From a virus (lineage: Duplodnaviria; Caudoviricetes), in the IMG/VR virus record IMGVR_UViG_3300036713_000599: a DNA stretch of 64,000 nucleotides; one strand, written 5' to 3'. The notes beneath the pieces are model-generated. The model did not search any database. It saw only the letters and a program-made list of their open reading frames with translations, and was not told where the DNA came from. Position 1 is the stretch's first letter; each line of letters begins with the position of its first letter. Position numbers and translations under genes: made by a program. This document shows positions 1 through 64,000 of this stretch, one piece after another.

Positions 1-2
1 TC

Positions 3-506
3 AACCCTCAAAGATACAACATGCTCCTCTCTCGGTTGGCGGAGCGTTTTGAAGAAAAAACGGATACTCGGGAAGCTAGATCTACTTGTACCCTGCCTTC
101 TGGTAGGGTCAGTGCAGGTAACCCACAGGAGACTGATGCAATGACAACCAAGCTTTCGGCTGAACAAAGCAAGACGGCAAGTGGCATTTTGACCAAGCTC
201 GATGAGACTGCAAAGGAGATTCAGGCTTCCTATGAGAAGCTTGGGTTGCCCCTCAAAGATGCAAAAAAGATGGTCAATGCGCTCGATCGTATTGCCGACG
301 ACTTTGAAATCAATGCTTTTGGCGAAGAGTCTTGGGAAAACCGTCGCCAGGAAATTGAAGACAAGACCGCTGCTGTGTATCAGCGTGACCCTGATGAGTC
401 TTATATGGATACATTCCAGAACCCTCATCAGCCTCACCAAGTGGACGCCGACGAGCCCTATATGGATGCTTTTTCGGACGACGACTCTTGGTCTGAGGGT
501 GAGTGA
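3..506 (+). CDS. Hypothetical head-module protein, probably 5'-truncated by the window; strong internal in-frame start at 141 (MTTKLSAEQ...)
   Basis: Frame is open from base 3 (NPQRYNMLLSRL...). AGGAG at 127-131 precedes ATG 141. Acidic C-terminus. Lies upstream of the prohead protease. Confidence 0.6.
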   Translation, partial: NPQRYNMLLSRLAERFEEKTDTREARSTCTLPSGRVSAGNPQETDAMTTKLSAEQSKTASGILTKLDETAKEIQASYEKLGLPLKDAKKMVNALDRIADDFEINAFGEESWENRRQEIEDKTAAVYQRDPDESYMDTFQNPHQPHQVDADEPYMDAFSDDDSWSEGE

Positions 507-536
507 GACGACGAACCTTCGCCTCTTGAGTGACCT

Positions 537-1244
537 ATGACGATTGACTATTGGCAACTCGCAAAGGACTTCGCTGCAGGTGACATAGTGCAGCGGCTTC
601 TTCCGGGGCAAGGTATCTCGCCCTTCTCTGGTCGTGTCCTCGCATCCTTACCTGGTTTAGGTGTCGTGGACGTCCAATGGCCTTACGGTTCGGAGAGAGT
701 TTTTTCCGATGAGCTGCTGAAGGTAGACCCTCGTTTTGGTTACTACCTGCCCCCTACTCTTACTTTTGATTATTTTCCTGGGCTGGATGTTGTTAAACAG
801 GCGTCCGTGAACAAGTGGCGGACTACTGAGGTGCCTGCAGGATTCCACAAGGAACTAGCTCGGTTATTTAGTAGAGGGTCAAACGAGATTCAGGCGTACA
901 ATGAGTTGTGGCATCGTTACGCATCATATTCTCATGATGATGCACTGCGAGACGAGGTCGACAAATTTTACCGCTTTGCTTCCAATACTCTCGATCTGTA
1001 TCTTCAGGCGACTGTTGCTAAGACAGCTACCTATTGGATGGCCCAGAATCGGCAACACCGGGCCACGCGTAAAGAGCTATTGGCAAAGTGCCCTAACTGC
1101 CCTCGCTGTGGCACGGCTATGCGTCGCACTACGTACAAGATGCGAGAGGGGCAGAAGATGCGCCTTTTTGCGTGCCCTGTGGATCTCTTCATTATAAAGA
1201 GGGGTGACATTTTTGGGCCCGACGGTAATCCCGTGGAGTGGTAA
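537..1244 (+). CDS. Hypothetical head-module protein with C-terminal Cys cluster (putative Zn ribbon)
   Basis: 235-aa ORF with CPNCPRC...CPVD near the C-terminus; stop abuts the protease start. Confidence 0.65.
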   Translation: MTIDYWQLAKDFAAGDIVQRLLPGQGISPFSGRVLASLPGLGVVDVQWPYGSERVFSDELLKVDPRFGYYLPPTLTFDYFPGLDVVKQASVNKWRTTEVPAGFHKELARLFSRGSNEIQAYNELWHRYASYSHDDALRDEVDKFYRFASNTLDLYLQATVAKTATYWMAQNRQHRATRKELLAKCPNCPRCGTAMRRTTYKMREGQKMRLFACPVDLFIIKRGDIFGPDGNPVEW

Positions 1245-1245
1245 T

Positions 1246-2721
1246 ATGGCTTTTTCGAAGTACGCCAACGCAGCTGTTGTTAAGCCTGCCATCACCATGG
1301 ATGCGTGGGACACGGTTCGAGCTAATGCAATGCAGCTCGGACCCGCTTTTGGTGCCCGAAAGTCTTCTGGGGCTGTACTTCAAAAATTCCATCCTGACCA
1401 ATATTTACTCAGCCATTGTACTATCATAGCCTCTGTGGACACAGAGGAACCCTCTGATGTCAAGCTAGGGGCTCAGATGGTAGATGGTTTCCAGATCAAC
1501 CGTAAGTACGGCGACTACCTAATCACTCCTGAGACAAGTCCTTGGATTAACAATAATTTTGATAGCTGGGAAAGAAAACTTTTGCTCGCAACATACCCCA
1601 CTTTTACTGGTGGTGAAAACTATGTTGAGCACTTACAGATTCCTGAGTTATCTAAAGGTAAGATCTTAGATGCTGCAGCACGGGACATTGGAGACTCTAT
1701 ATACGTCGACATCCTTGTAGCTACGAGTCGTAAACACCGCCCCTTGATTGAGGCGGTAGAGTCTGGTGAGCTTCAGACACTGTCGATGGGCGCACGGGTA
1801 GCATTTACCATTTGCTCTAAGTGCGGGAATGTTGCTGCTGACGAGACTGAACTGTGTCAGCACATCAAGTACCAGAAAGGTAACAACTTTACTGACGAGC
1901 TAGGTAAGGTCCGAAAGATTGCTGAGATCTGCGGACACGTGACAGCAGAGCCCGGAAGTGTTGAATTCGTAGAAGCTTCTTGGGTTGCTAACCCCGCCTT
2001 TACAGGTGCTGTTCTTCGCAACATCCTCGCTCCTGACCAGATAAAGGCTCTTGGATCCCGTGCTCAGGTAGCCTTCTCTCGTCTTCCTGGGGTTGTGGAC
2101 AATGATTCGATGCGGCGAGTCGCGAGTCTTGCTTTTGACCTCGGTGACCAAGGCCAGGATCAAGAAGAACCTGTGCCGAAGCCTCAGAAAGATCTTTTAG
2201 AAGAAGCTGTTGGTGATGTCGCGGACTATCTCCGAGAGCAGGCATTGAAAAAGGTTCGTGAGGAGATGGGTGGAGGGGAAGTCCCGGAAGCTGATCTCCA
2301 GGAAAACCTCAATGAGACTCTAGTGAAGGAAGCCACGTCTAGTCCCCAGTGGTGTGCCATATCTAAAGCTGTGGTCACTAAACTAGGATCGGGACCGTTG
2401 ACTAGACGTATTTTGTTCGGCTTTCTTTTATACCGTCGTGGTGGTTGGAAGTGTGTTCAAGCTGCCAAAAAGCTTAAGGGTGTGGACTTTCTAGCTATGT
2501 CTCGATTCATCGATTCATTCCAAGGCGTTCCTAAGATCGCAGGAGAGTCTCGTTTGTATCGTGCTGTCGTCGCTGTAGGCGGGTATGCACCATACGAAGA
2601 TGAAAAGAGCTATTTGGCCGCGTGTCGTCGAGTACTAGGTAGGGAATTAATGAGGTCCGAGCAGGACACTCTGTTGGCTAAGGGGAGATTGTACGACCTT
2701 GGGGCTCCCGGGATGTCGTGA
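1246..2721 (+). CDS. Prohead (capsid maturation) serine protease with Zn-ligand insertion and C-terminal extension
   Basis: Start moved to ATG 1246 (GGAG at 1235-1238). Motifs NYVEH (His), GELQTLSMG (Ser) and EASWVANPAF resemble HK97/assemblin-type phage proteases; CSKC...CQH...C insert; canonical position upstream of scaffold and capsid genes. Confidence 0.75.
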   Translation: MAFSKYANAAVVKPAITMDAWDTVRANAMQLGPAFGARKSSGAVLQKFHPDQYLLSHCTIIASVDTEEPSDVKLGAQMVDGFQINRKYGDYLITPETSPWINNNFDSWERKLLLATYPTFTGGENYVEHLQIPELSKGKILDAAARDIGDSIYVDILVATSRKHRPLIEAVESGELQTLSMGARVAFTICSKCGNVAADETELCQHIKYQKGNNFTDELGKVRKIAEICGHVTAEPGSVEFVEASWVANPAFTGAVLRNILAPDQIKALGSRAQVAFSRLPGVVDNDSMRRVASLAFDLGDQGQDQEEPVPKPQKDLLEEAVGDVADYLREQALKKVREEMGGGEVPEADLQENLNETLVKEATSSPQWCAISKAVVTKLGSGPLTRRILFGFLLYRRGGWKCVQAAKKLKGVDFLAMSRFIDSFQGVPKIAGESRLYRAVVAVGGYAPYEDEKSYLAACRRVLGRELMRSEQDTLLAKGRLYDLGAPGMS

Positions 2722-2731
2722 TTCTCTTTAT
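2720..2731 (+). promoter_or_regulatory. Candidate phage late-promoter motif (representative copy GATTCTCTTTAT)
   Basis: Similar 12-mers recur upstream of gene starts at 78, 7466, 10854, 27226, 30515, 33376, 35908, 39258, 44178, 45058 and 50719. Confidence 0.45.
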
Positions 2732-2761
2732 ATGCTCATAGAAGGCAGGAAAGGTGATATC

Positions 2762-3889
2762 ATGCGTAAGCGTACCACTTGGGTTTCATCGAAGGGAGCT
2801 TCCGAAAAGAAGGCAGAAGATCCCCGTGCCATGAACCAGGACCATTTGCAGCAGCAGCCGTCGGCTGACAAGTATACGATAGGCGGCCCATCAGAGTTTG
2901 CTGAGGACGTACATCCGTCTGCTGACACCTGGGAATCAGAGGACGAGGGTGGTGAGACTAAGCGGAATGAAATAGGGATGCCCGAGTTCCGTGACGACAC
3001 TTTCAAGCACGCTGGCGTCGACATGGAGACTCTGTACAAGAAGGGTAATATATGTCTCCGTGTTGCCCGCCACATGCTCCCGTCTGCAGATGATGAGACC
3101 CTTGAGTTCCAGGCTGCTGCTTTGATGCACCTTCCTGATCAGGACCTGGTTGAAACCGTTGGTCGTATTCAAACGGCCGGAAAGGTCCCGCCCGAGTTTC
3201 TTGAGCAGCAGGAGAAGATGAAGGAAAAGGCCGAGGACAAGAAGGAAGAAAAAGAAGAAAAGGCGGACAAGAAGGAAGCTTCTGAAAACGTAGAGCCTGA
3301 GCAGGTTGCGGAAGAAGAGACGGAAGAAGAGAAGGAAGAAGAAGAGAAGGAAGAAGAAGAGAAGGCTCAGGACAAGGAAGCTTCTTGCGGGCAGATGTTC
3401 TCAATGGAGCAGATGCAGGAGATGGTGAACCAGGCTGTCCAGGCCAAGATGGACGCCATGCAGGCGCCCGCCTCACAGATGTCTGAAGTCCAGAGCGATG
3501 AGGAAATCCTCGATCAAATGCTTCAGGACGACTTGGAGCCTGCCCAGACCTCTGAGATGGACCTTCAACTTGAAGGTGCTCCGATGAATATCGACGAGGT
3601 CCAATTTGACCAGGATGAGAGCGACGTCCTCTCGTCTTTGTTCGCGAACCACTCTGAAGTTCTTCAGGCCCAACAGGCCCAGACCCTTCAGGGCGGTGTT
3701 CCGGTAGTTCCTGTTGCACTTCCTGTAACAAAGAATGCTTCTACTCGGACGGTCGGCACACGACCGTCCGGCGGTGTTTCACAGATCGGTGGGGCAGGTG
3801 CTTCCGCTGAGACAAACAGCAACGATGTCGACTCCTTGTCTAGTATGTGGAAGTCGGCTCCTGATGTATCTGGCGTCTTTAACCCCTAA
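2762..3889 (+). CDS. Putative capsid scaffolding / prohead core protein
   Basis: ATG 2762 follows an AGGAAAGGTG RBS. Very acidic, low-complexity E/K-rich helical middle; sits between protease and decoration/capsid genes. Confidence 0.6.
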   Translation: MRKRTTWVSSKGASEKKAEDPRAMNQDHLQQQPSADKYTIGGPSEFAEDVHPSADTWESEDEGGETKRNEIGMPEFRDDTFKHAGVDMETLYKKGNICLRVARHMLPSADDETLEFQAAALMHLPDQDLVETVGRIQTAGKVPPEFLEQQEKMKEKAEDKKEEKEEKADKKEASENVEPEQVAEEETEEEKEEEEKEEEEKAQDKEASCGQMFSMEQMQEMVNQAVQAKMDAMQAPASQMSEVQSDEEILDQMLQDDLEPAQTSEMDLQLEGAPMNIDEVQFDQDESDVLSSLFANHSEVLQAQQAQTLQGGVPVVPVALPVTKNASTRTVGTRPSGGVSQIGGAGASAETNSNDVDSLSSMWKSAPDVSGVFNP

Positions 3890-3966
3890 GTTGAGACCCC
3901 AGTGGTTCCCTAAATGAAAATGAAGATTTCAGTCAACCCTAGCCAGTCTCGTAAGGAGAAGAGAAT

Positions 3967-4590
3967 ATGGCTCTGAATCAAGGTCAAGGCTCGGGCGACT
4001 TCGCGGAGATGAGTGGTAGAATTCATCTGTTCCACATGGGGATTCGCAACTCGATGGGTATCCTCACGGCAGATGCTTTCACCCAGGCAAATCCGCCAAT
4101 CGTCACGACAGCCGCAAACGTTTCAACAACTCTTAGTGGGATCTCCAAAGTGGGTGTCCTCGGTGCTTCGGTCGCGTTCACACGGCCGGATGCGGGCAAC
4201 GGCTATCATGGCGGACCCGTACAAGTCGGCTCAGCATATGTTGCCGGCCAAAAGCCCCTCGGTCTTTTTCTCAATGACGCTGTCGGCAATGCGTACGAGA
4301 ACACTCCTGGAGTCGCCTCCGGTCGTGGGCCTTACGCCTCAGGCCAAGGCGTTGTCGGAGTCTCTCTCTGGGAGACGCAGCAACAGGTCGGCGGATCCGC
4401 CGCCCTTACTTACGCATCTGGAGACGAGCTGTACGCTTCAGTTAACGGCTTGCTCACGAATCGTATTGAGGACGCCTACGAGTATAACGTCGTTGGTCAA
4501 AATGACCCCGATTTTGTGACCATTGTAGGAATTCTCAAGGTCGCCCCTGACGCTAACAACTCCCTGATGGTGTTGGATCTTCGGATCTAG
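3967..4590 (+). CDS. Putative capsid decoration / cementing protein
   Basis: 207 aa, G/A/V-rich and beta-prone (KPLGLFLNDA, YASGDELYAS..GLLT); immediately upstream of the major capsid gene with AAGGAG RBS. Assignment mainly by synteny. Confidence 0.55.
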   Translation: MALNQGQGSGDFAEMSGRIHLFHMGIRNSMGILTADAFTQANPPIVTTAANVSTTLSGISKVGVLGASVAFTRPDAGNGYHGGPVQVGSAYVAGQKPLGLFLNDAVGNAYENTPGVASGRGPYASGQGVVGVSLWETQQQVGGSAALTYASGDELYASVNGLLTNRIEDAYEYNVVGQNDPDFVTIVGILKVAPDANNSLMVLDLRI

Positions 4591-4634
4591 CGGAGTCACC
4601 GCAACTCAAAGGGCAATTCCGCTAGGAGAATGAC

Positions 4635-5516
4635 ATGAACCAGCAAATCAGTAACGAGCAAAAACAAAAGGTCATCTCGGAGTACATCAAAACAGCAGCC
4701 GGTCGTGCGAAGCTTGCAGCTTCTATGATCCAGCCGCTCCGTCTTCGTCGTGACTACACGGCCGTAGGCCGCAAGACGTTCGCCGTCGAAAGCTTGCCGG
4801 ACGCGGCACTCCCCATTTACGACAAGGACCCTGAGGTCACCGCATTCGTCGTGGGCGAAGAAGGCGAGAACGTTCTTGCTATTCAAAAGTCCCGCCGCGT
4901 CATCTTCTCTTTGTTCGAGATCGCTTCGAACCCTGAGATTCCGTTCACTCAGGTCAAGGAGCGCCGCTTCGATTTGATTGAACGTTCTCAGGATCTTGCC
5001 AAGGCCCAGATTCAGGCTGCCGAAGATGAGCGAGTATTCGCTGTCCTTGATAGCATCGCTGTCTCTGGCTTCGACAACCTTCCGGGTCAGACTAACCCTG
5101 ACATTGCTGTTGTTGCTCCTATCTCCCCGAGCGTCCTCGCTGATGCTTTTGCTGAGATAGAACGTCACGACCTGCGTGTCGCCCGCATCTATATGAATGC
5201 GGTTGACTATGCTGATATCCGGAAGTTCGGACGGGATGTTCTCGACATCGAATCACAGGCAACTCTCCTGAAGACTGGTCTCCAGGCCACCTTGTGGGGG
5301 GCGCAAATCATCACCAGTCGCTTGGTTCCGGCCGGTTACGTGTATGCGTGCGCGGAAGCCGAAAACTTCGGCCGCTTCCCTGTTCGTACGGAACTTACGG
5401 TCCTTTCTGCCGACGACCCGAAGACCAGGACTATCGGGTTCTCCTGCTTCGAGAATGTTGGGATCGGGGCGTTCAATCCTCGTGGGTTGACCCGCATGGT
5501 TGTCACCCGTTTCTAG
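4635..5516 (+). CDS. Major capsid protein (HK97 fold)
   Basis: AGGAG RBS. Sequence pattern (FEIASNPEIPFTQVKERRFDLIERSQDLAKAQIQAAEDERVF; IYMNAVDYADIRKF; LWGAQIITS) typical of HK97-fold capsid proteins; follows protease, scaffold and decoration genes and is followed by a terminator hairpin. Confidence 0.85.
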   Translation: MNQQISNEQKQKVISEYIKTAAGRAKLAASMIQPLRLRRDYTAVGRKTFAVESLPDAALPIYDKDPEVTAFVVGEEGENVLAIQKSRRVIFSLFEIASNPEIPFTQVKERRFDLIERSQDLAKAQIQAAEDERVFAVLDSIAVSGFDNLPGQTNPDIAVVAPISPSVLADAFAEIERHDLRVARIYMNAVDYADIRKFGRDVLDIESQATLLKTGLQATLWGAQIITSRLVPAGYVYACAEAENFGRFPVRTELTVLSADDPKTRTIGFSCFENVGIGAFNPRGLTRMVVTRF

Positions 5517-5549
5517 TTCTAGCTGGATCTCAGCTAATTCCCGCTTTTT

Positions 5550-5589
5550 AGCCCCGGCCGCTCTTGTTGGCCGGGGCTTCTTGATTTGT
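5550..5589 (+). terminator. Rho-independent terminator after the major capsid gene
   Basis: Perfect 10-bp stem AGCCCCGGCC (5550-5559) / GGCCGGGGCT (5569-5578), 9-nt loop, followed by TCTTGATTTGT. Confidence 0.75.
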
Positions 5590-5662
5590 ACAAGATCCGG
5601 CTTCTAGATACACACTATTATTTCTTTCCTGTGCTTGATCTTCTTTTGCCCTTACTTTGGTA

Positions 5663-6154
5663 ATGAACGACTTAGCACGAAGAGTAGCTATTCGGTACCG
5701 GCAAAAAGGTAAAGCTCGCAAGCAGCGGGTCAAACAGTACCGCCGAAACAAAGCTAAGAGCAAGACACAGAATCGCCATTGGCGTCTCAAGAACAAAATG
5801 CAGGTCAAAAGGTACCGCCAAAAGCGAGAGCGGAACCCTCACATGCATGAGCTTAGACGACGGTCGGCGGGTATCATGTTTGACCCTGTGGCCCTTCTTC
5901 CCATACACTTTTGGGACACGAAGGGGGAATTTTCAGGGCAGGTGCGCTCGGTCGCTGTTGACGGAACCTTTATTGACACCATGGTGGACGGGAAACTTAG
6001 GACGTACGACACAGAAGATTTCATGGTGACGTGTGTTGTGATTGATGAGGGAGCCGAGAGAACTTTGTTTGACGTTCTGGATGAGATTCATGGGATTGAT
6101 GCCGAACAAGATGTTTCAGAGTTGATCGATCTTGAGGAAGACATCGAGGACTGA
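5663..6154 (+). CDS. Small protein with very basic N-half and acidic C-half; candidate DNA-binding core protein
   Basis: N-terminal ~70 residues dominated by R/K (RYRQKGKARKQRVKQYRRNKAKSK...); ends in EQDVSELIDLEEDIED. Start uncertain (no clear RBS). Confidence 0.55.
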   Translation: MNDLARRVAIRYRQKGKARKQRVKQYRRNKAKSKTQNRHWRLKNKMQVKRYRQKRERNPHMHELRRRSAGIMFDPVALLPIHFWDTKGEFSGQVRSVAVDGTFIDTMVDGKLRTYDTEDFMVTCVVIDEGAERTLFDVLDEIHGIDAEQDVSELIDLEEDIED

Positions 6155-6226
6155 GTCGCCTTAATGATCTATTTGTTGGTTTGCCTCTAGTAATGGGTTT
6201 CTCAACCCCATTACAGGGAGATAAAG

Positions 6227-7402
6227 ATGAATCAACAAATCCAATTCAAAGCAGGACAGGTACAAGTATTTGTAGCCACGAGGTCGTTTGCTCTCGGGCA
6301 GAGCGGTGTTACCGTCCCTAGAGGGGCGGAGGTCGAGTTTGATGGCACCAGTGTGTCCTATGCTGGTATGCAGCCAGTTGTGATGCCACAGCTCCGTGGG
6401 GCCCTTCGTACAGGATGGCTCGTACCTGCACAGAATTTTGACCCATGTGCTCCTGAAGCTCGGCCACAACCCGCGGGTATGACTATGAGGCCTGCTGAGG
6501 GGGGCAACCCTATGGATCCTAAGCCTAGCCGTGAGGTGAATGTGGAGGTTGATGCCGAGGCACACGAAGTTGCAAGTGTGGTAGACCACGCCTCTGCGAC
6601 GCGAGAGAGGAATCGAGACAACTATCGTCGTAGGACCTCTAATGATGAGTCCGCTGCTGGGCAGAGATATAGTGGTGTGGTTGTTGAGCATCAGGACGGT
6701 GTCCCAGTTCCGGGCATTTCGTTTAAGACTCCGTCGGGAAAAAAGGCTAAAAGTTCTTCTGCGGATATTTTGAAAGCTGGTGAGCTTATTCATTCTGCGA
6801 GTAAGGTTAAGATACAGCCTGGAGTGGGGCGTAGCCGTGACCAGCTCATTGCTGATGCACGTGCTAAAGGAGTCCCGGAAGAAGAAATCCTTCGATACGA
6901 ACAGGAATTAGCTGCACGTCGGGCAACGAAGCTTGTGGACGCAGATCTTCGGCATCAGGTCGTAGGGCAGGTGCGATCACCTCAGGTGGTGAGCGCTGAA
7001 GGCTTTAAACTCACGCAGAGTGTGGGTGGTGGTACTGAGATCGCAGATCTTGGTGGCACAGGTGGTCAAACTCGGACTGACGTGGTCGAGGAAGATGGTA
7101 TCAAGTTTACCACCACCAATGGGCCGAAAAAGGTAGTTCGTTTCGCTAAGAAGTCTGCGGCTTCCTCCACCCTGGGCGCTGGGTCTGCGGACGATGCTGT
7201 GTGCCGCACCATTGCCCGTTCTGTTTGTTCAGATTTTCCAGACAATTACGTCTTTACTGACCCTACTAGAAAAAAGATCGCTCGGCTTCAGGCAGACTAT
7301 GACGATCGTCCGGATGTCATTCGTGCAGTTGCAGCGGCCGAAACAGACGGCGAGATCAAGCGTCGCCTCGTTGAGGAGTTCCCGGAAGTGTTCAATCGAT
7401 GA
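6227..7402 (+). CDS. Hypothetical virion/head-associated protein
   Basis: 391-aa ORF with GGGAG RBS and an upstream hairpin; no recognised domain. Confidence 0.65.
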   Translation: MNQQIQFKAGQVQVFVATRSFALGQSGVTVPRGAEVEFDGTSVSYAGMQPVVMPQLRGALRTGWLVPAQNFDPCAPEARPQPAGMTMRPAEGGNPMDPKPSREVNVEVDAEAHEVASVVDHASATRERNRDNYRRRTSNDESAAGQRYSGVVVEHQDGVPVPGISFKTPSGKKAKSSSADILKAGELIHSASKVKIQPGVGRSRDQLIADARAKGVPEEEILRYEQELAARRATKLVDADLRHQVVGQVRSPQVVSAEGFKLTQSVGGGTEIADLGGTGGQTRTDVVEEDGIKFTTTNGPKKVVRFAKKSAASSTLGAGSADDAVCRTIARSVCSDFPDNYVFTDPTRKKIARLQADYDDRPDVIRAVAAAETDGEIKRRLVEEFPEVFNR

Positions 7403-7530
7403 CTCTGTGTATGGGCACTGTTGGAACTTCCTGGCAGGTTGTCTGTGTGAGCCCTCCCTGGCACCTAACCTACTTGTAAGGCTGCCTTGTTGACGACCCC
7501 TTTCGGGGAGACGCAGCTCAAGGACGCCAC

Positions 7531-8592
7531 ATGTTCGACAAAAGCAAGAAAGCTGGAGCCACGGTCTACCTGGTCGAAGAGTTGAGTGATGCTCGTATGC
7601 GGTGTGACCAACTTATTCGGCAGGTCGGTGATGCGACCCGGTTGGTTGAGGGTAGTCCCCACCGAGAGGCTGTTTTTGAGGCTGCCGGGCACCTTTTGTA
7701 TACGATCCCGCACACACTTTTTCGGCTCCAGAAGGCTCTCCAAGCAGCCGCACTCGCCACGAACAGGCTTGACTCAGAGGAGATCAAATCGGATCTCCGC
7801 CCTGAGAAGGTGCGACAGTTAGAGGACGTTTTGGAAGACGTTAGGATTCGGCAAATCAAGAGACACTCGGAGAATACTATGATTGACCCCAAGGATAGAA
7901 TTTGGAACGCGGACACTCCGATTCCCAGTAAGGTTGCTTTTGACGAGTATCCGAAGATGAATCGGCTTGCTCAAAATATTGCAGTGGCGTTAGACACTAT
8001 CAAAAAAGACGGTGAGGCGCTACTCAAGGAAATAGGTCGTGTCGACATGTCGGGGATTGACACGGAGATGGATGAAGGGGGCTTGAGACGTCTCGTTCAA
8101 GTGGCAAGTAGGGCTCGCAACACCCTTTTTGGTTGGGGAGGGATGACTTTCGTTGACAAATACGCATCAGACGAGGAGAAGGCAGGCCGCTTCGAGGAAG
8201 GTAAGCCAGCGGACCCTACGAAGAATATGTCTCCTGAAGACAAGAAAAAGTGGGAGTATTACAAGGACGAGAATAGGGACGAGTTCAAGAAGAAGGCGTA
8301 CGACTATGGTCGTGTGTTAGCAGGTCTTCCTAAGGCTGAGGTGAAAAAAGTTACGCCTCTTGAACGTAATCATCCTGAGAGTCGTGGGGTTTCAGGGTTG
8401 GCGACCATTGAGGGCTACAAGGGCAAGATAGAGGTTATCCGGGGTCCTAATGGCGGCATCACGACCAGGAACAAAGGTCGGAAAATACCAACCCCTCAAC
8501 AGACAAATGCGGCTATTAAGGCGTTCAAGCAAGCACTAGAAAAGAGCCAGTGGTCTTATGTTCTGGAGGACCACCCAAGCCCCTGGAAATAA
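7531..8592 (+). CDS. Hypothetical helical head-associated protein; possible internal start at 7879
   Basis: 353-aa ORF with AAGGA RBS; in-frame GGAG-N6-ATG at 7879. Confidence 0.65.
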   Translation: MFDKSKKAGATVYLVEELSDARMRCDQLIRQVGDATRLVEGSPHREAVFEAAGHLLYTIPHTLFRLQKALQAAALATNRLDSEEIKSDLRPEKVRQLEDVLEDVRIRQIKRHSENTMIDPKDRIWNADTPIPSKVAFDEYPKMNRLAQNIAVALDTIKKDGEALLKEIGRVDMSGIDTEMDEGGLRRLVQVASRARNTLFGWGGMTFVDKYASDEEKAGRFEEGKPADPTKNMSPEDKKKWEYYKDENRDEFKKKAYDYGRVLAGLPKAEVKKVTPLERNHPESRGVSGLATIEGYKGKIEVIRGPNGGITTRNKGRKIPTPQQTNAAIKAFKQALEKSQWSYVLEDHPSPWK

Positions 8593-8608
8593 GGTGAAGA
8601 GCCCTTTT

Positions 8609-9412
8609 ATGTCTAGTCCTTTCTACTATGAGGGGCTGCGCGTTCTCGGGGAGTCTGGGCTCCCTGAAGGTCCTCCCGCTCAGAAGGGGGTGGCTATCGA
8701 CCCTGGTATTCCTGGGACGAAGACATATGTCAAGCCACTAGACGACTCGACTTCGCAGCCGAAAGAGGGTGAGCCGTCTGGGAGGGATCTCGTTGACATC
8801 CTCAGGGAAAAGGGTCGTACTGACGAGAATAGTCCTTATTACGACACGAGTTATATGGGGCTTGGTCCTTCGGACAACTCTAAAACAAAGTACCCTTACC
8901 GAGACGGTATACCGAACAGACATAATGCGTCGGCTCGGTTCGCAGTACACCTCTGGTTGTTGTCAAAAACATCTTCAAGGTACTTTAGGTCATCTGAGGT
9001 TGTTAGGGTCGCTGCAACCCAAGAAGAAGTTTTGTCGAACCTCTCTGGGAAAGTGACACAGAAAGCGTCCGCTTGCACTGCAACCCTGAAACGGGCGGAC
9101 ACTAAGAATCTTCGGTGGACCTTTAGCGTGGATTGCGGTAATGGGCCGAAGGCTGTGAAGGTTAAGGCTATTCGCCCAAGAAAGAATGTTACAGCATTTG
9201 GCAAGCTTGAACTTCAGTTGGCATGTTCTTGCCCTGCCTGGCAGTGGCTTGGTCCAGAATACCACGCTAAGGGTCAGAAATATCTCTTGGGTAAGCCCCG
9301 CGGCACTGCGACGACCCCAGATGTCCGTGACCCGGACAGGGTGAACAAGGTATGTAAACACGTTGCTGCAGCCCTTCTTGTCACGAAGGGATGGAAGATA
9401 CCAAAAAAATGA
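8609..9412 (+). CDS. SWIM-type zinc finger protein
   Basis: LACSCPAWQW...NKVCKHVAAAL fits the SWIM CxC-xn-CxH pattern. The track start at 8558 overlaps the upstream gene, so ATG 8609 (or GTG 8594) is preferred. Confidence 0.7.
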   Translation: MSSPFYYEGLRVLGESGLPEGPPAQKGVAIDPGIPGTKTYVKPLDDSTSQPKEGEPSGRDLVDILREKGRTDENSPYYDTSYMGLGPSDNSKTKYPYRDGIPNRHNASARFAVHLWLLSKTSSRYFRSSEVVRVAATQEEVLSNLSGKVTQKASACTATLKRADTKNLRWTFSVDCGNGPKAVKVKAIRPRKNVTAFGKLELQLACSCPAWQWLGPEYHAKGQKYLLGKPRGTATTPDVRDPDRVNKVCKHVAAALLVTKGWKIPKK

Positions 9413-9424
9413 AATGGAGATGAA

Positions 9425-9835
9425 ATGCCAGTTTACACGTTTGAGTGCCCTGATGGGACAAGGTTCACACATCGATTGTCTATCGCTGAGTTTAAGGCTA
9501 TTCGCGACGGTGAGGCGGTGTTGTTAGACGAGGACGACAACGATTTGAGGCTTGTGTTCGATCCAGGTAAGATTAGTTTTACTCTCAAGGACGGGGAGTC
9601 AGGTGGCTGGCCTTCTCGAACAAGTAAAGAAAGAGCGTACCGTCGACAGAGGTACGAGGAGATGGGCCAACGGCAGCGAGATCACGCACCTAGGACACGG
9701 CTTGTTCCTAACCACAAGGGCAATATTGCCGATAAGTGGGCTGACGTACAAGACTATGTGCGGACAACCAAGGGGGAAGCTGCTTCCATTTCTTATGATC
9801 GTCTTGTGGCTAAGGAACGGCAGGGAGACACCTGA
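9425..9835 (+). CDS. FmdB-like zinc-ribbon small protein
   Basis: N-terminus MPVYTFECPDG matches the FmdB-family MPxYxYxC start; only part of the Cys set is present. GGAG RBS. Confidence 0.55.
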   Translation: MPVYTFECPDGTRFTHRLSIAEFKAIRDGEAVLLDEDDNDLRLVFDPGKISFTLKDGESGGWPSRTSKERAYRRQRYEEMGQRQRDHAPRTRLVPNHKGNIADKWADVQDYVRTTKGEAASISYDRLVAKERQGDT

Positions 9836-10512
9836 TGGCAACGAATATTCGGGAGTTCACGGTTCTTCAACGCCGTGCCAACATGATCGATATAGCCACG
9901 CCTAAGAGAGTGGGTGTGCAGGGGTATCGACTTAAGGCGGCCTTGAATTTTGATCTAGCCTTCCAGACACTCCTTACGGCAGACATCAGTAGCGGTTACC
10001 TGGATAACACTGCTCTACGTAATGGAAATATTCGGAGGGAGTACCTTTCGTTGTCCTCTGGAAGTCGTGTCCGTATTGTCTTTGACCCCGCCACCTTCTC
10101 TGGTGCCCCGCACAATCTAGCCGACGAGAACCATATATGGCTACAGTTCTTTCCTGTAGATTTTTCTGGTGCTGAAGGGGCGGGTGGTGCTAGGACACTC
10201 ATTCTGCCTCCTGATGAAATGATGTCCGATGGTCGGGTTATCATTTCAGGCGACGCTCCTACAGGTGCGTCCGTGGTAAACTCCCGTCGTCTAGATATGC
10301 CGCTTCGGATGGGTGACGTCTATGTGCGGAACAATGAGGCGTCTGGTGGAACTGACCTGTACATTGCGACGGCAGAAGGGGGGCCAGAACGCCCCGTTGC
10401 CCCACAGGAGGAGGCGCGTTTTACGGAGGGTGCCACAGGCACCCTCTTAGTTAGAGGTGGCGGTGGTACGGCCAACTTTACGGCGACCATGACCCATTAT
10501 CTGCCCCTGTAG
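9835..10512 (+). CDS. Hypothetical virion structural protein
   Basis: 225 aa, beta-rich, TGATG overlap with the upstream gene. Confidence 0.6.
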   Translation: MATNIREFTVLQRRANMIDIATPKRVGVQGYRLKAALNFDLAFQTLLTADISSGYLDNTALRNGNIRREYLSLSSGSRVRIVFDPATFSGAPHNLADENHIWLQFFPVDFSGAEGAGGARTLILPPDEMMSDGRVIISGDAPTGASVVNSRRLDMPLRMGDVYVRNNEASGGTDLYIATAEGGPERPVAPQEEARFTEGATGTLLVRGGGGTANFTATMTHYLPL

Positions 10513-10529
10513 GGCTTAGGGGGCGTGGT

Positions 10530-10856
10530 GTGTACCTTGTTAATTATCTATCCCTTCAGGCCGCAGACCAACGCTACATAGCAGCGTCTCGGTTCCGAAC
10601 GGGTCAGCAATTAATCGGTCCCAAGGACGGTGTGAATGTTATATTTACAGTGCCCGTTGGGGATAAATTTACACACAATCTCCCGTTCCTTTCCATCCAG
10701 GTGTATTTCAACGGCATGCGACTAACCCTCTTGGACGACTATATGGTCACAGAGAGTGGTGGTTTGGGAACTGGGTACGACACTGTTGTACTAGAGGTAG
10801 CTCCCCTTCCATGGGACCACCTTCTTTCTGATTATGTGGCGGTTGGTTCGCCGTAG
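10530..10856 (+). CDS. Small structural protein (fibre-associated beta domain)
   Basis: IGPKDGVNVIFT...QVYFNGMRL...DDYMVTES resembles small domains in phage fibre proteins (VYxNGxRL...DY pattern); a similar motif ends the next gene. Confidence 0.55.
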   Translation: MYLVNYLSLQAADQRYIAASRFRTGQQLIGPKDGVNVIFTVPVGDKFTHNLPFLSIQVYFNGMRLTLLDDYMVTESGGLGTGYDTVVLEVAPLPWDHLLSDYVAVGSP

Positions 10857-10901
10857 TCTTCTTATGTTTCCTCTTTTGGTGAGCCTTGGAAGGAGAAAAT
10901 T

Positions 10902-12842
10902 ATGGCTAGAACATGGATCAGGCAGGACGTTCAGATTGGTAGCACGACGGATACTGTGGCGGGGTACGCGGACACCACCGCTCCGTCCCTGGCGAATTAT
11001 CAGACGAATGCTTCGACTATTACGGACGACCTTAACAATCTTCGTTCACAGGTACACAACCTGTTGAAAGTCCAGTCGGGTAGTTGGTACGACGACATCA
11101 GTACTCCGTCCACCTTTGAGAATGGTGCCAAAAGAGGCGTCGATGGCATTAACCAGGATCTCCATGATTATGAGCGTAAACGTGTTCTTCGCGAAGTATC
11201 TCTCCTGACTGACGTCGCCACGACAGCTGCTGCGAGCGCAACCGGGACCTTGACATTGACCGGTAATGCAGCCGACACTGAGACGGTCACGATCGGCACC
11301 AAGGTGTATACCTTCCAGACGGTTTTAACTGACGTTGACGGGAATGTCTTGATTGGAGCGACTGCAAGTGACTCTCTCGATAACTTAATCGCAGCCATCA
11401 ACCTCGATGCGGGTGCTGGGACTTTGTACGCCACTTCGATGACGGTCAATACCGACGTCACGGCGGCGGCTGGTGCAGGCGACACGATGGACGTTACTGC
11501 GAAGAAGGCCGGTGAGACGCAGAACACGGTTGCTACGACAGACACTGTCACCAATGGTTCCTGGGGTGGGGCAACTCTCTCTGGCGGTGCGGGCCTCGTC
11601 CACATTCTTGGAGGTGGCGAGCTTCCGACACAGACGACTGTTGCTATTGGTACTGTCACGACTCTTGGCACGGTTGCTCAAACAGCATCAAGTTTCGGCA
11701 CCCCTTCCGCGACTGACGCCGTTTCTGGTGCGACAGCTGTCAACCCTGCCAACCTTTTTGAAATTGTCGACGGTTCAACTCGTGATCCGATCCTCGACAC
11801 ATCGGGTCGTCGTATCTGGGCCATGTTCCAGTGTGAGTCTTCGACTGATGGTAGCACCATGACCGGTACTACTCCGAACCGTGCCCAGCTCTCGTTCGTA
11901 GTTCTTAACTCTACCGGCGACGGACTAGAGTTGGTTGACGATGCTTCTGACATTGGATCGAAGACGATCAATTATACTTACATTGAGCGGAAAGCTCTTG
12001 AAGATCTCAATGAGTACGACTTCCTTCGTGGTGCGGCAGTGGATATCGGGTCCGGTGCTGCGACGATTAACCGGCAGGTTGCGTACACGAACCAGGGGAC
12101 TACACCTGTCAACGTGACCACGAACGCGTTCCTTGATCTCGAATCGGCTGGTATTGAGTGGACTGTCCGTGATGACTTGGAAGCTAACCTCTTCCGGATT
12201 ATTGAGGGTTCTGCGGGCGGCACGAGCGAGATCGAGATTGGCGCCAATGTAGACCTCTACGACAACAATGCGGTAGATGTCGATTTCGCTTCTGGTGCTA
12301 CGGTCAATTCGGGCGGCACTCGTCCGATCGACATTGGTGTCACTGACGGTGTTATTGAATCCACGGCCGGCGACCTTATGATCAAGGGTTTTGCTGAACT
12401 TCTCCTTGACGACGCCAACCAAACTGGATCAACTTGGGCCCAAGACGGCATCAAACTTTCTGATACTACGGCTGAGTGGGACACTTTCGAAACGAACTTT
12501 GGTGAGGTTTCTTTGTTGAGCGCCATTAACCAGGCGTACACCGGTACAGTGAGGACGAAAATCCAGGCTACCCTTACTTCTAATGTTACGGCTGGTAACG
12601 ACGTGAATGGCCCCACGTATGCTAACAACACTGACGTTGATCTGGCCCCCTATAACAATGTGACCTTTGTCAGCGACGTAGATGTTGTCCTCAATGGTGA
12701 GCTTCTGCGCAATGCTGTCGGAGCCACTGAGGATGTGTACCCTGGCACATCTCAGTCCCAAGGTGACCTTAAGTTCACCTTTAATCTTAGGGGCGTGGGT
12801 ACCAAACCTGACCAGATTACGGTTATCGTTTACGGTCAGTAG
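10902..12842 (+). CDS. Fibre/decoration protein carrying a module shared with the tail sheath
   Basis: 646 aa, T/A/G/D-rich, AAGGAG RBS; 11241-11588 duplicates sheath 41533-41880. Confidence 0.7.
   Translation: MARTWIRQDVQIGSTTDTVAGYADTTAPSLANYQTNASTITDDLNNLRSQVHNLLKVQSGSWYDDISTPSTFENGAKRGVDGINQDLHDYERKRVLREVSLLTDVATTAAASATGTLTLTGNAADTETVTIGTKVYTFQTVLTDVDGNVLIGATASDSLDNLIAAINLDAGAGTLYATSMTVNTDVTAAAGAGDTMDVTAKKAGETQNTVATTDTVTNGSWGGATLSGGAGLVHILGGGELPTQTTVAIGTVTTLGTVAQTASSFGTPSATDAVSGATAVNPANLFEIVDGSTRDPILDTSGRRIWAMFQCESSTDGSTMTGTTPNRAQLSFVVLNSTGDGLELVDDASDIGSKTINYTYIERKALEDLNEYDFLRGAAVDIGSGAATINRQVAYTNQGTTPVNVTTNAFLDLESAGIEWTVRDDLEANLFRIIEGSAGGTSEIEIGANVDLYDNNAVDVDFASGATVNSGGTRPIDIGVTDGVIESTAGDLMIKGFAELLLDDANQTGSTWAQDGIKLSDTTAEWDTFETNFGEVSLLSAINQAYTGTVRTKIQATLTSNVTAGNDVNGPTYANNTDVDLAPYNNVTFVSDVDVVLNGELLRNAVGATEDVYPGTSQSQGDLKFTFNLRGVGTKPDQITVIVYGQ
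11241..11588 (+). repeat. Dispersed 348-bp repeat, copy A (116-codon module)
   Basis: Colinear with 41533-41880 without indels. Core 11310-11444 encodes the same 45 residues as 41602-41736, with 9 nucleotide differences by my count, all synonymous. Confidence 0.95.
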
Positions 12843-12876
12843 ATACTAGAAAAATAAATGGAGATGAGGAGGACAT

Positions 12877-13488
12877 ATGGCGAGTGGATTGGACCAATGG
12901 GTCGGTAAGCTGGAAGGCCTCAATGAGATCGGTGAGGCCCTTACCGAACAGCTTCAGGCAGCAGAAAATGAGGTCCAGCAATTCGTTGGCGGCAAACAAG
13001 CTCTCCAGGCAGCGGCTGAGAAAGTCGGTGCCTTGGGAGCTGCTGTCAGTGAAGACTTGGAACAGGGAAAATTGTCTTTTAGTAGCGAGTTGGAGGCGTC
13101 TGAATACATCAAGAAGACGATTATCAGGGCGAGAGAGATTGTGCTTAATTTGGCTGAGGGTGCCAAATCTCGTGAAATTGCGGCTTCCGGTAAGGTTTCA
13201 GCTTTGGGTGTGAGCCGTGGCCTGGTCATACGTCACTGCAAAGCGGCTAAGGTCCGTGCCGAACAACTCACTCAAGCAATTGAGGAGGCTAAGGATCTTA
13301 AAAATCGGTCGGAGGGGGACCTGCCCGAAGAACCTGCCCGAAGAACTTCTCGTGGGCCTGGAGAGCACCCGGGCCCAAGTTCCTTGGATTTGCGACGGGT
13401 CCAGGCTATTGCCGACAAGGTGGTCCCTGACAAGAAACTACCTACTAAGCGGCCAACTAAGGCGAAGAAAACACTAAAGAAATCATAG
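12877..13488 (+). CDS. Coiled-coil hypothetical protein
   Basis: GAGGAGG RBS; A/E/Q/L-rich heptad-like helices; basic C-terminal tail. Confidence 0.6.
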   Translation: MASGLDQWVGKLEGLNEIGEALTEQLQAAENEVQQFVGGKQALQAAAEKVGALGAAVSEDLEQGKLSFSSELEASEYIKKTIIRAREIVLNLAEGAKSREIAASGKVSALGVSRGLVIRHCKAAKVRAEQLTQAIEEAKDLKNRSEGDLPEEPARRTSRGPGEHPGPSSLDLRRVQAIADKVVPDKKLPTKRPTKAKKTLKKS

Positions 13489-13501
13489 GCAGGCTAGTTT
13501 T

Positions 13502-13810
13502 ATGGGTACCCGCGACGAACGTATAGAGGACCTGTTTTATGTCGATTTGACGGCAGACGGTAATCCTACGGAGGAGGGGCAGTCCAGGTTTGTCAGCGGG
13601 GATGTGCTTGCCTACCTTGGCGGTTCTGTGTGCAGTCTGACCAAGATTGTCGTTAAGGATAATGGGGTTGTACAAGGGTCTGTTAGATCAATTGATTTTG
13701 ATTCTAACTTGACTGTAAATGTTGTGGGCGACGAGGTGACTGTCTCAGCGGCGTCTGTTACGGGACTGACCCATCCTCAGGTGATGTCCCGCATTTCTAT
13801 GAGGTTCTAG
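13502..13810 (+). CDS. Small fibre-associated hypothetical protein
   Basis: 102 aa ORF tiling the gap; VVKDNGVVQGSVRSIDFDSNLTV resembles fibre-shaft segments. Confidence 0.5.
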   Translation: MGTRDERIEDLFYVDLTADGNPTEEGQSRFVSGDVLAYLGGSVCSLTKIVVKDNGVVQGSVRSIDFDSNLTVNVVGDEVTVSAASVTGLTHPQVMSRISMRF

Positions 13811-13818
13811 ACAGATTG

Positions 13819-14475
13819 ATGATCATTCTAGATTCCTCAACCAAAAAACTAGAAATCAATCTAGGGTCTGTTCCTACTTCCGAGCTACCGTGGGTGGCCA
13901 ACTGGGCAGACCACACGCTTACTACGTTCGTTGCTGCTGAGGCCGACGGGCTCACTAACGGTACGACCCCTGTGACGGTGGTGGCGGGCCCCGCCACTGG
14001 CAGCACTCAGCGCCAGGTCAAGTTCCTTTCTGTGCATAACTTGACCGCGGCTCGACAGAAGGTCACTGTTCAGGTGGACAACAGTGGGGCGAAACGCATC
14101 ATCCACGAATGCGAGCTGGCTCCTGGGGACCAATTACACTATATTGACTCAGACGGTTTCAAGGTACTCGACTCGAATGGTGCTTTGCGGACAGCATTGT
14201 CTTCTGGAAGCGCGTCCACACTGGAAACCAAGTCTGGTACTGTCCTTCCTGGTGCTTTTAGCGGGTTTCCGAAGAAGGCGACTGTGGTTTTTTCGGTTGC
14301 TTATTCTAGTGCGGCTTATGCGGTAACATTGTCGCCTTTGACTGCTGGGGTACGTACATATGCTCCTTCTGTAGAGAACAAGACGGCATCAGGGTTCGAC
14401 GTGAACCTTCATAGCTACGGCGTATCTGACCTTGTAGAAATCGATTGGCACACGATTGAGACAGGAGAAGAGTAG
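13819..14475 (+). CDS. Fibre-associated protein with C-terminal lectin-like beta-sandwich
   Basis: C-terminal ~80 aa (KSGTVLPGAFSGFPKKATVVFSVAYSSAAYAVT...IDWHTI) is paralogous to the C-terminus of 14478-16259. Confidence 0.6.
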   Translation: MIILDSSTKKLEINLGSVPTSELPWVANWADHTLTTFVAAEADGLTNGTTPVTVVAGPATGSTQRQVKFLSVHNLTAARQKVTVQVDNSGAKRIIHECELAPGDQLHYIDSDGFKVLDSNGALRTALSSGSASTLETKSGTVLPGAFSGFPKKATVVFSVAYSSAAYAVTLSPLTAGVRTYAPSVENKTASGFDVNLHSYGVSDLVEIDWHTIETGEE

Positions 14476-14477
14476 AT

Positions 14478-16259
14478 ATGGGTCTTGCCGTCGATAGTAT
14501 TATTTTTGACGAACTGGCATCCGATCCCGTGGGACCGATTGAAGGCCAGTTTTGGTACAACACCACTGAAAAACGGCTCAAGGTTTACCGGAACGGTGCA
14601 GTAGAAATCCTCATCGATAAGGACGAGTTCGATGCTCACGTGAACTCGACCTCGAATCCGCATGCTGTGACATTGGAGCAAGCACGGTCAGAAAATAATG
14701 TCCTTGCTGGCGACATCGACATGAACAATGCGGGTACAATTGCCAATCTTCCGGATCCGACGGCAGATGGCGATGCCGCCACGCTTTCGTGGACCAATGA
14801 ACGAATCCGTCAGCGACTTGCTGGGTTGGACTGGCAAGAGAGCGTGCTCGACAAGGATTTGAGCACGCCTCCAGGTTCTCCGAGCACAGGTGATCGTTAT
14901 ATTGTCGGCAAACAGAGCTACGCCATTATTGGAGCCAACACCTCGACCGAAACTTTTACCATTTCTGGGGACCACAGCACAGAACTGTCCGCCGCTGAGG
15001 TATTCGAGGTTCTTAGTTCGACTGGTAATGACGCTACTTGGACAGTCCAGTCCATCGCTTTCAACTCTCCGAATACGGACATTGTGGTGACGGGCGACAT
15101 CGTAGATGCGACCGCGGACGGTGATGTCGAATTCGCTGAAGATGCGTGGAACGGTAGTGTGGGCAGCATTGCCCAGTGGAACGGCACCTCTTGGGAATAT
15201 GCTGTCCCTAACGAGGGTTTTGCTACCACGGTTGAGGACGAGGATACGTTATATCTGTACGATGGCACGGCCTGGGCACCGTTTGGGAATGCTATTCATC
15301 ACAGTAACCTCACAGGGTTAGGATTAGACGACCATACCCAGTATCTGCTTGTTAGCGGTACTCGACCTATGTTGGGTAGCCTTCAGATGGGCGGTAACTC
15401 CATCACCAATGTCAACTTGGTTGACGGAGTGGACGTCTCTAACCATTCTGTTCGACACGACCCAGGTGGACTAGACGCATTGACCACGGCAACAGCATCT
15501 GGGATTAATGCCAGTTCGGTCAATGCTGAAGGTTCTGACGCGAGCTTTGCTCGTTCAGATCACAGCCACGATATAGATACAACTAATGGGGCTATTTCCA
15601 CCATTAATGCGGGGGACACTTCGTCTGAGGGTGTAGGCACAGGCCTTGCTCGCCGTGACCATGAGCACGCTGTAGCCACGGACACTGCTGTTGAACTTAC
15701 TGACTCGACCAATGATGGGGGTACGAGCACGAGCCTGGCTAGAGCGGACCATACTCATGCTCACGGTGACCGAGGCGGAGGCACACTCCACTCAGCTGTC
15801 AGCGCGTTGGGGGCAGGGTTCCAAGTACAGTCAAATCGGAATGCTTCTGCAGCCCCAACAGTTAATGATGACAACACGGCTGGCTATACCACGGGTTCGT
15901 ACTGGATCGATGTGGTGGCTGACCGAGCGTATATTTGTCTGGACGCTAGTACGGCGTCGGCTGTCTGGACAGAGACCACTCAGACGGGCAGTGCCGGCGG
16001 GCTACTCTACAAAGCTGGGCGTGTGTTGGCTGCGAGCTTCACGGGTAGTCCTAGGACGGCTACGGTGGTTTTTTCCACAGCTTTTGCTGATGCTAACTAT
16101 GCGGTGACTGTGACGGCTACCACAACGGGTGGTCGTAGGTATCTTCCGGTTATCCAGAATCAGTTGTCGTCTGCTTTCGATATACTGCTTGGATCTAATT
16201 CTGTAGCAGGTCTGACGCAGGTGAACTGGATTGCTGTGAAGGACGGCGAGTCTTCCTGA
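14478..16259 (+). CDS. Mosaic fibre protein (split DUF2793-like domain, His-x-His repeats)
   Basis: SVLDKDLSTPPGSPSTGDRYIV...IAQWNGTSWEY...PNEG...VEDE is the DUF2793 pattern; three ARxDHxH repeats; DPxxPxxGxxWYN fibre motif at the N-terminus. Confidence 0.7.
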   Translation: MGLAVDSIIFDELASDPVGPIEGQFWYNTTEKRLKVYRNGAVEILIDKDEFDAHVNSTSNPHAVTLEQARSENNVLAGDIDMNNAGTIANLPDPTADGDAATLSWTNERIRQRLAGLDWQESVLDKDLSTPPGSPSTGDRYIVGKQSYAIIGANTSTETFTISGDHSTELSAAEVFEVLSSTGNDATWTVQSIAFNSPNTDIVVTGDIVDATADGDVEFAEDAWNGSVGSIAQWNGTSWEYAVPNEGFATTVEDEDTLYLYDGTAWAPFGNAIHHSNLTGLGLDDHTQYLLVSGTRPMLGSLQMGGNSITNVNLVDGVDVSNHSVRHDPGGLDALTTATASGINASSVNAEGSDASFARSDHSHDIDTTNGAISTINAGDTSSEGVGTGLARRDHEHAVATDTAVELTDSTNDGGTSTSLARADHTHAHGDRGGGTLHSAVSALGAGFQVQSNRNASAAPTVNDDNTAGYTTGSYWIDVVADRAYICLDASTASAVWTETTQTGSAGGLLYKAGRVLAASFTGSPRTATVVFSTAFADANYAVTVTATTTGGRRYLPVIQNQLSSAFDILLGSNSVAGLTQVNWIAVKDGESS

Positions 16260-16270
16260 GGTGGAGCTTC

Positions 16271-16783
16271 ATGGGTTTTAAGACGGATAGCCTTGAGTTT
16301 GATGAGTTGACTTCGGACCCCACGACTCCGGTGGATGGAGAGGTGTGGTACAATTCAGCCGAAGAACGACACAAGCTGCGCATTGGTGGTTCGACTTACG
16401 GCGTCCCGACTTTTTATGAGTGGGCGGAATCTACTGGAATTTCTACACGGACGTCCAGCGTTTACGGACAGAAGCTTAGGCTAACTACTTCTGTATTGGT
16501 GGCAGGGGACTATTATGTCGGTTGGCAGTGTGAGACGGGCAACAGTGGTAATGATCGGGCTCTTGGTGTTCGGGTGCAGGTAGACGACACGACAACCTTG
16601 TTGGAAAATGTTTCTAAACATCGCGGGAGAGCCACAGAAAACCCACCTATTTTCAATGTCCTCTCGGGATTTGATGTTGTCACTCTGACAGCGGGATCCC
16701 ATGACATCGATCTTGATTGGGCGTCTTTTGCCAGCACCGCTTATATTAAAAATGCCCGGCTTGAGATCTGGAGACTACCCTGA
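16271..16783 (+). CDS. Small fibre-tip protein
   Basis: N-terminus MGFKTDSLEFDELTSDP..WYN is paralogous to MGLAVDSIIFDELASDP..WYN of 14478; the C-terminal domain resembles the repeats of 20385-21563. Confidence 0.6.
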   Translation: MGFKTDSLEFDELTSDPTTPVDGEVWYNSAEERHKLRIGGSTYGVPTFYEWAESTGISTRTSSVYGQKLRLTTSVLVAGDYYVGWQCETGNSGNDRALGVRVQVDDTTTLLENVSKHRGRATENPPIFNVLSGFDVVTLTAGSHDIDLDWASFASTAYIKNARLEIWRLP

Positions 16784-19700
16784 TGTCGTACGAGTACACC
16801 TATAGTCTGGCTGCTGACTTTGGTGGGGTGCTTCACGAGGATATCCTTGAATCCGAGATTGAGGTCGCGGATTTAGGGCAGACCGTGCAGAACGTTGGAC
16901 GCGACGACGACGTTGTGCATATCATTTTCCAAAATCAGCTCAGTCAAGCAAGCAAGACAGTCCTCGATGGTGGCCTAACCCAGACAGAAGAGTCACCGCC
17001 TCTTGGTGGCAGCATTCTGGCCAATCACCCTGTGGCTGTCCCGCAGGACACTGAAACCGGTGCTGTCTCCAAGACAGTGGACCCTACTATTAGTGACGGT
17101 TCCAGTGAAGGATATGAAGCTGGTTGGACGTGGACCAACGTTACGACAGGCAAGTCCTTTGTCTGTATTGACGCTACTGATGGTGTATCTGTGTGGAAGG
17201 GCGATTCGAACGATTTCGAAATCGCCAACAGGTTGATTGTCGGCAAATCTGGTGCCGTTGATTACACGAGCATCAAAGAGGCTTGTGCTGCTGCTGTCGC
17301 TGGTGGGGCAAGTTCAAGTAACCCGTGGATTATTCAAGTTTTTCCTGGAATATATAACGAAGACCCTATGACGATCCCAGCTGGGGTCCAGGTCGACGCG
17401 TCTTATGCGGCTCGTGGTGGTTTGGTCGAAGTGGTTGCTAATTCGGCCACTGAAGATCTTTTTACGATGACCGGTGGTTCAGTCGACGGCGTTAGAGCGT
17501 CAGGTGTTACAGACGCGACCAAGGCGCTTTTTCGTTGTTCTGTTCCATTTTCGGCCACTTCACTTCGAGGTATTGGTGTAAAGAGGTGCTCTACTGGGAT
17601 TTTGGTTGAGGCTGGGGCAGTTGTTGTTGTCGCTAACCTAAGTACCACCGTGGTGGGTCCTGGTGACGCTATAGTGACTGCGGTTAAGGCAACGGGCTCT
17701 GGTACGACAGTTGTTTTGAACAGTTGTACCAGTTCGGTGCCTTTCGTTCATCCCGCGTACACTCAAAACCCTGTCCAAACAGTGCTCAGTGCTGAGGATT
17801 CGGCAACGGCGTTCGTTACAGGATCCTCGTTCAACAATGCGTACTACGACAACACTGCTGATATTGTAGTAGTCTCTGGTGGGGCGCGATGTACGATTCA
17901 GGGCTCTGTCTTCATTAACAGTAACAATGTTATTCGGATCGGTCCTTCTGGCTCCAATTCAACTGTCCTCCTTCAGGGCAGTGCATTTCAAAACAATGTT
18001 TTAAATTGGAAAATAGAGTCTTCCACTGGCACGATCTACACGGACGTTTCGTTTGATGCGGATAACCAGTCTGTTGTAACTGGAGGGAAGGTCAGTGGTT
18101 CCCTTATCGATGAATCGGATGACAGTTTTGTTATCACAGGCGCTGCAACGTACAGATATCCGTCAGGCCTTCAGCTCAGCTTGCCCGAATCTCTACACTA
18201 TCTGACGAGTTCTGGGAAATCTGAGGGTGGTGGGGTTACGGTTAATTCGGGCCTAGACGTCGACGTGGCAGCGGGCAAGGGACTTCTTAGAGGTACTGTT
18301 GGCGAAGGTGACGCTCAATTTGTTGAATGGGGTGCGGGCACTCTGACTCTTAGTGCAAGTACTACGAATTATGTGGTCTATGACTCAGGAACGTCCGACC
18401 TAGCCGTTCTGGTTTCTTCTCCATCGGTTTCGCAAATCTTGCTTGCGACTGTCGTGACAGGGGCAACAACCGTTCGATATCTGCACGACACCTCTCGTTT
18501 TTATCCGTATCTTCCAGAGAGAATCTACGAATACCTTCTAACTACTCGGAAAATTGCGTGGACTTCGGGCCTCGCTACAACACAGGGTAGTACTGCCCGC
18601 AAGTTGAATGTCTCCGGTGGGTCCTGGTACGTGGGTCCGGATTTGAAGACTGTCTCCGGTGGTACAGACGTCACATGGTCCTATTACTATGGGTCGGATG
18701 GAGCGACGGAAGTTGCGGCTCAAACTGAGCTGGATATTACGCAGTACGACAGTTCGGGGACACTCACCACGATGACTGCCGGGTATTTTCGAGCGGACAC
18801 CTTGGTCGTCACCTCTGATGGTAAGTGTAGTATTATTTACGGTAAGTCTCAATTCGATAACTCTGTTTCAGCTCAAAATGTGGCCAATTCTGCTGCTGCG
18901 ACATCATTTTTGGCTCAAACAGCATGCCATCTGGCTTTGGTTGTTGTAGAACAAGGAGTGGGGATCGACACGATTGTTGACGTTCGTCCTGACCCTAATG
19001 CAGCAACGGCAGGAGGTGGGGGTGGGGGTGGGGGTGGAGACCACAGTGCTCTGACTAACCTAGACAAACCAGGTGACCACTTGTGGGCCATGCTCCTCGA
19101 CGGATCTCGGCCTATGACCGGTGATCTGGACATGGGTGCTCAGGCCATCACGAATGTCGGTAATATCGACGGGGTGGGTGTTTCTGATCACAGTAGTCGT
19201 CATGACCCGGGTGGCTCCGATGCCCTAACTACGGGCGTGCCAGTGGCCGTCCAGGTCGGCGTGACACCTTCAGGGGGCTCAGGGTCCTCCTATGCTCTAA
19301 ATGACCACCAGCATGGTGTTGCGGCCGGTAGCGTGGGTGCTGTAGGTACTGCGAACAATAACGGGTCAGCGAGCACCGTGGCTCGGGCGGATCATGTTCA
19401 TGCGGGATTGACTCGCGATGCTGGTGATTTTTATCTTTTCACTGAGAAAACTGATACGGTACCGGCCGATCTTGTCCTTATAGAGGATTCCGAGGACACC
19501 AACAACAAAAAGAAGGTCCAGCTCAGCAACCTGCTTGATAACCAGGACACGAGTTACGCCGCAACGATCACGTCATGGACACCCTCGGGGGGCCGTAACT
19601 ACGCTGATGTAGTACATCATCTTGGGACCAAGGATGTTTTGGTTGAAGTGTATTCGGTAGACAACGATGAAACTGTCGGAGTTCACGCTGTCGACCGTCT

Positions 19701-20385
19701 TGACATAGATACGGTCCGAATCACCGTAAAGACCCCTGAGAACGTGCGTGTCCTCGTCACTACAGGGGGCTTTAGTCTTAGCGGTGGGATTGATTCTGAT
19801 GCGATCCACGACAATGTTGCTGGTGAGATTTCTCTAGTTTCTGAAAAAGTCACACCTGTCAGTGCTGACCTCCTCCTCATTGAGGATTCGGCGGACTCCA
19901 ATAACAAGAAGAGAATTCAGCTTGGAAATCTTCCAGGTGGTGGCGACGTCACGTCCACGTCGACCCTGGACGACAACACACTCATCCGAGGTGATACGCC
20001 AACCAAGGGCATTCAGGACAGTGGGATTCTGGTCAGCGATGACGACCAGATCAGCTCGGTCCAGACTCTCACTTTTGAAGGAGAGGTCGACAACGGGACA
20101 AGTGGTGCAAGTAAAACGGTGACTTGGGGTGCTGGACAAAAGCAACGGATTACGATCTCAGCTAACACGACTTTGACCTTTTCTGCTCCGCCTGGGGTAG
20201 GCAACTTCCTGCTTAAGTGTATCCAGGGGACGGGGGCCCCGTTCACCATCACGTGGCCGGCAACGGTCAAGTGGCCGGGAGGGGACGCACCGACACTGTC
20301 TTCGACGAACGGGGCTATCGATATCGTGTCTTTCTACTATGACGGCACCTCTTATTTTGGTGTCGCTAGTTTGGATTTTGCTTGA
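16783..20385 (+). CDS. Long fibre / tailspike with parallel beta-helix (pectin-lyase-like) region
   Basis: 1200 aa. VGKSGAVDYTSIKEACAAA is a typical beta-helix cap, followed by V/S/G/N-rich repeats; poly-Gly hinge; C-terminal QGTG..TITWPATVKWPGGDAPTL..D.VSF motif common at phage fibre C-termini. Confidence 0.7.
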   Translation: MSYEYTYSLAADFGGVLHEDILESEIEVADLGQTVQNVGRDDDVVHIIFQNQLSQASKTVLDGGLTQTEESPPLGGSILANHPVAVPQDTETGAVSKTVDPTISDGSSEGYEAGWTWTNVTTGKSFVCIDATDGVSVWKGDSNDFEIANRLIVGKSGAVDYTSIKEACAAAVAGGASSSNPWIIQVFPGIYNEDPMTIPAGVQVDASYAARGGLVEVVANSATEDLFTMTGGSVDGVRASGVTDATKALFRCSVPFSATSLRGIGVKRCSTGILVEAGAVVVVANLSTTVVGPGDAIVTAVKATGSGTTVVLNSCTSSVPFVHPAYTQNPVQTVLSAEDSATAFVTGSSFNNAYYDNTADIVVVSGGARCTIQGSVFINSNNVIRIGPSGSNSTVLLQGSAFQNNVLNWKIESSTGTIYTDVSFDADNQSVVTGGKVSGSLIDESDDSFVITGAATYRYPSGLQLSLPESLHYLTSSGKSEGGGVTVNSGLDVDVAAGKGLLRGTVGEGDAQFVEWGAGTLTLSASTTNYVVYDSGTSDLAVLVSSPSVSQILLATVVTGATTVRYLHDTSRFYPYLPERIYEYLLTTRKIAWTSGLATTQGSTARKLNVSGGSWYVGPDLKTVSGGTDVTWSYYYGSDGATEVAAQTELDITQYDSSGTLTTMTAGYFRADTLVVTSDGKCSIIYGKSQFDNSVSAQNVANSAAATSFLAQTACHLALVVVEQGVGIDTIVDVRPDPNAATAGGGGGGGGGDHSALTNLDKPGDHLWAMLLDGSRPMTGDLDMGAQAITNVGNIDGVGVSDHSSRHDPGGSDALTTGVPVAVQVGVTPSGGSGSSYALNDHQHGVAAGSVGAVGTANNNGSASTVARADHVHAGLTRDAGDFYLFTEKTDTVPADLVLIEDSEDTNNKKKVQLSNLLDNQDTSYAATITSWTPSGGRNYADVVHHLGTKDVLVEVYSVDNDETVGVHAVDRLDIDTVRITVKTPENVRVLVTTGGFSLSGGIDSDAIHDNVAGEISLVSEKVTPVSADLLLIEDSADSNNKKRIQLGNLPGGGDVTSTSTLDDNTLIRGDTPTKGIQDSGILVSDDDQISSVQTLTFEGEVDNGTSGASKTVTWGAGQKQRITISANTTLTFSAPPGVGNFLLKCIQGTGAPFTITWPATVKWPGGDAPTLSSTNGAIDIVSFYYDGTSYFGVASLDFA

Positions 20386-21563
20386 TGGTTACCAACTATT
20401 ATCGAGCTGAGCAGACGACCGAGCAGGGCACCACTAGCACTACCTTCGTGGATGTCTCGGGTACTACTGTAACGTTCACGCCTGGTGACACGAGCGAAGC
20501 TTGGGTGATTTTTGCCACTGGTGTGCTTCGATCTGATAGTACGGCGGAGACTGCGGCTGAGGTCCAGCTCGTTTACGGTGGTGTGACTCAGGACCTCGCA
20601 GGGCACCAAAACAACGATGCAACTACACCAAACGGTGCAGGATTCTTCCTCTTTGGCGTGATCACGTCAACCGTCTCTCTTCAGACGGTCAAGCTCCAAT
20701 TTCGGGCGGCTGCGGGGACGACCTATTTGGATAACGCTCGGGTCATTGCCGCCAAATTACCTCCCAATTCTGATTGGCAGTTTTTTGAGTCGGACGCAAT
20801 TACTCAGACAACTGGAGTCGATCAGCAGGTAGGCCAGCTCCAATTCACGCCGAGTTCGGCTGGAGATTACTACATTTTCGGAAAAATGAGCCATCGGGAA
20901 TTCCCTGGAGGCTCCACTTCTCAGGCATGGTTGGAATATGGATCGGACCTCCATCCCGACGCTCCTGTAGGGGTGCATCATAGTAATGCTCGGGATGCTT
21001 GGAATCCAATGAGCGTGGCAGTTCGAAAGACATTGCCTCTGTCACTACAGTCTTTCAACCTTCGGTTCACTTCATCCTCGTCGGGCGCAGGGACAAGTGA
21101 ACACCAGTACCGACGCATTTTAGCCTTCCGAGCGGATGTTTTCGAGGAAGATAACTACTCGGAGTCGCTCAGCCAGAGCACCTCAACTTCGGCTTCATTC
21201 ACTACGAAAAACAGTCTTGTTGTAGGAACACCTCCCTCTGAACGTGACTACCTTGTGATTCAAAGTGCTAGAATTTCGGGAGACAACTCCACAACGGGTC
21301 AAAAGTCTGGCGAGCTGCGGACAGGCGGTACACCGAAGATCAGGACGGACCACCACATCAACCGTGACGGGTCCTCGACGCAGGGTTATCACCATATGGC
21401 TGTCTACGCTGACGCCGTGTCGACATCTTCATCGGTGACTTATGACAATGGGTTTTTGTCTCCAGATGCCATCACAGTCCAGTGTGCTGAAAGTGTGATC
21501 ATTGTACTACGTTGGCCTGGAGCCGAAGACAACAACGCTCCCTTCTTTGGGATGAACTTCTAG
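20385..21563 (+). CDS. Structural protein with three tandem ~125-aa beta-sandwich repeats
   Basis: Repeat starts EQGTTSTTFVD, ESDAITQTTGVD and ESLSQSTSTSAS, each followed by an FTP/GDY-like motif; TGATG overlap with the upstream stop. Confidence 0.6.
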   Translation: MVTNYYRAEQTTEQGTTSTTFVDVSGTTVTFTPGDTSEAWVIFATGVLRSDSTAETAAEVQLVYGGVTQDLAGHQNNDATTPNGAGFFLFGVITSTVSLQTVKLQFRAAAGTTYLDNARVIAAKLPPNSDWQFFESDAITQTTGVDQQVGQLQFTPSSAGDYYIFGKMSHREFPGGSTSQAWLEYGSDLHPDAPVGVHHSNARDAWNPMSVAVRKTLPLSLQSFNLRFTSSSSGAGTSEHQYRRILAFRADVFEEDNYSESLSQSTSTSASFTTKNSLVVGTPPSERDYLVIQSARISGDNSTTGQKSGELRTGGTPKIRTDHHINRDGSSTQGYHHMAVYADAVSTSSSVTYDNGFLSPDAITVQCAESVIIVLRWPGAEDNNAPFFGMNF

Positions 21564-21572
21564 GAGGAAATA

Positions 21573-23801
21573 GTGGACTGGAAAGGCAAAATAGACTTCG
21601 AAGAACTGCCTTCGGTCGTGGGTTCCGACCTCCTATCTAAACTCGAAGACGAGTGGAGCGGACTGGTTGAGAAAACTTCTTTGGCGGATGCGGATTTAAT
21701 TCTCTTGGAGGACTCCGCTGACAGCGGTGCTAAGAAGAAAGTCCAGATTTCCAGCCTTCCTGGTCAAGAGTTGTACGATGCCGTCGTAGCTTCGTCTGGA
21801 GGGGATTACACGTTGCCTTCTGCGGCTTTTTCTGCGGGAGCTAAAAGCGTTTTTGTCCGGACGGGGACCTACAATGAAACGGCCAATGTCGTGGTTCCTG
21901 ATGGCGGGAAGTTGATTGGTGAGGATGACGTACAGATCAATCTTGGTCCTGGTTTTGAGGTAAACGTAGACGGGAATGGTGGCACGGTAGAGACGACTGG
22001 AACTGTTGCGTACACTAACGGTTCTAGTGCTGTGGTGGGTACGGGTACTGTATTCACGAATCTGAGCCCAGGTGACTACATCGCCTTAGGACCCTTGTTT
22101 TACGAGATTAGTTCGATCACAGACAATACAAACTTAACCATTGTAGGGATCTATAGAGGGTCGTCGCAGAGCGGCCAGGTGATGATCGGCACCTCGATGT
22201 TCACAGGTTGTGTCGTCTCCAACATCAGCCTTTCTGGGACTTTGGGTGTTGGCCTTCGTATTCGCGGCTGCACCGATACTGTTGTTGACAGAGTTACGGT
22301 TACGAGCTGTGGGGTTAATATCTCCGTGGCGGACGCTGGGACCGTTACTTTTAGCAGGGTTAATTCTTATCATAGTGCTGGTACAGGTTTCACGGTGGTT
22401 CGAGGTCGGAGCGTATCTCTGACGAACTGCCATCTGATGAACAATGTAGGTGCAGGTGTTACAATTACATCGGACTGTGATGCTTCTAAGTTGACGGCGT
22501 GTTGTTTGTCGAATAATGGGGCGGAAGGCCTCACGATCACGGGGGCTTCCAGGCACACTGTCATCCTGGGCTCTGTGGCTACATCTAACGCTACTAAAGG
22601 TCTCAATACAGAACCTGCTTCCGGTGCTACGACGATAGATTCCTGCCTTGTTGCCAATAATGGTACTATTGGTGTCGATTTTGACGGTGATGAAAATCTC
22701 ATCAATAATTGTGTGATCAAGGACAATGGTTCGGACGGCGTCTGGGGCGGGGATGATGGGATGGTCACTGCCTGCCACATTGAAGACAATGGTGGGAACG
22801 GCATCTCCTTATCTGGTGACATTAATACAATTATCACCAGCTGCAATATTCACGATAATACGCTGGACGGTATTAGTGTGGGTGCCACGGGCAACACAGG
22901 GATCCTGATCGTATCTAATAGAATTTACGCCAATGGCGGGAACGGTGTGACCATCCCTTCTAGTGTTGGGGCGAATGGTTGTCAGTTGCACGGGAACTTG
23001 ATTACGGGGCATACGACTGATGTGAGTAACGCCAATACGACCTTGGTTCGGTCGGTGGAGTCTGTTGGCAACCCCGTACGAGGCAACATTTTGTACTATG
23101 ATGGGTCGTCCTGGTCTAGATTGGCTCCTGGGGTTTCTGGTCAGGTTTTTCAAACCAGTGGTGCTGGCGCTGACCCAGTTTGGGCCGACGGTGGTAATGT
23201 GTTCGCCGCGGCCAACATTGCAGACAATGCCATCGTTCGAGGTGATGGTGGTGCCAAGGGTCTTCAAGGATCCGCGTGGGTCATTGATGACTCTGGGAAT
23301 CTTTCGTCTTCGAGTGGCAATCTTAATGGAGTCAAGCATTATCCGTCACAGGCTACCGACCCTGTGAGCCCTGCTCCTTCAGACGGAGATCGTTACTACA
23401 ACACGGTTCTCGGTGAAGAGATGAGATATGACGGCACTCGATCGAAATGGCTTAGTGTTGCGACACTTTGGGACGGGGGAGGTCGTAATGGGACAACGGG
23501 AGGGGGCGTGTACTATCGTCGGTATAACGGTATGCCATTCGCGGTAGGCGCGGGGTCTTTGGTTCGTAAGGGGACGATCACTGGAATCTCCTTCAATTGT
23601 TCGAACGCTGTGTCTCATGTTTTACAGGTTATGGTTGGAGGTAGTGTGGTGGCTACATTGGCATCCAATGGGGCTTTTTCTGCTTCGAATTATACGGTCA
23701 ATGCGGACTTCGATGAGGGAGTATTTTCACTTCTGAACGCTTCGGGGAGTTCTACCACAACGAATCTCCAGGCCACTGTCTACTATAAGCTGCGTGTGTA
23801 G
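21573..23801 (+). CDS. Tailspike-like protein with right-handed beta-helix (candidate polysaccharide depolymerase)
   Basis: AGGAGG RBS and GTG start; YDAVVASSGGDY..VFVRTGTY cap, then many NN.G.G / I.NC.I.DN repeats (NosD/Beta_helix-like). Confidence 0.75.
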   Translation: MDWKGKIDFEELPSVVGSDLLSKLEDEWSGLVEKTSLADADLILLEDSADSGAKKKVQISSLPGQELYDAVVASSGGDYTLPSAAFSAGAKSVFVRTGTYNETANVVVPDGGKLIGEDDVQINLGPGFEVNVDGNGGTVETTGTVAYTNGSSAVVGTGTVFTNLSPGDYIALGPLFYEISSITDNTNLTIVGIYRGSSQSGQVMIGTSMFTGCVVSNISLSGTLGVGLRIRGCTDTVVDRVTVTSCGVNISVADAGTVTFSRVNSYHSAGTGFTVVRGRSVSLTNCHLMNNVGAGVTITSDCDASKLTACCLSNNGAEGLTITGASRHTVILGSVATSNATKGLNTEPASGATTIDSCLVANNGTIGVDFDGDENLINNCVIKDNGSDGVWGGDDGMVTACHIEDNGGNGISLSGDINTIITSCNIHDNTLDGISVGATGNTGILIVSNRIYANGGNGVTIPSSVGANGCQLHGNLITGHTTDVSNANTTLVRSVESVGNPVRGNILYYDGSSWSRLAPGVSGQVFQTSGAGADPVWADGGNVFAAANIADNAIVRGDGGAKGLQGSAWVIDDSGNLSSSSGNLNGVKHYPSQATDPVSPAPSDGDRYYNTVLGEEMRYDGTRSKWLSVATLWDGGGRNGTTGGGVYYRRYNGMPFAVGAGSLVRKGTITGISFNCSNAVSHVLQVMVGGSVVATLASNGAFSASNYTVNADFDEGVFSLLNASGSSTTTNLQATVYYKLRV

Positions 23802-23809
23802 GAGAGATA

Positions 23810-25087
23810 ATGGCAGTCATTGCAAAAAATCAGACAGAGTCGGACGTCACTTTGACGGATCTTGCTGCCCCTGGGAGCGTCGTACCTGCAAGCGGTTCGC
23901 TTGATTTGCTCGTTGACAACACCTTTGTTGAGATCCAGAACAGCGGGCAGCTGAAGACTCTTATTGCCGCCGGAACCTTGCTTCTTAATGACGGGACCAA
24001 CGATCTGGATTTGGTGACCTCGTTGGCTTTCGTAGAGCACCCTTCAGGATTCCCTAAGACCTCGGGCGGTGTTCCAGTTCACACCCTTCTTCAGAGAAGT
24101 GTTGATGGCGTGCCCTTGGTGGCCCAGCAGCGACTTATTTTGGGACAAAAAGAGTTCTTGCGTACCGACAATGGTGCTGCCCTTATGAATATTGACGGAC
24201 GGCCTGCGGGTATTCCTGCGGTGGTCTGGAATGGTACGGGTGTGGGCGATACTGGAGGTGATTGGGCGGTGTCGGGGACAGGTTCGGAAACTGTTGGGTC
24301 GACGCACACTGGTACCAGTGGGTGGGACACCGGGGTGATGTCCTTGGGCAACTTTTTCGATTTCGACAACGGCACTCTCGTTGATGTGGCCAACGCCTAC
24401 TCTCAGCTTCGTTTTTGGATTCAACCGAAGGCGTGGCCGGTTAGATCCAGACTAGAGGTGGGCTTCTTGGACGACAGTGGTGCCCTTGTTGGTAAATGGC
24501 GGCGGGTTGAGACGTATACCGCGAATATGGACTTGGACACCTGGCAACAAGTGTTCATCCCTGTTGCTGATTTTTCCCTGACGTCTTCTGTACAAAAGCT
24601 TCAATTTCGGGCAAATAAAACAAACGGCCAACACTTCTTTTTGGACAATGTTGAATTGGTTCCTGCTGGAGGAGCAGGGCCCTATTGTTTTCGGGTAGCG
24701 GCTCCTGACGCTAGCACGCGACTACATGTGTCAATGGTGGTTATTGTTGTTGCCGCTCCCTCGGTTGGCTGGAATCCCTCCTCTTTTGCGAATATTGCAG
24801 GAGGTCTGACCGGTGGGTTGTTGGTGCGCCAACGACGGTTGAGTGATGGGGAGATAATTTGGCGGTTGAACAGTAAAAATAACATTGACTTGTTTGGCCG
24901 CTTCCACCCTCAGGACGACATCACGTTTGCCAATGGTGACCTTCTTGTCGGGTTTATGATCAAGCCCGGTAAAGCCTCGGTGACCGCGACCGATGACGAG
25001 GTGTTGGAGATCGTGGTTTGTGACGATCTGTCTAGTCTGAGCGAATTGCGTGGGTATGCCCACTATGGTACGGAGGTGGCGACGTGA
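23810..25087 (+). CDS. Structural protein with putative carbohydrate-binding (galactose-binding-like) domain
   Basis: YSQLRFWIQ...LDTWQQVFIPVADF...KLQFRA...FFLDNVEL resembles CBM11/galactose-binding jelly-roll signatures. Confidence 0.55.
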   Translation: MAVIAKNQTESDVTLTDLAAPGSVVPASGSLDLLVDNTFVEIQNSGQLKTLIAAGTLLLNDGTNDLDLVTSLAFVEHPSGFPKTSGGVPVHTLLQRSVDGVPLVAQQRLILGQKEFLRTDNGAALMNIDGRPAGIPAVVWNGTGVGDTGGDWAVSGTGSETVGSTHTGTSGWDTGVMSLGNFFDFDNGTLVDVANAYSQLRFWIQPKAWPVRSRLEVGFLDDSGALVGKWRRVETYTANMDLDTWQQVFIPVADFSLTSSVQKLQFRANKTNGQHFFLDNVELVPAGGAGPYCFRVAAPDASTRLHVSMVVIVVAAPSVGWNPSSFANIAGGLTGGLLVRQRRLSDGEIIWRLNSKNNIDLFGRFHPQDDITFANGDLLVGFMIKPGKASVTATDDEVLEIVVCDDLSSLSELRGYAHYGTEVAT

Positions 25088-26253
25088 GCATCAATTTGGA
25101 GAAGGCTAGAGTACAGGATGATGGCGTTCCTCTTGTGGCCTCTTCGCCTCGTGTAGGCAGCGAAGTGGTCGTCGCCAGCCACAACTTTTGCGATAAAACT
25201 ACCTGGTTTAGTAACAGTTCCCGTGAAACCGACCACTCGATGGTCGATTCAGGCGACGGTCTGAGGTGGACAAGCGGCCACATTGACTGGATTGATATGG
25301 TAAGTGGTCGCATCCACAACCAGGAGAAATTTTCAGCCTATGTAGAACATGGTTACAGTGTGGTGGTTAAAGTAGACGGGGTCGAGAAAAGTGCTTGTCC
25401 ACCCTTTAAGTTTGCTAGTTCAGACGGAGACTACTGGATCGACTATGATGCGGGCGAGATTAATTTTTTCGTTTCCCAGTCGGGTAAGACTGTCACGGCT
25501 AGTTTCAGTTATGCGGTTAATTCGGAATACGTCCTCGCTCCTAAGGCTGGCAAGATTCTTCGGATAGAAGACGCGGAAACCGATTTTAGTAACGACATCG
25601 TCCTGAACACAAGTTTCGGCTATATTGTCAAAGGTTATGTGGATGCTTTTGCCCCTCACATGGTTCGAGGTGCCAGTACGGAACATAATCCGGTCCTGGA
25701 CAAAGATTTGTCTACCCCTCCCAGTAGTCCCGTCTTAGGGGATCGTTACGTTGTTGCTGCGAGCGCCACAGGTGATTGGAGCACTTACGATGGACATATT
25801 GCGGAGTGGGGCGGTTCAGCTTGGGTTTTCACTGCTCCAGATGAAGAAGAGTGGGTGACGGTTATCGACGAGATCTCGACAGGTCCTTACTATACTTGGC
25901 GTGGCGGGCAATGGGCCTTCACTCTCCCTGCTGGAACTAAGATCCCTATTCAAGAGGATTACTACCACCGGGTGAGTCAGATCATAGCTGAAGCACGCGG
26001 TGCTCACCCGTCAGTCATAGCTGTAGGAGCTTCGCAAACGCACAAGGCCTTGACAGACATTAAAGAATTTCGTCGAAAATCTAGAGGTATGAGGTGCGGT
26101 GTTCAGGCAATCCCTTTCAGATATGGTACTGCCAGGGACCTACATTCGGCCTATGGTATGGAGTTGGTGGTTTCGCTAGTTGATGACACTAATTCTCTGG
26201 AGGGAGAGAGCCTGACCATTACCTTCTATTGCACAAGCATGAGTGAGGCGTGA
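25084..26253 (+). CDS. Structural protein with an intact DUF2793-like domain
   Basis: PVLDKDLSTPPSSPVLGDRYVVAASATGDWSTYDGHIAEWGGSAWVFTAPDEEEWVTVIDE at ~25690-25870. Confidence 0.65.
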   Translation: MSINLEKARVQDDGVPLVASSPRVGSEVVVASHNFCDKTTWFSNSSRETDHSMVDSGDGLRWTSGHIDWIDMVSGRIHNQEKFSAYVEHGYSVVVKVDGVEKSACPPFKFASSDGDYWIDYDAGEINFFVSQSGKTVTASFSYAVNSEYVLAPKAGKILRIEDAETDFSNDIVLNTSFGYIVKGYVDAFAPHMVRGASTEHNPVLDKDLSTPPSSPVLGDRYVVAASATGDWSTYDGHIAEWGGSAWVFTAPDEEEWVTVIDEISTGPYYTWRGGQWAFTLPAGTKIPIQEDYYHRVSQIIAEARGAHPSVIAVGASQTHKALTDIKEFRRKSRGMRCGVQAIPFRYGTARDLHSAYGMELVVSLVDDTNSLEGESLTITFYCTSMSEA

Positions 26254-26367
26254 TTCGATTAATTTAGGAGCCTCTGCCAGGTATGGTCTGGGTTCGAGTA
26301 GACCGGTATATGAAGGGCTTCAGCCTCTCAATGGCGCACTCAAAGTAACCTTGAAAGAAGTGAGATA

Positions 26368-27225
26368 ATGAAAAAAGGATTAGTGTTGTCGGGCGGCGGG
26401 GCTAAGGGTGCGTTTCAGCTTGGCGTTCTTCAAAAGTGGATGCTGGAAGATAACAGGGACTACGATATTCTCTGTGGTGTGTCCGTAGGGGCTCTGAATG
26501 TGTCTGTTCTGGGCCAGACCCCTTTCGGCAGACCAGAAGCTGCATTCACACAGCTTTTGTCTATGTGGGATCGGGTCCAGAATAGGGCTATTTGGAAGCA
26601 CTGGTTTTTACCTTACGTGGGGGTTCTGTGGAATCGGTCGGTTTTTAATTCTAGTCCTTTACAAGATTGGGTCCGCAATGAGTCCGACGTGAAGACAGTG
26701 AGGGCTTCAGGACGCGAGGTTCGGGTGGGGGCGGTAAATCTCAACACTGGGCGGTACGAGATGGTCAGTCAGAGGTCTGATCACTTTTCAGATTTCGTCT
26801 ATGCGTCGGCTAGCTTCCCTCTATTCTTCAAGCCTATGGTGCTCAAGGGCGAGGAGTGGACGGATGGAGGGATCAGGAATATCACGCCGATTGGGGAGGC
26901 TATTAAACTCGGGGCTGAAGAAATCGACGTTATCATGACCTCGCCTCTTACGGACGGAAACCGTTGGGTGTCGCCTAAGTGGCCAAGCGGGATTCCGTAC
27001 GTAACCCGTATCATTGACATTATGTCCACAGAGATCTTTCTAGGTGACCTTAAGGAGGCAGGATTGAAGAATCGTCTTGCCGAACTGAAGGAGCCGTACC
27101 GGCAGGTCAAGATTAGGATCATGGCCCCTGAGAAGGGCTTGACGAAAGATTCCCTTAACTTCTCACCCTCTGAAGTACTAAGAATGAGGGAGATTGGGTA
27201 CAAGCAGGCGTGCCAATCTGACTGA
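26368..27225 (+). CDS. Patatin-like phospholipase
   Basis: Oxyanion motif LVLSGGGAKG, nucleophile elbow GVSVG and catalytic DGG (WTDGGI) all present; no transmembrane segment seen. Confidence 0.9.
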   Translation: MKKGLVLSGGGAKGAFQLGVLQKWMLEDNRDYDILCGVSVGALNVSVLGQTPFGRPEAAFTQLLSMWDRVQNRAIWKHWFLPYVGVLWNRSVFNSSPLQDWVRNESDVKTVRASGREVRVGAVNLNTGRYEMVSQRSDHFSDFVYASASFPLFFKPMVLKGEEWTDGGIRNITPIGEAIKLGAEEIDVIMTSPLTDGNRWVSPKWPSGIPYVTRIIDIMSTEIFLGDLKEAGLKNRLAELKEPYRQVKIRIMAPEKGLTKDSLNFSPSEVLRMREIGYKQACQSD

Positions 27226-27305
27226 GATTTCTTTTATGGGTTCGATCCGGCAGGGATCCGCCCGTTCGATTGCCCAGCTTTTTGGGATTTAGTAGGAGAC
27301 AGCAT

Positions 27306-27911
27306 ATGCTACGGCTCATTCATGCACAGACTGTTCAGGGGGCCATCTATGTAGACGACATCGATGATGGTTTGCCCAACAAGCCAGCCCATAGGATGGG
27401 ATCTGTTGGTGACCCTAATGCTTATGCAAGGGACGGTTATGCCAACGATCCCAAGCAACCTTGTTATGTCCCTCGCGTGAAGGCCGCGGACGAGAGTGTT
27501 GCAGGGTATATTGACCTGGAGGAATCGGAGAGAGTTTTGGCTTCTTCCGGTGGCGGTAAAATCGCAGGCCTTGTCAGAGCTGGTCTCATCTCTGTGGTAC
27601 AGTTCGTCGAAGGCGACCTCGCGGTTCCGGTCATTACAGGTGTGACTCTTGACTCACCTGCGGCTGGCGACGTGACCATTGACGGCACCGGGTTCCTCTC
27701 TATTGACCCTGAAGTTACCTCAGTGAACCTCTCGGGTGCGGGTGTAGGTGACGTTACTTTGACACAAGCTCAGATTGAGGCTGTGAGTCCTGGTGCTGTC
27801 GGTGGTACTCAAATTATCATTGACTCGACTTTGATCGCAGGCCTTGCTAGTGCTGATGATGTTGTTGTCACTGCCGACACCCAAGAATCTAACATCTTCG
27901 CGGTGCCCTGA
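27306..27911 (+). CDS. Virion structural protein with C-terminal Ig/IPT-like domain
   Basis: AGGAG RBS before ATG 27306; VITGVTLDSPAAGDVTIDGTGF is a TIG/IPT-like start; paralogous to the C-terminus of 28322-29440. Confidence 0.6.
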   Translation: MLRLIHAQTVQGAIYVDDIDDGLPNKPAHRMGSVGDPNAYARDGYANDPKQPCYVPRVKAADESVAGYIDLEESERVLASSGGGKIAGLVRAGLISVVQFVEGDLAVPVITGVTLDSPAAGDVTIDGTGFLSIDPEVTSVNLSGAGVGDVTLTQAQIEAVSPGAVGGTQIIIDSTLIAGLASADDVVVTADTQESNIFAVP

Positions 27912-27919
27912 GACGTGAC

Positions 27920-28300
27920 GTGCAGTATCGCCATTTACCTAGGTTGTTGCAGCAAGAAGGCGACCGCTTCTATCAGGTCGATAAGAGGTGGCGGCCGAAG
28001 GAGATCATTCCACCGATCATCAGTGGCAACATCCTTAAGGACGCTGTGGCGAAGTACCGTGACCTCAGAGAAGCCGAGGATGAATTGCAGACCTTGGAGA
28101 GGGCTCACGTGTACATCCGCATCCTCAATAGGATGCAGCTCGCTCTACGGCGAGCCCAATTTGCGTGGCGATCTGATGATCTTGTGCTCGTCACAGCCAT
28201 TGCAGAATTTTACAGTGATTACGGGACTGTCCTCCAGAATCTTAAGATCGATGAGGGTCGGGGGCGGTTCGCCAACCATGAGGATGGCTCAGTTCGCTGA
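27920..28300 (+). CDS. Small helical hypothetical protein
   Basis: 126 aa; more protein-like composition than the overlapping 27915 frame. Confidence 0.5.
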   Translation: MQYRHLPRLLQQEGDRFYQVDKRWRPKEIIPPIISGNILKDAVAKYRDLREAEDELQTLERAHVYIRILNRMQLALRRAQFAWRSDDLVLVTAIAEFYSDYGTVLQNLKIDEGRGRFANHEDGSVR

Positions 28301-28321
28301 GGAACCAAATAGGAGTCAACA

Positions 28322-29440
28322 ATGAGAGTCGGCGTCATTCGCGGAGATCTTCCTGGTCCCGTCTTCTTGGCGGACCTGGAGCCAGTTTCTCGCTACAACC
28401 CCCCAACAGAACCACGCGGGCAGGAGCGGTACGTCAGTCGCCCCGTAACGTCCGTTGTTGGGGCTGCTCTGTCGGACACGTTGACTGGGGCTGGTGCAAC
28501 CCTTGCGGGCAGTGACATTTCGGGAAGTTTCCCGCTTGCCATAAATGGCACGAACGATGACCTTAAGGTCAAGACCTCGTCTTCCGCATCTTTCACCACA
28601 GTCAGCGTTGCTAACGCGTCTTATACTACCTTGACGGACTTGATCGCGGCTTTGAATGCGGCCCTAGTAGGAACCGGTATCACGGCTCGTGAGAACGTCG
28701 CTGGCAACGGCATCGCCTTAGAGTCCGATACTTATGGTGTAGATAGCTACATCGAGAATGACAGCGTGGCGGGCGGGTCGACGTCAAACACGCCTCTTGG
28801 TCTTGCTGACGGTGCGGTCAGAGACATGCCCGCGGTTTCAGATTTCATTACGGACAGTCTCCCTGTCGGGGGCCCTCTTGACGTGTCTGCTACGACCATC
28901 AAGGCCGTGGGTTCCGGTACTAACTCTAATGCTTTGAATATCATCCCTGATTCTCGTGGGACTGTTGCAGCGGTAGCGGACGCTATAGCTCCACAGTTTG
29001 TCGAAACTCCCGTAGCTCTCGATAGCTACCTTGTGGGAAATATGGCCGATCTCCTTTCGGCTAACTTCAATCCTGACCCAAGACGTCAGCCGGCTCTGTC
29101 CAATGGTGCTGCCATTGCTGTGGTTGAGGACGATGGTTCCACTTCATTCTCCCTCACACTTCCGACAGTATCTTCGGCAACCCTTAATAGTCCTGGAGCT
29201 GGTGACATAACCATCGCTGGCACAGGATTGGGTGATGCAGAGCGGAATGAGACTCTAATCAAGTTCACAGGTGACGTTGCGACTGTCATCAGTCAGCAGC
29301 TTCTGGAGTCCGTTGGAGGGTCGGTAAGCGACACGTCTATCGTGGTCCCTGCCTCCTTAATCTCAGGGGCCGCTACGACCACGACCTCTGTGCAGGTTCA
29401 GGTTCGGCGACGAGTGTCATCGATCGCAGCAGTTAGTTAG
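28322..29440 (+). CDS. Virion structural protein with sheath-like insertion domain and C-terminal Ig/IPT-like domain
   Basis: AGGAG RBS; INGTNDDLKV...SYTTLTDLIAALN resembles the repeated domains in the sheath; TVSSATLNSPGAGDITIAGTG matches 27306. Confidence 0.6.
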   Translation: MRVGVIRGDLPGPVFLADLEPVSRYNPPTEPRGQERYVSRPVTSVVGAALSDTLTGAGATLAGSDISGSFPLAINGTNDDLKVKTSSSASFTTVSVANASYTTLTDLIAALNAALVGTGITARENVAGNGIALESDTYGVDSYIENDSVAGGSTSNTPLGLADGAVRDMPAVSDFITDSLPVGGPLDVSATTIKAVGSGTNSNALNIIPDSRGTVAAVADAIAPQFVETPVALDSYLVGNMADLLSANFNPDPRRQPALSNGAAIAVVEDDGSTSFSLTLPTVSSATLNSPGAGDITIAGTGLGDAERNETLIKFTGDVATVISQQLLESVGGSVSDTSIVVPASLISGAATTTTSVQVQVRRRVSSIAAVS

Positions 29441-29533
29441 TTTTTGATGATACTTAGATGAAGATGAAAAATAGATCTAGAGCCCAAATTCGATAATTGC
29501 AGGCACTCTGTGCCCAGACTAAGAGAAGATCAG

Positions 29534-29788
29534 ATGACGAATAGGAACCAAAATCCAGACGAGTTCCGGACAAGTGATCTGTACTTCGCGGCCTATCTTC
29601 AGGTGGCGGGGGCACGGATGATTAAAACAGACCGAAATGATCGTAATAAAGTTACTTTTGTCTTTGACTCCTCAGTGACCAACATTGAGGAGTTGAAGAC
29701 GGCCTGGTTTAATCGGACGGGAAGGGTGGAGGCTTTACCCTTTTCGGATGCGGTGAAAAGTCTTAAGAGCATTTGCCACATGAGCTGA
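29534..29788 (+). CDS. DUF5659-like small protein
   Basis: FRTSDLYFAAYLQVAG...KVTFVF matches the DUF5659 pattern as I recall it. Confidence 0.6.
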   Translation: MTNRNQNPDEFRTSDLYFAAYLQVAGARMIKTDRNDRNKVTFVFDSSVTNIEELKTAWFNRTGRVEALPFSDAVKSLKSICHMS

Positions 29789-30109
29789 GTAAACATTTGC
29801 CACACACCGTGTCTTAGTGTGTGCTAGGTATACGGAGTGTGAGGTTCGTGGTCGAAACAAAGACACGTCTGACTTCTAGTTGTTGGGCAAGCCGTAATAC
29901 TTTTGCAAGAACAACCTCTCCTCTAAATCTTTGGCTTCGGGCTAAAAGAGACAAGTTTGTAGGAGCGGCTCGTGCGAGCCACCCAAGAACCCATTGAGTG
30001 TGTGACCTGGCGCTTGGGCACGCAGAGAACGATTCCGAGTCCTACGGGAGTCTGTCCCAAGAAAGATCGTTAAGGTTCTCTTGATACTTTGTCTTCTTGC
30101 GGAGGCGAA

Positions 30110-30511
30110 GTGACAACTACCCGTGGACGACAGTTAATCCAGATCAATCAGGTGGTTTTCGATCAACCCGACTTCTTTGAGTCTGACGGGTTCACGAGAA
30201 AAACTGGTTTGGTCGTAGGTGACCTGACTTATGAGGTATTTTTCAACAATACCCCACAACCCTGGGTGTTGATTGATGGTTCGAGCACCACTGATAGCCA
30301 GGTTCGATCTGGAACCGTCTATTGGACGGAAGTCCCTGGTAGCCCTGGGTTCTATAACGTCCGGTGGCGTCCTAATGCGATTGGGTATTGGCGAGTGCTT
30401 ATTACCTACACAGCAGGTACTCAGATAATGGGCCAGGACTATGATGTGGTGGCTACCCTACCGCAAGCTGAGACAGGACTCCGAGCAACCTTCACCAAGC
30501 CTTGCAGCTAA
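30110..30511 (+). CDS. Small structural protein (Ig-like beta-sandwich)
   Basis: GGAGG RBS before GTG 30110; EVPGSPGFYNVRWRPNAIGYWRV strand pattern. Confidence 0.55.
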   Translation: MTTTRGRQLIQINQVVFDQPDFFESDGFTRKTGLVVGDLTYEVFFNNTPQPWVLIDGSSTTDSQVRSGTVYWTEVPGSPGFYNVRWRPNAIGYWRVLITYTAGTQIMGQDYDVVATLPQAETGLRATFTKPCS

Positions 30512-30549
30512 CAAGGCTCTTTTTGTGAGTCCTTCCGTGTGAGGTTCCC

Positions 30550-30936
30550 ATGACTAGCAAGACCAATTATCTCAAAACTCAATTTCTCAACCACGCGTTG
30601 AGAAATATTGCATACAGTCCCCCTACCGCCGTCTATGTGGGTTTGTTCATTGTTGCTCCGGACGACACGGGTGGTGGAACAGAAGTCACAGGTGGGGCCT
30701 ATGTCAGGCAGTTAGCCTCTTTTACGGCCCCCTCACCGGAAAGTTGTTCGAATGACGCAGACATAGTCTTTCCAATGGCAACCGCTGATTGGGGCAACAT
30801 TGTGGCGTTTGCTCTGTTTGATGCCGCGTCAGCAGGCAATATGATGTACCATGCCAATCTTACGGCAAGTAGGGAAGTTCTGACTTCGGACCAACTTAGG
30901 TTCCCCTCCGGCCAGCTTATGGTGATCGAGCAGTAA
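30550..30936 (+). CDS. Conserved small phage structural protein (often annotated tail fibre protein)
   Basis: YLKTQFLNHALR...VYVGLF...GTEVTGGAYVRQ..F...WGNIVAFALFDAASAGN is a widespread phage virion protein pattern. Confidence 0.7.
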   Translation: MTSKTNYLKTQFLNHALRNIAYSPPTAVYVGLFIVAPDDTGGGTEVTGGAYVRQLASFTAPSPESCSNDADIVFPMATADWGNIVAFALFDAASAGNMMYHANLTASREVLTSDQLRFPSGQLMVIEQ

Positions 30937-30942
30937 CGAGCC

Positions 30943-31809
30943 ATGGCAAACCTCGATGCGGCAGGGACAGCAACAGGGACTACGACCCTTTTGGGGACTG
31001 TTGCGATTTTTGTTGCTGTTTCAGGGTTAGCCTCGGGCCAGGCGGTCGTTTCAGGTGATGTGTGGCCTCAGGGGGCTGGGGTAGCCTTAGGCTCTTCTAC
31101 GGTCGTTGGAGCGGCAGCAGTCATATACAACGTTTCCGCTAGTGTTCAGGGAGAGGCTACCGTTACGGCTTCTGTTGGCCGAATTCAGATTGTCACGGGC
31201 CAACTCCAGGGGTCGGGTACTCTTGAAGCCGATCTGACTACGACTGTTGCCGGAACGGCTACAGGTTCGTCGTTGATGACGGGATCGGCTTTTCGGACTA
31301 TCAACGCCAAGGGGTTGATTCTTGGCCGCGGTGAGTTCAAGTGGGTGGGGGCACCTTTGCCTGTCTACGGGTCTTCGACAATGGTTGGATTTCCCATTGT
31401 TGAGTCCCGTGCTCCAGCGGTATGGGCCGTTGTGTGTTCTCCTAAGCAATTCCGGTACCGCCAGTTATTGCAGCGTGGGGACTTGCCGATCTTTATTTGC
31501 GATAGAGCTGGTCCCGTTTCTCCTGTATGGGTTCGGTACACCATGTACCACATCTTGCGTTGTGGTGCCCGTCGCAGAATAGGGCCGGCTAGGAGAGTTC
31601 CCGTGTCGGGGAAGGTGGGTGAGTTCTACGTGTCTGGTAGGGCGGGTGATCTTGGGCAGCCAGGGTCATGGCTCGTCTTGTGGGAGTGGCGGTATGGGCA
31701 TACCTCGGCGACTCAGAGTAAGGAAATGCAGTTTGAGGTGCTCGATGCTGTCTTGGCCGACTGCCCTCGGGACACCACAGTTAGGCATCGAAAGTACGGG
31801 TGGAGCTGA
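30943..31809 (+). CDS. Virion structural protein with G/A/T/S/V-rich N-terminal repeat region
   Basis: 288 aa; low-complexity beta-repeat N-half; C-terminal Ig-like segment resembling the N-terminal domain of 32159. Confidence 0.55.
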   Translation: MANLDAAGTATGTTTLLGTVAIFVAVSGLASGQAVVSGDVWPQGAGVALGSSTVVGAAAVIYNVSASVQGEATVTASVGRIQIVTGQLQGSGTLEADLTTTVAGTATGSSLMTGSAFRTINAKGLILGRGEFKWVGAPLPVYGSSTMVGFPIVESRAPAVWAVVCSPKQFRYRQLLQRGDLPIFICDRAGPVSPVWVRYTMYHILRCGARRRIGPARRVPVSGKVGEFYVSGRAGDLGQPGSWLVLWEWRYGHTSATQSKEMQFEVLDAVLADCPRDTTVRHRKYGWS

Positions 31810-32147
31810 TGAACTTAACGAGGCGTGTTGTTGCTCGATACCTTGGGGCTCTGACTAAGAGAGATCTCCCTCCAGCTTTTCGTGAGGAGTGGGGACGGTT
31901 CGTTCAGCGAATAGGTGGGTCAGACGGTGACTTTGAGGTCGTTGTTTCGATCCCTTCGGAAGCCTTAGACAAAAAGTTTGGGGGTGCTCCTGACAAGATG
32001 GACTTGAAACGAGAATTCAGCCGATACTTCACTTTCTCTTCCAAGGTTCCTGGTGGGGTTAGTGGACGACTAGTGAATCTTGTTGCTCAGAGGCAGGGTG
32101 GCGACTTGAAGGTCACGATCGAGTGGCAAGAGCGCTGGGGACTATAA
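31809..32147 (+). CDS. Small hypothetical protein starting MNLTRRVVARYL
   Basis: TGATG overlap with the upstream stop; N-terminus resembles that of 5663. Confidence 0.55.
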   Translation: MNLTRRVVARYLGALTKRDLPPAFREEWGRFVQRIGGSDGDFEVVVSIPSEALDKKFGGAPDKMDLKREFSRYFTFSSKVPGGVSGRLVNLVAQRQGGDLKVTIEWQERWGL

Positions 32148-32158
32148 GAAGGTGAACG

Positions 32159-33049
32159 ATGTCGGTAGCGTTTTATAAAGGTCAGCAACTGGGGTGTGAG
32201 GATCTGAACATCTTCCTAGAGGACACTGCGGGGGTGCCTACGAACGCAGCTGAAATTCACTATGCTTTATACGACTTCACTACGGGACAGGAAGTTCTCT
32301 TGGGTGCTCCCAGAAGGACTCCTTCTAGCTCTTCGGTGGGTGCTTACTACGCGAGTGTGATTGTTCCTCTCGACGCCAATATCGGTAGCTATAGGGTGAG
32401 GTGGACTTTCAGAGAGAAGGTAGGCGGTCCTGTTCATCAGGTAGTGCAGGAATTCGAGGTTATTGACAAAGCTACGAACCTGGTTAGCCAGTTCTCTTCG
32501 TGTGAGGACGATATGATTCGGAGGCTCCGGATTCTCCTTCGAGATAATTCCCCGGATCGAAATTATCATTTCAGGCCCCCCGCTCACGAAACCACCATTG
32601 GGCAGTTCAACCAGGTGTTTGGGTACATCTGGGAAGACGAGGAATTACAGGAATACCTACTTCGGGGTCTGGACATGATTGCCGCAGCACCTCCGAGGAC
32701 CCCCTTCACGAGCTGTGACCAGCTCGTTCGATGTTACCCCGAATGGCGCACTCTTTTACTCAATGGGGCGTCCATGCATGCCCTATTTGCTTTGATGGTG
32801 AACTGGATTTCGGACGAGTTCAGTTATAGTGTGGGCGGAGTTTCTCTGGACATCGAAAAGTCCAGCAAGTACGAATCGGCCTACCAGGCTATGCGGGATC
32901 AGTTCGATACGCAATTAGAGCGAGCCAAGCAAACAGTGAAGACAATTCGCGGCCTTCAGCAGCCTCGCTATGGTGTAGGTATCCGTAGTGCTTTTGGTCC
33001 GTATACCGGCCGGGGTACCCTAAGTCCTCGAAAATTCGTAGGATTCTGA
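32159..33049 (+). CDS. Putative head-tail adaptor (neck protein 1)
   Basis: Helical C-half ending FSYSVGGVSLDIEKSSKYESAYQAMRDQFDTQL, reminiscent of adaptor proteins; position ahead of other neck genes. Confidence 0.55.
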   Translation: MSVAFYKGQQLGCEDLNIFLEDTAGVPTNAAEIHYALYDFTTGQEVLLGAPRRTPSSSSVGAYYASVIVPLDANIGSYRVRWTFREKVGGPVHQVVQEFEVIDKATNLVSQFSSCEDDMIRRLRILLRDNSPDRNYHFRPPAHETTIGQFNQVFGYIWEDEELQEYLLRGLDMIAAAPPRTPFTSCDQLVRCYPEWRTLLLNGASMHALFALMVNWISDEFSYSVGGVSLDIEKSSKYESAYQAMRDQFDTQLERAKQTVKTIRGLQQPRYGVGIRSAFGPYTGRGTLSPRKFVGF

Positions 33050-33092
33050 TATTCCAGACTTTCGTGACTTTCTGCTAGCATGGAGATAAAAG

Positions 33093-33374
33093 ATGAAAGA
33101 TGAAAACCAAAACACAGATAAGTCGGTTCCTCAAGAAACGCCCGTTTCCCGAGAGGACCTAGATCAACTCGAACATCTTCAACGAGTTCGCGTCCAACTT
33201 TCACAAGAGGGCGTGGATATAGACTTGAGGAAAGTCGAGATTCTTGCGACGGTTCGTCGGTTGGACCAGCAGAGGGATGAGATATTCCGAAAAATCTTGG
33301 AGGACAGAGGTTTTCCCCAAGGGACAGTGATTGAGATCAATCCAAAGGACGGGTCCTTTAAGGTGTCTTCTTAG
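33093..33374 (+). CDS. Small coiled-coil hypothetical protein
   Basis: GGAG RBS, 93 aa, helical. Confidence 0.55.
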   Translation: MKDENQNTDKSVPQETPVSREDLDQLEHLQRVRVQLSQEGVDIDLRKVEILATVRRLDQQRDEIFRKILEDRGFPQGTVIEINPKDGSFKVSS

Positions 33375-33410
33375 CAACTCTCTTTATGGATCGATCTATG
33401 AGGAGACACT

Positions 33411-34769
33411 ATGCCGTACGCCTCAGATCGTGACAGACGCCCTCATTGGGATGAGATTGAGCAGTCTCCGTGGCCTGCCCCTCCACGGAATATGTTTCTG
33501 ACGAGTGGCTTTGATGCGGGGGTGTTTGACTTGGTGTGGGACGACCCTGCAAGTTTAGCCCTCAACTCTCGTTTTCACATTTGTGGCGTGAACATTTACC
33601 GTTCGTTCGACTCTGAGTTTGGTCCCTATGATCGCGTAACCAACCTCCCTATCGGGGCAATGTATTGGCGGGATCGTACGGATAACGTGCTTGTAGAGAA
33701 CGAGATGGTTGAGGATAATCATTGGATCCTCAGGGGAGTCCAGACAGCCGGTTCTAATCAGGTACGGTATGTGTTGTGCACACAGCGTCGCCCTATCGTT
33801 AAGTCGGGCTCCCAGGCAATTCCTGCTGATGCGCCTACGGATGTTATCGTTACGGTTGACGGGCAGCGAGCGACGGTTCTGAGGGTGGACGGTCCTTCAG
33901 GTGAAATTGAGTTGGATCCTGCTTGGTACCCCAATGTTGACACACAGACGCTTGAGCCAGCGATTGTGCCTGGGGACAGCTCTGAGACTCGCGTCACGTA
34001 TCTGTACAATCGACGTCTACTGAGGACTGATTTAGACCAACGAATCTTCTACCGTATCACCACAGTAGGTGTTCCAACTACCAAGCCTATCGAAATAGCC
34101 CAACCTCAAGATCTTAGGGAGACCCCTCTAGAGTGGGCGGCGTTTACGTCAAACAAGGAAATCGAGAAGATTGACTATATTTGGCGTGAGGCCGTTCGCC
34201 GTAACGCTTGGATCCTCCGTCAGGGTGGAGAACGCGTCCAAGTCTTCATGCGGAAGAGGAACGGCCTTCCTTGCGAGTGTACAGAGAGGCCTAGACATAA
34301 GCAGCCTCAGAATGATTGCAGAAAATGTTACGGTGTCGGTTTTGTTGGCGGCTACGAAGGCCCCTTCCCCCTCATAATCTCTCCTGATGATGCTGAGCGT
34401 CGGATTGCTCAGCGGGACATTGGTCGCACGGTTGAGCACGTCTACGAGGTTTGGACGGGACCGAGCCCTCTTCTTAGCCAAAGAGACTTCCTGGTGAAGA
34501 TCAACGGAGAGAGGTACAGCATTGGGGCCGTGAGGATGCCGACCAATAGGGGAATGGTGCTTCAGCAGCATTTCAATATCGGCCACATTGACGAGTGTGA
34601 TGTGCGCTACCATGTGCCGATGGATAGCCCCACTGGTCATGTTGTGACCCAGTTGACCCCCTCCGCCCCACCAGGAGGCGAGCCTGCTCAGGTGACGGAT
34701 AAGCCTAATATCCCTAATGAGAGACAACTTCGCGGTCGCACAAAAACATGGGAGAATATTTCGTACTAA
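33411..34769 (+). CDS. Putative head-closure / neck protein with FnIII-like N-terminus and Cys cluster
   Basis: GAGGAG RBS; PAPPRNMFL..DLVWDDP (FnIII-like); CEC...CRKCYGVGFVGGY; DFLVKINGERYSI barrel motif typical of head-closure proteins. Confidence 0.55.
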   Translation: MPYASDRDRRPHWDEIEQSPWPAPPRNMFLTSGFDAGVFDLVWDDPASLALNSRFHICGVNIYRSFDSEFGPYDRVTNLPIGAMYWRDRTDNVLVENEMVEDNHWILRGVQTAGSNQVRYVLCTQRRPIVKSGSQAIPADAPTDVIVTVDGQRATVLRVDGPSGEIELDPAWYPNVDTQTLEPAIVPGDSSETRVTYLYNRRLLRTDLDQRIFYRITTVGVPTTKPIEIAQPQDLRETPLEWAAFTSNKEIEKIDYIWREAVRRNAWILRQGGERVQVFMRKRNGLPCECTERPRHKQPQNDCRKCYGVGFVGGYEGPFPLIISPDDAERRIAQRDIGRTVEHVYEVWTGPSPLLSQRDFLVKINGERYSIGAVRMPTNRGMVLQQHFNIGHIDECDVRYHVPMDSPTGHVVTQLTPSAPPGGEPAQVTDKPNIPNERQLRGRTKTWENISY

Positions 34770-35272
34770 TGCCTCCCAAGACTTTTGTAGCTCGCATTAA
34801 TTATAAGCCCCTTGCCTTGGACGAGGTTGAGAGACTCAAGCCTGAGCGGGTCTTGAAGTATATTCAAAGGGAGGTGCTTAGGGCTATCAGGTCGAGAATC
34901 CAGGTAGCGGCCTTTTCAGCGGAGGCGAAAAAAGCTCTGAGCCAAGGCATGCGGACGAAAATCGGTCCGAGAAGTTTGACAATTGAAGCCACTCATCCAG
35001 CTTTTTTCCCTCTTATTAGGGGTCAGGCTCGTGGGCAGATGACGTGGTTGAGAGGTGCGCGGGCTCCAATCCCTATTGTCCGAGATGACGGTAAAGTAAT
35101 CTTTCGGACTGCAACTGCGAAGTCGATGAAGGACGGGAAATGGATTCATCCGGGGCACAAGTCGACAACGATTATCGAGGAGGCCCGGAAAGAGGCTCGC
35201 GAGATTGTCAAGAAACGCATGAAGAAAGAGATTCAGCGGCAGATCAGAGCAGCTATAGGAAAATCTAGATGA
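34769..35272 (+). CDS. Putative neck / tail-completion protein (basic)
   Basis: Basic ~167-aa protein with WIHPG..TTIIEEA, similar in style to HK97 gp10-like proteins; assignment mostly by position. Confidence 0.45.
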   Translation: MPPKTFVARINYKPLALDEVERLKPERVLKYIQREVLRAIRSRIQVAAFSAEAKKALSQGMRTKIGPRSLTIEATHPAFFPLIRGQARGQMTWLRGARAPIPIVRDDGKVIFRTATAKSMKDGKWIHPGHKSTTIIEEARKEAREIVKKRMKKEIQRQIRAAIGKSR

Positions 35273-35910
35273 GTAATAAGCAAGGTTCTTACACGGTTGT
35301 GGGTATGGTGACAGGCACCCACTTGGTCGAAGACATCAACGTCACGGTCCCTCATCAGGTCGCAGTGGATATTTCGGCAGACGATGCGCACCGCTCACGT
35401 GATTTATGGATTGGGATCGACCAGAAGCGCCTGTTTTTGTTGAAGGGCCATTCCCGGACTGCTAGAGCGGTACCGCAAACCCCAGCCCCTTCGTTGCCTA
35501 CAGGCACCAAGGAGAGTGACAACCTCAGGGTTGAATTAGATACAACTAGGAAGGAATTGGCCGTTGTCCAGAAGAAGTTGGATACTGCCCTATCCGAACT
35601 TGCGGTGGCTCAAGACCGAAACACTTCTCTTCAGGAAACCCGTGCGTCTCTTCAAGAGGACCACGCAAAGAAGCTAGAGACTATTGTGACAATGTTGTCC
35701 AGGTTGGAGACGGGCCAGGTGAACGTGGTTGAGGGTGTTCAAGAGGCCCTGCAGGCAGTGGAAGCACCGGTTTTCATTCCTGGGAAGATTCAGCCGGTGG
35801 GGGCTGAGGCGAACATTCAGCCCAAGGAAGGCGACGTTCTTAAAAAATCTTCGGTCAAGGGTGCTGCCTCCACTCTTCGGGCTCTGCGCAAAGGTAAAGG
35901 TAAGAAGTAA
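35269..35910 (+). CDS. Protein with small N-terminal domain, central coiled coil and basic tail
   Basis: LRVELDTTRKELAVVQKKLDTALSELAVAQDRNTSLQE heptads; ends LRALRKGKGKK. Confidence 0.6.
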   Translation: MSNKQGSYTVVGMVTGTHLVEDINVTVPHQVAVDISADDAHRSRDLWIGIDQKRLFLLKGHSRTARAVPQTPAPSLPTGTKESDNLRVELDTTRKELAVVQKKLDTALSELAVAQDRNTSLQETRASLQEDHAKKLETIVTMLSRLETGQVNVVEGVQEALQAVEAPVFIPGKIQPVGAEANIQPKEGDVLKKSSVKGAASTLRALRKGKGKK

Positions 35911-35933
35911 TCCATTGATTCAAGAGGCGTGTT

Positions 35934-36548
35934 ATGAGTAAAGACTCGGTCTGGCGTGACCCAATGTACTACAACCCTATGCGGGACGGGCCTCCTTACC
36001 TCCCGGTCACGGAGTCTCAGAGACACGAGATTCGTGAGTATATCAACAAGAGTGCTGCTTACTATGACGTCCCGAAGCCGAAAAGTCCGTATGATGTTCT
36101 ATCGAAGCTTCTGGTTGGTCTTAGATTCACTGCTATGGTCCACCAAACAGCGCATTGGCAAGCGAAAGGAAATTCCTTCTACGGAGACCATTTGTTATTC
36201 CAACGCCTATATGAAGAGAGCCAAGAGGGAATCGACGGCGTTGCAGAAAGACTGATTGGTTTGACAGGTGACGTTTCTAAGGTCTCCTTGTGTGACCAAA
36301 TTCGTGACATGCACACTATCGCCAAGGTGTGGCATGGGCACTGTGGGGACGACCTGGCTGCCGTTTCCTTGAGAGGCGAGATGGCATTGATCAAACTCAT
36401 CGCTTTTTTCAAAAAGTCTCTTCAAGACGAAGGGTCTTTGACGGAAGGGCTTGACGACCTTTTACAGGGGATCGCTAGCAAGCACGAAGAGTTCGTTTAC
36501 TTGTTGAAGCAGCGCAGCAGCAGGCCAGTCTACAACTATGGTCGGTAG
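35934..36548 (+). CDS. Dps/ferritin-like four-helix-bundle protein
   Basis: AHWQAKGNSFYGDHLLFQRLYEE..EGIDGVAERL matches the Dps HW..G..F...H..F..LY......D..AER signature; closing helix KHEEFVYLL. Confidence 0.8.
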   Translation: MSKDSVWRDPMYYNPMRDGPPYLPVTESQRHEIREYINKSAAYYDVPKPKSPYDVLSKLLVGLRFTAMVHQTAHWQAKGNSFYGDHLLFQRLYEESQEGIDGVAERLIGLTGDVSKVSLCDQIRDMHTIAKVWHGHCGDDLAAVSLRGEMALIKLIAFFKKSLQDEGSLTEGLDDLLQGIASKHEEFVYLLKQRSSRPVYNYGR

Positions 36549-36595
36549 AGTCCGTAGTTAGACTCAGACCCAGATTCAAATTAGACGAGGATGAG

Positions 36596-37636
36596 ATGAG
36601 TAGCAAGAAAAAAGAGCCTGAGCAGGCTTATAGGCCTGGCGTCGGTCTTGATATCGGCACCATGAACATCGTATCCGCTCGTCGGGAGACGGGCGACGAG
36701 ACGCGTGTTAAGAGGGTCCGGGACGCGTTTCTCGATCTTGACATGACCGCTAAGCGCAGTCTCAAGATGAGTCGTGTGGACTACATCGAGAAGGATGACC
36801 GGCTTATCGTCATCGGAGACAGCGTCCTGACAATGGCGAACCTTTTTAAGCGGGAGGCCCGTCGCCCTTTAAGCAAAGGCGTTATTTCGGCGGGTGAGAT
36901 CGACGCTCAAGAAATTCTCAGCATTCTCACACATTTCGTCCTGGAAGATCCTGTGCAACCAGGGGAACATTGTTTTTACTCGGTCCCCTCTTCTCCGATC
37001 AACGACCAGAGTCAGGACATTCTTTACCATACGGAGGTTTTCCGACGTATTGTGGAGGAGCATGGCTACACGGCCCACCCGACGAATGAAGCTATGGCAA
37101 TCATCTACAGTCAGGCAGCTGAGGATATGTTTAGTGGGCTGGCTGTGAGCTTCGGTGCGGGTATGTGCAACGTCGCTTTGAGTTACCAAGCAACACAAGC
37201 CATGGATTTCTCGGTGAGCGACGGCGGGGGTGGGGATTGGATAGACGCTCAATCCGCTCGGGCTGTGGGTAGAACAGCTGCCCAGATGTGCGCTATTAAG
37301 GAGAAGGGCTTGGATCTATCTAAGCCGAAGAATCGTGAGCAGGAAGCCATTGTCTTGTACACGAAAGCCCTCATCGACCATTGTTTGAAGAATATTGCAG
37401 CCCAGTTCGAGAAGAGGCGTGGAGAGGTCGAGCTGTTGGAGCCCATTCCCTTCATCGTTTCGGGGGGTACCTCCAAGGCACACGGGTTTATGGATGTGTT
37501 CAAGCAGCAGTTTGCCAAGATTCAGAAAGCGGGCTTCCCAATCGACATTTCGGATGTTCGACCGGCGGTCAATCCTCTAACGGCTGTCGCAGAAGGACTT
37601 CTCGTGTTAGCCTCCGAGGAGCACGAGGAAGAATAA
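36596..37636 (+). CDS. Actin-like ATPase (MreB/MamK/ParM superfamily)
   Basis: Phosphate-1 GLDIGTMNI, RRPLSKGVI (cf. MreB RPL..GVI), connect-1 TNEAMA, phosphate-2 SFGAGMCNV, adenosine IVSGGTS, connect-2 PLTAVAEG; GAGGA RBS. Confidence 0.85.
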   Translation: MSSKKKEPEQAYRPGVGLDIGTMNIVSARRETGDETRVKRVRDAFLDLDMTAKRSLKMSRVDYIEKDDRLIVIGDSVLTMANLFKREARRPLSKGVISAGEIDAQEILSILTHFVLEDPVQPGEHCFYSVPSSPINDQSQDILYHTEVFRRIVEEHGYTAHPTNEAMAIIYSQAAEDMFSGLAVSFGAGMCNVALSYQATQAMDFSVSDGGGGDWIDAQSARAVGRTAAQMCAIKEKGLDLSKPKNREQEAIVLYTKALIDHCLKNIAAQFEKRRGEVELLEPIPFIVSGGTSKAHGFMDVFKQQFAKIQKAGFPIDISDVRPAVNPLTAVAEGLLVLASEEHEEE

Positions 37637-37637
37637 C

Positions 37638-38810
37638 GTGTTTTATTATCTGATCGGGGCCCTCAAAAATCGCCTCATTTTGGAGCTACAGGATAGTTTT
37701 AGTAAACATCCTGTTTTCCGTAAGATAAGTCCTTACATACAGAATAAGTTTTCGTTTGAAAAACGGCCTCAGTTTGGGATCGTGGTCAAAGGGTCCAATG
37801 CCAACAAGATTCAACTGTCGGCGGACAATTACGTGGGCACTATCAGCAGCCATGTCATGTTGGCGTACGTAGGGGCCCCTGTACACCCTCTGGAGTGGGT
37901 CCGTGAGGATCTTAGAGCTGTTCAAGAGAACGGTATGCAGACACTCCCTGGCGTGTACTTTGTCGAGATCTTGTCGGCTCCTACGAATGCGGGTGAGTTG
38001 GGCTACTTTGCGATTGATCCTTTACTCACTCAGTCGGACGAAGCTGTTCTACAATTTCAGAGTGGTGTTGAGAGGGAGGCACAGCTCCAGCAAATACCTG
38101 TTCGGGAGACGCTCCGTTTGTGGCTTGATCGGAAGTTTCCTCTCATAGAGGGTCGTGACTACTCCGTGGATTATGGCAGTGGGGCCATTGCCTTTTTAGG
38201 TACCTTTGCGGCTAATTCGGTCGTGACGGCGGATTATAGGTACGCGGCTAGTTCGATCGGCCCTGTGCCTTACAGGTGGAACTCAGCGGATCATACAACC
38301 CTTCCGGGGGTTGTGATGGCTTTCGGGAAGCGGTCTGAGGCGGGCCAGAAGGTGGCTGTGGTTGTTTACGGTGACCGCGTTAGTGTAGCCCAGGCATATG
38401 GCGGTAAGTTTGAGGCGAGCTTCGATCTAGATGTCATAGCTCGCGACTCTTACCAGATGGAAGAGATCGCGGACCTGCTCATCATGTACCTTTGGGGTGA
38501 AAAACGGTCCAAGTTGGCCTTTGAGGGTATCGAGATAGTGGATGTCTCTATGGGTGGTGAGTCGGAGGAGATCTATGACGAGACCGCGGACGACTCGTAT
38601 TACCAGGCATCTATGTCTGTGCAATTACAGGCGGACTGGGAGATCCATATCCCGATACCATTGACTCTGTCTAGAGTTACGCCTGTGACTGCTGAGGGCG
38701 ACGAGGACCCGACAGCCCTTTCTGGGATCCATCAGGTGGTGGATGACTTGTTTTTTGCGACACATGCTGTTTTGATTGACCGAAACAGTGACTACGAAAA
38801 GATTACCTAG
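37638..38810 (+). CDS. Putative tail terminator / sheath stabiliser
   Basis: FEASFDLDVIARDSYQMEEIADLLIMYL...YQASMSVQLQADW fits the terminator fold; lies just upstream of the sheath. Confidence 0.55.
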   Translation: MFYYLIGALKNRLILELQDSFSKHPVFRKISPYIQNKFSFEKRPQFGIVVKGSNANKIQLSADNYVGTISSHVMLAYVGAPVHPLEWVREDLRAVQENGMQTLPGVYFVEILSAPTNAGELGYFAIDPLLTQSDEAVLQFQSGVEREAQLQQIPVRETLRLWLDRKFPLIEGRDYSVDYGSGAIAFLGTFAANSVVTADYRYAASSIGPVPYRWNSADHTTLPGVVMAFGKRSEAGQKVAVVVYGDRVSVAQAYGGKFEASFDLDVIARDSYQMEEIADLLIMYLWGEKRSKLAFEGIEIVDVSMGGESEEIYDETADDSYYQASMSVQLQADWEIHIPIPLTLSRVTPVTAEGDEDPTALSGIHQVVDDLFFATHAVLIDRNSDYEKIT

Positions 38811-38835
38811 ATTTGGATGAAGATAAGGATAAGCG

Positions 38836-39249
38836 ATGCCCCAATACACTTTCGACTGTAGGTGTGGTTTACAGTTTACTCGCACTCTCAAGGCAGAGAA
38901 TCACGAATCCTGTGTCTGTCCTGACTGTGGTGAGGACGCCCCTCGCCAGTTAATTGGGCAAAGTTTTGGTTTCGGCTTCTCTCCAGGAAGTACTCCCGGC
39001 AATAGTGGGGTCACGAAACATGACTCCCCTACGGCTGATCAGGTGGTAGGACGCTCGGCCGAAGTCAGGTGGAGGGAATACGAGGAACGAGAGACGGTCA
39101 AAGACAAAGTCCGTGAAATTGGAGGTACCCGAGCTCTCCGCCGTAGAACTTACAGGGATGCTATTGAGTACGAGGAAGGTGGGGATGCTATTGAGAGACG
39201 AAAGAAAATTGTGAACAGAATACGTCAGTTTGAGCGGTCAGATGACTGA
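38836..39249 (+). CDS. FmdB-family zinc-ribbon protein
   Basis: MPQYTFDCRCGLQF...CVCPDCG. Confidence 0.75.
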   Translation: MPQYTFDCRCGLQFTRTLKAENHESCVCPDCGEDAPRQLIGQSFGFGFSPGSTPGNSGVTKHDSPTADQVVGRSAEVRWREYEERETVKDKVREIGGTRALRRRTYRDAIEYEEGGDAIERRKKIVNRIRQFERSDD

Positions 39250-39375
39250 TGTGTTGATAATGCTTTCGTTCGCAGGGTGAGGGTAGAGGCTGAGCCTCAA
39301 GATAAAAAACCAGACCCAAATCCAAAGCCCTATAACCAAATCTAAAAAGAAGAACACTTCGTGAAGGAGGCCACC

Positions 39376-42300
39376 GTGGCTCTTGGACCGTTCACCACAT
39401 ACGTTCCCCCTGGGGTTTATACCCGCACCCTTACTGAAGCCAATGCTGCCAACTTGGTTGCAGGGCTAAGGATTCCTGTCATCATTGGCGTGGGCCAGGA
39501 AGAGCTGGAGCAACCGGACCTAGAGTTAGTTCGGGGCTCCTCTGCGACCTTGGATCAACAGATCGTCAGTGAGGATGTTTCACAGCGATTTGTGGTCGAT
39601 GAGACGAACCCTAGTAGTCCGGTTCTCGGAGCGGTTGACGGTACCGTTTCCAAGTTCCGTGTACGCAACTTTCCCGTTGTCACCGGTGAGGGGCTCGGAC
39701 GCGCAGCCAACAGCCCTCGTCACGTTAGCGTGACCGTGGACGGCAATCAAGTGGCCGTCGGGAGCGTCCAAGGTACTGACGGGTATGTTACCCTTCAGGT
39801 CCCTCCCCAAGCAGGCGCGGATGTCCGCTGTACGTACTTTTTCCACCGAAGTGACACTGCTTTCATCGACGATGTTTCTAGCCAGGTAACGACGGAACAG
39901 GCTGTTCTGACTGCTCCAGCTACGGCTACGTACACTGTCACTCTTGGCACTACAGATTCCTTCAAGTTTACCATTGATGGTGGCTTTGAGACGACAATTG
40001 TTTTTACGGCAGGATCCTACACCGCTGCAGGCATCAAGGCTCTTGTTGACGCTGCAAGCGTCACTGGCTTGTCTACGTCTGTCTACACGGATGAACGGGG
40101 CGGAGAACATGTCCGGTTTACCGCGGCACAGAGTATCGTTATTGGGGACGGCGGCGCTAACGGGGTCCTAGGTTTTGCGGCAGGAACGCAGACGACCCGT
40201 AACGCCGCGTTCCGGGTCTTCCAGCGTCCGATTGTGGACGGCACAGACGGAGGCATCACCACTACGGACACGTCCAAGGTTGTGGTCCTCGTCAATGGTT
40301 CTCAGGTTATTCCTGCAGAAGTGGACGGAACCAACGGACTCGTTACCCTTTCTCAGCCGCCTGCAAGTGGGTCCACGGTGTCGATCCAATACTGGGCGAA
40401 CACCTGGCAGGACACGTTTGACTACTTGCCAAATACGCTGGTTACCGATGTGATCCGGTGCGGCTTCTCAGCGGGCCGTAACGATTACATCGAGGAGCAG
40501 GACTTTGTTATCTCGAACCCAAGTGCAGATGTTTCGATCATCCATTGGGGTGCGAGCTATGTTGTCGCTTCAACGAGCCGCACAGCAGGGTCCACAGTCT
40601 TTGACGACACTCAGATTATCCCGACACTTGTGGATGATAAGCTGTATAATGCTGAATGTGCTCGGGTGTCCGACACCACAGTAGTTCCTGCAACACAGAG
40701 CCCCAACCAGTTCCTCCTCCCTGAGGTCCCGACTCTGGGTAACGGTCGCGACACCCCTCTGGGCTCGTCTGTGTACAATGCGGTCAGTAATAGCCGTATT
40801 GGCCTAAACACCAATCGACCTGACCTCATTACTGTTTATACCGGTCGTGACCTCCGAGACGCTCTTGGGCGTAACCCTGTGACCGTAACGCAAGTTGACG
40901 CTGTGACCCGCACTATCACTCTGAAGGACGCGGTTCCGCCGGATCACAATGCTTACGCGACCTTCTGGTATTCCCGGCTTTCTGATGACACCTACGTTTT
41001 CACTAATAAGGTGGCTGGTGCTGTCAATGTCGGTCAGTACGAGGTGTATTCTACCTCGACAGCATCAAACCTGTACCACTGCCAGTTTGGGACCAAGACC
41101 GGTCTACCAGAGACGGTGCAGTGGCCACGAGGTGTGGAGAATATCCCTGACGCGTTCCACACAGGTGCTGGCACTCCTGTGGCTGAGATTGTCACAGTCA
41201 CCTTCTCGTCAGAGGGTGCTAAGAATGCTGTGTACACGAATGAGGGTGCGGCTCCGTACAGTATGTTTGCCGGCGCTTCGGACTTCTGGCGTTCAACCCT
41301 CAATGGTTCGTCCTATGTGACAGACCTCGATACTGCTGTTCTAGGGTACCTGGCCGGTAGTCGCGTTTCTGTGAGTGCTCTTGATCAAATCACAATCACC
41401 ACAGGTACGAATGATGAGTTTAATGTCACGGTGGACGGAACGGACACAGACGTCACCCTCCCCGCTGGTGACTTGACTCCTGCTCAGATCGTAAGTGCCG
41501 TCAACATCGCCGCTGGTGGTGCTGTGGCTTCGACAGGAACTCTTACCCTCACGGGTCAGCCTCTCGACACGGAGACTGTTGAGATTGGTGGTAAAACGTA
41601 CACCTTCCAGACGGTTTTAACTGATGTTGACGGAAACGTCTTGATCGGAGCGACTGCAAGTGACTCCCTCGATAACTTGATCGCAGCGATCAACCTCGAT
41701 GCGGGTGCTGGGACTCTGTACGCCACTTCGATGACCCTGCACCCAACTGTTACGGCGGCGGCTGGCGCGGGCGACACGATGGATGTTACCGCGAAGGCGG
41801 CAGGTGTAGCTGGTGACAGCATCACGACCACACAAACTCTCACTAACGGCACTTGGGGTGGAGCAACCCTTTCCGGCGGTGTTGATGGGACTACGGTCGC
41901 AGCCTACTACCAAATTGGTGGCTCAGGCGGTGACGTTTTCTTCGTTCTTCAGAGCGCTTCGACCCCGGCCGCACTTCCGGCCGGCTTCGACCATGCGTCG
42001 GAAGTCTCGATTCGCCAGGGCACGGCGGAATCAACCCTCGGCTTCTCCGCTTTCCAAAGTGCGAGCGGTACTCCGACTGCTACCACAAAGCCTGCAACCC
42101 TTCTCGGTACTGAGGCAGGCCCCTTTGTTATCACAGCTGGTGTGGACGACCAATTGGATATCAGGGTGGACGGTGTTGACTACCAGATTACACTAACAGC
42201 TGGTGCTGCAGTCGCATCCTCCACAATTGTGAGTGATATCAACACAGTGGTTGCAGGTGTAGCTTCTGTCGGCACTTTGGCCAACCTTGACCAGGTTCGT

Positions 42301-43983
42301 CTCACGTCCACAACCTTTGACGCGGGTTCGAGTGTGGAGATTCTTTCTTCCTCCACTGCCCTGACGGTCCTTGGGTTCACCTCAGGTGACAGGGCAAGTT
42401 GGGCCCAAGTGACGGCACAAGAGGTTGTTAATGGCCTCATGGCTACCGCAAGTTTTACCAGTGACGCTGTTGCGTACGTGAGTCAGATCGAAGGTCAGGA
42501 CTACATTACTATTGAGTCTCTGGCTACTGGCGCTACGACGTCCAGCATTGTCTTCGCTGCAGGCACCACAAGTGCCTTCATCGATGGTGCGGGGACTGGT
42601 ATCGTACCTGGGACGAGCGGGGACAACGGTGAGAACGCTCGCGACATCTTTACCGTATCTTCCTCGAATGCAAGCGGTTCAGCAGGTACCGGTGCTCCGG
42701 GGCAGACGTACACAGACGACGTTACGGGCCTTCGGTTCACTGTCTTGGAGTCGGCCACCGGTAGTTATACGGCAACCGGTAGCTTCACCATGACAGTGTC
42801 GCCCACTTTTAAGGTCAATCCAGCCATCCCGTGGCTTTCGATCGGCGGCCTTGAGGTTGTGGTTACTGACACTGTGGGTGTGGGTGTGGACGACACTGCG
42901 ACTGTCCAGACATTCGATCCGAGCGGCCTTGAGCCAGCGATAGGTGATTTCTACTACATTACCTATAACTTCATGAAGCAAGATTATTCGACGAGACTGT
43001 ATCAGCAGTTCAAGACTGTCGAAGCAAACTTCGGCCCTCTTTCGGCTGAGAATAGAGTCACTCTTGCGTCCTACCTGGCGATTCAAAATGGCGCAGTCCT
43101 CGTAGGTATCAAGCAAGTCTTGAAGGTGGCCAACACCAACCAGGCGTCGGCTCAGAGTTTCAATGCTGCCATCTCTGATCTGGCAACACCTCTGCCTGGC
43201 AATATCCGGCCTAATGTCCTACTTCCTCTGTCGACCGACACTTCGGTATATAGCTTCCTGATGCAACACTGCGAAACGCAGTCAAATATCCGGAACCAGT
43301 CAGAGCGTACAGGCATTATCGGATTCGCGTCGGGTACTTCTCCCACTAATGCTCAGACTATCGCCAAGAGCCTGCTAAGCAATCGTATCTCGGCTGTCTA
43401 CCCTGACTCGGCTGTCGTCACCCTGACTAATGAGTTGGGTGAGAACTTCGAGGTCCTGGTGGACGGTACCTTCCTCGCAGCTGCGGTGGGCGGTGCTGTG
43501 GTCAGCCCTGCGGTGGACGTAGCGACGCCCTGGACACGTAGGCTGGTACAGGGCTTCACGAGACTGCCTCGCATTCTTGACCCCATTGCGTCCAACCAAA
43601 CGGCGGTGGCAGGCATCACCCTCTTGGAGGACCTCGATCCGATCATTCGTATTCGACAAGGTCTCACAACCGATATGTCGAACGTCCTGACCCGGTTACC
43701 CACGGTTACGCAAATCGCTGACTACGTGCAGCAGCAGAGCCGTACGGTTCTTGACTCCTTCGTTGGGACCAAGTTCTTAAGCAGCAGGACTAACGAGGTG
43801 GAAGTCTCGATGACTGCATTGTTTAGGCAGCTTGTCCAGGCGGAGATTGTCGGAGCCTTCACGGGAATTGCGGGAGAAGTTAGCGTGGATGATCCAACTG
43901 TGATGAGGGTGGAGTCATACTATCAGCCGATATTCCCCCTTCTCTATATTCTCCTGACTTTCAACTTGAGGGCTAGGATCTAG
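39376..43983 (+). CDS. Contractile tail sheath protein, greatly enlarged (~1535 aa)
   Basis: AGGAGG RBS then GTG 39376; N-terminal YVPPGVYT and C-terminal sheath domain (ERTGIIG, SAVYPDS, FLAAAVGG, RQGLTTD, VESYYQPIFPLLYILLTF). Confidence 0.9.
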   Translation: MALGPFTTYVPPGVYTRTLTEANAANLVAGLRIPVIIGVGQEELEQPDLELVRGSSATLDQQIVSEDVSQRFVVDETNPSSPVLGAVDGTVSKFRVRNFPVVTGEGLGRAANSPRHVSVTVDGNQVAVGSVQGTDGYVTLQVPPQAGADVRCTYFFHRSDTAFIDDVSSQVTTEQAVLTAPATATYTVTLGTTDSFKFTIDGGFETTIVFTAGSYTAAGIKALVDAASVTGLSTSVYTDERGGEHVRFTAAQSIVIGDGGANGVLGFAAGTQTTRNAAFRVFQRPIVDGTDGGITTTDTSKVVVLVNGSQVIPAEVDGTNGLVTLSQPPASGSTVSIQYWANTWQDTFDYLPNTLVTDVIRCGFSAGRNDYIEEQDFVISNPSADVSIIHWGASYVVASTSRTAGSTVFDDTQIIPTLVDDKLYNAECARVSDTTVVPATQSPNQFLLPEVPTLGNGRDTPLGSSVYNAVSNSRIGLNTNRPDLITVYTGRDLRDALGRNPVTVTQVDAVTRTITLKDAVPPDHNAYATFWYSRLSDDTYVFTNKVAGAVNVGQYEVYSTSTASNLYHCQFGTKTGLPETVQWPRGVENIPDAFHTGAGTPVAEIVTVTFSSEGAKNAVYTNEGAAPYSMFAGASDFWRSTLNGSSYVTDLDTAVLGYLAGSRVSVSALDQITITTGTNDEFNVTVDGTDTDVTLPAGDLTPAQIVSAVNIAAGGAVASTGTLTLTGQPLDTETVEIGGKTYTFQTVLTDVDGNVLIGATASDSLDNLIAAINLDAGAGTLYATSMTLHPTVTAAAGAGDTMDVTAKAAGVAGDSITTTQTLTNGTWGGATLSGGVDGTTVAAYYQIGGSGGDVFFVLQSASTPAALPAGFDHASEVSIRQGTAESTLGFSAFQSASGTPTATTKPATLLGTEAGPFVITAGVDDQLDIRVDGVDYQITLTAGAAVASSTIVSDINTVVAGVASVGTLANLDQVRLTSTTFDAGSSVEILSSSTALTVLGFTSGDRASWAQVTAQEVVNGLMATASFTSDAVAYVSQIEGQDYITIESLATGATTSSIVFAAGTTSAFIDGAGTGIVPGTSGDNGENARDIFTVSSSNASGSAGTGAPGQTYTDDVTGLRFTVLESATGSYTATGSFTMTVSPTFKVNPAIPWLSIGGLEVVVTDTVGVGVDDTATVQTFDPSGLEPAIGDFYYITYNFMKQDYSTRLYQQFKTVEANFGPLSAENRVTLASYLAIQNGAVLVGIKQVLKVANTNQASAQSFNAAISDLATPLPGNIRPNVLLPLSTDTSVYSFLMQHCETQSNIRNQSERTGIIGFASGTSPTNAQTIAKSLLSNRISAVYPDSAVVTLTNELGENFEVLVDGTFLAAAVGGAVVSPAVDVATPWTRRLVQGFTRLPRILDPIASNQTAVAGITLLEDLDPIIRIRQGLTTDMSNVLTRLPTVTQIADYVQQQSRTVLDSFVGTKFLSSRTNEVEVSMTALFRQLVQAEIVGAFTGIAGEVSVDDPTVMRVESYYQPIFPLLYILLTFNLRARI
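41533..41880 (+). repeat. Dispersed 348-bp repeat, copy B (inside the sheath gene)
   Basis: Colinear copy of 11241-11588; see copy A. Confidence 0.95.
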
Positions 43984-44000
43984 GGGCCAGCATTTTCTAA

Positions 44001-44037
44001 ACTTAGCCCTCGGCAGGCTGGTAGTCGTGGGCTAAGT
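44001..44037 (+). terminator. Hairpin downstream of the sheath gene (terminator or processing site)
   Basis: ACTTAGCCC (44001-44009) pairs with GGGCTAAGT (44029-44037), with extra inner pairing; no clear U-tract. Confidence 0.4.
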
Positions 44038-44226
44038 CGGAAGCATACTGGAACTTCTCGTCTCCTGCCTCACCTGCGAACATCAAGCCCAGATCCTCGC
44101 AAGACATCTCAAGGCTGCTCGCAGCATCGAACGGCCGCCCTGCCTGGAGTGAGGCTTACTGGTCGTGTCCCCCTGTGTAATCTCCTTGTAAGCCTGGTAA
44201 ATCAGACGACCCAATGGAGGATGGTT

Positions 44227-44976
44227 GTGCCTAAATACACCCAAGGTTCACTTGAAGTAGATGAGCTGATCACCGTCGCGTCTCCGATCACAACGCGTAA
44301 ATTGCTCTGGCTCATGCCATCAGATAACAACGCCAAGTCGCGTATTTACGCGGCGAACAATGGGCGGCTCGAACTCGTACACGGTGCTTACTGGAACGGA
44401 TCTCAATGGAACTTTGACGACCCCGGTGTGTGGAATGCGCTGAGGTACTCAATGACCAACAACGGTGAGATCCAGTGCGAGGATTCGACTAACTCATCCG
44501 ACCCTGTCACATGGAGTGACCCGCGGGTCGCTGGCCGCAACTCTATGATCGACTGGCTTTATACTTCGGGAGGTAGCGCTGGATCATTCTTTGACACTCT
44601 GATAGCGACAACAACACCGACATACCTGCAAGACGGCGCTTCTGACATCGTACTGTACCCGCTGAATTTGCGGACAGGTGACATCGTCGAGGTGCAGGCT
44701 GGTTTTTATCTTGAGACGGAGTATGACTCCGGTGTGACAAGTATTCGAATATCTGTGTATTATGATACGACGGACCATTGGGTACCTGGGTCGCATATAT
44801 ATCTACGTGGGCCTAATGTAGACCAACACTTCGCGATCACGTTATACGGGCGTTATGTCATGCCTAGTAATCAAGGGACACCAGAGATCAAGATACAAGC
44901 GTTTAATACCGCAGCAGGTGGCAACACGGTGTTTCGTGGGGAGTATTACCTGTCGGCAAAGATTATAAGGCCGTAG
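44227..44976 (+). CDS. Hypothetical beta-rich protein (possible receptor/carbohydrate-binding tip domain)
   Basis: GGAGG at 44216-44220 fits GTG 44227; W/Y-rich, jelly-roll-like C-terminus. Confidence 0.55.
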   Translation: MPKYTQGSLEVDELITVASPITTRKLLWLMPSDNNAKSRIYAANNGRLELVHGAYWNGSQWNFDDPGVWNALRYSMTNNGEIQCEDSTNSSDPVTWSDPRVAGRNSMIDWLYTSGGSAGSFFDTLIATTTPTYLQDGASDIVLYPLNLRTGDIVEVQAGFYLETEYDSGVTSIRISVYYDTTDHWVPGSHIYLRGPNVDQHFAITLYGRYVMPSNQGTPEIKIQAFNTAAGGNTVFRGEYYLSAKIIRP

Positions 44977-45135
44977 CGCCTGATGTGCGTAGACAAACGG
45001 ACGTACTTCGATAACTTTGAGCAAGTTTGTAGGAACAGTACGGTGAAGCTCGAACTGTAATCCCCTTGTGGACTCATTAGCGTGTGGTCCACCTCTATGT
45101 CCGGCCTGTCCGGTGTATGACCTGGAAACGATAAA

Positions 45136-48100
45136 ATGGATGCAATGCAAGAACTCCTAAAGGTTGTTGAGGATTTCAAGCGGCACATTGGCGGTGCGGC
45201 GGAGGACGGTAAGGCTGAGCCTCTGGAAGCCTACCTGGCGTCGGAGTATCTGATCTTCGTCCAAGCCTTCGATGTGTACTCACGGCACCTAGAGGACACC
45301 ATTCGGTTCAAGATCGAGACGTTGGTAGCTCGTCGGGAGGCTTTGACCGATCCTGCTGTGATTGCGGACATTGACAGGCAACTCACCCAGCTTGAGGCCC
45401 ACCAGGAGAATCCTGTGGATAAGGTTGTCCAGGCGGGTGTTCGGCTAATGAAGCGTCTTGACTCAGAGATGGCTGAATTTACCAATTTCATGCGTGAGAA
45501 TTTACCTGAGCAATTCCATAATAAGTTGGATCGGACGATGCGTAAGCCGGCCCGTGACCCACAGGGCGTGGCCTTGCGTGCACGTGGCCTTCGCGGTGTA
45601 GTGATGCGTGGCGGGCCTAAGACTCTCAAGGGCCTTTTTGGCAGTAAGATCAAGCTTCGTAACCAGAACCAGGAAGCTCTTGCCGCTGTCCAGATGGATG
45701 ATGGTGATGAAGCTCTCAAGAAACTCGCCGCTATCCCTGTGAAACACGCCCTCATTCGCAAGTGGATCAGTTGGGCGGATGAGACAGCAAAGCCTTTAAA
45801 AGCAGAAGAGTTTTTTCCTGAATTTGTGTCACCTACGGAGATAGGTGCATCTGAGGTGTCGGATAGGGCTACGACTCTCGTGTCCCAACAGTCGAGACAG
45901 CTTGGTGCTACGGATCCGGAGGAGGTCCAAGAAGCCAAGGTGGCTAGGGATGAGACGATCGTGGCGGTGGAGCAAGAGGCCACTGCTAAGGCTCAGGAGG
46001 CCCTGGAAAAGGCTGGAGAGCCAGACGAACCCCCTAAGAAGTCCGAGGTGGTTGGAATCGCGACAGCGGCAGCCCTCACGGCCATAACGGATCTGTCCAA
46101 CCCACAGAACGTTCCCAATACTCTCAAGGGACTCGACGACGAGCAAAGGGCGGCAGCCCTCACGGACGGTAAGGTGCTCGTCGCTGCGGCAGCCGGTTCT
46201 GGTAAGACTCGGACGGCTGTTGCACGTATTTCTCATCTTGTGTTGGATAGAGGTGTTCCACCTACAAAAATTCTGGCCGCCACTTTCAACAAGAAGGCGG
46301 GGAAGGAACTTTCTCAGCGTCTTGTTCCTACATTGGGTCAAGATGTCGTCAAACAGATGGAGGCGGCGGGTAAGTTAGGCACACTTCATTCCACCTTCCG
46401 TCGAGTTATCAAAGAGCACGGTAACTTTGACGAGCAGATGGCTATCTCGAAGGCAGCCTTTCAGGGAGGCGGAGACAAGATTGGTCGGTGGGTCAACAAG
46501 GTGTGGGGAGCGTGCTACGGTCCTGAAAATATCCCTAAGCTTTCGGACATGATGCGATACAAGACTCAGTGGGCGGGCAACGATATCTCCCCTGAACAAG
46601 CTTTGGCCGAGGCTGAGAACAAGGAAGAGTCTCAGGCTGCTCTATGGTACGGATGGTACGAGAACTTCAAAAAGGCCAACCCTGGTGAGTGGGCCCCTCC
46701 TTGTGAGGGGAAACAACAGGAAGCCAATCAGCAGGAGGCTCGTGAGAGACGCCAAAGGCGTCGTCGTCCTACCCAATGGGAGACATTCCTTAACAACGTC
46801 CGGACCGTGCAATACAAGGGTCGGCCTAAGACAGTTCGTGTTGGGGACTTTGACGACATGCTTTCGATGGCTCGGGACATCCTTCGTCGGAACCCCGAAG
46901 CGAGAAAGCAGATTCAATCGGGGCTTGACCATGTAATTGTTGATGAGGGCCAAGACCAAAATACTGTTCAGCACGAAGTCATTGGTTACATGACGGAGCA
47001 TGTGGCTAGTGATGGTAGCGACGGTCGGTCCTTGTGGGTTGTAGGCGATGAATCGCAGTCGATTTATTCGTTCCGAGGGGCACGTCCTGACCAATTTGTA
47101 GGGCTTCACGAGAACGAAGAATTCACAACTCGGGCGATCAAAACCAACTACCGATGTGAGCCTGAAATCGTTGGGGCTGCGAACAAACTCATCGAGAACA
47201 ATGAGGACCGGCTCCCGATAGCTGCGAACGCTAACCCTGCGAGGCAGGCGGGCAACGCATCCATTAAGGTTTCGACTCCGGAGGACGAAGCGTCCGCCGC
47301 CATCTCCGTGATTGACAGGGTCAAGTCCCTCGTGGATCGTCCTGATGGTGATGAGTTCAACGACCACGCGGTTTTGACCCGCACCAATGCTGAGCTGAAT
47401 GCCTATGAAACGGCCTGTATTATAGGCAATGTGCCTTACCAGCGGAAGGGCGGGGGAGGATTCTTAGAATCCCCTGAGACGAAGGCTGTTTTAGGTTACG
47501 TCGATTTGGTCATGGGCAGTGATCATGAGAAGATGCAGGAGTCCTTCGCTAGCGTCATTGATCGACCCCAGAGGTTCTTTAGGGGTACCGACGGCCCTGA
47601 ACTGGTCAAGGGTGTGTTCCGTGAGTACGCTCGCCGTATTGGCGAGGATGTAGGTTCGATTAGCCCAATGGTGGCGTTGAACGATTCGACGTTCGTTCGT
47701 ATGTTGTCGGAAGCTCTCTCTAAGAGTTCAAGGGCAGTCGGGCACGGTATCAGTAAGATTGAGGACCTTCGCGACTCTCTCATGGATATGCAGGCACATG
47801 CGGATGAGGGAGGTAGCGTCGAAGATCTCTTCGACGATATCCTTGACCTCAAGGGTCGCGTTCCTGTCGTTGACGAGAAGACGGGACGCTCTCAGTTCAA
47901 AGAGGTGTCTCTTCGGGAAAGCATTCAAGGGTTTACTCGGGACAACACTTCTGAGGATGATGAGGGTGGCGAAGGTGATGCGGACGATAGCATGGTGGGG
48001 CTTGGAAATGTTTCGTTCCTCTTCTTGTTGACTGAGCCTGACCCAACAGATCCGGCTGATATTGCACAGAGCCCTAAAACACCTGCTGGGTTCAAGGCTA

Positions 48101-48645
48101 AGATGGCTCGATACGAGGAGCGTGCGAAGAGTCTTCGTGTGCCTACAGAGGAGGAGCGTGCTGCTGCTCTCAAGCAAGGCAAGGTTCTTCCTGAGGCACC
48201 TACCAATTTCATGTCCCTGAATACGGTACACGCCACGAAGGGGTTGGAATGGAAGAACGTATATGTTTCGATGCCGGGCTCTAAGTTTCCCATGCCTCTT
48301 TTTACGAAGGAAAATGAGCCTCCTCCCCCTGTTGAGAAGGAGCAGAAGCAACTTGAGTCCGAGAGGCGTCTTGGTTATGTAGCCATCACGAGGGCTGAGA
48401 AGAATCTTACCATCTTGTGCCCTAAGGTGGTAGGTGGTAGGCCTTCCGGTGTTAGTCGGTTTGTGGAGGAGGCAGGGTTGGAGGTAGGAGAGAACGTCAA
48501 CCCACCTGGTGAGGCAGGCGACGCTGCAGCTGAGGTGGAGAAGTCGACTACTCGAACAGCTTCCGTTGAGTGGTATGATGAGGAAACTGAAGACGACATT
48601 GTGATGACGGCTTCTGAGTGGAGTAAGGACGTGTGCAATGGCTAG
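45136..48645 (+). CDS. UvrD/PcrA/Rep-family SF1 DNA helicase with ~330-aa N-terminal extension
   Basis: All canonical motifs present: AAAGSGKT, TFNKKA, TLHS, DFDDML, VIVDEGQD, VGDESQSIYSFRGA, NYRC, VLTRTN, TVHATKGLEW, ERRLGYVAITRA. Confidence 0.92.
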   Translation: MDAMQELLKVVEDFKRHIGGAAEDGKAEPLEAYLASEYLIFVQAFDVYSRHLEDTIRFKIETLVARREALTDPAVIADIDRQLTQLEAHQENPVDKVVQAGVRLMKRLDSEMAEFTNFMRENLPEQFHNKLDRTMRKPARDPQGVALRARGLRGVVMRGGPKTLKGLFGSKIKLRNQNQEALAAVQMDDGDEALKKLAAIPVKHALIRKWISWADETAKPLKAEEFFPEFVSPTEIGASEVSDRATTLVSQQSRQLGATDPEEVQEAKVARDETIVAVEQEATAKAQEALEKAGEPDEPPKKSEVVGIATAAALTAITDLSNPQNVPNTLKGLDDEQRAAALTDGKVLVAAAAGSGKTRTAVARISHLVLDRGVPPTKILAATFNKKAGKELSQRLVPTLGQDVVKQMEAAGKLGTLHSTFRRVIKEHGNFDEQMAISKAAFQGGGDKIGRWVNKVWGACYGPENIPKLSDMMRYKTQWAGNDISPEQALAEAENKEESQAALWYGWYENFKKANPGEWAPPCEGKQQEANQQEARERRQRRRRPTQWETFLNNVRTVQYKGRPKTVRVGDFDDMLSMARDILRRNPEARKQIQSGLDHVIVDEGQDQNTVQHEVIGYMTEHVASDGSDGRSLWVVGDESQSIYSFRGARPDQFVGLHENEEFTTRAIKTNYRCEPEIVGAANKLIENNEDRLPIAANANPARQAGNASIKVSTPEDEASAAISVIDRVKSLVDRPDGDEFNDHAVLTRTNAELNAYETACIIGNVPYQRKGGGGFLESPETKAVLGYVDLVMGSDHEKMQESFASVIDRPQRFFRGTDGPELVKGVFREYARRIGEDVGSISPMVALNDSTFVRMLSEALSKSSRAVGHGISKIEDLRDSLMDMQAHADEGGSVEDLFDDILDLKGRVPVVDEKTGRSQFKEVSLRESIQGFTRDNTSEDDEGGEGDADDSMVGLGNVSFLFLLTEPDPTDPADIAQSPKTPAGFKAKMARYEERAKSLRVPTEEERAAALKQGKVLPEAPTNFMSLNTVHATKGLEWKNVYVSMPGSKFPMPLFTKENEPPPPVEKEQKQLESERRLGYVAITRAEKNLTILCPKVVGGRPSGVSRFVEEAGLEVGENVNPPGEAGDAAAEVEKSTTRTASVEWYDEETEDDIVMTASEWSKDVCNG

Positions 48646-49600
48646 TCGGTACGTTGAGATCTCCAAGGCGGAGATGGAGAAGTTCATCAAGAACTCTTAT
48701 CGACCTTACCGTCCAAAGCCTGGCAGGGTCGGGGACATGCTGACGTACACACTTCAGCTCAGTCCCAACGTAGGCATTCGTATTCACACCTCCCTATCCG
48801 TTGGAAGGACTGAGGTTCGCGGTGTAGGGGACGACGCCATAGAGGTGTTCCTTGTGAGTTTGAAGCTCAAGGGTAGACAGGAATACCTCATGACAAGGTC
48901 CACGCAAAAGAAGCACGGGGTTGTGCTTGTGATGCGGACCAAGAACTGGCGATCGGCCCTCGATGATCGAGTGGACAAGCTAATTGACATTTATGAGGAC
49001 AACGAGGAGTATTGGGACAAGCGAGCCCAGGGAACCTCGGAGCAGGCGATCGGCCCCTCTCCGAAGCAGCTTGACTACATGAAGAAGCTTGTGGGCCTCG
49101 TTTTCCAGAGGGACTTGCAGGATAAGGTTCGTTGGTCAGAGTTTGGGCTTGACGGTAAAGTAGAGTCGATGGACTTCTCGAAGCTCGAACCTGGCAGGGG
49201 AGGATCGGCTTCGCGGTTTATTGATCATGTTCGATCTGTATTGGACACAGAAGAGGCTGAGGCCGAAAAGGATCGGGCTCAGAATGACCAGAAGTCTGAG
49301 GAGGAGTCTAGCGGGGGACCAACGGATGCCCAAGTCCAGAGACTTGGCTATCACCTTCGCGGCAAGGAGTGGCTTTGGCGTAAACATAACCTCGATCGGT
49401 TTGGCCCTGTTCCTAGGGGGCCTGAAGACTTCCGCCAGAGGTTCACGCGAGAGCAGGCGGCAGATATTATCAAGATCCTAGACGATTCTCTTAGTGCATG
49501 GCAGCGGAGTAGGCAGCGTTCTGCTTCTGAGGAGCTTGTTGGGTGGGGTAACATCACAGAGGATGAAGCGGAAACTCTCTACGGCCCTGTCGCTGGATAA
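48638..49600 (+). CDS. Hypothetical protein with two short helical repeats
   Basis: Repeats GPSPKQLDYMKKL...ASRFID and GPTDAQVQRLGYHL...AADII; overlaps the helicase stop. Confidence 0.6.
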   Translation: MASRYVEISKAEMEKFIKNSYRPYRPKPGRVGDMLTYTLQLSPNVGIRIHTSLSVGRTEVRGVGDDAIEVFLVSLKLKGRQEYLMTRSTQKKHGVVLVMRTKNWRSALDDRVDKLIDIYEDNEEYWDKRAQGTSEQAIGPSPKQLDYMKKLVGLVFQRDLQDKVRWSEFGLDGKVESMDFSKLEPGRGGSASRFIDHVRSVLDTEEAEAEKDRAQNDQKSEEESSGGPTDAQVQRLGYHLRGKEWLWRKHNLDRFGPVPRGPEDFRQRFTREQAADIIKILDDSLSAWQRSRQRSASEELVGWGNITEDEAETLYGPVAG

Positions 49601-49617
49601 CCGGTGTATTCTCCCAC

Positions 49618-50424
49618 ATGGAGGAACTTCAATTTCAGGTTCTCGTTGACCCGAAGCACGGCTCCAATGTAGGCGAAGATGTTGTAGCCTTCGGTGATTT
49701 CGACAAGGGACCTTATGTATACGGTGGTCCTGGGGCTCTTGCGTCTTTCTACTCAGAACTGATTTTAGGTCGTCCGTTTCCTCTGAAGTTTTTAGTGCGA
49801 GAAGTATCGGTGAGCACGATCTTTGCTATCGCCCTTTTTCTCCGACGGGATCTTGCCATACACCCCAGAACACCAAGTTTGATTACATCTGCTACTCTAG
49901 TAGATCAGTATAGAGAGGCAGGGTACGCTCATGTAGCATCAGACATTGGGCAATTTTTTAGTATGTTGGAGAATTATTTACCCCCTGGTACATCAAAAAG
50001 CGAACTTCAGAAGAAATTACCTACTGCACTTGAGTGGGTGAGTCTTTTGGTTACTGAGGAAGCTCTCCCGGCCTTACCTCCGAGGGTACCTGTTCCCAGC
50101 CTGTTGGATGTGGGTACTACGGGTTTTGTCTTAGCTGAGACACCACACAAGGATCTAGGGCGGGGTTGGATCGAGTTATTCCGACAAGGTTTTCTCAGGG
50201 GAGCTTTATTTCACCAAGGAAAGGGAAGGCTGTTTGTGCTCGCGGCCAGGAAAAGTCCTTTTTTGTCCTTTGACCTCCGAAAAGGGGCTAACATCCTGAA
50301 TGAGGCCGAAAGTGCTATGGGTGAACCTTCTGGTTGGCAGGGTGAGGATTTGTGGTTGCACGGCCCTAAGAAGGGAACATTCTTACCTATGGCTTCGATT
50401 ATTGAGGTTTTGGTTCGATTGTAG
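49618..50424 (+). CDS. Hypothetical protein, possibly a degenerate DHH/DHHA-type fold
   Basis: 268-aa ORF. The C-terminal FDL....LNEAE......W.G....GP..GT resembles the tail of some DHH-family proteins, but no DHH triad is visible. Confidence 0.45.
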   Translation: MEELQFQVLVDPKHGSNVGEDVVAFGDFDKGPYVYGGPGALASFYSELILGRPFPLKFLVREVSVSTIFAIALFLRRDLAIHPRTPSLITSATLVDQYREAGYAHVASDIGQFFSMLENYLPPGTSKSELQKKLPTALEWVSLLVTEEALPALPPRVPVPSLLDVGTTGFVLAETPHKDLGRGWIELFRQGFLRGALFHQGKGRLFVLAARKSPFLSFDLRKGANILNEAESAMGEPSGWQGEDLWLHGPKKGTFLPMASIIEVLVRL

Positions 50425-50467
50425 AGATTCAATTTTCAATATAGTTTTCGTTGTCGCCCCAAGATGA

Positions 50468-51316
50468 ATGGGCGTATATTTGCTTGTCACAGTCGGCTCA
50501 GACGGAGCCACTAACTGGGTTCGAACTCCAGACGGTCGGAAATTTAACCTCGGCCCTGTCTCTGTTCTGAACTTTGTCACCAAGCTATGCCTGGGAGGCC
50601 AGCGGGAATCTCGTAGGATTCTTGATAAGTTCCTTTCGGGCGAAGAAGTCATGCTTCGTGTAGACGAGGGTCGTATGTGGAATCTGATGACGCCCCGTCG
50701 TCGTAGATGGGCCATGGCGCATCCTTTTATCCCCGTGGATCAGCAGACAAGCCAAGGAAAGAACATGGATACGATCGGTATCGACCTCGACGGTCTTCTT
50801 GAGCACATTAATGTAATGAAGCGGGTGGCAGGCAAGGTTTCTGCTGAGAAGATGGCTGAAGGTACAGACATTCTGAAAAAGTTTGTTGCCAAGATCATCG
50901 ACCAAAGCAGCAATTCCGCGTATTACGGGCTCGGTGTCAACGTTTTCGAGGCCAGCGAGGACTCTGGAGTGGTTGACTCTGAGGACGCTGGTGCTGCGAA
51001 AGTAGCCTCTGGGCCGAATACGGGTGAGATGGTTGTTGGCGGTATTCTTATGAAGATGGCGGAGATTGATGAGAAGATCGGGCAGCTTGAGAAGGCTGGT
51101 AAAAAGTTTGACTCAGTTGAGGCTCGTCTCGATATCCATGACCTTTGTCAGAAAGTAGCAAGCCTCACGGCTTCTACGGAACTTATGGAATCTTGGGCCT
51201 TAGAAGACCTTGTAGAATACCAAAAACAAGCTGACCAACTCCATGGACTGTTTTTCCCGAAGATAAAAAACGTAAGTGAGCATAAAGCCTCTAACGAGGA
51301 CTCTTATTACTACTGA
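50468..51316 (+). CDS. Hypothetical two-part protein; internal in-frame start at 50765
   Basis: AAGGA RBS before ATG 50765 (codon 100); helical acidic C-part with KVAS motifs. Confidence 0.6.
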   Translation: MGVYLLVTVGSDGATNWVRTPDGRKFNLGPVSVLNFVTKLCLGGQRESRRILDKFLSGEEVMLRVDEGRMWNLMTPRRRRWAMAHPFIPVDQQTSQGKNMDTIGIDLDGLLEHINVMKRVAGKVSAEKMAEGTDILKKFVAKIIDQSSNSAYYGLGVNVFEASEDSGVVDSEDAGAAKVASGPNTGEMVVGGILMKMAEIDEKIGQLEKAGKKFDSVEARLDIHDLCQKVASLTASTELMESWALEDLVEYQKQADQLHGLFFPKIKNVSEHKASNEDSYYY

Positions 51317-51360
51317 TGGTGCAACACCGGACAGAGCCAGACCCACAGGAGACTAGATAA

Positions 51361-52092
51361 ATGGCACAGCCAAGTTCAACTGCGAACTATATTTACCGGA
51401 TGGGCACGGCCCCTAATACCCGTGCTGCCGTTTCACAGAAAAACAAGGTTTACGGCTACATGTATGGCGTAGGCCAATTTCAGCAGATTGGTGTAGTGAG
51501 TGAGTTTGGAACGGATGAGTCGCGATCTGTGGAGGCTATCAGGGGTGTGGGTTATGGTGACCAAATCGCCGAGCTTGTTCCCGGTGTGACTGAACCAATG
51601 ACCTTGACGCTGAATAAGACGTTGCTTTACGCTGTGAACTTGTTCCAGGTGGTTGGGTACAAAGGCGGTGTTGAAGGTCTGGTTCGGAGCCTCAAACACC
51701 ACCGGTGGCCGTTCGACATCAAGCAAGAATTGGTGTTTTCGGAGATCGTGTCAGGTACCAGTGAGAGCGGTGGAACAGGGGACCTCTTAAGTGCTGAGGG
51801 GCCAAAAGCCGCTACTGTGCAGACTAGTGTAGACGAGTCTGCCACAGGTACCGGTGCGCGAGCTTTATTCACTTTCTTCGAGGGGTGTTGGCTGAACAGT
51901 TACAGCGCGTCTTTCGCGGCTGACTCTGCTATTGTGGCCGAGAACGGTTCTGTTACGGTGACTGACATCATTGATGGTTACAGCCAGTACGGCGAATGGA
52001 TGGACACAGGACTGTCTCCGTCCAAAGGTGCTCCTGGTAAGGGCCATTCTCTTCGGTTCTCTGGGAATGGTGCGGGAACTCCGACTATCTAG
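51361..52092 (+). CDS. Tail tube protein
   Basis: CAGGAG RBS; IGVVSEFG..ESRSVE.IRGVG....ELVPG..., PFDIKQE, FFEGCWLNSYSASF..DSAIVAENGSV fits the T4 gp19-like tube fold. Confidence 0.85.
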   Translation: MAQPSSTANYIYRMGTAPNTRAAVSQKNKVYGYMYGVGQFQQIGVVSEFGTDESRSVEAIRGVGYGDQIAELVPGVTEPMTLTLNKTLLYAVNLFQVVGYKGGVEGLVRSLKHHRWPFDIKQELVFSEIVSGTSESGGTGDLLSAEGPKAATVQTSVDESATGTGARALFTFFEGCWLNSYSASFAADSAIVAENGSVTVTDIIDGYSQYGEWMDTGLSPSKGAPGKGHSLRFSGNGAGTPTI

Positions 52093-52229
52093 TAGTCGGT
52101 AGCAACCCATAGACGACGATGAAGATAAAGATGAGAATGGACCCCTTCTGTGGCAACCAGTGCCTCCTGACCCAGGTCTGACCCTGTCTTCGTCGCCGTC
52201 TTCTTAGGTAAGATGAAAAGGAGATGGGG

Positions 52230-53408
52230 ATGGCAACGTTGCAAGCCTCGAAAGTTCTAGAAGCATTAGCACGAGCGAAACAAGTAGGTCGCGTCGAGAC
52301 GTCCGTTACGATCGATGGTTGCCCGCTTGTTCTTCAGAACCTCACTACCAGTGACTACAACAATATACATGCGGAGACAGAGGGTCTTGATGAAGTAGCT
52401 TATCTTCATGGTTTTCAGGAGGGGCATATTTGTCGTTCCATTGTAGAGATAGGCGACCAGGATCTTCGGGATGTTCAGTTTATTGAGGAGGAGGTTCCCA
52501 GTGGTGCCTATGTTGTCGAGGTACAATTGCCCAACAAGTCTTCTGCCGAAGCTCTTGCGACAGAGGCCCGGAAGAAGGGCGGCAAGGCGAGTGTGATCCC
52601 TCCTAGCGGGGATATTCGAACTATCCGGCTTGAGAGGCATGCTTGGATTAAAGATCATTTCATGCCAGAATGGGGTCGTGAGGCCGTTATTGTAGCATGG
52701 CAAAAATTCTCGGAAGTTTTAGATGAGGCTGAGAATAAGGCGAGGGAAGGTATCACCTTCAAGGTTCCGGATGAAACGTCGGAGGAAAAGCTTCGACGGC
52801 TATTTTCGGAATTGAAAGAGGTGGAAGAAGAACTGCCTCCGGAGATAGCCGAGGCAGTCTACAATGAAATGGGGCTGTTCAAGGCGTCTTCTAAGCAGGA
52901 GATGGATAGGGTTAACACTAAGCTCCGCGACCTTAAACCGGCTCCAGAAGTCTCTTCGGCCACCCCCAAAGCTCTTGAGCCCGCACCTGCCCCTCAAGTT
53001 CCTGAGCAGGCTCCTGAACCTCTACAAAGGACTCCGTCTTCGGAGCCTACGCCTGAAGAGCTAATGCAGACTCGGATGCCACTCAATCGGCGACCGGTTG
53101 CTAATCCTCGACCCCCTTCTCAAGAAACTACGACTTCGGCGGCTAAAAGGGTCCTGGTTCCGGAGCAGATTCAGAAAGCCGCTGTCGCAAACACTGCGAG
53201 TATGCGAGGTCGTTCTGCTCAGATAGCAAGCCTTGAGGCCCAAGTGACTCCTGATGTTTTGGAGCACGGAACTTACGACCCGCACGGGGGAGAGATAGCG
53301 GAACTGTCTGCCCCGTTAAGAGGGATAGATGGTGCGGAAGCTCGGACAATTATCAATACGCCACCTAAGGTAGGCATCAACACTCGGTTCAAGCCACCTC
53401 AAAGGTGA
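52230..53408 (+). CDS. Putative tail assembly chaperone
   Basis: Directly downstream of the tube; N-terminal chaperone-like domain and P-rich disordered C-half. AGGAG spacing favours ATG 52230. Confidence 0.55.
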   Translation: MATLQASKVLEALARAKQVGRVETSVTIDGCPLVLQNLTTSDYNNIHAETEGLDEVAYLHGFQEGHICRSIVEIGDQDLRDVQFIEEEVPSGAYVVEVQLPNKSSAEALATEARKKGGKASVIPPSGDIRTIRLERHAWIKDHFMPEWGREAVIVAWQKFSEVLDEAENKAREGITFKVPDETSEEKLRRLFSELKEVEEELPPEIAEAVYNEMGLFKASSKQEMDRVNTKLRDLKPAPEVSSATPKALEPAPAPQVPEQAPEPLQRTPSSEPTPEELMQTRMPLNRRPVANPRPPSQETTTSAAKRVLVPEQIQKAAVANTASMRGRSAQIASLEAQVTPDVLEHGTYDPHGGEIAELSAPLRGIDGAEARTIINTPPKVGINTRFKPPQR

Positions 53409-53409
53409 T

Positions 53410-54660
53410 ATGTCGTCAGCGGAACAACAATATGCTCAGGAGCAGGCTAAGCTTGGACGTGAGCATACGGGCACTGCTGACGATATTCGTATTGAGGCAC
53501 CAAAACCACCTGAGGTCAATCCCGAGCTTCTCAAAGATGTCGAACCCCTGCTTTTCCGAGGCTTCTTATACGTGCCGGCGGAAATCAATGGGGTGAACTT
53601 TGTCTTCAAGTCACTCAATCATCATGAATACGAACGGCTTTTATTGACGGTGAACCCGTCAGGCCGCAAAGGCAGATCGGACTTCTATAATTACTTCTTG
53701 GCTTTTGGGGTGTTGATGATTGATGGGGTGAACATTCTTCCTGATAGGGAGCGATGGATTCCAGAAATCGCAGACACTTTTAAGCAGTTTGAGGACAAGT
53801 CGAAGTCTAGAGTGGTTCGAAATCTCAGTGAAGTGAATCGTCGGGCCAGTAGAGCTGTTTTGTTGACTGACGTGTTTGCCATGGATCCTCAGTCTAGGCT
53901 CCGATGGGCCCAGTATCAAAAGCTTGACTTGACTTCGTCTGCTGTGACAGGTTTTGCGGGCACTGAGGCTCTTGGTTTGAATTGGGGTCAGCTTACGTGG
54001 AGAGCGATTAATTTCTACGAGGACCACCACGAGCAGATTGAACGAGAATGGGAAAACACAAAATTTGTGGCTGGGGCTTTTGCAGGAAGCAAGGGTCTCG
54101 CTCCGATCAATAATCGGGATAAACAGAGGCGGGAAAAGGAACGTGATGAACGTTTGGCTCGAAGAGATAAGTTGCTTCGGGCAGCTTTTTTGAACGAGTC
54201 CCTAACTTCTACGACCACCAAAAATGGTGCACCTGTACAGGTGGCACGTACTGTAGAGGAGTTGGCGGACCAGCTAGAGAAAGATCTGCGAGGCGAGAAA
54301 GACTGGCATGATCAGGTAGTCGAAGCCCAAGAGAACCGTGTGAAGGAACGTTATAATGAGCGTATGCAGGCTCTGGAGGCCATCCAGGAGAAGCACATCG
54401 AGCAGTACGGTCCGAGTCCCGTTGTGGGTGGCACCGAGGCTTTTGCGGGGCTTAGCCCTGACGAGGTACAACAACGTATCGCGGCACGTCAGCAGAGGGT
54501 CTCTCAAAGAATGGCTGCGGCACAGAGATTCCCTGAAGCTTTTGACCCTAAACTTTCCAAATTCATGGACAAGTGGCACGAATCTAGTACCACGGAAGTC
54601 GTCCCAGCTATCGTAACGAAACGCCCTCCTGGGAAGCCTTTTAGGCGAGGTGGTGAGTAA
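53410..54660 (+). CDS. Putative second tail assembly chaperone / pre-tape-measure protein
   Basis: INGVNFVFKSLNHHEY motif and helical C-half; immediately upstream of the tape measure gene. Confidence 0.55.
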   Translation: MSSAEQQYAQEQAKLGREHTGTADDIRIEAPKPPEVNPELLKDVEPLLFRGFLYVPAEINGVNFVFKSLNHHEYERLLLTVNPSGRKGRSDFYNYFLAFGVLMIDGVNILPDRERWIPEIADTFKQFEDKSKSRVVRNLSEVNRRASRAVLLTDVFAMDPQSRLRWAQYQKLDLTSSAVTGFAGTEALGLNWGQLTWRAINFYEDHHEQIEREWENTKFVAGAFAGSKGLAPINNRDKQRREKERDERLARRDKLLRAAFLNESLTSTTTKNGAPVQVARTVEELADQLEKDLRGEKDWHDQVVEAQENRVKERYNERMQALEAIQEKHIEQYGPSPVVGGTEAFAGLSPDEVQQRIAARQQRVSQRMAAAQRFPEAFDPKLSKFMDKWHESSTTEVVPAIVTKRPPGKPFRRGGE

Positions 54661-57600
54661 TGGTAACCGATAGAGAGATCATCCACCTTGAGATCGACGT
54701 CAATACCAAGGCGGGGCGACAGAAGGTCACACAGTTCCAAAAAGAGACCAACAAGCAGCTTAAGAGGGTGACCAAAGGTGTCGAGGATCTTGGAAAAGTT
54801 AGTCGGAGTGTAACTGACGAAGCGGTTGGCGACACCGAGGACTGGATCCGGAGTCTCGGTAAGGTGTCGGGCTACTATTCCTCTGAAATCAAAGAGATTC
54901 AGAAGCTCGATAGTGCGATAGGTCATCTGAAACAGCAAAGAGAAAAGGCCGACAAGGATGCCGTAAAAGGTATTGACGATCAGATCAAAGCCTTAACAAC
55001 AAGGATGCGCAAGAAGAAGTTTGAGATCATGCCCTTCGACATGAAGGCCATGGGCGCTGAAGCTAAGGATGGCATGGACAAGGCTGCCAAGGGCTTCAAG
55101 GGCGCCATGTCCAGCTTCTTTGGCCGTGACTTGCCTGGTATGCTTGGAGGGGGTGGGGGATTAGCAAAGGGACTCGGAAAGAGGCTCCTTGGGGGCATTG
55201 GGGAGAAGGGGGTCCAGATTAGGGGCAGGGGGGTCGACCTGTCCAAGAAGGCTGCGGCCGGTCGTGGTGGAATGGCGTCGGCAGTGGCTGGTAAGAGCAT
55301 GAAGGCTATGGGTGGGGCCATGGCTAAGATGGGTGGCATGATGGGTACCTTGTCAAAGCTCGGACCTATTGTTGGTGGTGTGGCTGCAGCCCTCATGGCC
55401 GTTGTCAAGATTATGATCGATGCTGACGCACAGGCGAAGAAATTTCAAAAAGGCCTTCTTGATTCGACCAGTACGGCGGAGTTTCTGGGAGCGGCGGGAG
55501 GTGATTCTGCTCTAGCCTACGAGGATCTACATGACGCCGTAAAGTCTGTGAGGGACGCAGCCTTCTCCTGGGAAAATTTGGAGTGGGGAATCTCATCTGA
55601 GGAGCATTCGGCTGCGATGAATGCGTTGACTCAGGAGGGGGTAGCTCTCCATCGGATTACGCAGGAAGCTGAGGTCGCGAAGAAATCGGTCCAGGAATTC
55701 GCTGCTGAGGTGACACACGTTGGTGTGGCGTATTCCCGTATATTTGGTGTCTCTCTACAGGATGTGTCTAAATTCCAAGGTGAGATGATGACAGATCTTG
55801 GCATGGGTCTTGAGGAAACGAAGCTTGCTTTCGCACACATGACTCGATCGGCCACTGATTCCGGTATTGCGGCGAACCGGTTCTACAGCATTATCCGTGG
55901 TGTTTCTCAAGACTTGTCCTTGTACAATGTTCGTATGGGTTCCGCGGTTAAGCTTTTGGGGATGTTGGGCAAGGTCATGAGTCCCCGCAATGCTGGGAAG
56001 TTCATGCAGCAAGCGACTCAAGGGCTCAGGCAGATGAGTCAGGATGACCGTCTTAAGTTAGCTATCATGACCGGAGACAAGGGCAAGAAGATTCTTGACA
56101 AGGATTTAAAGCATCGTCGTCAAGCCCTCTATCAACGTATAAGTGACGCCATCGGAGAAGGGACTGACGAGGTACGTGATCAGCTTACTAAGAACCCTAA
56201 GGCTGTATGGGACAAGGTTAAGGAGAAGGCAAAAGGACAGCTGGGTACCCTTAGAGAGGCTGATCTTGAACTTAAAATTGATGAAAGATCGAAGGAAAGG
56301 GGTATGTATGGTCGAGCGTTTGCCATGGAGAACCTTGGGATGGGGGCTAGCCTTGATATATTGACGGCGGCTTTGGCCCCACACGGTGGTGGCACAACAC
56401 TCATGGAGGGTGCTGGTCGTCTTGGTATGACTAAAATGGCAGAAGTAACCGGCGTAAGCACTCAACACCTCCGTGGGTTGATGAAGCAAGAAGTCGCTGT
56501 GAAGGAGCAACGTGACGCCCTTCTCGCTCAAGGGCAAGAGGAGTTGGCCGCGGCTCAGAAAATTGAGGATGCTACTGAGCGTGCGGCTGCGGAAGCGGCA
56601 GCTAACGCCAAGATTGCTACAGCTGAAAGTGGTAGTACGCAAGATATCATTGACTCAATGAGTGAAGAGGAGATATCTGCCCTTAAGGAAGAAGCCAAGG
56701 ATCAGATGGATTACGCCAAGGACCAAGGCAAGATGACTCAGAGCCTGGTGGACAAACTTGGTGTTCTTGTCGACTTCGTGATGAATCAGATCTATAATGC
56801 CATGATCGGCATCTGGGATCTGATCGCAAAAGTTGCTGGGAAGGCTGGTATAGGCGATCCTGAGGAGAGGAAGCGTATCGAGAGAATTAAAATGGCTCGC
56901 GGAGCGAAAGGTGCTGCAAAAACGGAACTGGTGCAGGTTGCAGATAAAGGCGGAGATCTGAAGCGGGGTATGGCCGGCACAGCTTTGGCGGGAGCTATGG
57001 ACCTTGCTCTTAAGTCTGCTTTTGATCCTGGTGCCTTTGATGCACGAGATCGCGCCAAAGAGTTGTCCGACAAAAAAGCTAAAACTGACCCGAAAAATTG
57101 GACAAAGAAGGACGAGAAGGCGTTAAAAAATGCCCTTTCGGCGGTCAAGAAGGGTGAGATGGGGGCTAAAGCATTTAAGGGTATGAAGGACTCAATGTTT
57201 GAGAATCTCTCAAATCAGCAATTACAGGAAGCTCTGCGTATGGGAGGCCTCAGTAAAGAGAAGTTTGATACGTTTGGAGTCCAGATGTCTGCCGGCGCTA
57301 TGTCTCCGGATCAGGTAGCGGTCAGGGAAAGGGCCATGAAAAAGGCGGGTATTACTGAAGAGGAGATAGCCAACGCTCTTCGTAATGTGCCGTGGCTTAA
57401 GGATAGCGACGCCGCTCTCAAAACTATGGCTGGCATGTCTCCTGCCTTAGAGGGTACTGATTTCTACGAGGAAGCCCAAAAGACAGCAAAAGAGACTGAG
57501 GCGGCGACTAAAGAAGGCGCCGTGGCCGTCTCACATATGGATAAAGAGGCTACTAGAGACGGCACCCTGTACGTGAAATTTAGTAGTAAGTTCCTTAAAA

Positions 57601-58085
57601 GTGACTACAAAAAAACTGTCCATGATGCGATCCTCGACGCCATGCGCACAGCCCTCTTCGAATACTGGATGTATTCTGATCTCGACCGAGAAAAAGTGTC
57701 GGGGCTCATGAGGGACAAGGGCATGTCGGTAGGAAGCTTTTCCGGCGCTTTCTCTGAGAAATTGAAGACTGGCAAGGACTTATTTAGGCTTGAGGGGGGT
57801 GGCACCGCTGAAGAAGGTAAGGCAGCTGTTCCGCGGCAGCATGGTGGTCTTGTGACTCACGTCCGCGATGGAATGGCTGTTGTTCGTCCCCCACCTCCAG
57901 GTGAGGGCTTCACGGCCATCGGTCCTGGTGAACAAATCATGCCTGCGTATGCTCGCGGGCGAGGTGGAGGGGCAGGCGGTGCAACTAACGTCCACATCAC
58001 CTTGGACCCGAACGCAAGACAGTTGATCAGAGCACAGGTTGCAGACGGCATCTACGAGTACAAGCAGCGTGAGAGGAACACCTGA
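54660..58085 (+). CDS. Tape measure protein
   Basis: 1141 aa, A/G/K/M-rich helical; hydrophobic stretch LGPIVGGVAAALMAVVKIMI; C-terminal PRQHGG...GE.I motif; canonical position. Confidence 0.85.
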   Translation: MVTDREIIHLEIDVNTKAGRQKVTQFQKETNKQLKRVTKGVEDLGKVSRSVTDEAVGDTEDWIRSLGKVSGYYSSEIKEIQKLDSAIGHLKQQREKADKDAVKGIDDQIKALTTRMRKKKFEIMPFDMKAMGAEAKDGMDKAAKGFKGAMSSFFGRDLPGMLGGGGGLAKGLGKRLLGGIGEKGVQIRGRGVDLSKKAAAGRGGMASAVAGKSMKAMGGAMAKMGGMMGTLSKLGPIVGGVAAALMAVVKIMIDADAQAKKFQKGLLDSTSTAEFLGAAGGDSALAYEDLHDAVKSVRDAAFSWENLEWGISSEEHSAAMNALTQEGVALHRITQEAEVAKKSVQEFAAEVTHVGVAYSRIFGVSLQDVSKFQGEMMTDLGMGLEETKLAFAHMTRSATDSGIAANRFYSIIRGVSQDLSLYNVRMGSAVKLLGMLGKVMSPRNAGKFMQQATQGLRQMSQDDRLKLAIMTGDKGKKILDKDLKHRRQALYQRISDAIGEGTDEVRDQLTKNPKAVWDKVKEKAKGQLGTLREADLELKIDERSKERGMYGRAFAMENLGMGASLDILTAALAPHGGGTTLMEGAGRLGMTKMAEVTGVSTQHLRGLMKQEVAVKEQRDALLAQGQEELAAAQKIEDATERAAAEAAANAKIATAESGSTQDIIDSMSEEEISALKEEAKDQMDYAKDQGKMTQSLVDKLGVLVDFVMNQIYNAMIGIWDLIAKVAGKAGIGDPEERKRIERIKMARGAKGAAKTELVQVADKGGDLKRGMAGTALAGAMDLALKSAFDPGAFDARDRAKELSDKKAKTDPKNWTKKDEKALKNALSAVKKGEMGAKAFKGMKDSMFENLSNQQLQEALRMGGLSKEKFDTFGVQMSAGAMSPDQVAVRERAMKKAGITEEEIANALRNVPWLKDSDAALKTMAGMSPALEGTDFYEEAQKTAKETEAATKEGAVAVSHMDKEATRDGTLYVKFSSKFLKSDYKKTVHDAILDAMRTALFEYWMYSDLDREKVSGLMRDKGMSVGSFSGAFSEKLKTGKDLFRLEGGGTAEEGKAAVPRQHGGLVTHVRDGMAVVRPPPPGEGFTAIGPGEQIMPAYARGRGGGAGGATNVHITLDPNARQLIRAQVADGIYEYKQRERNT

Positions 58086-58855
58086 TGCCGCGTATTCCGT
58101 CACCTAATCCGGATTTTTCTGAAGTCCTGAATGTCCCGTCTAACGAGATCCCGTACGAGCATCCGGCGGCGGGTAGGAGGAATAAGCCTATAGCTATGGC
58201 TTTCCAAGTGACGAGCCCTTTTAGTAGGACACGTGTCTTGTTGCCTCACACGCTTGTCTTACACGTCAACCCTCAGAGCCTGAGCGAGGGGTACGTCCAG
58301 AAAGTCGAGCGTATTCAGACGCGGGGTGGGTGGGTTGAGCAACATTGGGGGCAAGACCTCATAGAGATCACAGCAGACGGGTCCACTGGCGCGTTTATGC
58401 ATATTCAGACAGGACTCTCCTCTGTGCTCCGTCAAAGGACTATTGCGTGGGACCGGTACAGGGATTTGCACGATCTCTACCTGAACAATGGTAGCCTCTA
58501 CGATCCTTTCGGGAACATAGTTCTTCAGGGGCATATTATGCTCATGTATGACAGAGGGACGTACCTCGGACACTTCCGAAGTTTTGAGGTAGAGGAAACA
58601 GATGACAGCCCGTTTGCTTTCCGCCTCAATTGGTCGTTCAAGGTCGAGCACACGATCATGTCTGTACCTTTCACGTTTAAGGATGCGTTTAATGCCTCAT
58701 CCGCACCTATTCCGGCTTTCCAGGCTCAAAATGTGCCTGGTGGCGAGTCTGTGTCTGGACCAGGAATGGTGAGGACAGAAGATGAGTTGCAACGACAAGA
58801 AACATCGGAAGTGGCGGGGCAGCAACGACGCGGTGTAATTGAAGGTGGTGCCTGA
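58085..58855 (+). CDS. Baseplate tail-tube initiator (tube-fold) protein
   Basis: LHVNPQSL...ERIQTRGGWVEQHWG...ITADG pattern; follows the tape measure gene. Confidence 0.65.
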   Translation: MPRIPSPNPDFSEVLNVPSNEIPYEHPAAGRRNKPIAMAFQVTSPFSRTRVLLPHTLVLHVNPQSLSEGYVQKVERIQTRGGWVEQHWGQDLIEITADGSTGAFMHIQTGLSSVLRQRTIAWDRYRDLHDLYLNNGSLYDPFGNIVLQGHIMLMYDRGTYLGHFRSFEVEETDDSPFAFRLNWSFKVEHTIMSVPFTFKDAFNASSAPIPAFQAQNVPGGESVSGPGMVRTEDELQRQETSEVAGQQRRGVIEGGA

Positions 58856-60885
58856 TGGCTACCGGCGATTCTAAAATTCTCAAGGATATTGAAGCGACTG
58901 CTGATTATTACGGCCCTGCTGTATACTCCGAGCTTTTGACTTTCTATACGAGGCTGGAGAAGTCGAACGATATTCTGTCGAGTGAGTTCATTCCTCTGAC
59001 TGCGGCAAAAACGAGGAATCCACAGGCATCGAAGATCTTCGCGGTGGGGATAATCCCTCCTGCTGTGAACGTTACTGGTCGGATTCTTGATCGTTCTTCG
59101 AGCATTGCTCGCGAGGAAGGCGTGCCTGACATAGCTGCTCGTGAGGAAGGTGTGTCTAACATAGTTGGTCGAGAATCTTTAATTGATGGGAGCCGTGAAG
59201 CAGATCGTCGTGATGATAAAAATGGTGAAGTAAGCGCATCTTCGGATGCTCCGTGGGGAAGTTATATCCCGAGTTTGTCTGATGAGTTCTGGCTCCAATT
59301 TGTTGGAATGTGTAAACGTGTTGGTGCTGACCCCATAGATTGGGCTGCCATTATCTACAATGAGAGTGGGTTCAACCCTGCGGCCAAGAATTTTGGAGCT
59401 GACCTAAAGAAAGCTCGTCAGCGTAAAGAGGCTAATCAGCCCATTGCTGTCGGGTTGAGTCAGTTTATTTGGTCGTGTGGTAGGGGCACAGGTATGACTC
59501 GGGAGGAGTGGGAGAACCATGCCGATACTTCTGCTGAGGATCAGCTGATTTGGATGGAACGGTACATGAAACGCGTACGTATGCGGGGGAAGCGTGAATC
59601 TATGTACCCGAAGCACTTCGGAGGTTTGAGAAATCCGGACGGTAGTGCCTATGCGAGCATAGCGTTCCAGGAGTTTTTTGTAAAAAATCAGACCAAGTTA
59701 GGCCGCTATCCTCCAGGCACTACTCGATTTGATGTGTACCAACGATCAAACTTTCAACAGAGGGCGTTTGATCAAAATGTCACTCTCGCTACTGGCGGTG
59801 TGCTCACCCATGACGCGCTTTTGTCGAAAATAAAGGGACTCCCTCCTCAAAATGTTCGAATCAAAGTCCAACAGGCGTTGGAAGCCCTCGGTGATTCTAT
59901 TCCAGCAGCTCCTCTAGAGGTTCTCAATTCCGGAAATTCGGCGGATTGGGCTGCAAACGGCAGCAAGGACGCTAAGGCGGCTCGGGAAGAAAGAGAGAAG
60001 ACTAGGGGTACCCCTCTCAGCCAAAGAGATTTAGGCAAAAAGTACCAGGCGGCTCAAAGACAGCAAATAGCGGCTATGCAGTCGGCCTTGGAAGCGATGA
60101 GAAATGTTCCCCCTCTACGTTTGCTGGTGAATCCCCAGAAGTTCTCAGTCAAGGGCGCGAAGATTGTTTCGGACGGCAACTGGGGGCGACAAGGCCCTAT
60201 CATCGAATTCTGGGGGGACGACCAGGACAGTGTGTCGGCGTCTGGCCGTATCGCAGCTTTCTATGCGATGGACATCCACAATGCGGTTGGTCCTGGGCTT
60301 ACTCGTCAAGCTGCAAAGTTTTCGGAGTCGTGGCGAAACTTTATGTCTCTTTTCATGTTGTATCAAAACAATGCAGCTATGTGGCTCGATGATAGCATTT
60401 CCTCAGAGAGGGGCGTCAACAATCTCACTATCCTTGGATCGATCTACATTTACTACGACAATATCCTGTACATTGGGTCGTTCGATACCTTCAACATTAC
60501 GGAAGTCGATACCGCCCCCTTTTCGGTGGAATATAGCTTCGAGTTTAAGGTGCGAGCAGCTTACCTTTTGGACCGACCTGACAGCGAGAACAGTGCTTCG
60601 TATTCGGCCTCGCGTAGTTCTCAGGATCGGGGAACACCTGTGATCCCTACTTCTGGTCTAGGTGTGAACGACGCAGCCCTTTTCTCCTTGGCCGACACTG
60701 TTGGCGTTGATGCAGCAGATCAAGAGGACCCTGGCGGCCTTTCGCAGGAAGAGATTATTCGTAGAGTGACAGACCCCTCCTACAATGACCATATTTTGTC
60801 CGATCTTCCAGATTCAGGGAACGGTGAGGAATCTGCCGAATCTGAAGGACCCTCGGAAGAAGAAATCAATAGCTTATTTAGGTAA
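58855..60885 (+). CDS. Baseplate protein: SLT-type lytic transglycosylase domain fused to a tube-initiator domain
   Basis: IIYNESGFNPAAKN...AVGLSQF (catalytic Glu, GLxQ motif) at ~59350-59470; C-terminal LLVNPQKF...EFWG paralogous to 58085. Confidence 0.7.
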   Translation: MATGDSKILKDIEATADYYGPAVYSELLTFYTRLEKSNDILSSEFIPLTAAKTRNPQASKIFAVGIIPPAVNVTGRILDRSSSIAREEGVPDIAAREEGVSNIVGRESLIDGSREADRRDDKNGEVSASSDAPWGSYIPSLSDEFWLQFVGMCKRVGADPIDWAAIIYNESGFNPAAKNFGADLKKARQRKEANQPIAVGLSQFIWSCGRGTGMTREEWENHADTSAEDQLIWMERYMKRVRMRGKRESMYPKHFGGLRNPDGSAYASIAFQEFFVKNQTKLGRYPPGTTRFDVYQRSNFQQRAFDQNVTLATGGVLTHDALLSKIKGLPPQNVRIKVQQALEALGDSIPAAPLEVLNSGNSADWAANGSKDAKAAREEREKTRGTPLSQRDLGKKYQAAQRQQIAAMQSALEAMRNVPPLRLLVNPQKFSVKGAKIVSDGNWGRQGPIIEFWGDDQDSVSASGRIAAFYAMDIHNAVGPGLTRQAAKFSESWRNFMSLFMLYQNNAAMWLDDSISSERGVNNLTILGSIYIYYDNILYIGSFDTFNITEVDTAPFSVEYSFEFKVRAAYLLDRPDSENSASYSASRSSQDRGTPVIPTSGLGVNDAALFSLADTVGVDAADQEDPGGLSQEEIIRRVTDPSYNDHILSDLPDSGNGEESAESEGPSEEEINSLFR

Positions 60886-60887
60886 AC

Positions 60888-63800
60888 ATGGCACGAAGTC
60901 CATACCAGGGTACATACCAACACGGAATCCGGCCAACCGTTGTAACGGCTCCGGATGCTATTGTCTATCTCAATGGTGAGACCGACATCATTGGGTGTCC
61001 ACAATGTAAGCGTCGCTTTGCCTGGAATAAATATATCACGAGTATTCAGGTTGATCTTAATGTTCAGAGCGCTCCTGGATCTGCAAGCTTCACTTTATCC
61101 ATCCCACGCCACACAGTGGATGAGTTTTTCTTTGACGGCAATCCTCTCGTCACCCCAATGATGGAGGTGGAGATTTATGCGAAGGGGCACTTTGTAGTTG
61201 AAGGTGTCCCCCAATACTATCCTATTTTTTGGGGACTCGTGACAGAGGTGTCTCATAGTTTCTCGGGTGCCGAACACACTGTCAGTGTTAACTGTTCGGA
61301 CATTTTGAAGTGGTGGGAACTCTGTAAAATGAACATCAACCCTGCGTTCACACAGAGTGTTGGGCAGATGGGACGGAATCTGTTTGGCAACGTGTATTCA
61401 GGGGAAAATCCTTACGACATTATTTGGTCATTGGCCCAGCAAAGTTTTGGTGACGTTATCGTGGGTTCGGGGTCTCTATTAAGCTTGTACAAGGAGAATT
61501 CCCAAAGGGCTACGTTTAAGGCAGCTTTGGCGGATCTCATGGTGTATTGGGAGGAACGCTTCAGCCATATCCGCTCCAATCTTCTGCTTTATGGTACTCA
61601 AGGGAATGCTGTTCGAGGAGACGAGTTGCAGGCCATTTATGGTCCGGGAGGGTCGGCTCTCACTAAAAATGCCATCAGCCAAGCTGTGCGAAAGGCAAAT
61701 GGTGGGAGTGCGGGTAGCCAGATGGTATACGACCCTACTGACTCCCAGGTGACTGCTTTTCGAACACAGTTCATGAATGCCGGGCAGGTCAACTTTTGGC
61801 AGTCGGAATTTCAGACAAAGCTTGAGTTAGCGAATGCTGCAAAGGACTGTATTGGTTACGAGTTCTACATGGATGTGACGGGTGACATTGTTTTCAAGCC
61901 ACCTTTTTACAATGTGGACGTTCTGGGCAACAAGCCGGTGAGTTGGATCCAAGACATTGACGTCATCAGTTGGGATTTGTCGGAGTCTGAGGCAGAGGTT
62001 GTGACGCAGCTTCAGATCTCAGGTGCGTATGGTGGCAACATTGAGTACGGATTCGGGGAGGAGATGACCCCTGCCACGAGTGTCACTGATTATCACCTGC
62101 TTCGTAAGTATGGTTGGCGAGTCGAGACTTTCAACTCTGAGTTCATGGGTTCGACCCTGAGCATGTTCTATATGGGGCTTGACCTTCTTGATCGTATGAA
62201 CGCCCAACGATTCAGGGCTACTGTCACCATCCCGATGAGGGCTGAACTTCGCCTAGGCTTCCCTGTCTATCTTGCTTCACAGGACCAGATTTGGTATGTC
62301 ACGGGAATTTCACACAATCTTCAGTTTGGTGGGCAGGCTACGACGACTTTGAGTCTCACAGCTAAACGGACCAAATTTGTGGCCCCGAAGGGCATTGGTT
62401 CGCTTCGATTGGACAAGCTCAAGGGGGGACGGACATACACATCCAAGGGGACTCTAAATGAACCTACTCCGCCGGCTCGTGCGCTCAGGAACGCCACTTT
62501 TAAGGGCGATGTAGGTGAAGCCGCTCAGCTGCCCCCTACGAATTATCCTGAGAATCCAGGAGAGGCTGACCCCTATGAGCCTCTCATCCTTCGTCACCCA
62601 AAGACGGGTCGTCTTGTTGGTTACCCCAACGTCGTGATGGCCTACACGCGGCCATTCGCCCCGACACCTGAACAATATGGCAAGGTCGCGGGAAAGAGAA
62701 AGAAAGGTTCGGGTCGTGGAGCAAAACCCTCTTTCGATCCTAAAAAATTCAACGACGCTGCAAAAAAGATCGTTCAAGACGAATTTAACACTCAGTTTTT
62801 AGTAAATGACATTGATCGCGCAAGGGAAAGGTACTTGAATAACCGATTTGTTTACGGGTTGAACTCTGCTGGTGTATTCACTTACCTCCATGAGAGCACA
62901 AGTGTTATTAAAGAGATGCTCTTAATTCCAAAGCAGAATGTAGCATTCAAAGACGAGGATACGGGGAAAACCGAGAACCTTTTTCAGGGAAAGACTGCTA
63001 TGATTCGCCCCGTTTCCGATGAACGAGGCTTTGAAGTCATCGGCCATTACAAGTATGGTCGGAATGTCTCTCTTAGGGACGGGTCCCTTGTGCTCAATGA
63101 AACTGCTGAAAATCCTGGGGCCCTTAATAGTCGGGCAGAAGTGCGACCACAAGTGGCTCTGACAGGCGGCCTTACCGAGACGCTCCAGGCACAGTCTCAG
63201 GGCCTTGTGACTGTCAATACGGGGTTCCCCAACCCCTCTAGGATGCTTGCCACTCTTCGACCGGATGACCTGCAGACGGCCGGTGTTGTTAATCCGGAGA
63301 CAGGGGACCCAGAATTCGTCAACACGGACACGAATTTCATTGATGTCGCCCCTCTTGGAACCGCAGCCCAGAAAGGAACTAATGTCTCGGTAGAAGCGTC
63401 GCAGTTGTCGAGAGCTTTAACTTTAGCTGAGTTGAGCGTCAAGACAGAAGAGGCCAATCCTGGTGAATGTGGGTGCTTGCTTGGTCGAAGTGATCTTGCG
63501 TTCATCAATGTTGGTTATCAGGTAAAGGTGCTCAACTCCTCTGCTCCCGATAAAAGCTCGTTGTCTTTCGGCCAAGGAGGGGTCACACAGACCTCTACCA
63601 AAGATGATGAAATTTTCAGTGGAGTTAGTAATTACGTGGAATCTTCCCTGAGCGAGTACCCTGGCTTCGGTGAGTTGTCTCAGGAGGATCAAGAGGCGCT
63701 GCGTTCCAAGTTTCAGAACGAAGGGTACCAGATTCAGGCAAAAGCACGAGGAAGCAGTGTAGAGCGTGTTCAAGAGTCCTATAATAAGGGGCTTTTAAGA

Positions 63801-64000
63801 GACGTTGAAATTAGGGAATACGCTGAACTCACGGGGCAGAGTTACGAGGATGTGACCTACCAGTTTAGTGCGGGTGAATTGGACGTAGACCTTAATACCC
63901 GGCCTGTAGCAGCCACGATCATGAGTCGAGAGGAGACGGTCTCAAAGATCGAGGAATACCTCGCAACACTCTACCGAGTACTCGACGGCCCTCATCAGGA
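60888..64000 (+). CDS. Baseplate hub protein (T4 gp27/gp44-like), 3'-truncated; absent from the supplied ORF track
   Basis: Hand translation of roughly the first 500 codons and the last line found no stop: MARSPYQG...CPQC...PIFWGLVTEV...EFYMDVTGDIVFKPPFYN...KYGWR...AELRLGFPVY...WYVTGISHN. The remainder was not fully read. Confidence 0.8.
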   Translation, partial: MARSPYQGTYQHGIRPTVVTAPDAIVYLNGETDIIGCPQCKRRFAWNKYITSIQVDLNVQSAPGSASFTLSIPRHTVDEFFFDGNPLVTPMMEVEIYAKGHFVVEGVPQYYPIFWGLVTEVSHSFSGAEHTVSVNCSDILKWWELCKMNINPAFTQSVGQMGRNLFGNVYSGENPYDIIWSLAQQSFGDVIVGSGSLLSLYKENSQRATFKAALADLMVYWEERFSHIRSNLLLYGTQGNAVRGDELQAIYGPGGSALTKNAISQAVRKANGGSAGSQMVYDPTDSQVTAFRTQFMNAGQVNFWQSEFQTKLELANAAKDCIGYEFYMDVTGDIVFKPPFYNVDVLGNKPVSWIQDIDVISWDLSESEAEVVTQLQISGAYGGNIEYGFGEEMTPATSVTDYHLLRKYGWRVETFNSEFMGSTLSMFYMGLDLLDRMNAQRFRATVTIPMRAELRLGFPVYLASQDQIWYVTGISHNLQFGGQATTTLSLTAKRTKFVAPKGIGSLRLDKLKGGRTYTSKGTLNEPTPPARALRNATFKGDVGEAAQLPPTNYPENPGEADPYEPLILRHPKTGRLVGYPNVVMAYTRPFAPTPEQYGKVAGKRKKGSGRGAKPSFDPKKFNDAAKKIVQDEFNTQFLVNDIDRARERYLNNRFVYGLNSAGVFTYLHESTSVIKEMLLIPKQNVAFKDEDTGKTENLFQGKTAMIRPVSDERGFEVIGHYKYGRNVSLRDGSLVLNETAENPGALNSRAEVRPQVALTGGLTETLQAQSQGLVTVNTGFPNPSRMLATLRPDDLQTAGVVNPETGDPEFVNTDTNFIDVAPLGTAAQKGTNVSVEASQLSRALTLAELSVKTEEANPGECGCLLGRSDLAFINVGYQVKVLNSSAPDKSSLSFGQGGVTQTSTKDDEIFSGVSNYVESSLSEYPGFGELSQEDQEALRSKFQNEGYQIQAKARGSSVERVQESYNKGLLRDVEIREYAELTGQSYEDVTYQFSAGELDVDLNTRPVAATIMSREETVSKIEEYLATLYRVLDGPHQ

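What the first reader, a model, noticed from the sequence alone, without database searches (positions are those of the whole stretch)
35269..37636. Coiled-coil + Dps-like + MreB/MamK-like actin cassette embedded in the neck operon
Seen: a 346-aa protein with all five actin-fold motifs and an MreB-like RPL..GVI segment; phosphate-2 reads SFGAGM, lacking the usual Asp. It is co-oriented and tightly packed between neck proteins and the tail terminator, behind a coiled-coil gene and a Dps-like gene. Established: the known phage cytoskeletal proteins (PhuZ tubulins of nucleus-forming jumbo phages, the AlpC actin of a corynebacterial prophage) position or segregate DNA or capsids, and ParM-type systems use an adaptor. 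Inference: late-expressed placement among head-tail joining genes suggests a filament (or non-polymerising ATPase) that organises virion assembly or moves capsids, with the coiled-coil protein as adaptor. This is the best candidate for an undescribed system in the window.
Basis: partly seen in the sequence, partly recalled or inferred. Interest (0 to 1): 0.85.

Follow-up and report, generated by a model that had tools for sequence, protein, structure and literature searches.

The report
Volactin-type actin module in huge phage
A giant sediment bacteriophage carries, between its neck and tail-terminator genes, a highly conserved actin-like protein of the archaeal "volactin" family plus a small partner protein, which suggests that these phages build their own actin filaments, something I found in no paper I could search.

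Summary
The three ORFs are real. The 346-aa protein (36596-37636) is an actin-fold protein. It belongs to the volactin family, not to MreB or MamK: Pfam PF25216 scores 231 bits, and the model matches Haloferax VolA at TM 0.89, rmsd 1.7 Å and 37% identity. The "missing Asp" in phosphate-2 (SFGAGM) is a trait of the whole family.

The window is part of a ~0.45 Mb huge phage from sediment. In the 80 best related viral loci of 285, where flank allows:
- tail terminator downstream in 76/78 (fold shown here, Z 9-14)
- coiled-coil gene upstream in 68/69
- Dps-like gene in 65/73, so it is optional.

One phage keeps the trio 174-aa protein, coiled-coil protein and actin away from tail genes, so this trio is the core module. 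Inteins sit at four or more sites in the ATP-binding loops of viral homologs. Five related huge-phage genomes have no tubulin.

The partner's conserved C-terminal helix resembles a motif in the CdpA-like membrane protein encoded next to volactin in haloarchaea. It may be a shared docking peptide, but the statistics are only suggestive.

Best reading: a late-expressed filament-plus-adaptor system. Its cargo is unknown. This scan has already reported the same thing on other DNA (at least 30 genomes).

The parts
33411..34769 (+). 452-aa conserved virion-module protein, probably a neck or head-tail joining protein
   Evidence: Found upstream in 63/64 related loci. Atlas structure leads point to T4 neck protein, Phage_attach and Minor_capsid_1 for residues ~254-395. 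These are leads only; there is no Pfam hit and no PDB sequence hit.
34748..35272 (+). 174-aa very basic protein, the first gene of the conserved trio
   Evidence: Present in 64/68 loci. A 190-aa relative (BLASTP 5e-6) travels with the coiled-coil and actin genes in the non-structural context of L089. No family hit.
35269..35910 (+). 213-aa candidate adaptor: conserved ~55-aa N-terminal domain, variable coiled coil, FIP motif, conserved basic C-terminal helix (..GAAS.LR.LRKG)
   Evidence: Upstream of the actin gene in 68/69 loci. It abuts or overlaps the actin gene where the Dps-like gene is absent. A more distant member (HMM E 1.8e-6) overlaps a 41%-identical actin gene in L253. The C-terminal motif resembles one in the haloarchaeal CdpA-like neighbour of volactin.
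35934..36548 (+). 204-aa Dps-like ferritin-fold protein with a conserved proline-rich N-terminal extension; optional insert in the module
   Evidence: PDB Dlp-1 1ji5 E 1.8e-8. PHROG 3636 E 7e-12. H74, H86, D101 and E105 are invariant. Present in 65/73 loci and absent from the more divergent ones and from LR745208.
36596..37636 (+). 346-aa volactin-family actin
   Evidence: Pfam PF25216 231.5 bits. AF2 pLDDT 95.4. VolA D4GU28 TM 0.89, rmsd 1.7 Å, 37% identity. Identity to relatives is 52-83% in 80 viral loci. One copy in each of 5 huge-phage genomes.
37638..38810 (+). 390-aa tail terminator with an inserted domain (~130-202); starts 1 nt after the actin stop codon
   Evidence: VIA-align: phage 812 neck 8q01_M Z 14.2, T5 p142 Z 11.9, lambda gpU Z 9.9, T4 gp15 Z 9.1, pyocin and CIS caps. 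The model is moderate, pLDDT 70. Downstream of the actin gene in 76/78 loci.
38836..39249 (+). 137-aa zinc-ribbon protein
   Evidence: Pfam Zn_ribbon_8 at 26.3 bits, below its cut-off. Conserved in 75/78 loci.
39361..43983 (+). 1540-aa protein, sheath-like by position only (not verified here)
   Evidence: Conserved downstream in 74/77 loci. Only a weak DUF2460 hit.

Best explanation
The 346-aa gene encodes a volactin-family actin. It binds and hydrolyses ATP and most likely forms dynamic filaments, as Haloferax VolA does.

It belongs to a conserved phage module: a basic 174-aa protein, a coiled-coil adaptor, an optional Dps-like protein, then the actin. In this lineage of huge (~0.35-0.6 Mb) phages the module sits between neck-like genes and the tail terminator. 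It is probably transcribed with them late in infection.

The adaptor is proposed to dock on the actin through its conserved basic C-terminal helix and to bind a phage cargo through its N-terminal domain. This parallels the CdpA-like membrane protein encoded next to volactin in haloarchaea, except that the phage adaptor has no membrane anchor. The filament would then position or move large phage parts (capsids, tails or finished virions) in the infected cell. It may take the place of the PhuZ tubulin, which these phages lack.

Shown here: family membership, fold, conservation and synteny. Inferred: polymerisation, adaptor docking, late timing and the nature of the cargo.
For: Family and fold:
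- PF25216 at 231.5 bits is the only Pfam hit.
- The model has pLDDT 95.4.
- VolA matches at TM 0.89 and 37% identity, against at most 0.70 and 14-17% for salactin, MreB and MamK.
- Haloarchaeal paralogs are ~40% identical.
- VolA forms dynamic filaments in vivo whose tips contact the membrane (PMC10869688).

Constraint on the protein:
- The actin is 64-83% identical across loci where the adaptor is 25-58% and the Dps-like protein 37-69%.
- D19, G21, E165, S185, G187, G189, D214, D217, G290 and G291 are invariant or nearly so.
- Inteins sit at four or more sites in the phosphate-2 loop or just before GGDW(I/V)D, in viral homologs only.

Synteny and coupling: figures as. There is a 1-nt gap to the terminator gene and no promoter- or terminator-like site inside the block.

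Adaptor motif:
- An HMM of the phage adaptor's 20-column C-terminus was searched against 2599 six-frame ORFs of 80 haloarchaeal volactin loci. About its 70 best hits are the gene directly upstream of volactin (best 14.7 bits, E 0.004; best other ORF 7.4 bits).
- That upstream gene is DUF7139, i.e. CdpA-like (PMC12126565).
- A 101-aa single-pass membrane protein upstream of another family member ends in a similar motif; 2 of 2000 shuffles score as high.

No tubulin was found in 5 related genomes, one of them complete at 437 kb.
Against: - No experiment and no RNA data exist for this phage.
- Polymerisation is inferred from 37% identity to VolA.
- The motif similarity is short. The reciprocal search gives at most 8.8 bits and hhalign gives a probability of 2.6%. 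The 80 archaeal loci are orthologs, not independent trials.
- In L089 the trio lies among non-structural genes, so a link to virion assembly is not obligatory.
- A second large viral volactin clade (28% identity) has quite different neighbours.
- Other family members are fused to ParB-HTH or HU domains, which points to DNA-related roles.
Confidence: 0.5

Rival explanations
1. Host take-over. The phage volactin reshapes or enlarges the host cell, or blocks its division, to make room for very large virions. This would be a viral use of volactin's known cell-shape role.
For: VolA is a cell-shape determinant. The family occurs in bacteria as well as archaea, so a host partner could exist. The module can lie outside tail genes.
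Against: The phage adaptor has no membrane segment, unlike the archaeal CdpA-like neighbour. In 76/78 loci the gene is tightly coupled to the terminator gene, which suggests late rather than early expression.
Confidence: 0.17
2. DNA positioning or segregation, of the ParM or AlpC type. The filament moves or anchors phage genomes or replication centres, with the basic 174-aa protein or the Dps-like protein as the DNA-binding element.
For: Family members are fused to ParB-HTH and to HU. A Dps-like protein (PHROG family annotated 'DNA binding protein') and a very basic 174-aa protein sit in the module. VolA dynamics resemble those of ParM.
Against: There is no iterated centromere-like repeat in 33000-39400. 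The Dps-like gene is optional. The module lies in a structural block, not a replication block. No DNA-binding domain was detected in the adaptor.
Confidence: 0.15
3. A non-polymerising ASKHA ATPase that acts as an assembly chaperone for neck or tail joining (Hsp70- or EutJ-like), or a protein packaged into the virion.
For: EutJ appears among the PDB matches. The phosphate-2 loop is unusual. The gene sits between structural genes.
Against: VolA, a proven filament former, is by far the closest match. No Hsp70 Pfam hit. The SFGAGM loop is shared with the archaeal and other members of the family examined here. The module also occurs away from tail genes.
Confidence: 0.12

Closest known systems
Volactin (VolA, HVO_2015, UniProt D4GU28) of Haloferax volcanii with its CdpA-like neighbour HVO_2016; Pfam PF25216
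   Same: Same Pfam family and fold (TM 0.89, 37% identity). Same nucleotide-binding motifs, including SFGAGM and GGDW(I/V)D. A partner gene lies directly upstream, and its tail carries a ..V(D/S)..A..L(R/K).L(R/K).. helix.
   Different: The gene is viral and lies in a neck/tail block. The partner is a soluble coiled-coil protein without the four-TM DUF7139 domain. A Dps-like gene is inserted in most members. Some viral members carry inteins. A cell-shape role is not implied.
PhuZ tubulin spindle of nucleus-forming jumbo phages (Chimalliviridae)
   Same: A phage-encoded cytomotive filament in very large phages, used for intracellular organisation and capsid traffic.
   Different: Tubulin fold rather than actin fold. 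No tubulin was found in 5 genomes of this group. The gene context and the likely timing differ.
AlpC/AlpA of Corynebacterium prophage CGP3 and ParMRC plasmid systems
   Same: An actin-like ATPase paired with a small adaptor encoded next to it on a mobile element.
   Different: No sequence-family membership. No centromere-like repeats. No DNA-binding domain seen in the adaptor. The adaptor gene lies upstream of the actin gene, whereas parR lies downstream of parM (my own knowledge).
MreB / MamK
   Same: The same general bacterial actin fold (TM 0.6-0.7); an RPL..G.I segment.
   Different: 14-17% identity, no PF06723 hit at E<=0.1, and a different phosphate-2 loop.

Membership tests
Volactin (Pfam PF25216) | Scores above the family's gathering threshold over the full length | tested here: met
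   231.5 bits against a cut-off of 35; profile positions 3-321 of 321. The genome search gives the same result.
Volactin (Pfam PF25216) | Fold superposes on VolA better than on other actin families | tested here: met
   D4GU28 TM 0.89, rmsd 1.7 Å over 335 residues, 37% identity. Next best are salactin at 0.70 and Mbl/MreB/MamK at ~0.65.
Volactin (Pfam PF25216) | Family-type nucleotide-binding motifs (DxGT; S-F-G-A-G-M-x-N; GGDW(I/V)D; GGTS) | tested here: met
   All are present in P0003 and invariant or nearly so in 95- and 14-sequence alignments, and in 3 haloarchaeal proteins.
Volactin (Pfam PF25216) | Forms dynamic filaments in vivo | not testable with these tools
   Shown only for VolA (PMC10869688).
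Volactin + CdpA-like pair (haloarchaea) | Adjacent four-TM DUF7139 (CdpA-like) gene | tested here: not met
   The phage's upstream gene has no TM segment and no DUF7139 hit. The archaeal neighbours hit DUF7139 at 124-163 bits.
Volactin + CdpA-like pair (haloarchaea) | Shared tail motif in the upstream partner | tested here: inconclusive
   Forward HMM search: about the 70 best of 2599 ORFs are the neighbour gene, best E 0.004. Reciprocal search: the top 7 hits are phage adaptors, but at no more than 8.8 bits. hhalign probability 2.6%.
MreB/Mbl (PF06723) | Matches the family model | tested here: not met
   No hit at E<=0.1. No PDB sequence hit at E<=0.01. 14-16% identity in structural alignments.
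ParMRC / AlpAC-type segregation system | Centromere-like iterated repeats next to the operon | tested here: not met
   Only two-copy 12-14 nt matches, all inside coding sequence, in 33000-39400.
ParMRC / AlpAC-type segregation system | DNA-binding adaptor | tested here: inconclusive
   No DNA-binding family was detected in P0001 or P0006. Their folds were not predicted.
Dps (ferritin-like) | Ferritin-like domain with the residues I read as His/His/Asp/Glu ferroxidase ligands | tested here: met
   Dlp-1 1ji5 E 1.8e-8. H74, H86, D101 and E105 are invariant. However, Pfam Ferritin scores 20.6 bits, below its 24.5 cut-off.
Tail terminator (gpU / gp15 / p142 type) | Terminator fold | tested here: met
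   Z 9-14 against more than 25 neck or terminator chains, rmsd ~3-4 Å over 120-159 residues for most of them. The model is moderate, pLDDT 70.

The most novel reading that the evidence does not exclude
Huge phages that lack tubulin build an actin (volactin) cytoskeleton late in infection. A soluble coiled-coil adaptor hooks it to phage particles. The adaptor's C-terminal helix would be the same docking peptide that CdpA-like membrane anchors use on volactin in archaea. That would make it a general volactin-binding motif, reused with different targeting domains: four TM segments, one TM segment, or a soluble cargo-binding domain.
Probability: 0.3. Interest if true: 0.85.

Novelty: new variant of a known kind. 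Interest (0 to 1): 0.68.

Why it matters
The phage cytoskeletal proteins I know of, or found in my searches, are tubulins (PhuZ, TubZ) and one prophage actin (AlpC). Here an actin of the recently named volactin family is a core gene that evolves as slowly as the structural genes. It occurs in hundreds of huge-phage contigs (285 loci in IMG/VR for this clade and at least 112 for a second clade).

If it polymerises, these phages organise late infection with actin filaments. The candidate docking peptide gives a direct handle on volactin-binding partners, which the VolA paper lists as unknown. My searches (volactin, phage actin, huge or jumbo phage with actin) found no paper describing viral volactins.

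Tried and rejected
- RNA evidence: no RNA holder was listed for the block or for the gene. The only holders are three sediment DNA runs that may be the source of this DNA.
- Promoters and terminators: sigma-70-like and terminator-like sites are no more frequent than in shuffles, and none lies inside the block. The TAATCC..TTG motif is not enriched.
- PDB sequence searches found nothing for the actin, the terminator or the 452-aa protein.
- Foldseek on the terminator model gave low TM scores. The terminator fold was seen only with VIA-align.
'Relatives' cannot be drawn for a virus record.
- Partner families: hhalign of the clade-1 adaptor family against the 76-aa upstream protein of the second viral clade gave a probability of 0.4%, so no homology is shown.
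- No tubulin in 5 genomes. No centromere-like repeats.
- Literature: 'actin' in the COBRA, Jug-phage and phage G papers refers to actinophages or to reference lists, not to phage actins.
- A phylogeny with named outgroups was not built, because the representative library carries no names.
Full report
**What is there.** The window is bases 104097-168096 of a 240,951-bp IMG/VR virus record, estimated to be 50% complete. All of its long genes lie on the + strand. It carries many tail-fibre-like genes and comes from sediment metagenomes.

The three ORFs of the finding are present as described. From 33411 to 39249 seven genes are packed with gaps of -22, -4, 23, 47, 1 and 25 nt. No promoter-like or terminator-like site lies between them. 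Co-transcription is therefore likely, though it is inferred.

**The actin.** The 346-aa protein hits one Pfam family only: Volactin (PF25216), at 231.5 bits against a cut-off of 35, over the full length. It has no PHROG hit and no sequence match in the PDB.

A 95-sequence alignment gave an AlphaFold model with pLDDT 95.4 and pTM 0.92.
- Against Swiss-Prot models, the best match by far is volactin of Haloferax volcanii: TM 0.89, rmsd 1.7 Å over 335 residues, 37% identity.
- Salactin follows at TM 0.70. Mbl, MreB and MamK follow at about 0.65, all with 14-17% identity.
- Among solved structures the top matches are filament formers (MamK, MreB, FtsA, BeeR, actin). EutJ is the only non-polymer family near the top.

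The label "MreB/MamK-like" should become "volactin family".

The SFGAGM phosphate-2 loop is not a lesion. S185, G187, G189 and N192 are at least 90% conserved across the family, together with GGDW(I/V)D. The haloarchaeal proteins share these motifs. VolA itself forms dynamic filaments whose tips contact the membrane (PMC10869688).

**How widespread and how constrained.**
- There are 1613 cluster representatives at E<=1e-5. The best 120 are at least 63% identical, and many lie on contigs of 300-620 kb.
- 987 clusters at 50% identity match at E<=1e-3.
- Family clusters are labelled viral, bacterial (Acidobacteriota, Thermodesulfobacteriota) and archaeal.
- Five related huge-phage genomes, one of them complete at 437 kb with terminal repeats, each hold exactly one copy and no tubulin.
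- The actin is as conserved as the structural neighbours (64-83% identity). It is much more conserved than the coiled-coil protein (25-58%) or the Dps-like protein (37-69%).
- Viral homologs carry LAGLIDADG or HNH inteins at four or more different sites, all in the phosphate-2 loop or just before GGDW(I/V)D. The intein-bearing Atlas cluster is labelled 100% viral. From general knowledge, inteins tend to sit in the most constrained sites of important proteins, so this fits a working nucleotide site.

**Neighbourhood.** The 390-aa protein that starts 1 nt after the actin stop codon has a tail-terminator fold. It matches the phage 812 neck at Z 14.2, T5 p142 at 11.9, lambda gpU at 9.9 and T4 gp15 at 9.1, on a moderate model with pLDDT 70. 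The 452-aa upstream protein has only weak neck and head-tail leads.

A scan of IMG/VR found 285 loci of this clade. In the best 80 (52-83% identity), counting only loci with enough flank:

| Neighbour | Loci |
|---|---|
| Tail terminator, downstream | 76/78 |
| Zinc-ribbon protein | 75/78 |
| Sheath-like giant protein | 74/77 |
| Coiled-coil protein, upstream | 68/69 |
| 174-aa basic protein | 64/68 |
| 452-aa protein | 63/64 |
| Dps-like protein | 65/73 |

Where the Dps-like gene is missing, the coiled-coil gene abuts or overlaps the actin gene. This also holds for the published 485-kb genome LR745208.

In one 173-kb contig (L089) the trio of 174-aa relative, coiled-coil protein and actin lies among MazG, metallopeptidase and methylase genes, with no tail genes nearby. 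The trio is therefore the core module. The tail-side position is usual but not obligatory.

A second viral clade is 28% identical to this actin and includes LR756511. It has at least 112 loci and a different conserved set of small neighbours.

**The partner.** The coiled-coil family evolves fast but keeps three elements: an N-terminal ~55-residue domain, often an FIP motif, and almost always a basic C-terminal helix of the form ..S-D-A-A-x-x-L-R-x-L-R-K-G...

In haloarchaea the gene directly upstream of volactin encodes a four-TM DUF7139 protein. This is the "CdpA-like" HVO_2016, which the literature notes as adjacent to volactin and as a possible cytoskeleton anchor (PMC12126565). Its cytoplasmic tail holds similar helices, for example ..T-V-D-D-Q-T-A-K-L-R-E-L-R...

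The tests of this resemblance gave the following.
- An HMM of the phage C-terminal 20 columns was searched against all 2599 six-frame ORFs of 80 haloarchaeal volactin loci. It ranked that neighbour first about 70 times (best 14.7 bits, E 0.004; best other ORF 7.4 bits).
- The reciprocal search ranks phage adaptors first (top 7, and 13 of the top 20), but only at up to 8.8 bits. hhalign gives a probability of 2.6%.
- A 231-aa member of the adaptor family overlaps a 41%-identical actin gene in another virus-like contig. A 101-aa single-pass membrane protein upstream of a further family member ends in ..L-D-A-L-K-S-L-K-R-G; 2 of 2000 shuffles score as high.

I read this as a candidate shared docking peptide with about even odds. 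The archaeal loci are orthologs, not independent trials.

**Mechanism and rivals.**
- Most likely (0.5): a late-expressed filament plus a soluble adaptor that positions or moves large phage parts.
- Rival, host shape or division control (0.17).
- Rival, DNA positioning (0.15). ParB-HTH and HU fusions elsewhere in the family support it. The lack of centromere-like repeats argues against it.
- Rival, a non-polymerising assembly chaperone or packaged protein (0.12).

**Novelty.** Searches for volactin, phage-encoded actin and actin in huge, jumbo or mega phages returned no description of viral volactins. This scan has already reported the same module on other DNA: 34 notes in at least 30 genomes. 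I read those notes after my own tests, and they agree with them.

Noticed in passing
homologs P0126, P0129, P0130, P0138, P0142, P0154, P0158 (aligned to window 36596-37636, residues ~185-213): Inteins (LAGLIDADG or HNH type, ~350 aa) interrupt viral volactin genes at four or more distinct sites. All lie within the phosphate-2 loop or just before GGDW(I/V)D. The Atlas cluster of such proteins is labelled 100% viral.
   Followed up: partly
L008 (LR756511.1) and L090-L169: A second large huge-phage clade carries a volactin only 28% identical to this one. It has its own conserved neighbours: a 76-aa protein directly upstream in 77/81 loci, a 194-aa protein in 76/81, and a 76-aa protein downstream in 76/81. 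No homology to the clade-1 adaptor could be shown.
   Followed up: partly
proteins P0159, P0166, P0180, P0131, P0148; Atlas clusters: Some volactin-family proteins are fused to a ParB-type HTH, to HU (Bac_DNA_binding, Acidobacteriota) or to a Wzz-GNVR-ParA-like tyrosine-kinase module. Others are tandem double volactins.
   Followed up: no
L089:2758-4993: The trio of 174-aa relative, coiled-coil protein and volactin sits among MazG, metallopeptidase, GNAT-ATPase and methylase genes, not tail genes. It behaves as a movable module.
   Followed up: partly
window 37638-38810, residues ~130-202: The tail terminator carries an inserted ~70-residue beta domain. The same domain fold occurs in the CBA120 tailspike TSP4 and in several phage baseplate and neck proteins (Z 8-9).
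   Followed up: no
window 33411-34769 and 39361-43983: The profile of the 452-aa neck-like protein also hits the giant sheath-like protein in loci where the neck gene itself is out of range. The two may share a domain.
   Followed up: no
window 45136-48645: A 1169-aa UvrD/PcrA-type helicase with a ~330-aa N-terminal extension lies downstream of the sheath-like gene, inside the tail block.
   Followed up: no
window 29441-30088: A 648-nt stretch without a long ORF in an otherwise wall-to-wall coding window, just upstream of the head and neck genes.
   Followed up: no
window 35934-36100 (Dps-like residues 1-55): The Dps-like protein has a conserved proline-rich N-terminal extension (W7, P10, G19-P20, Y22, P24 invariant). 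It lies ahead of the part that aligns to solved Dps proteins.
   Followed up: no
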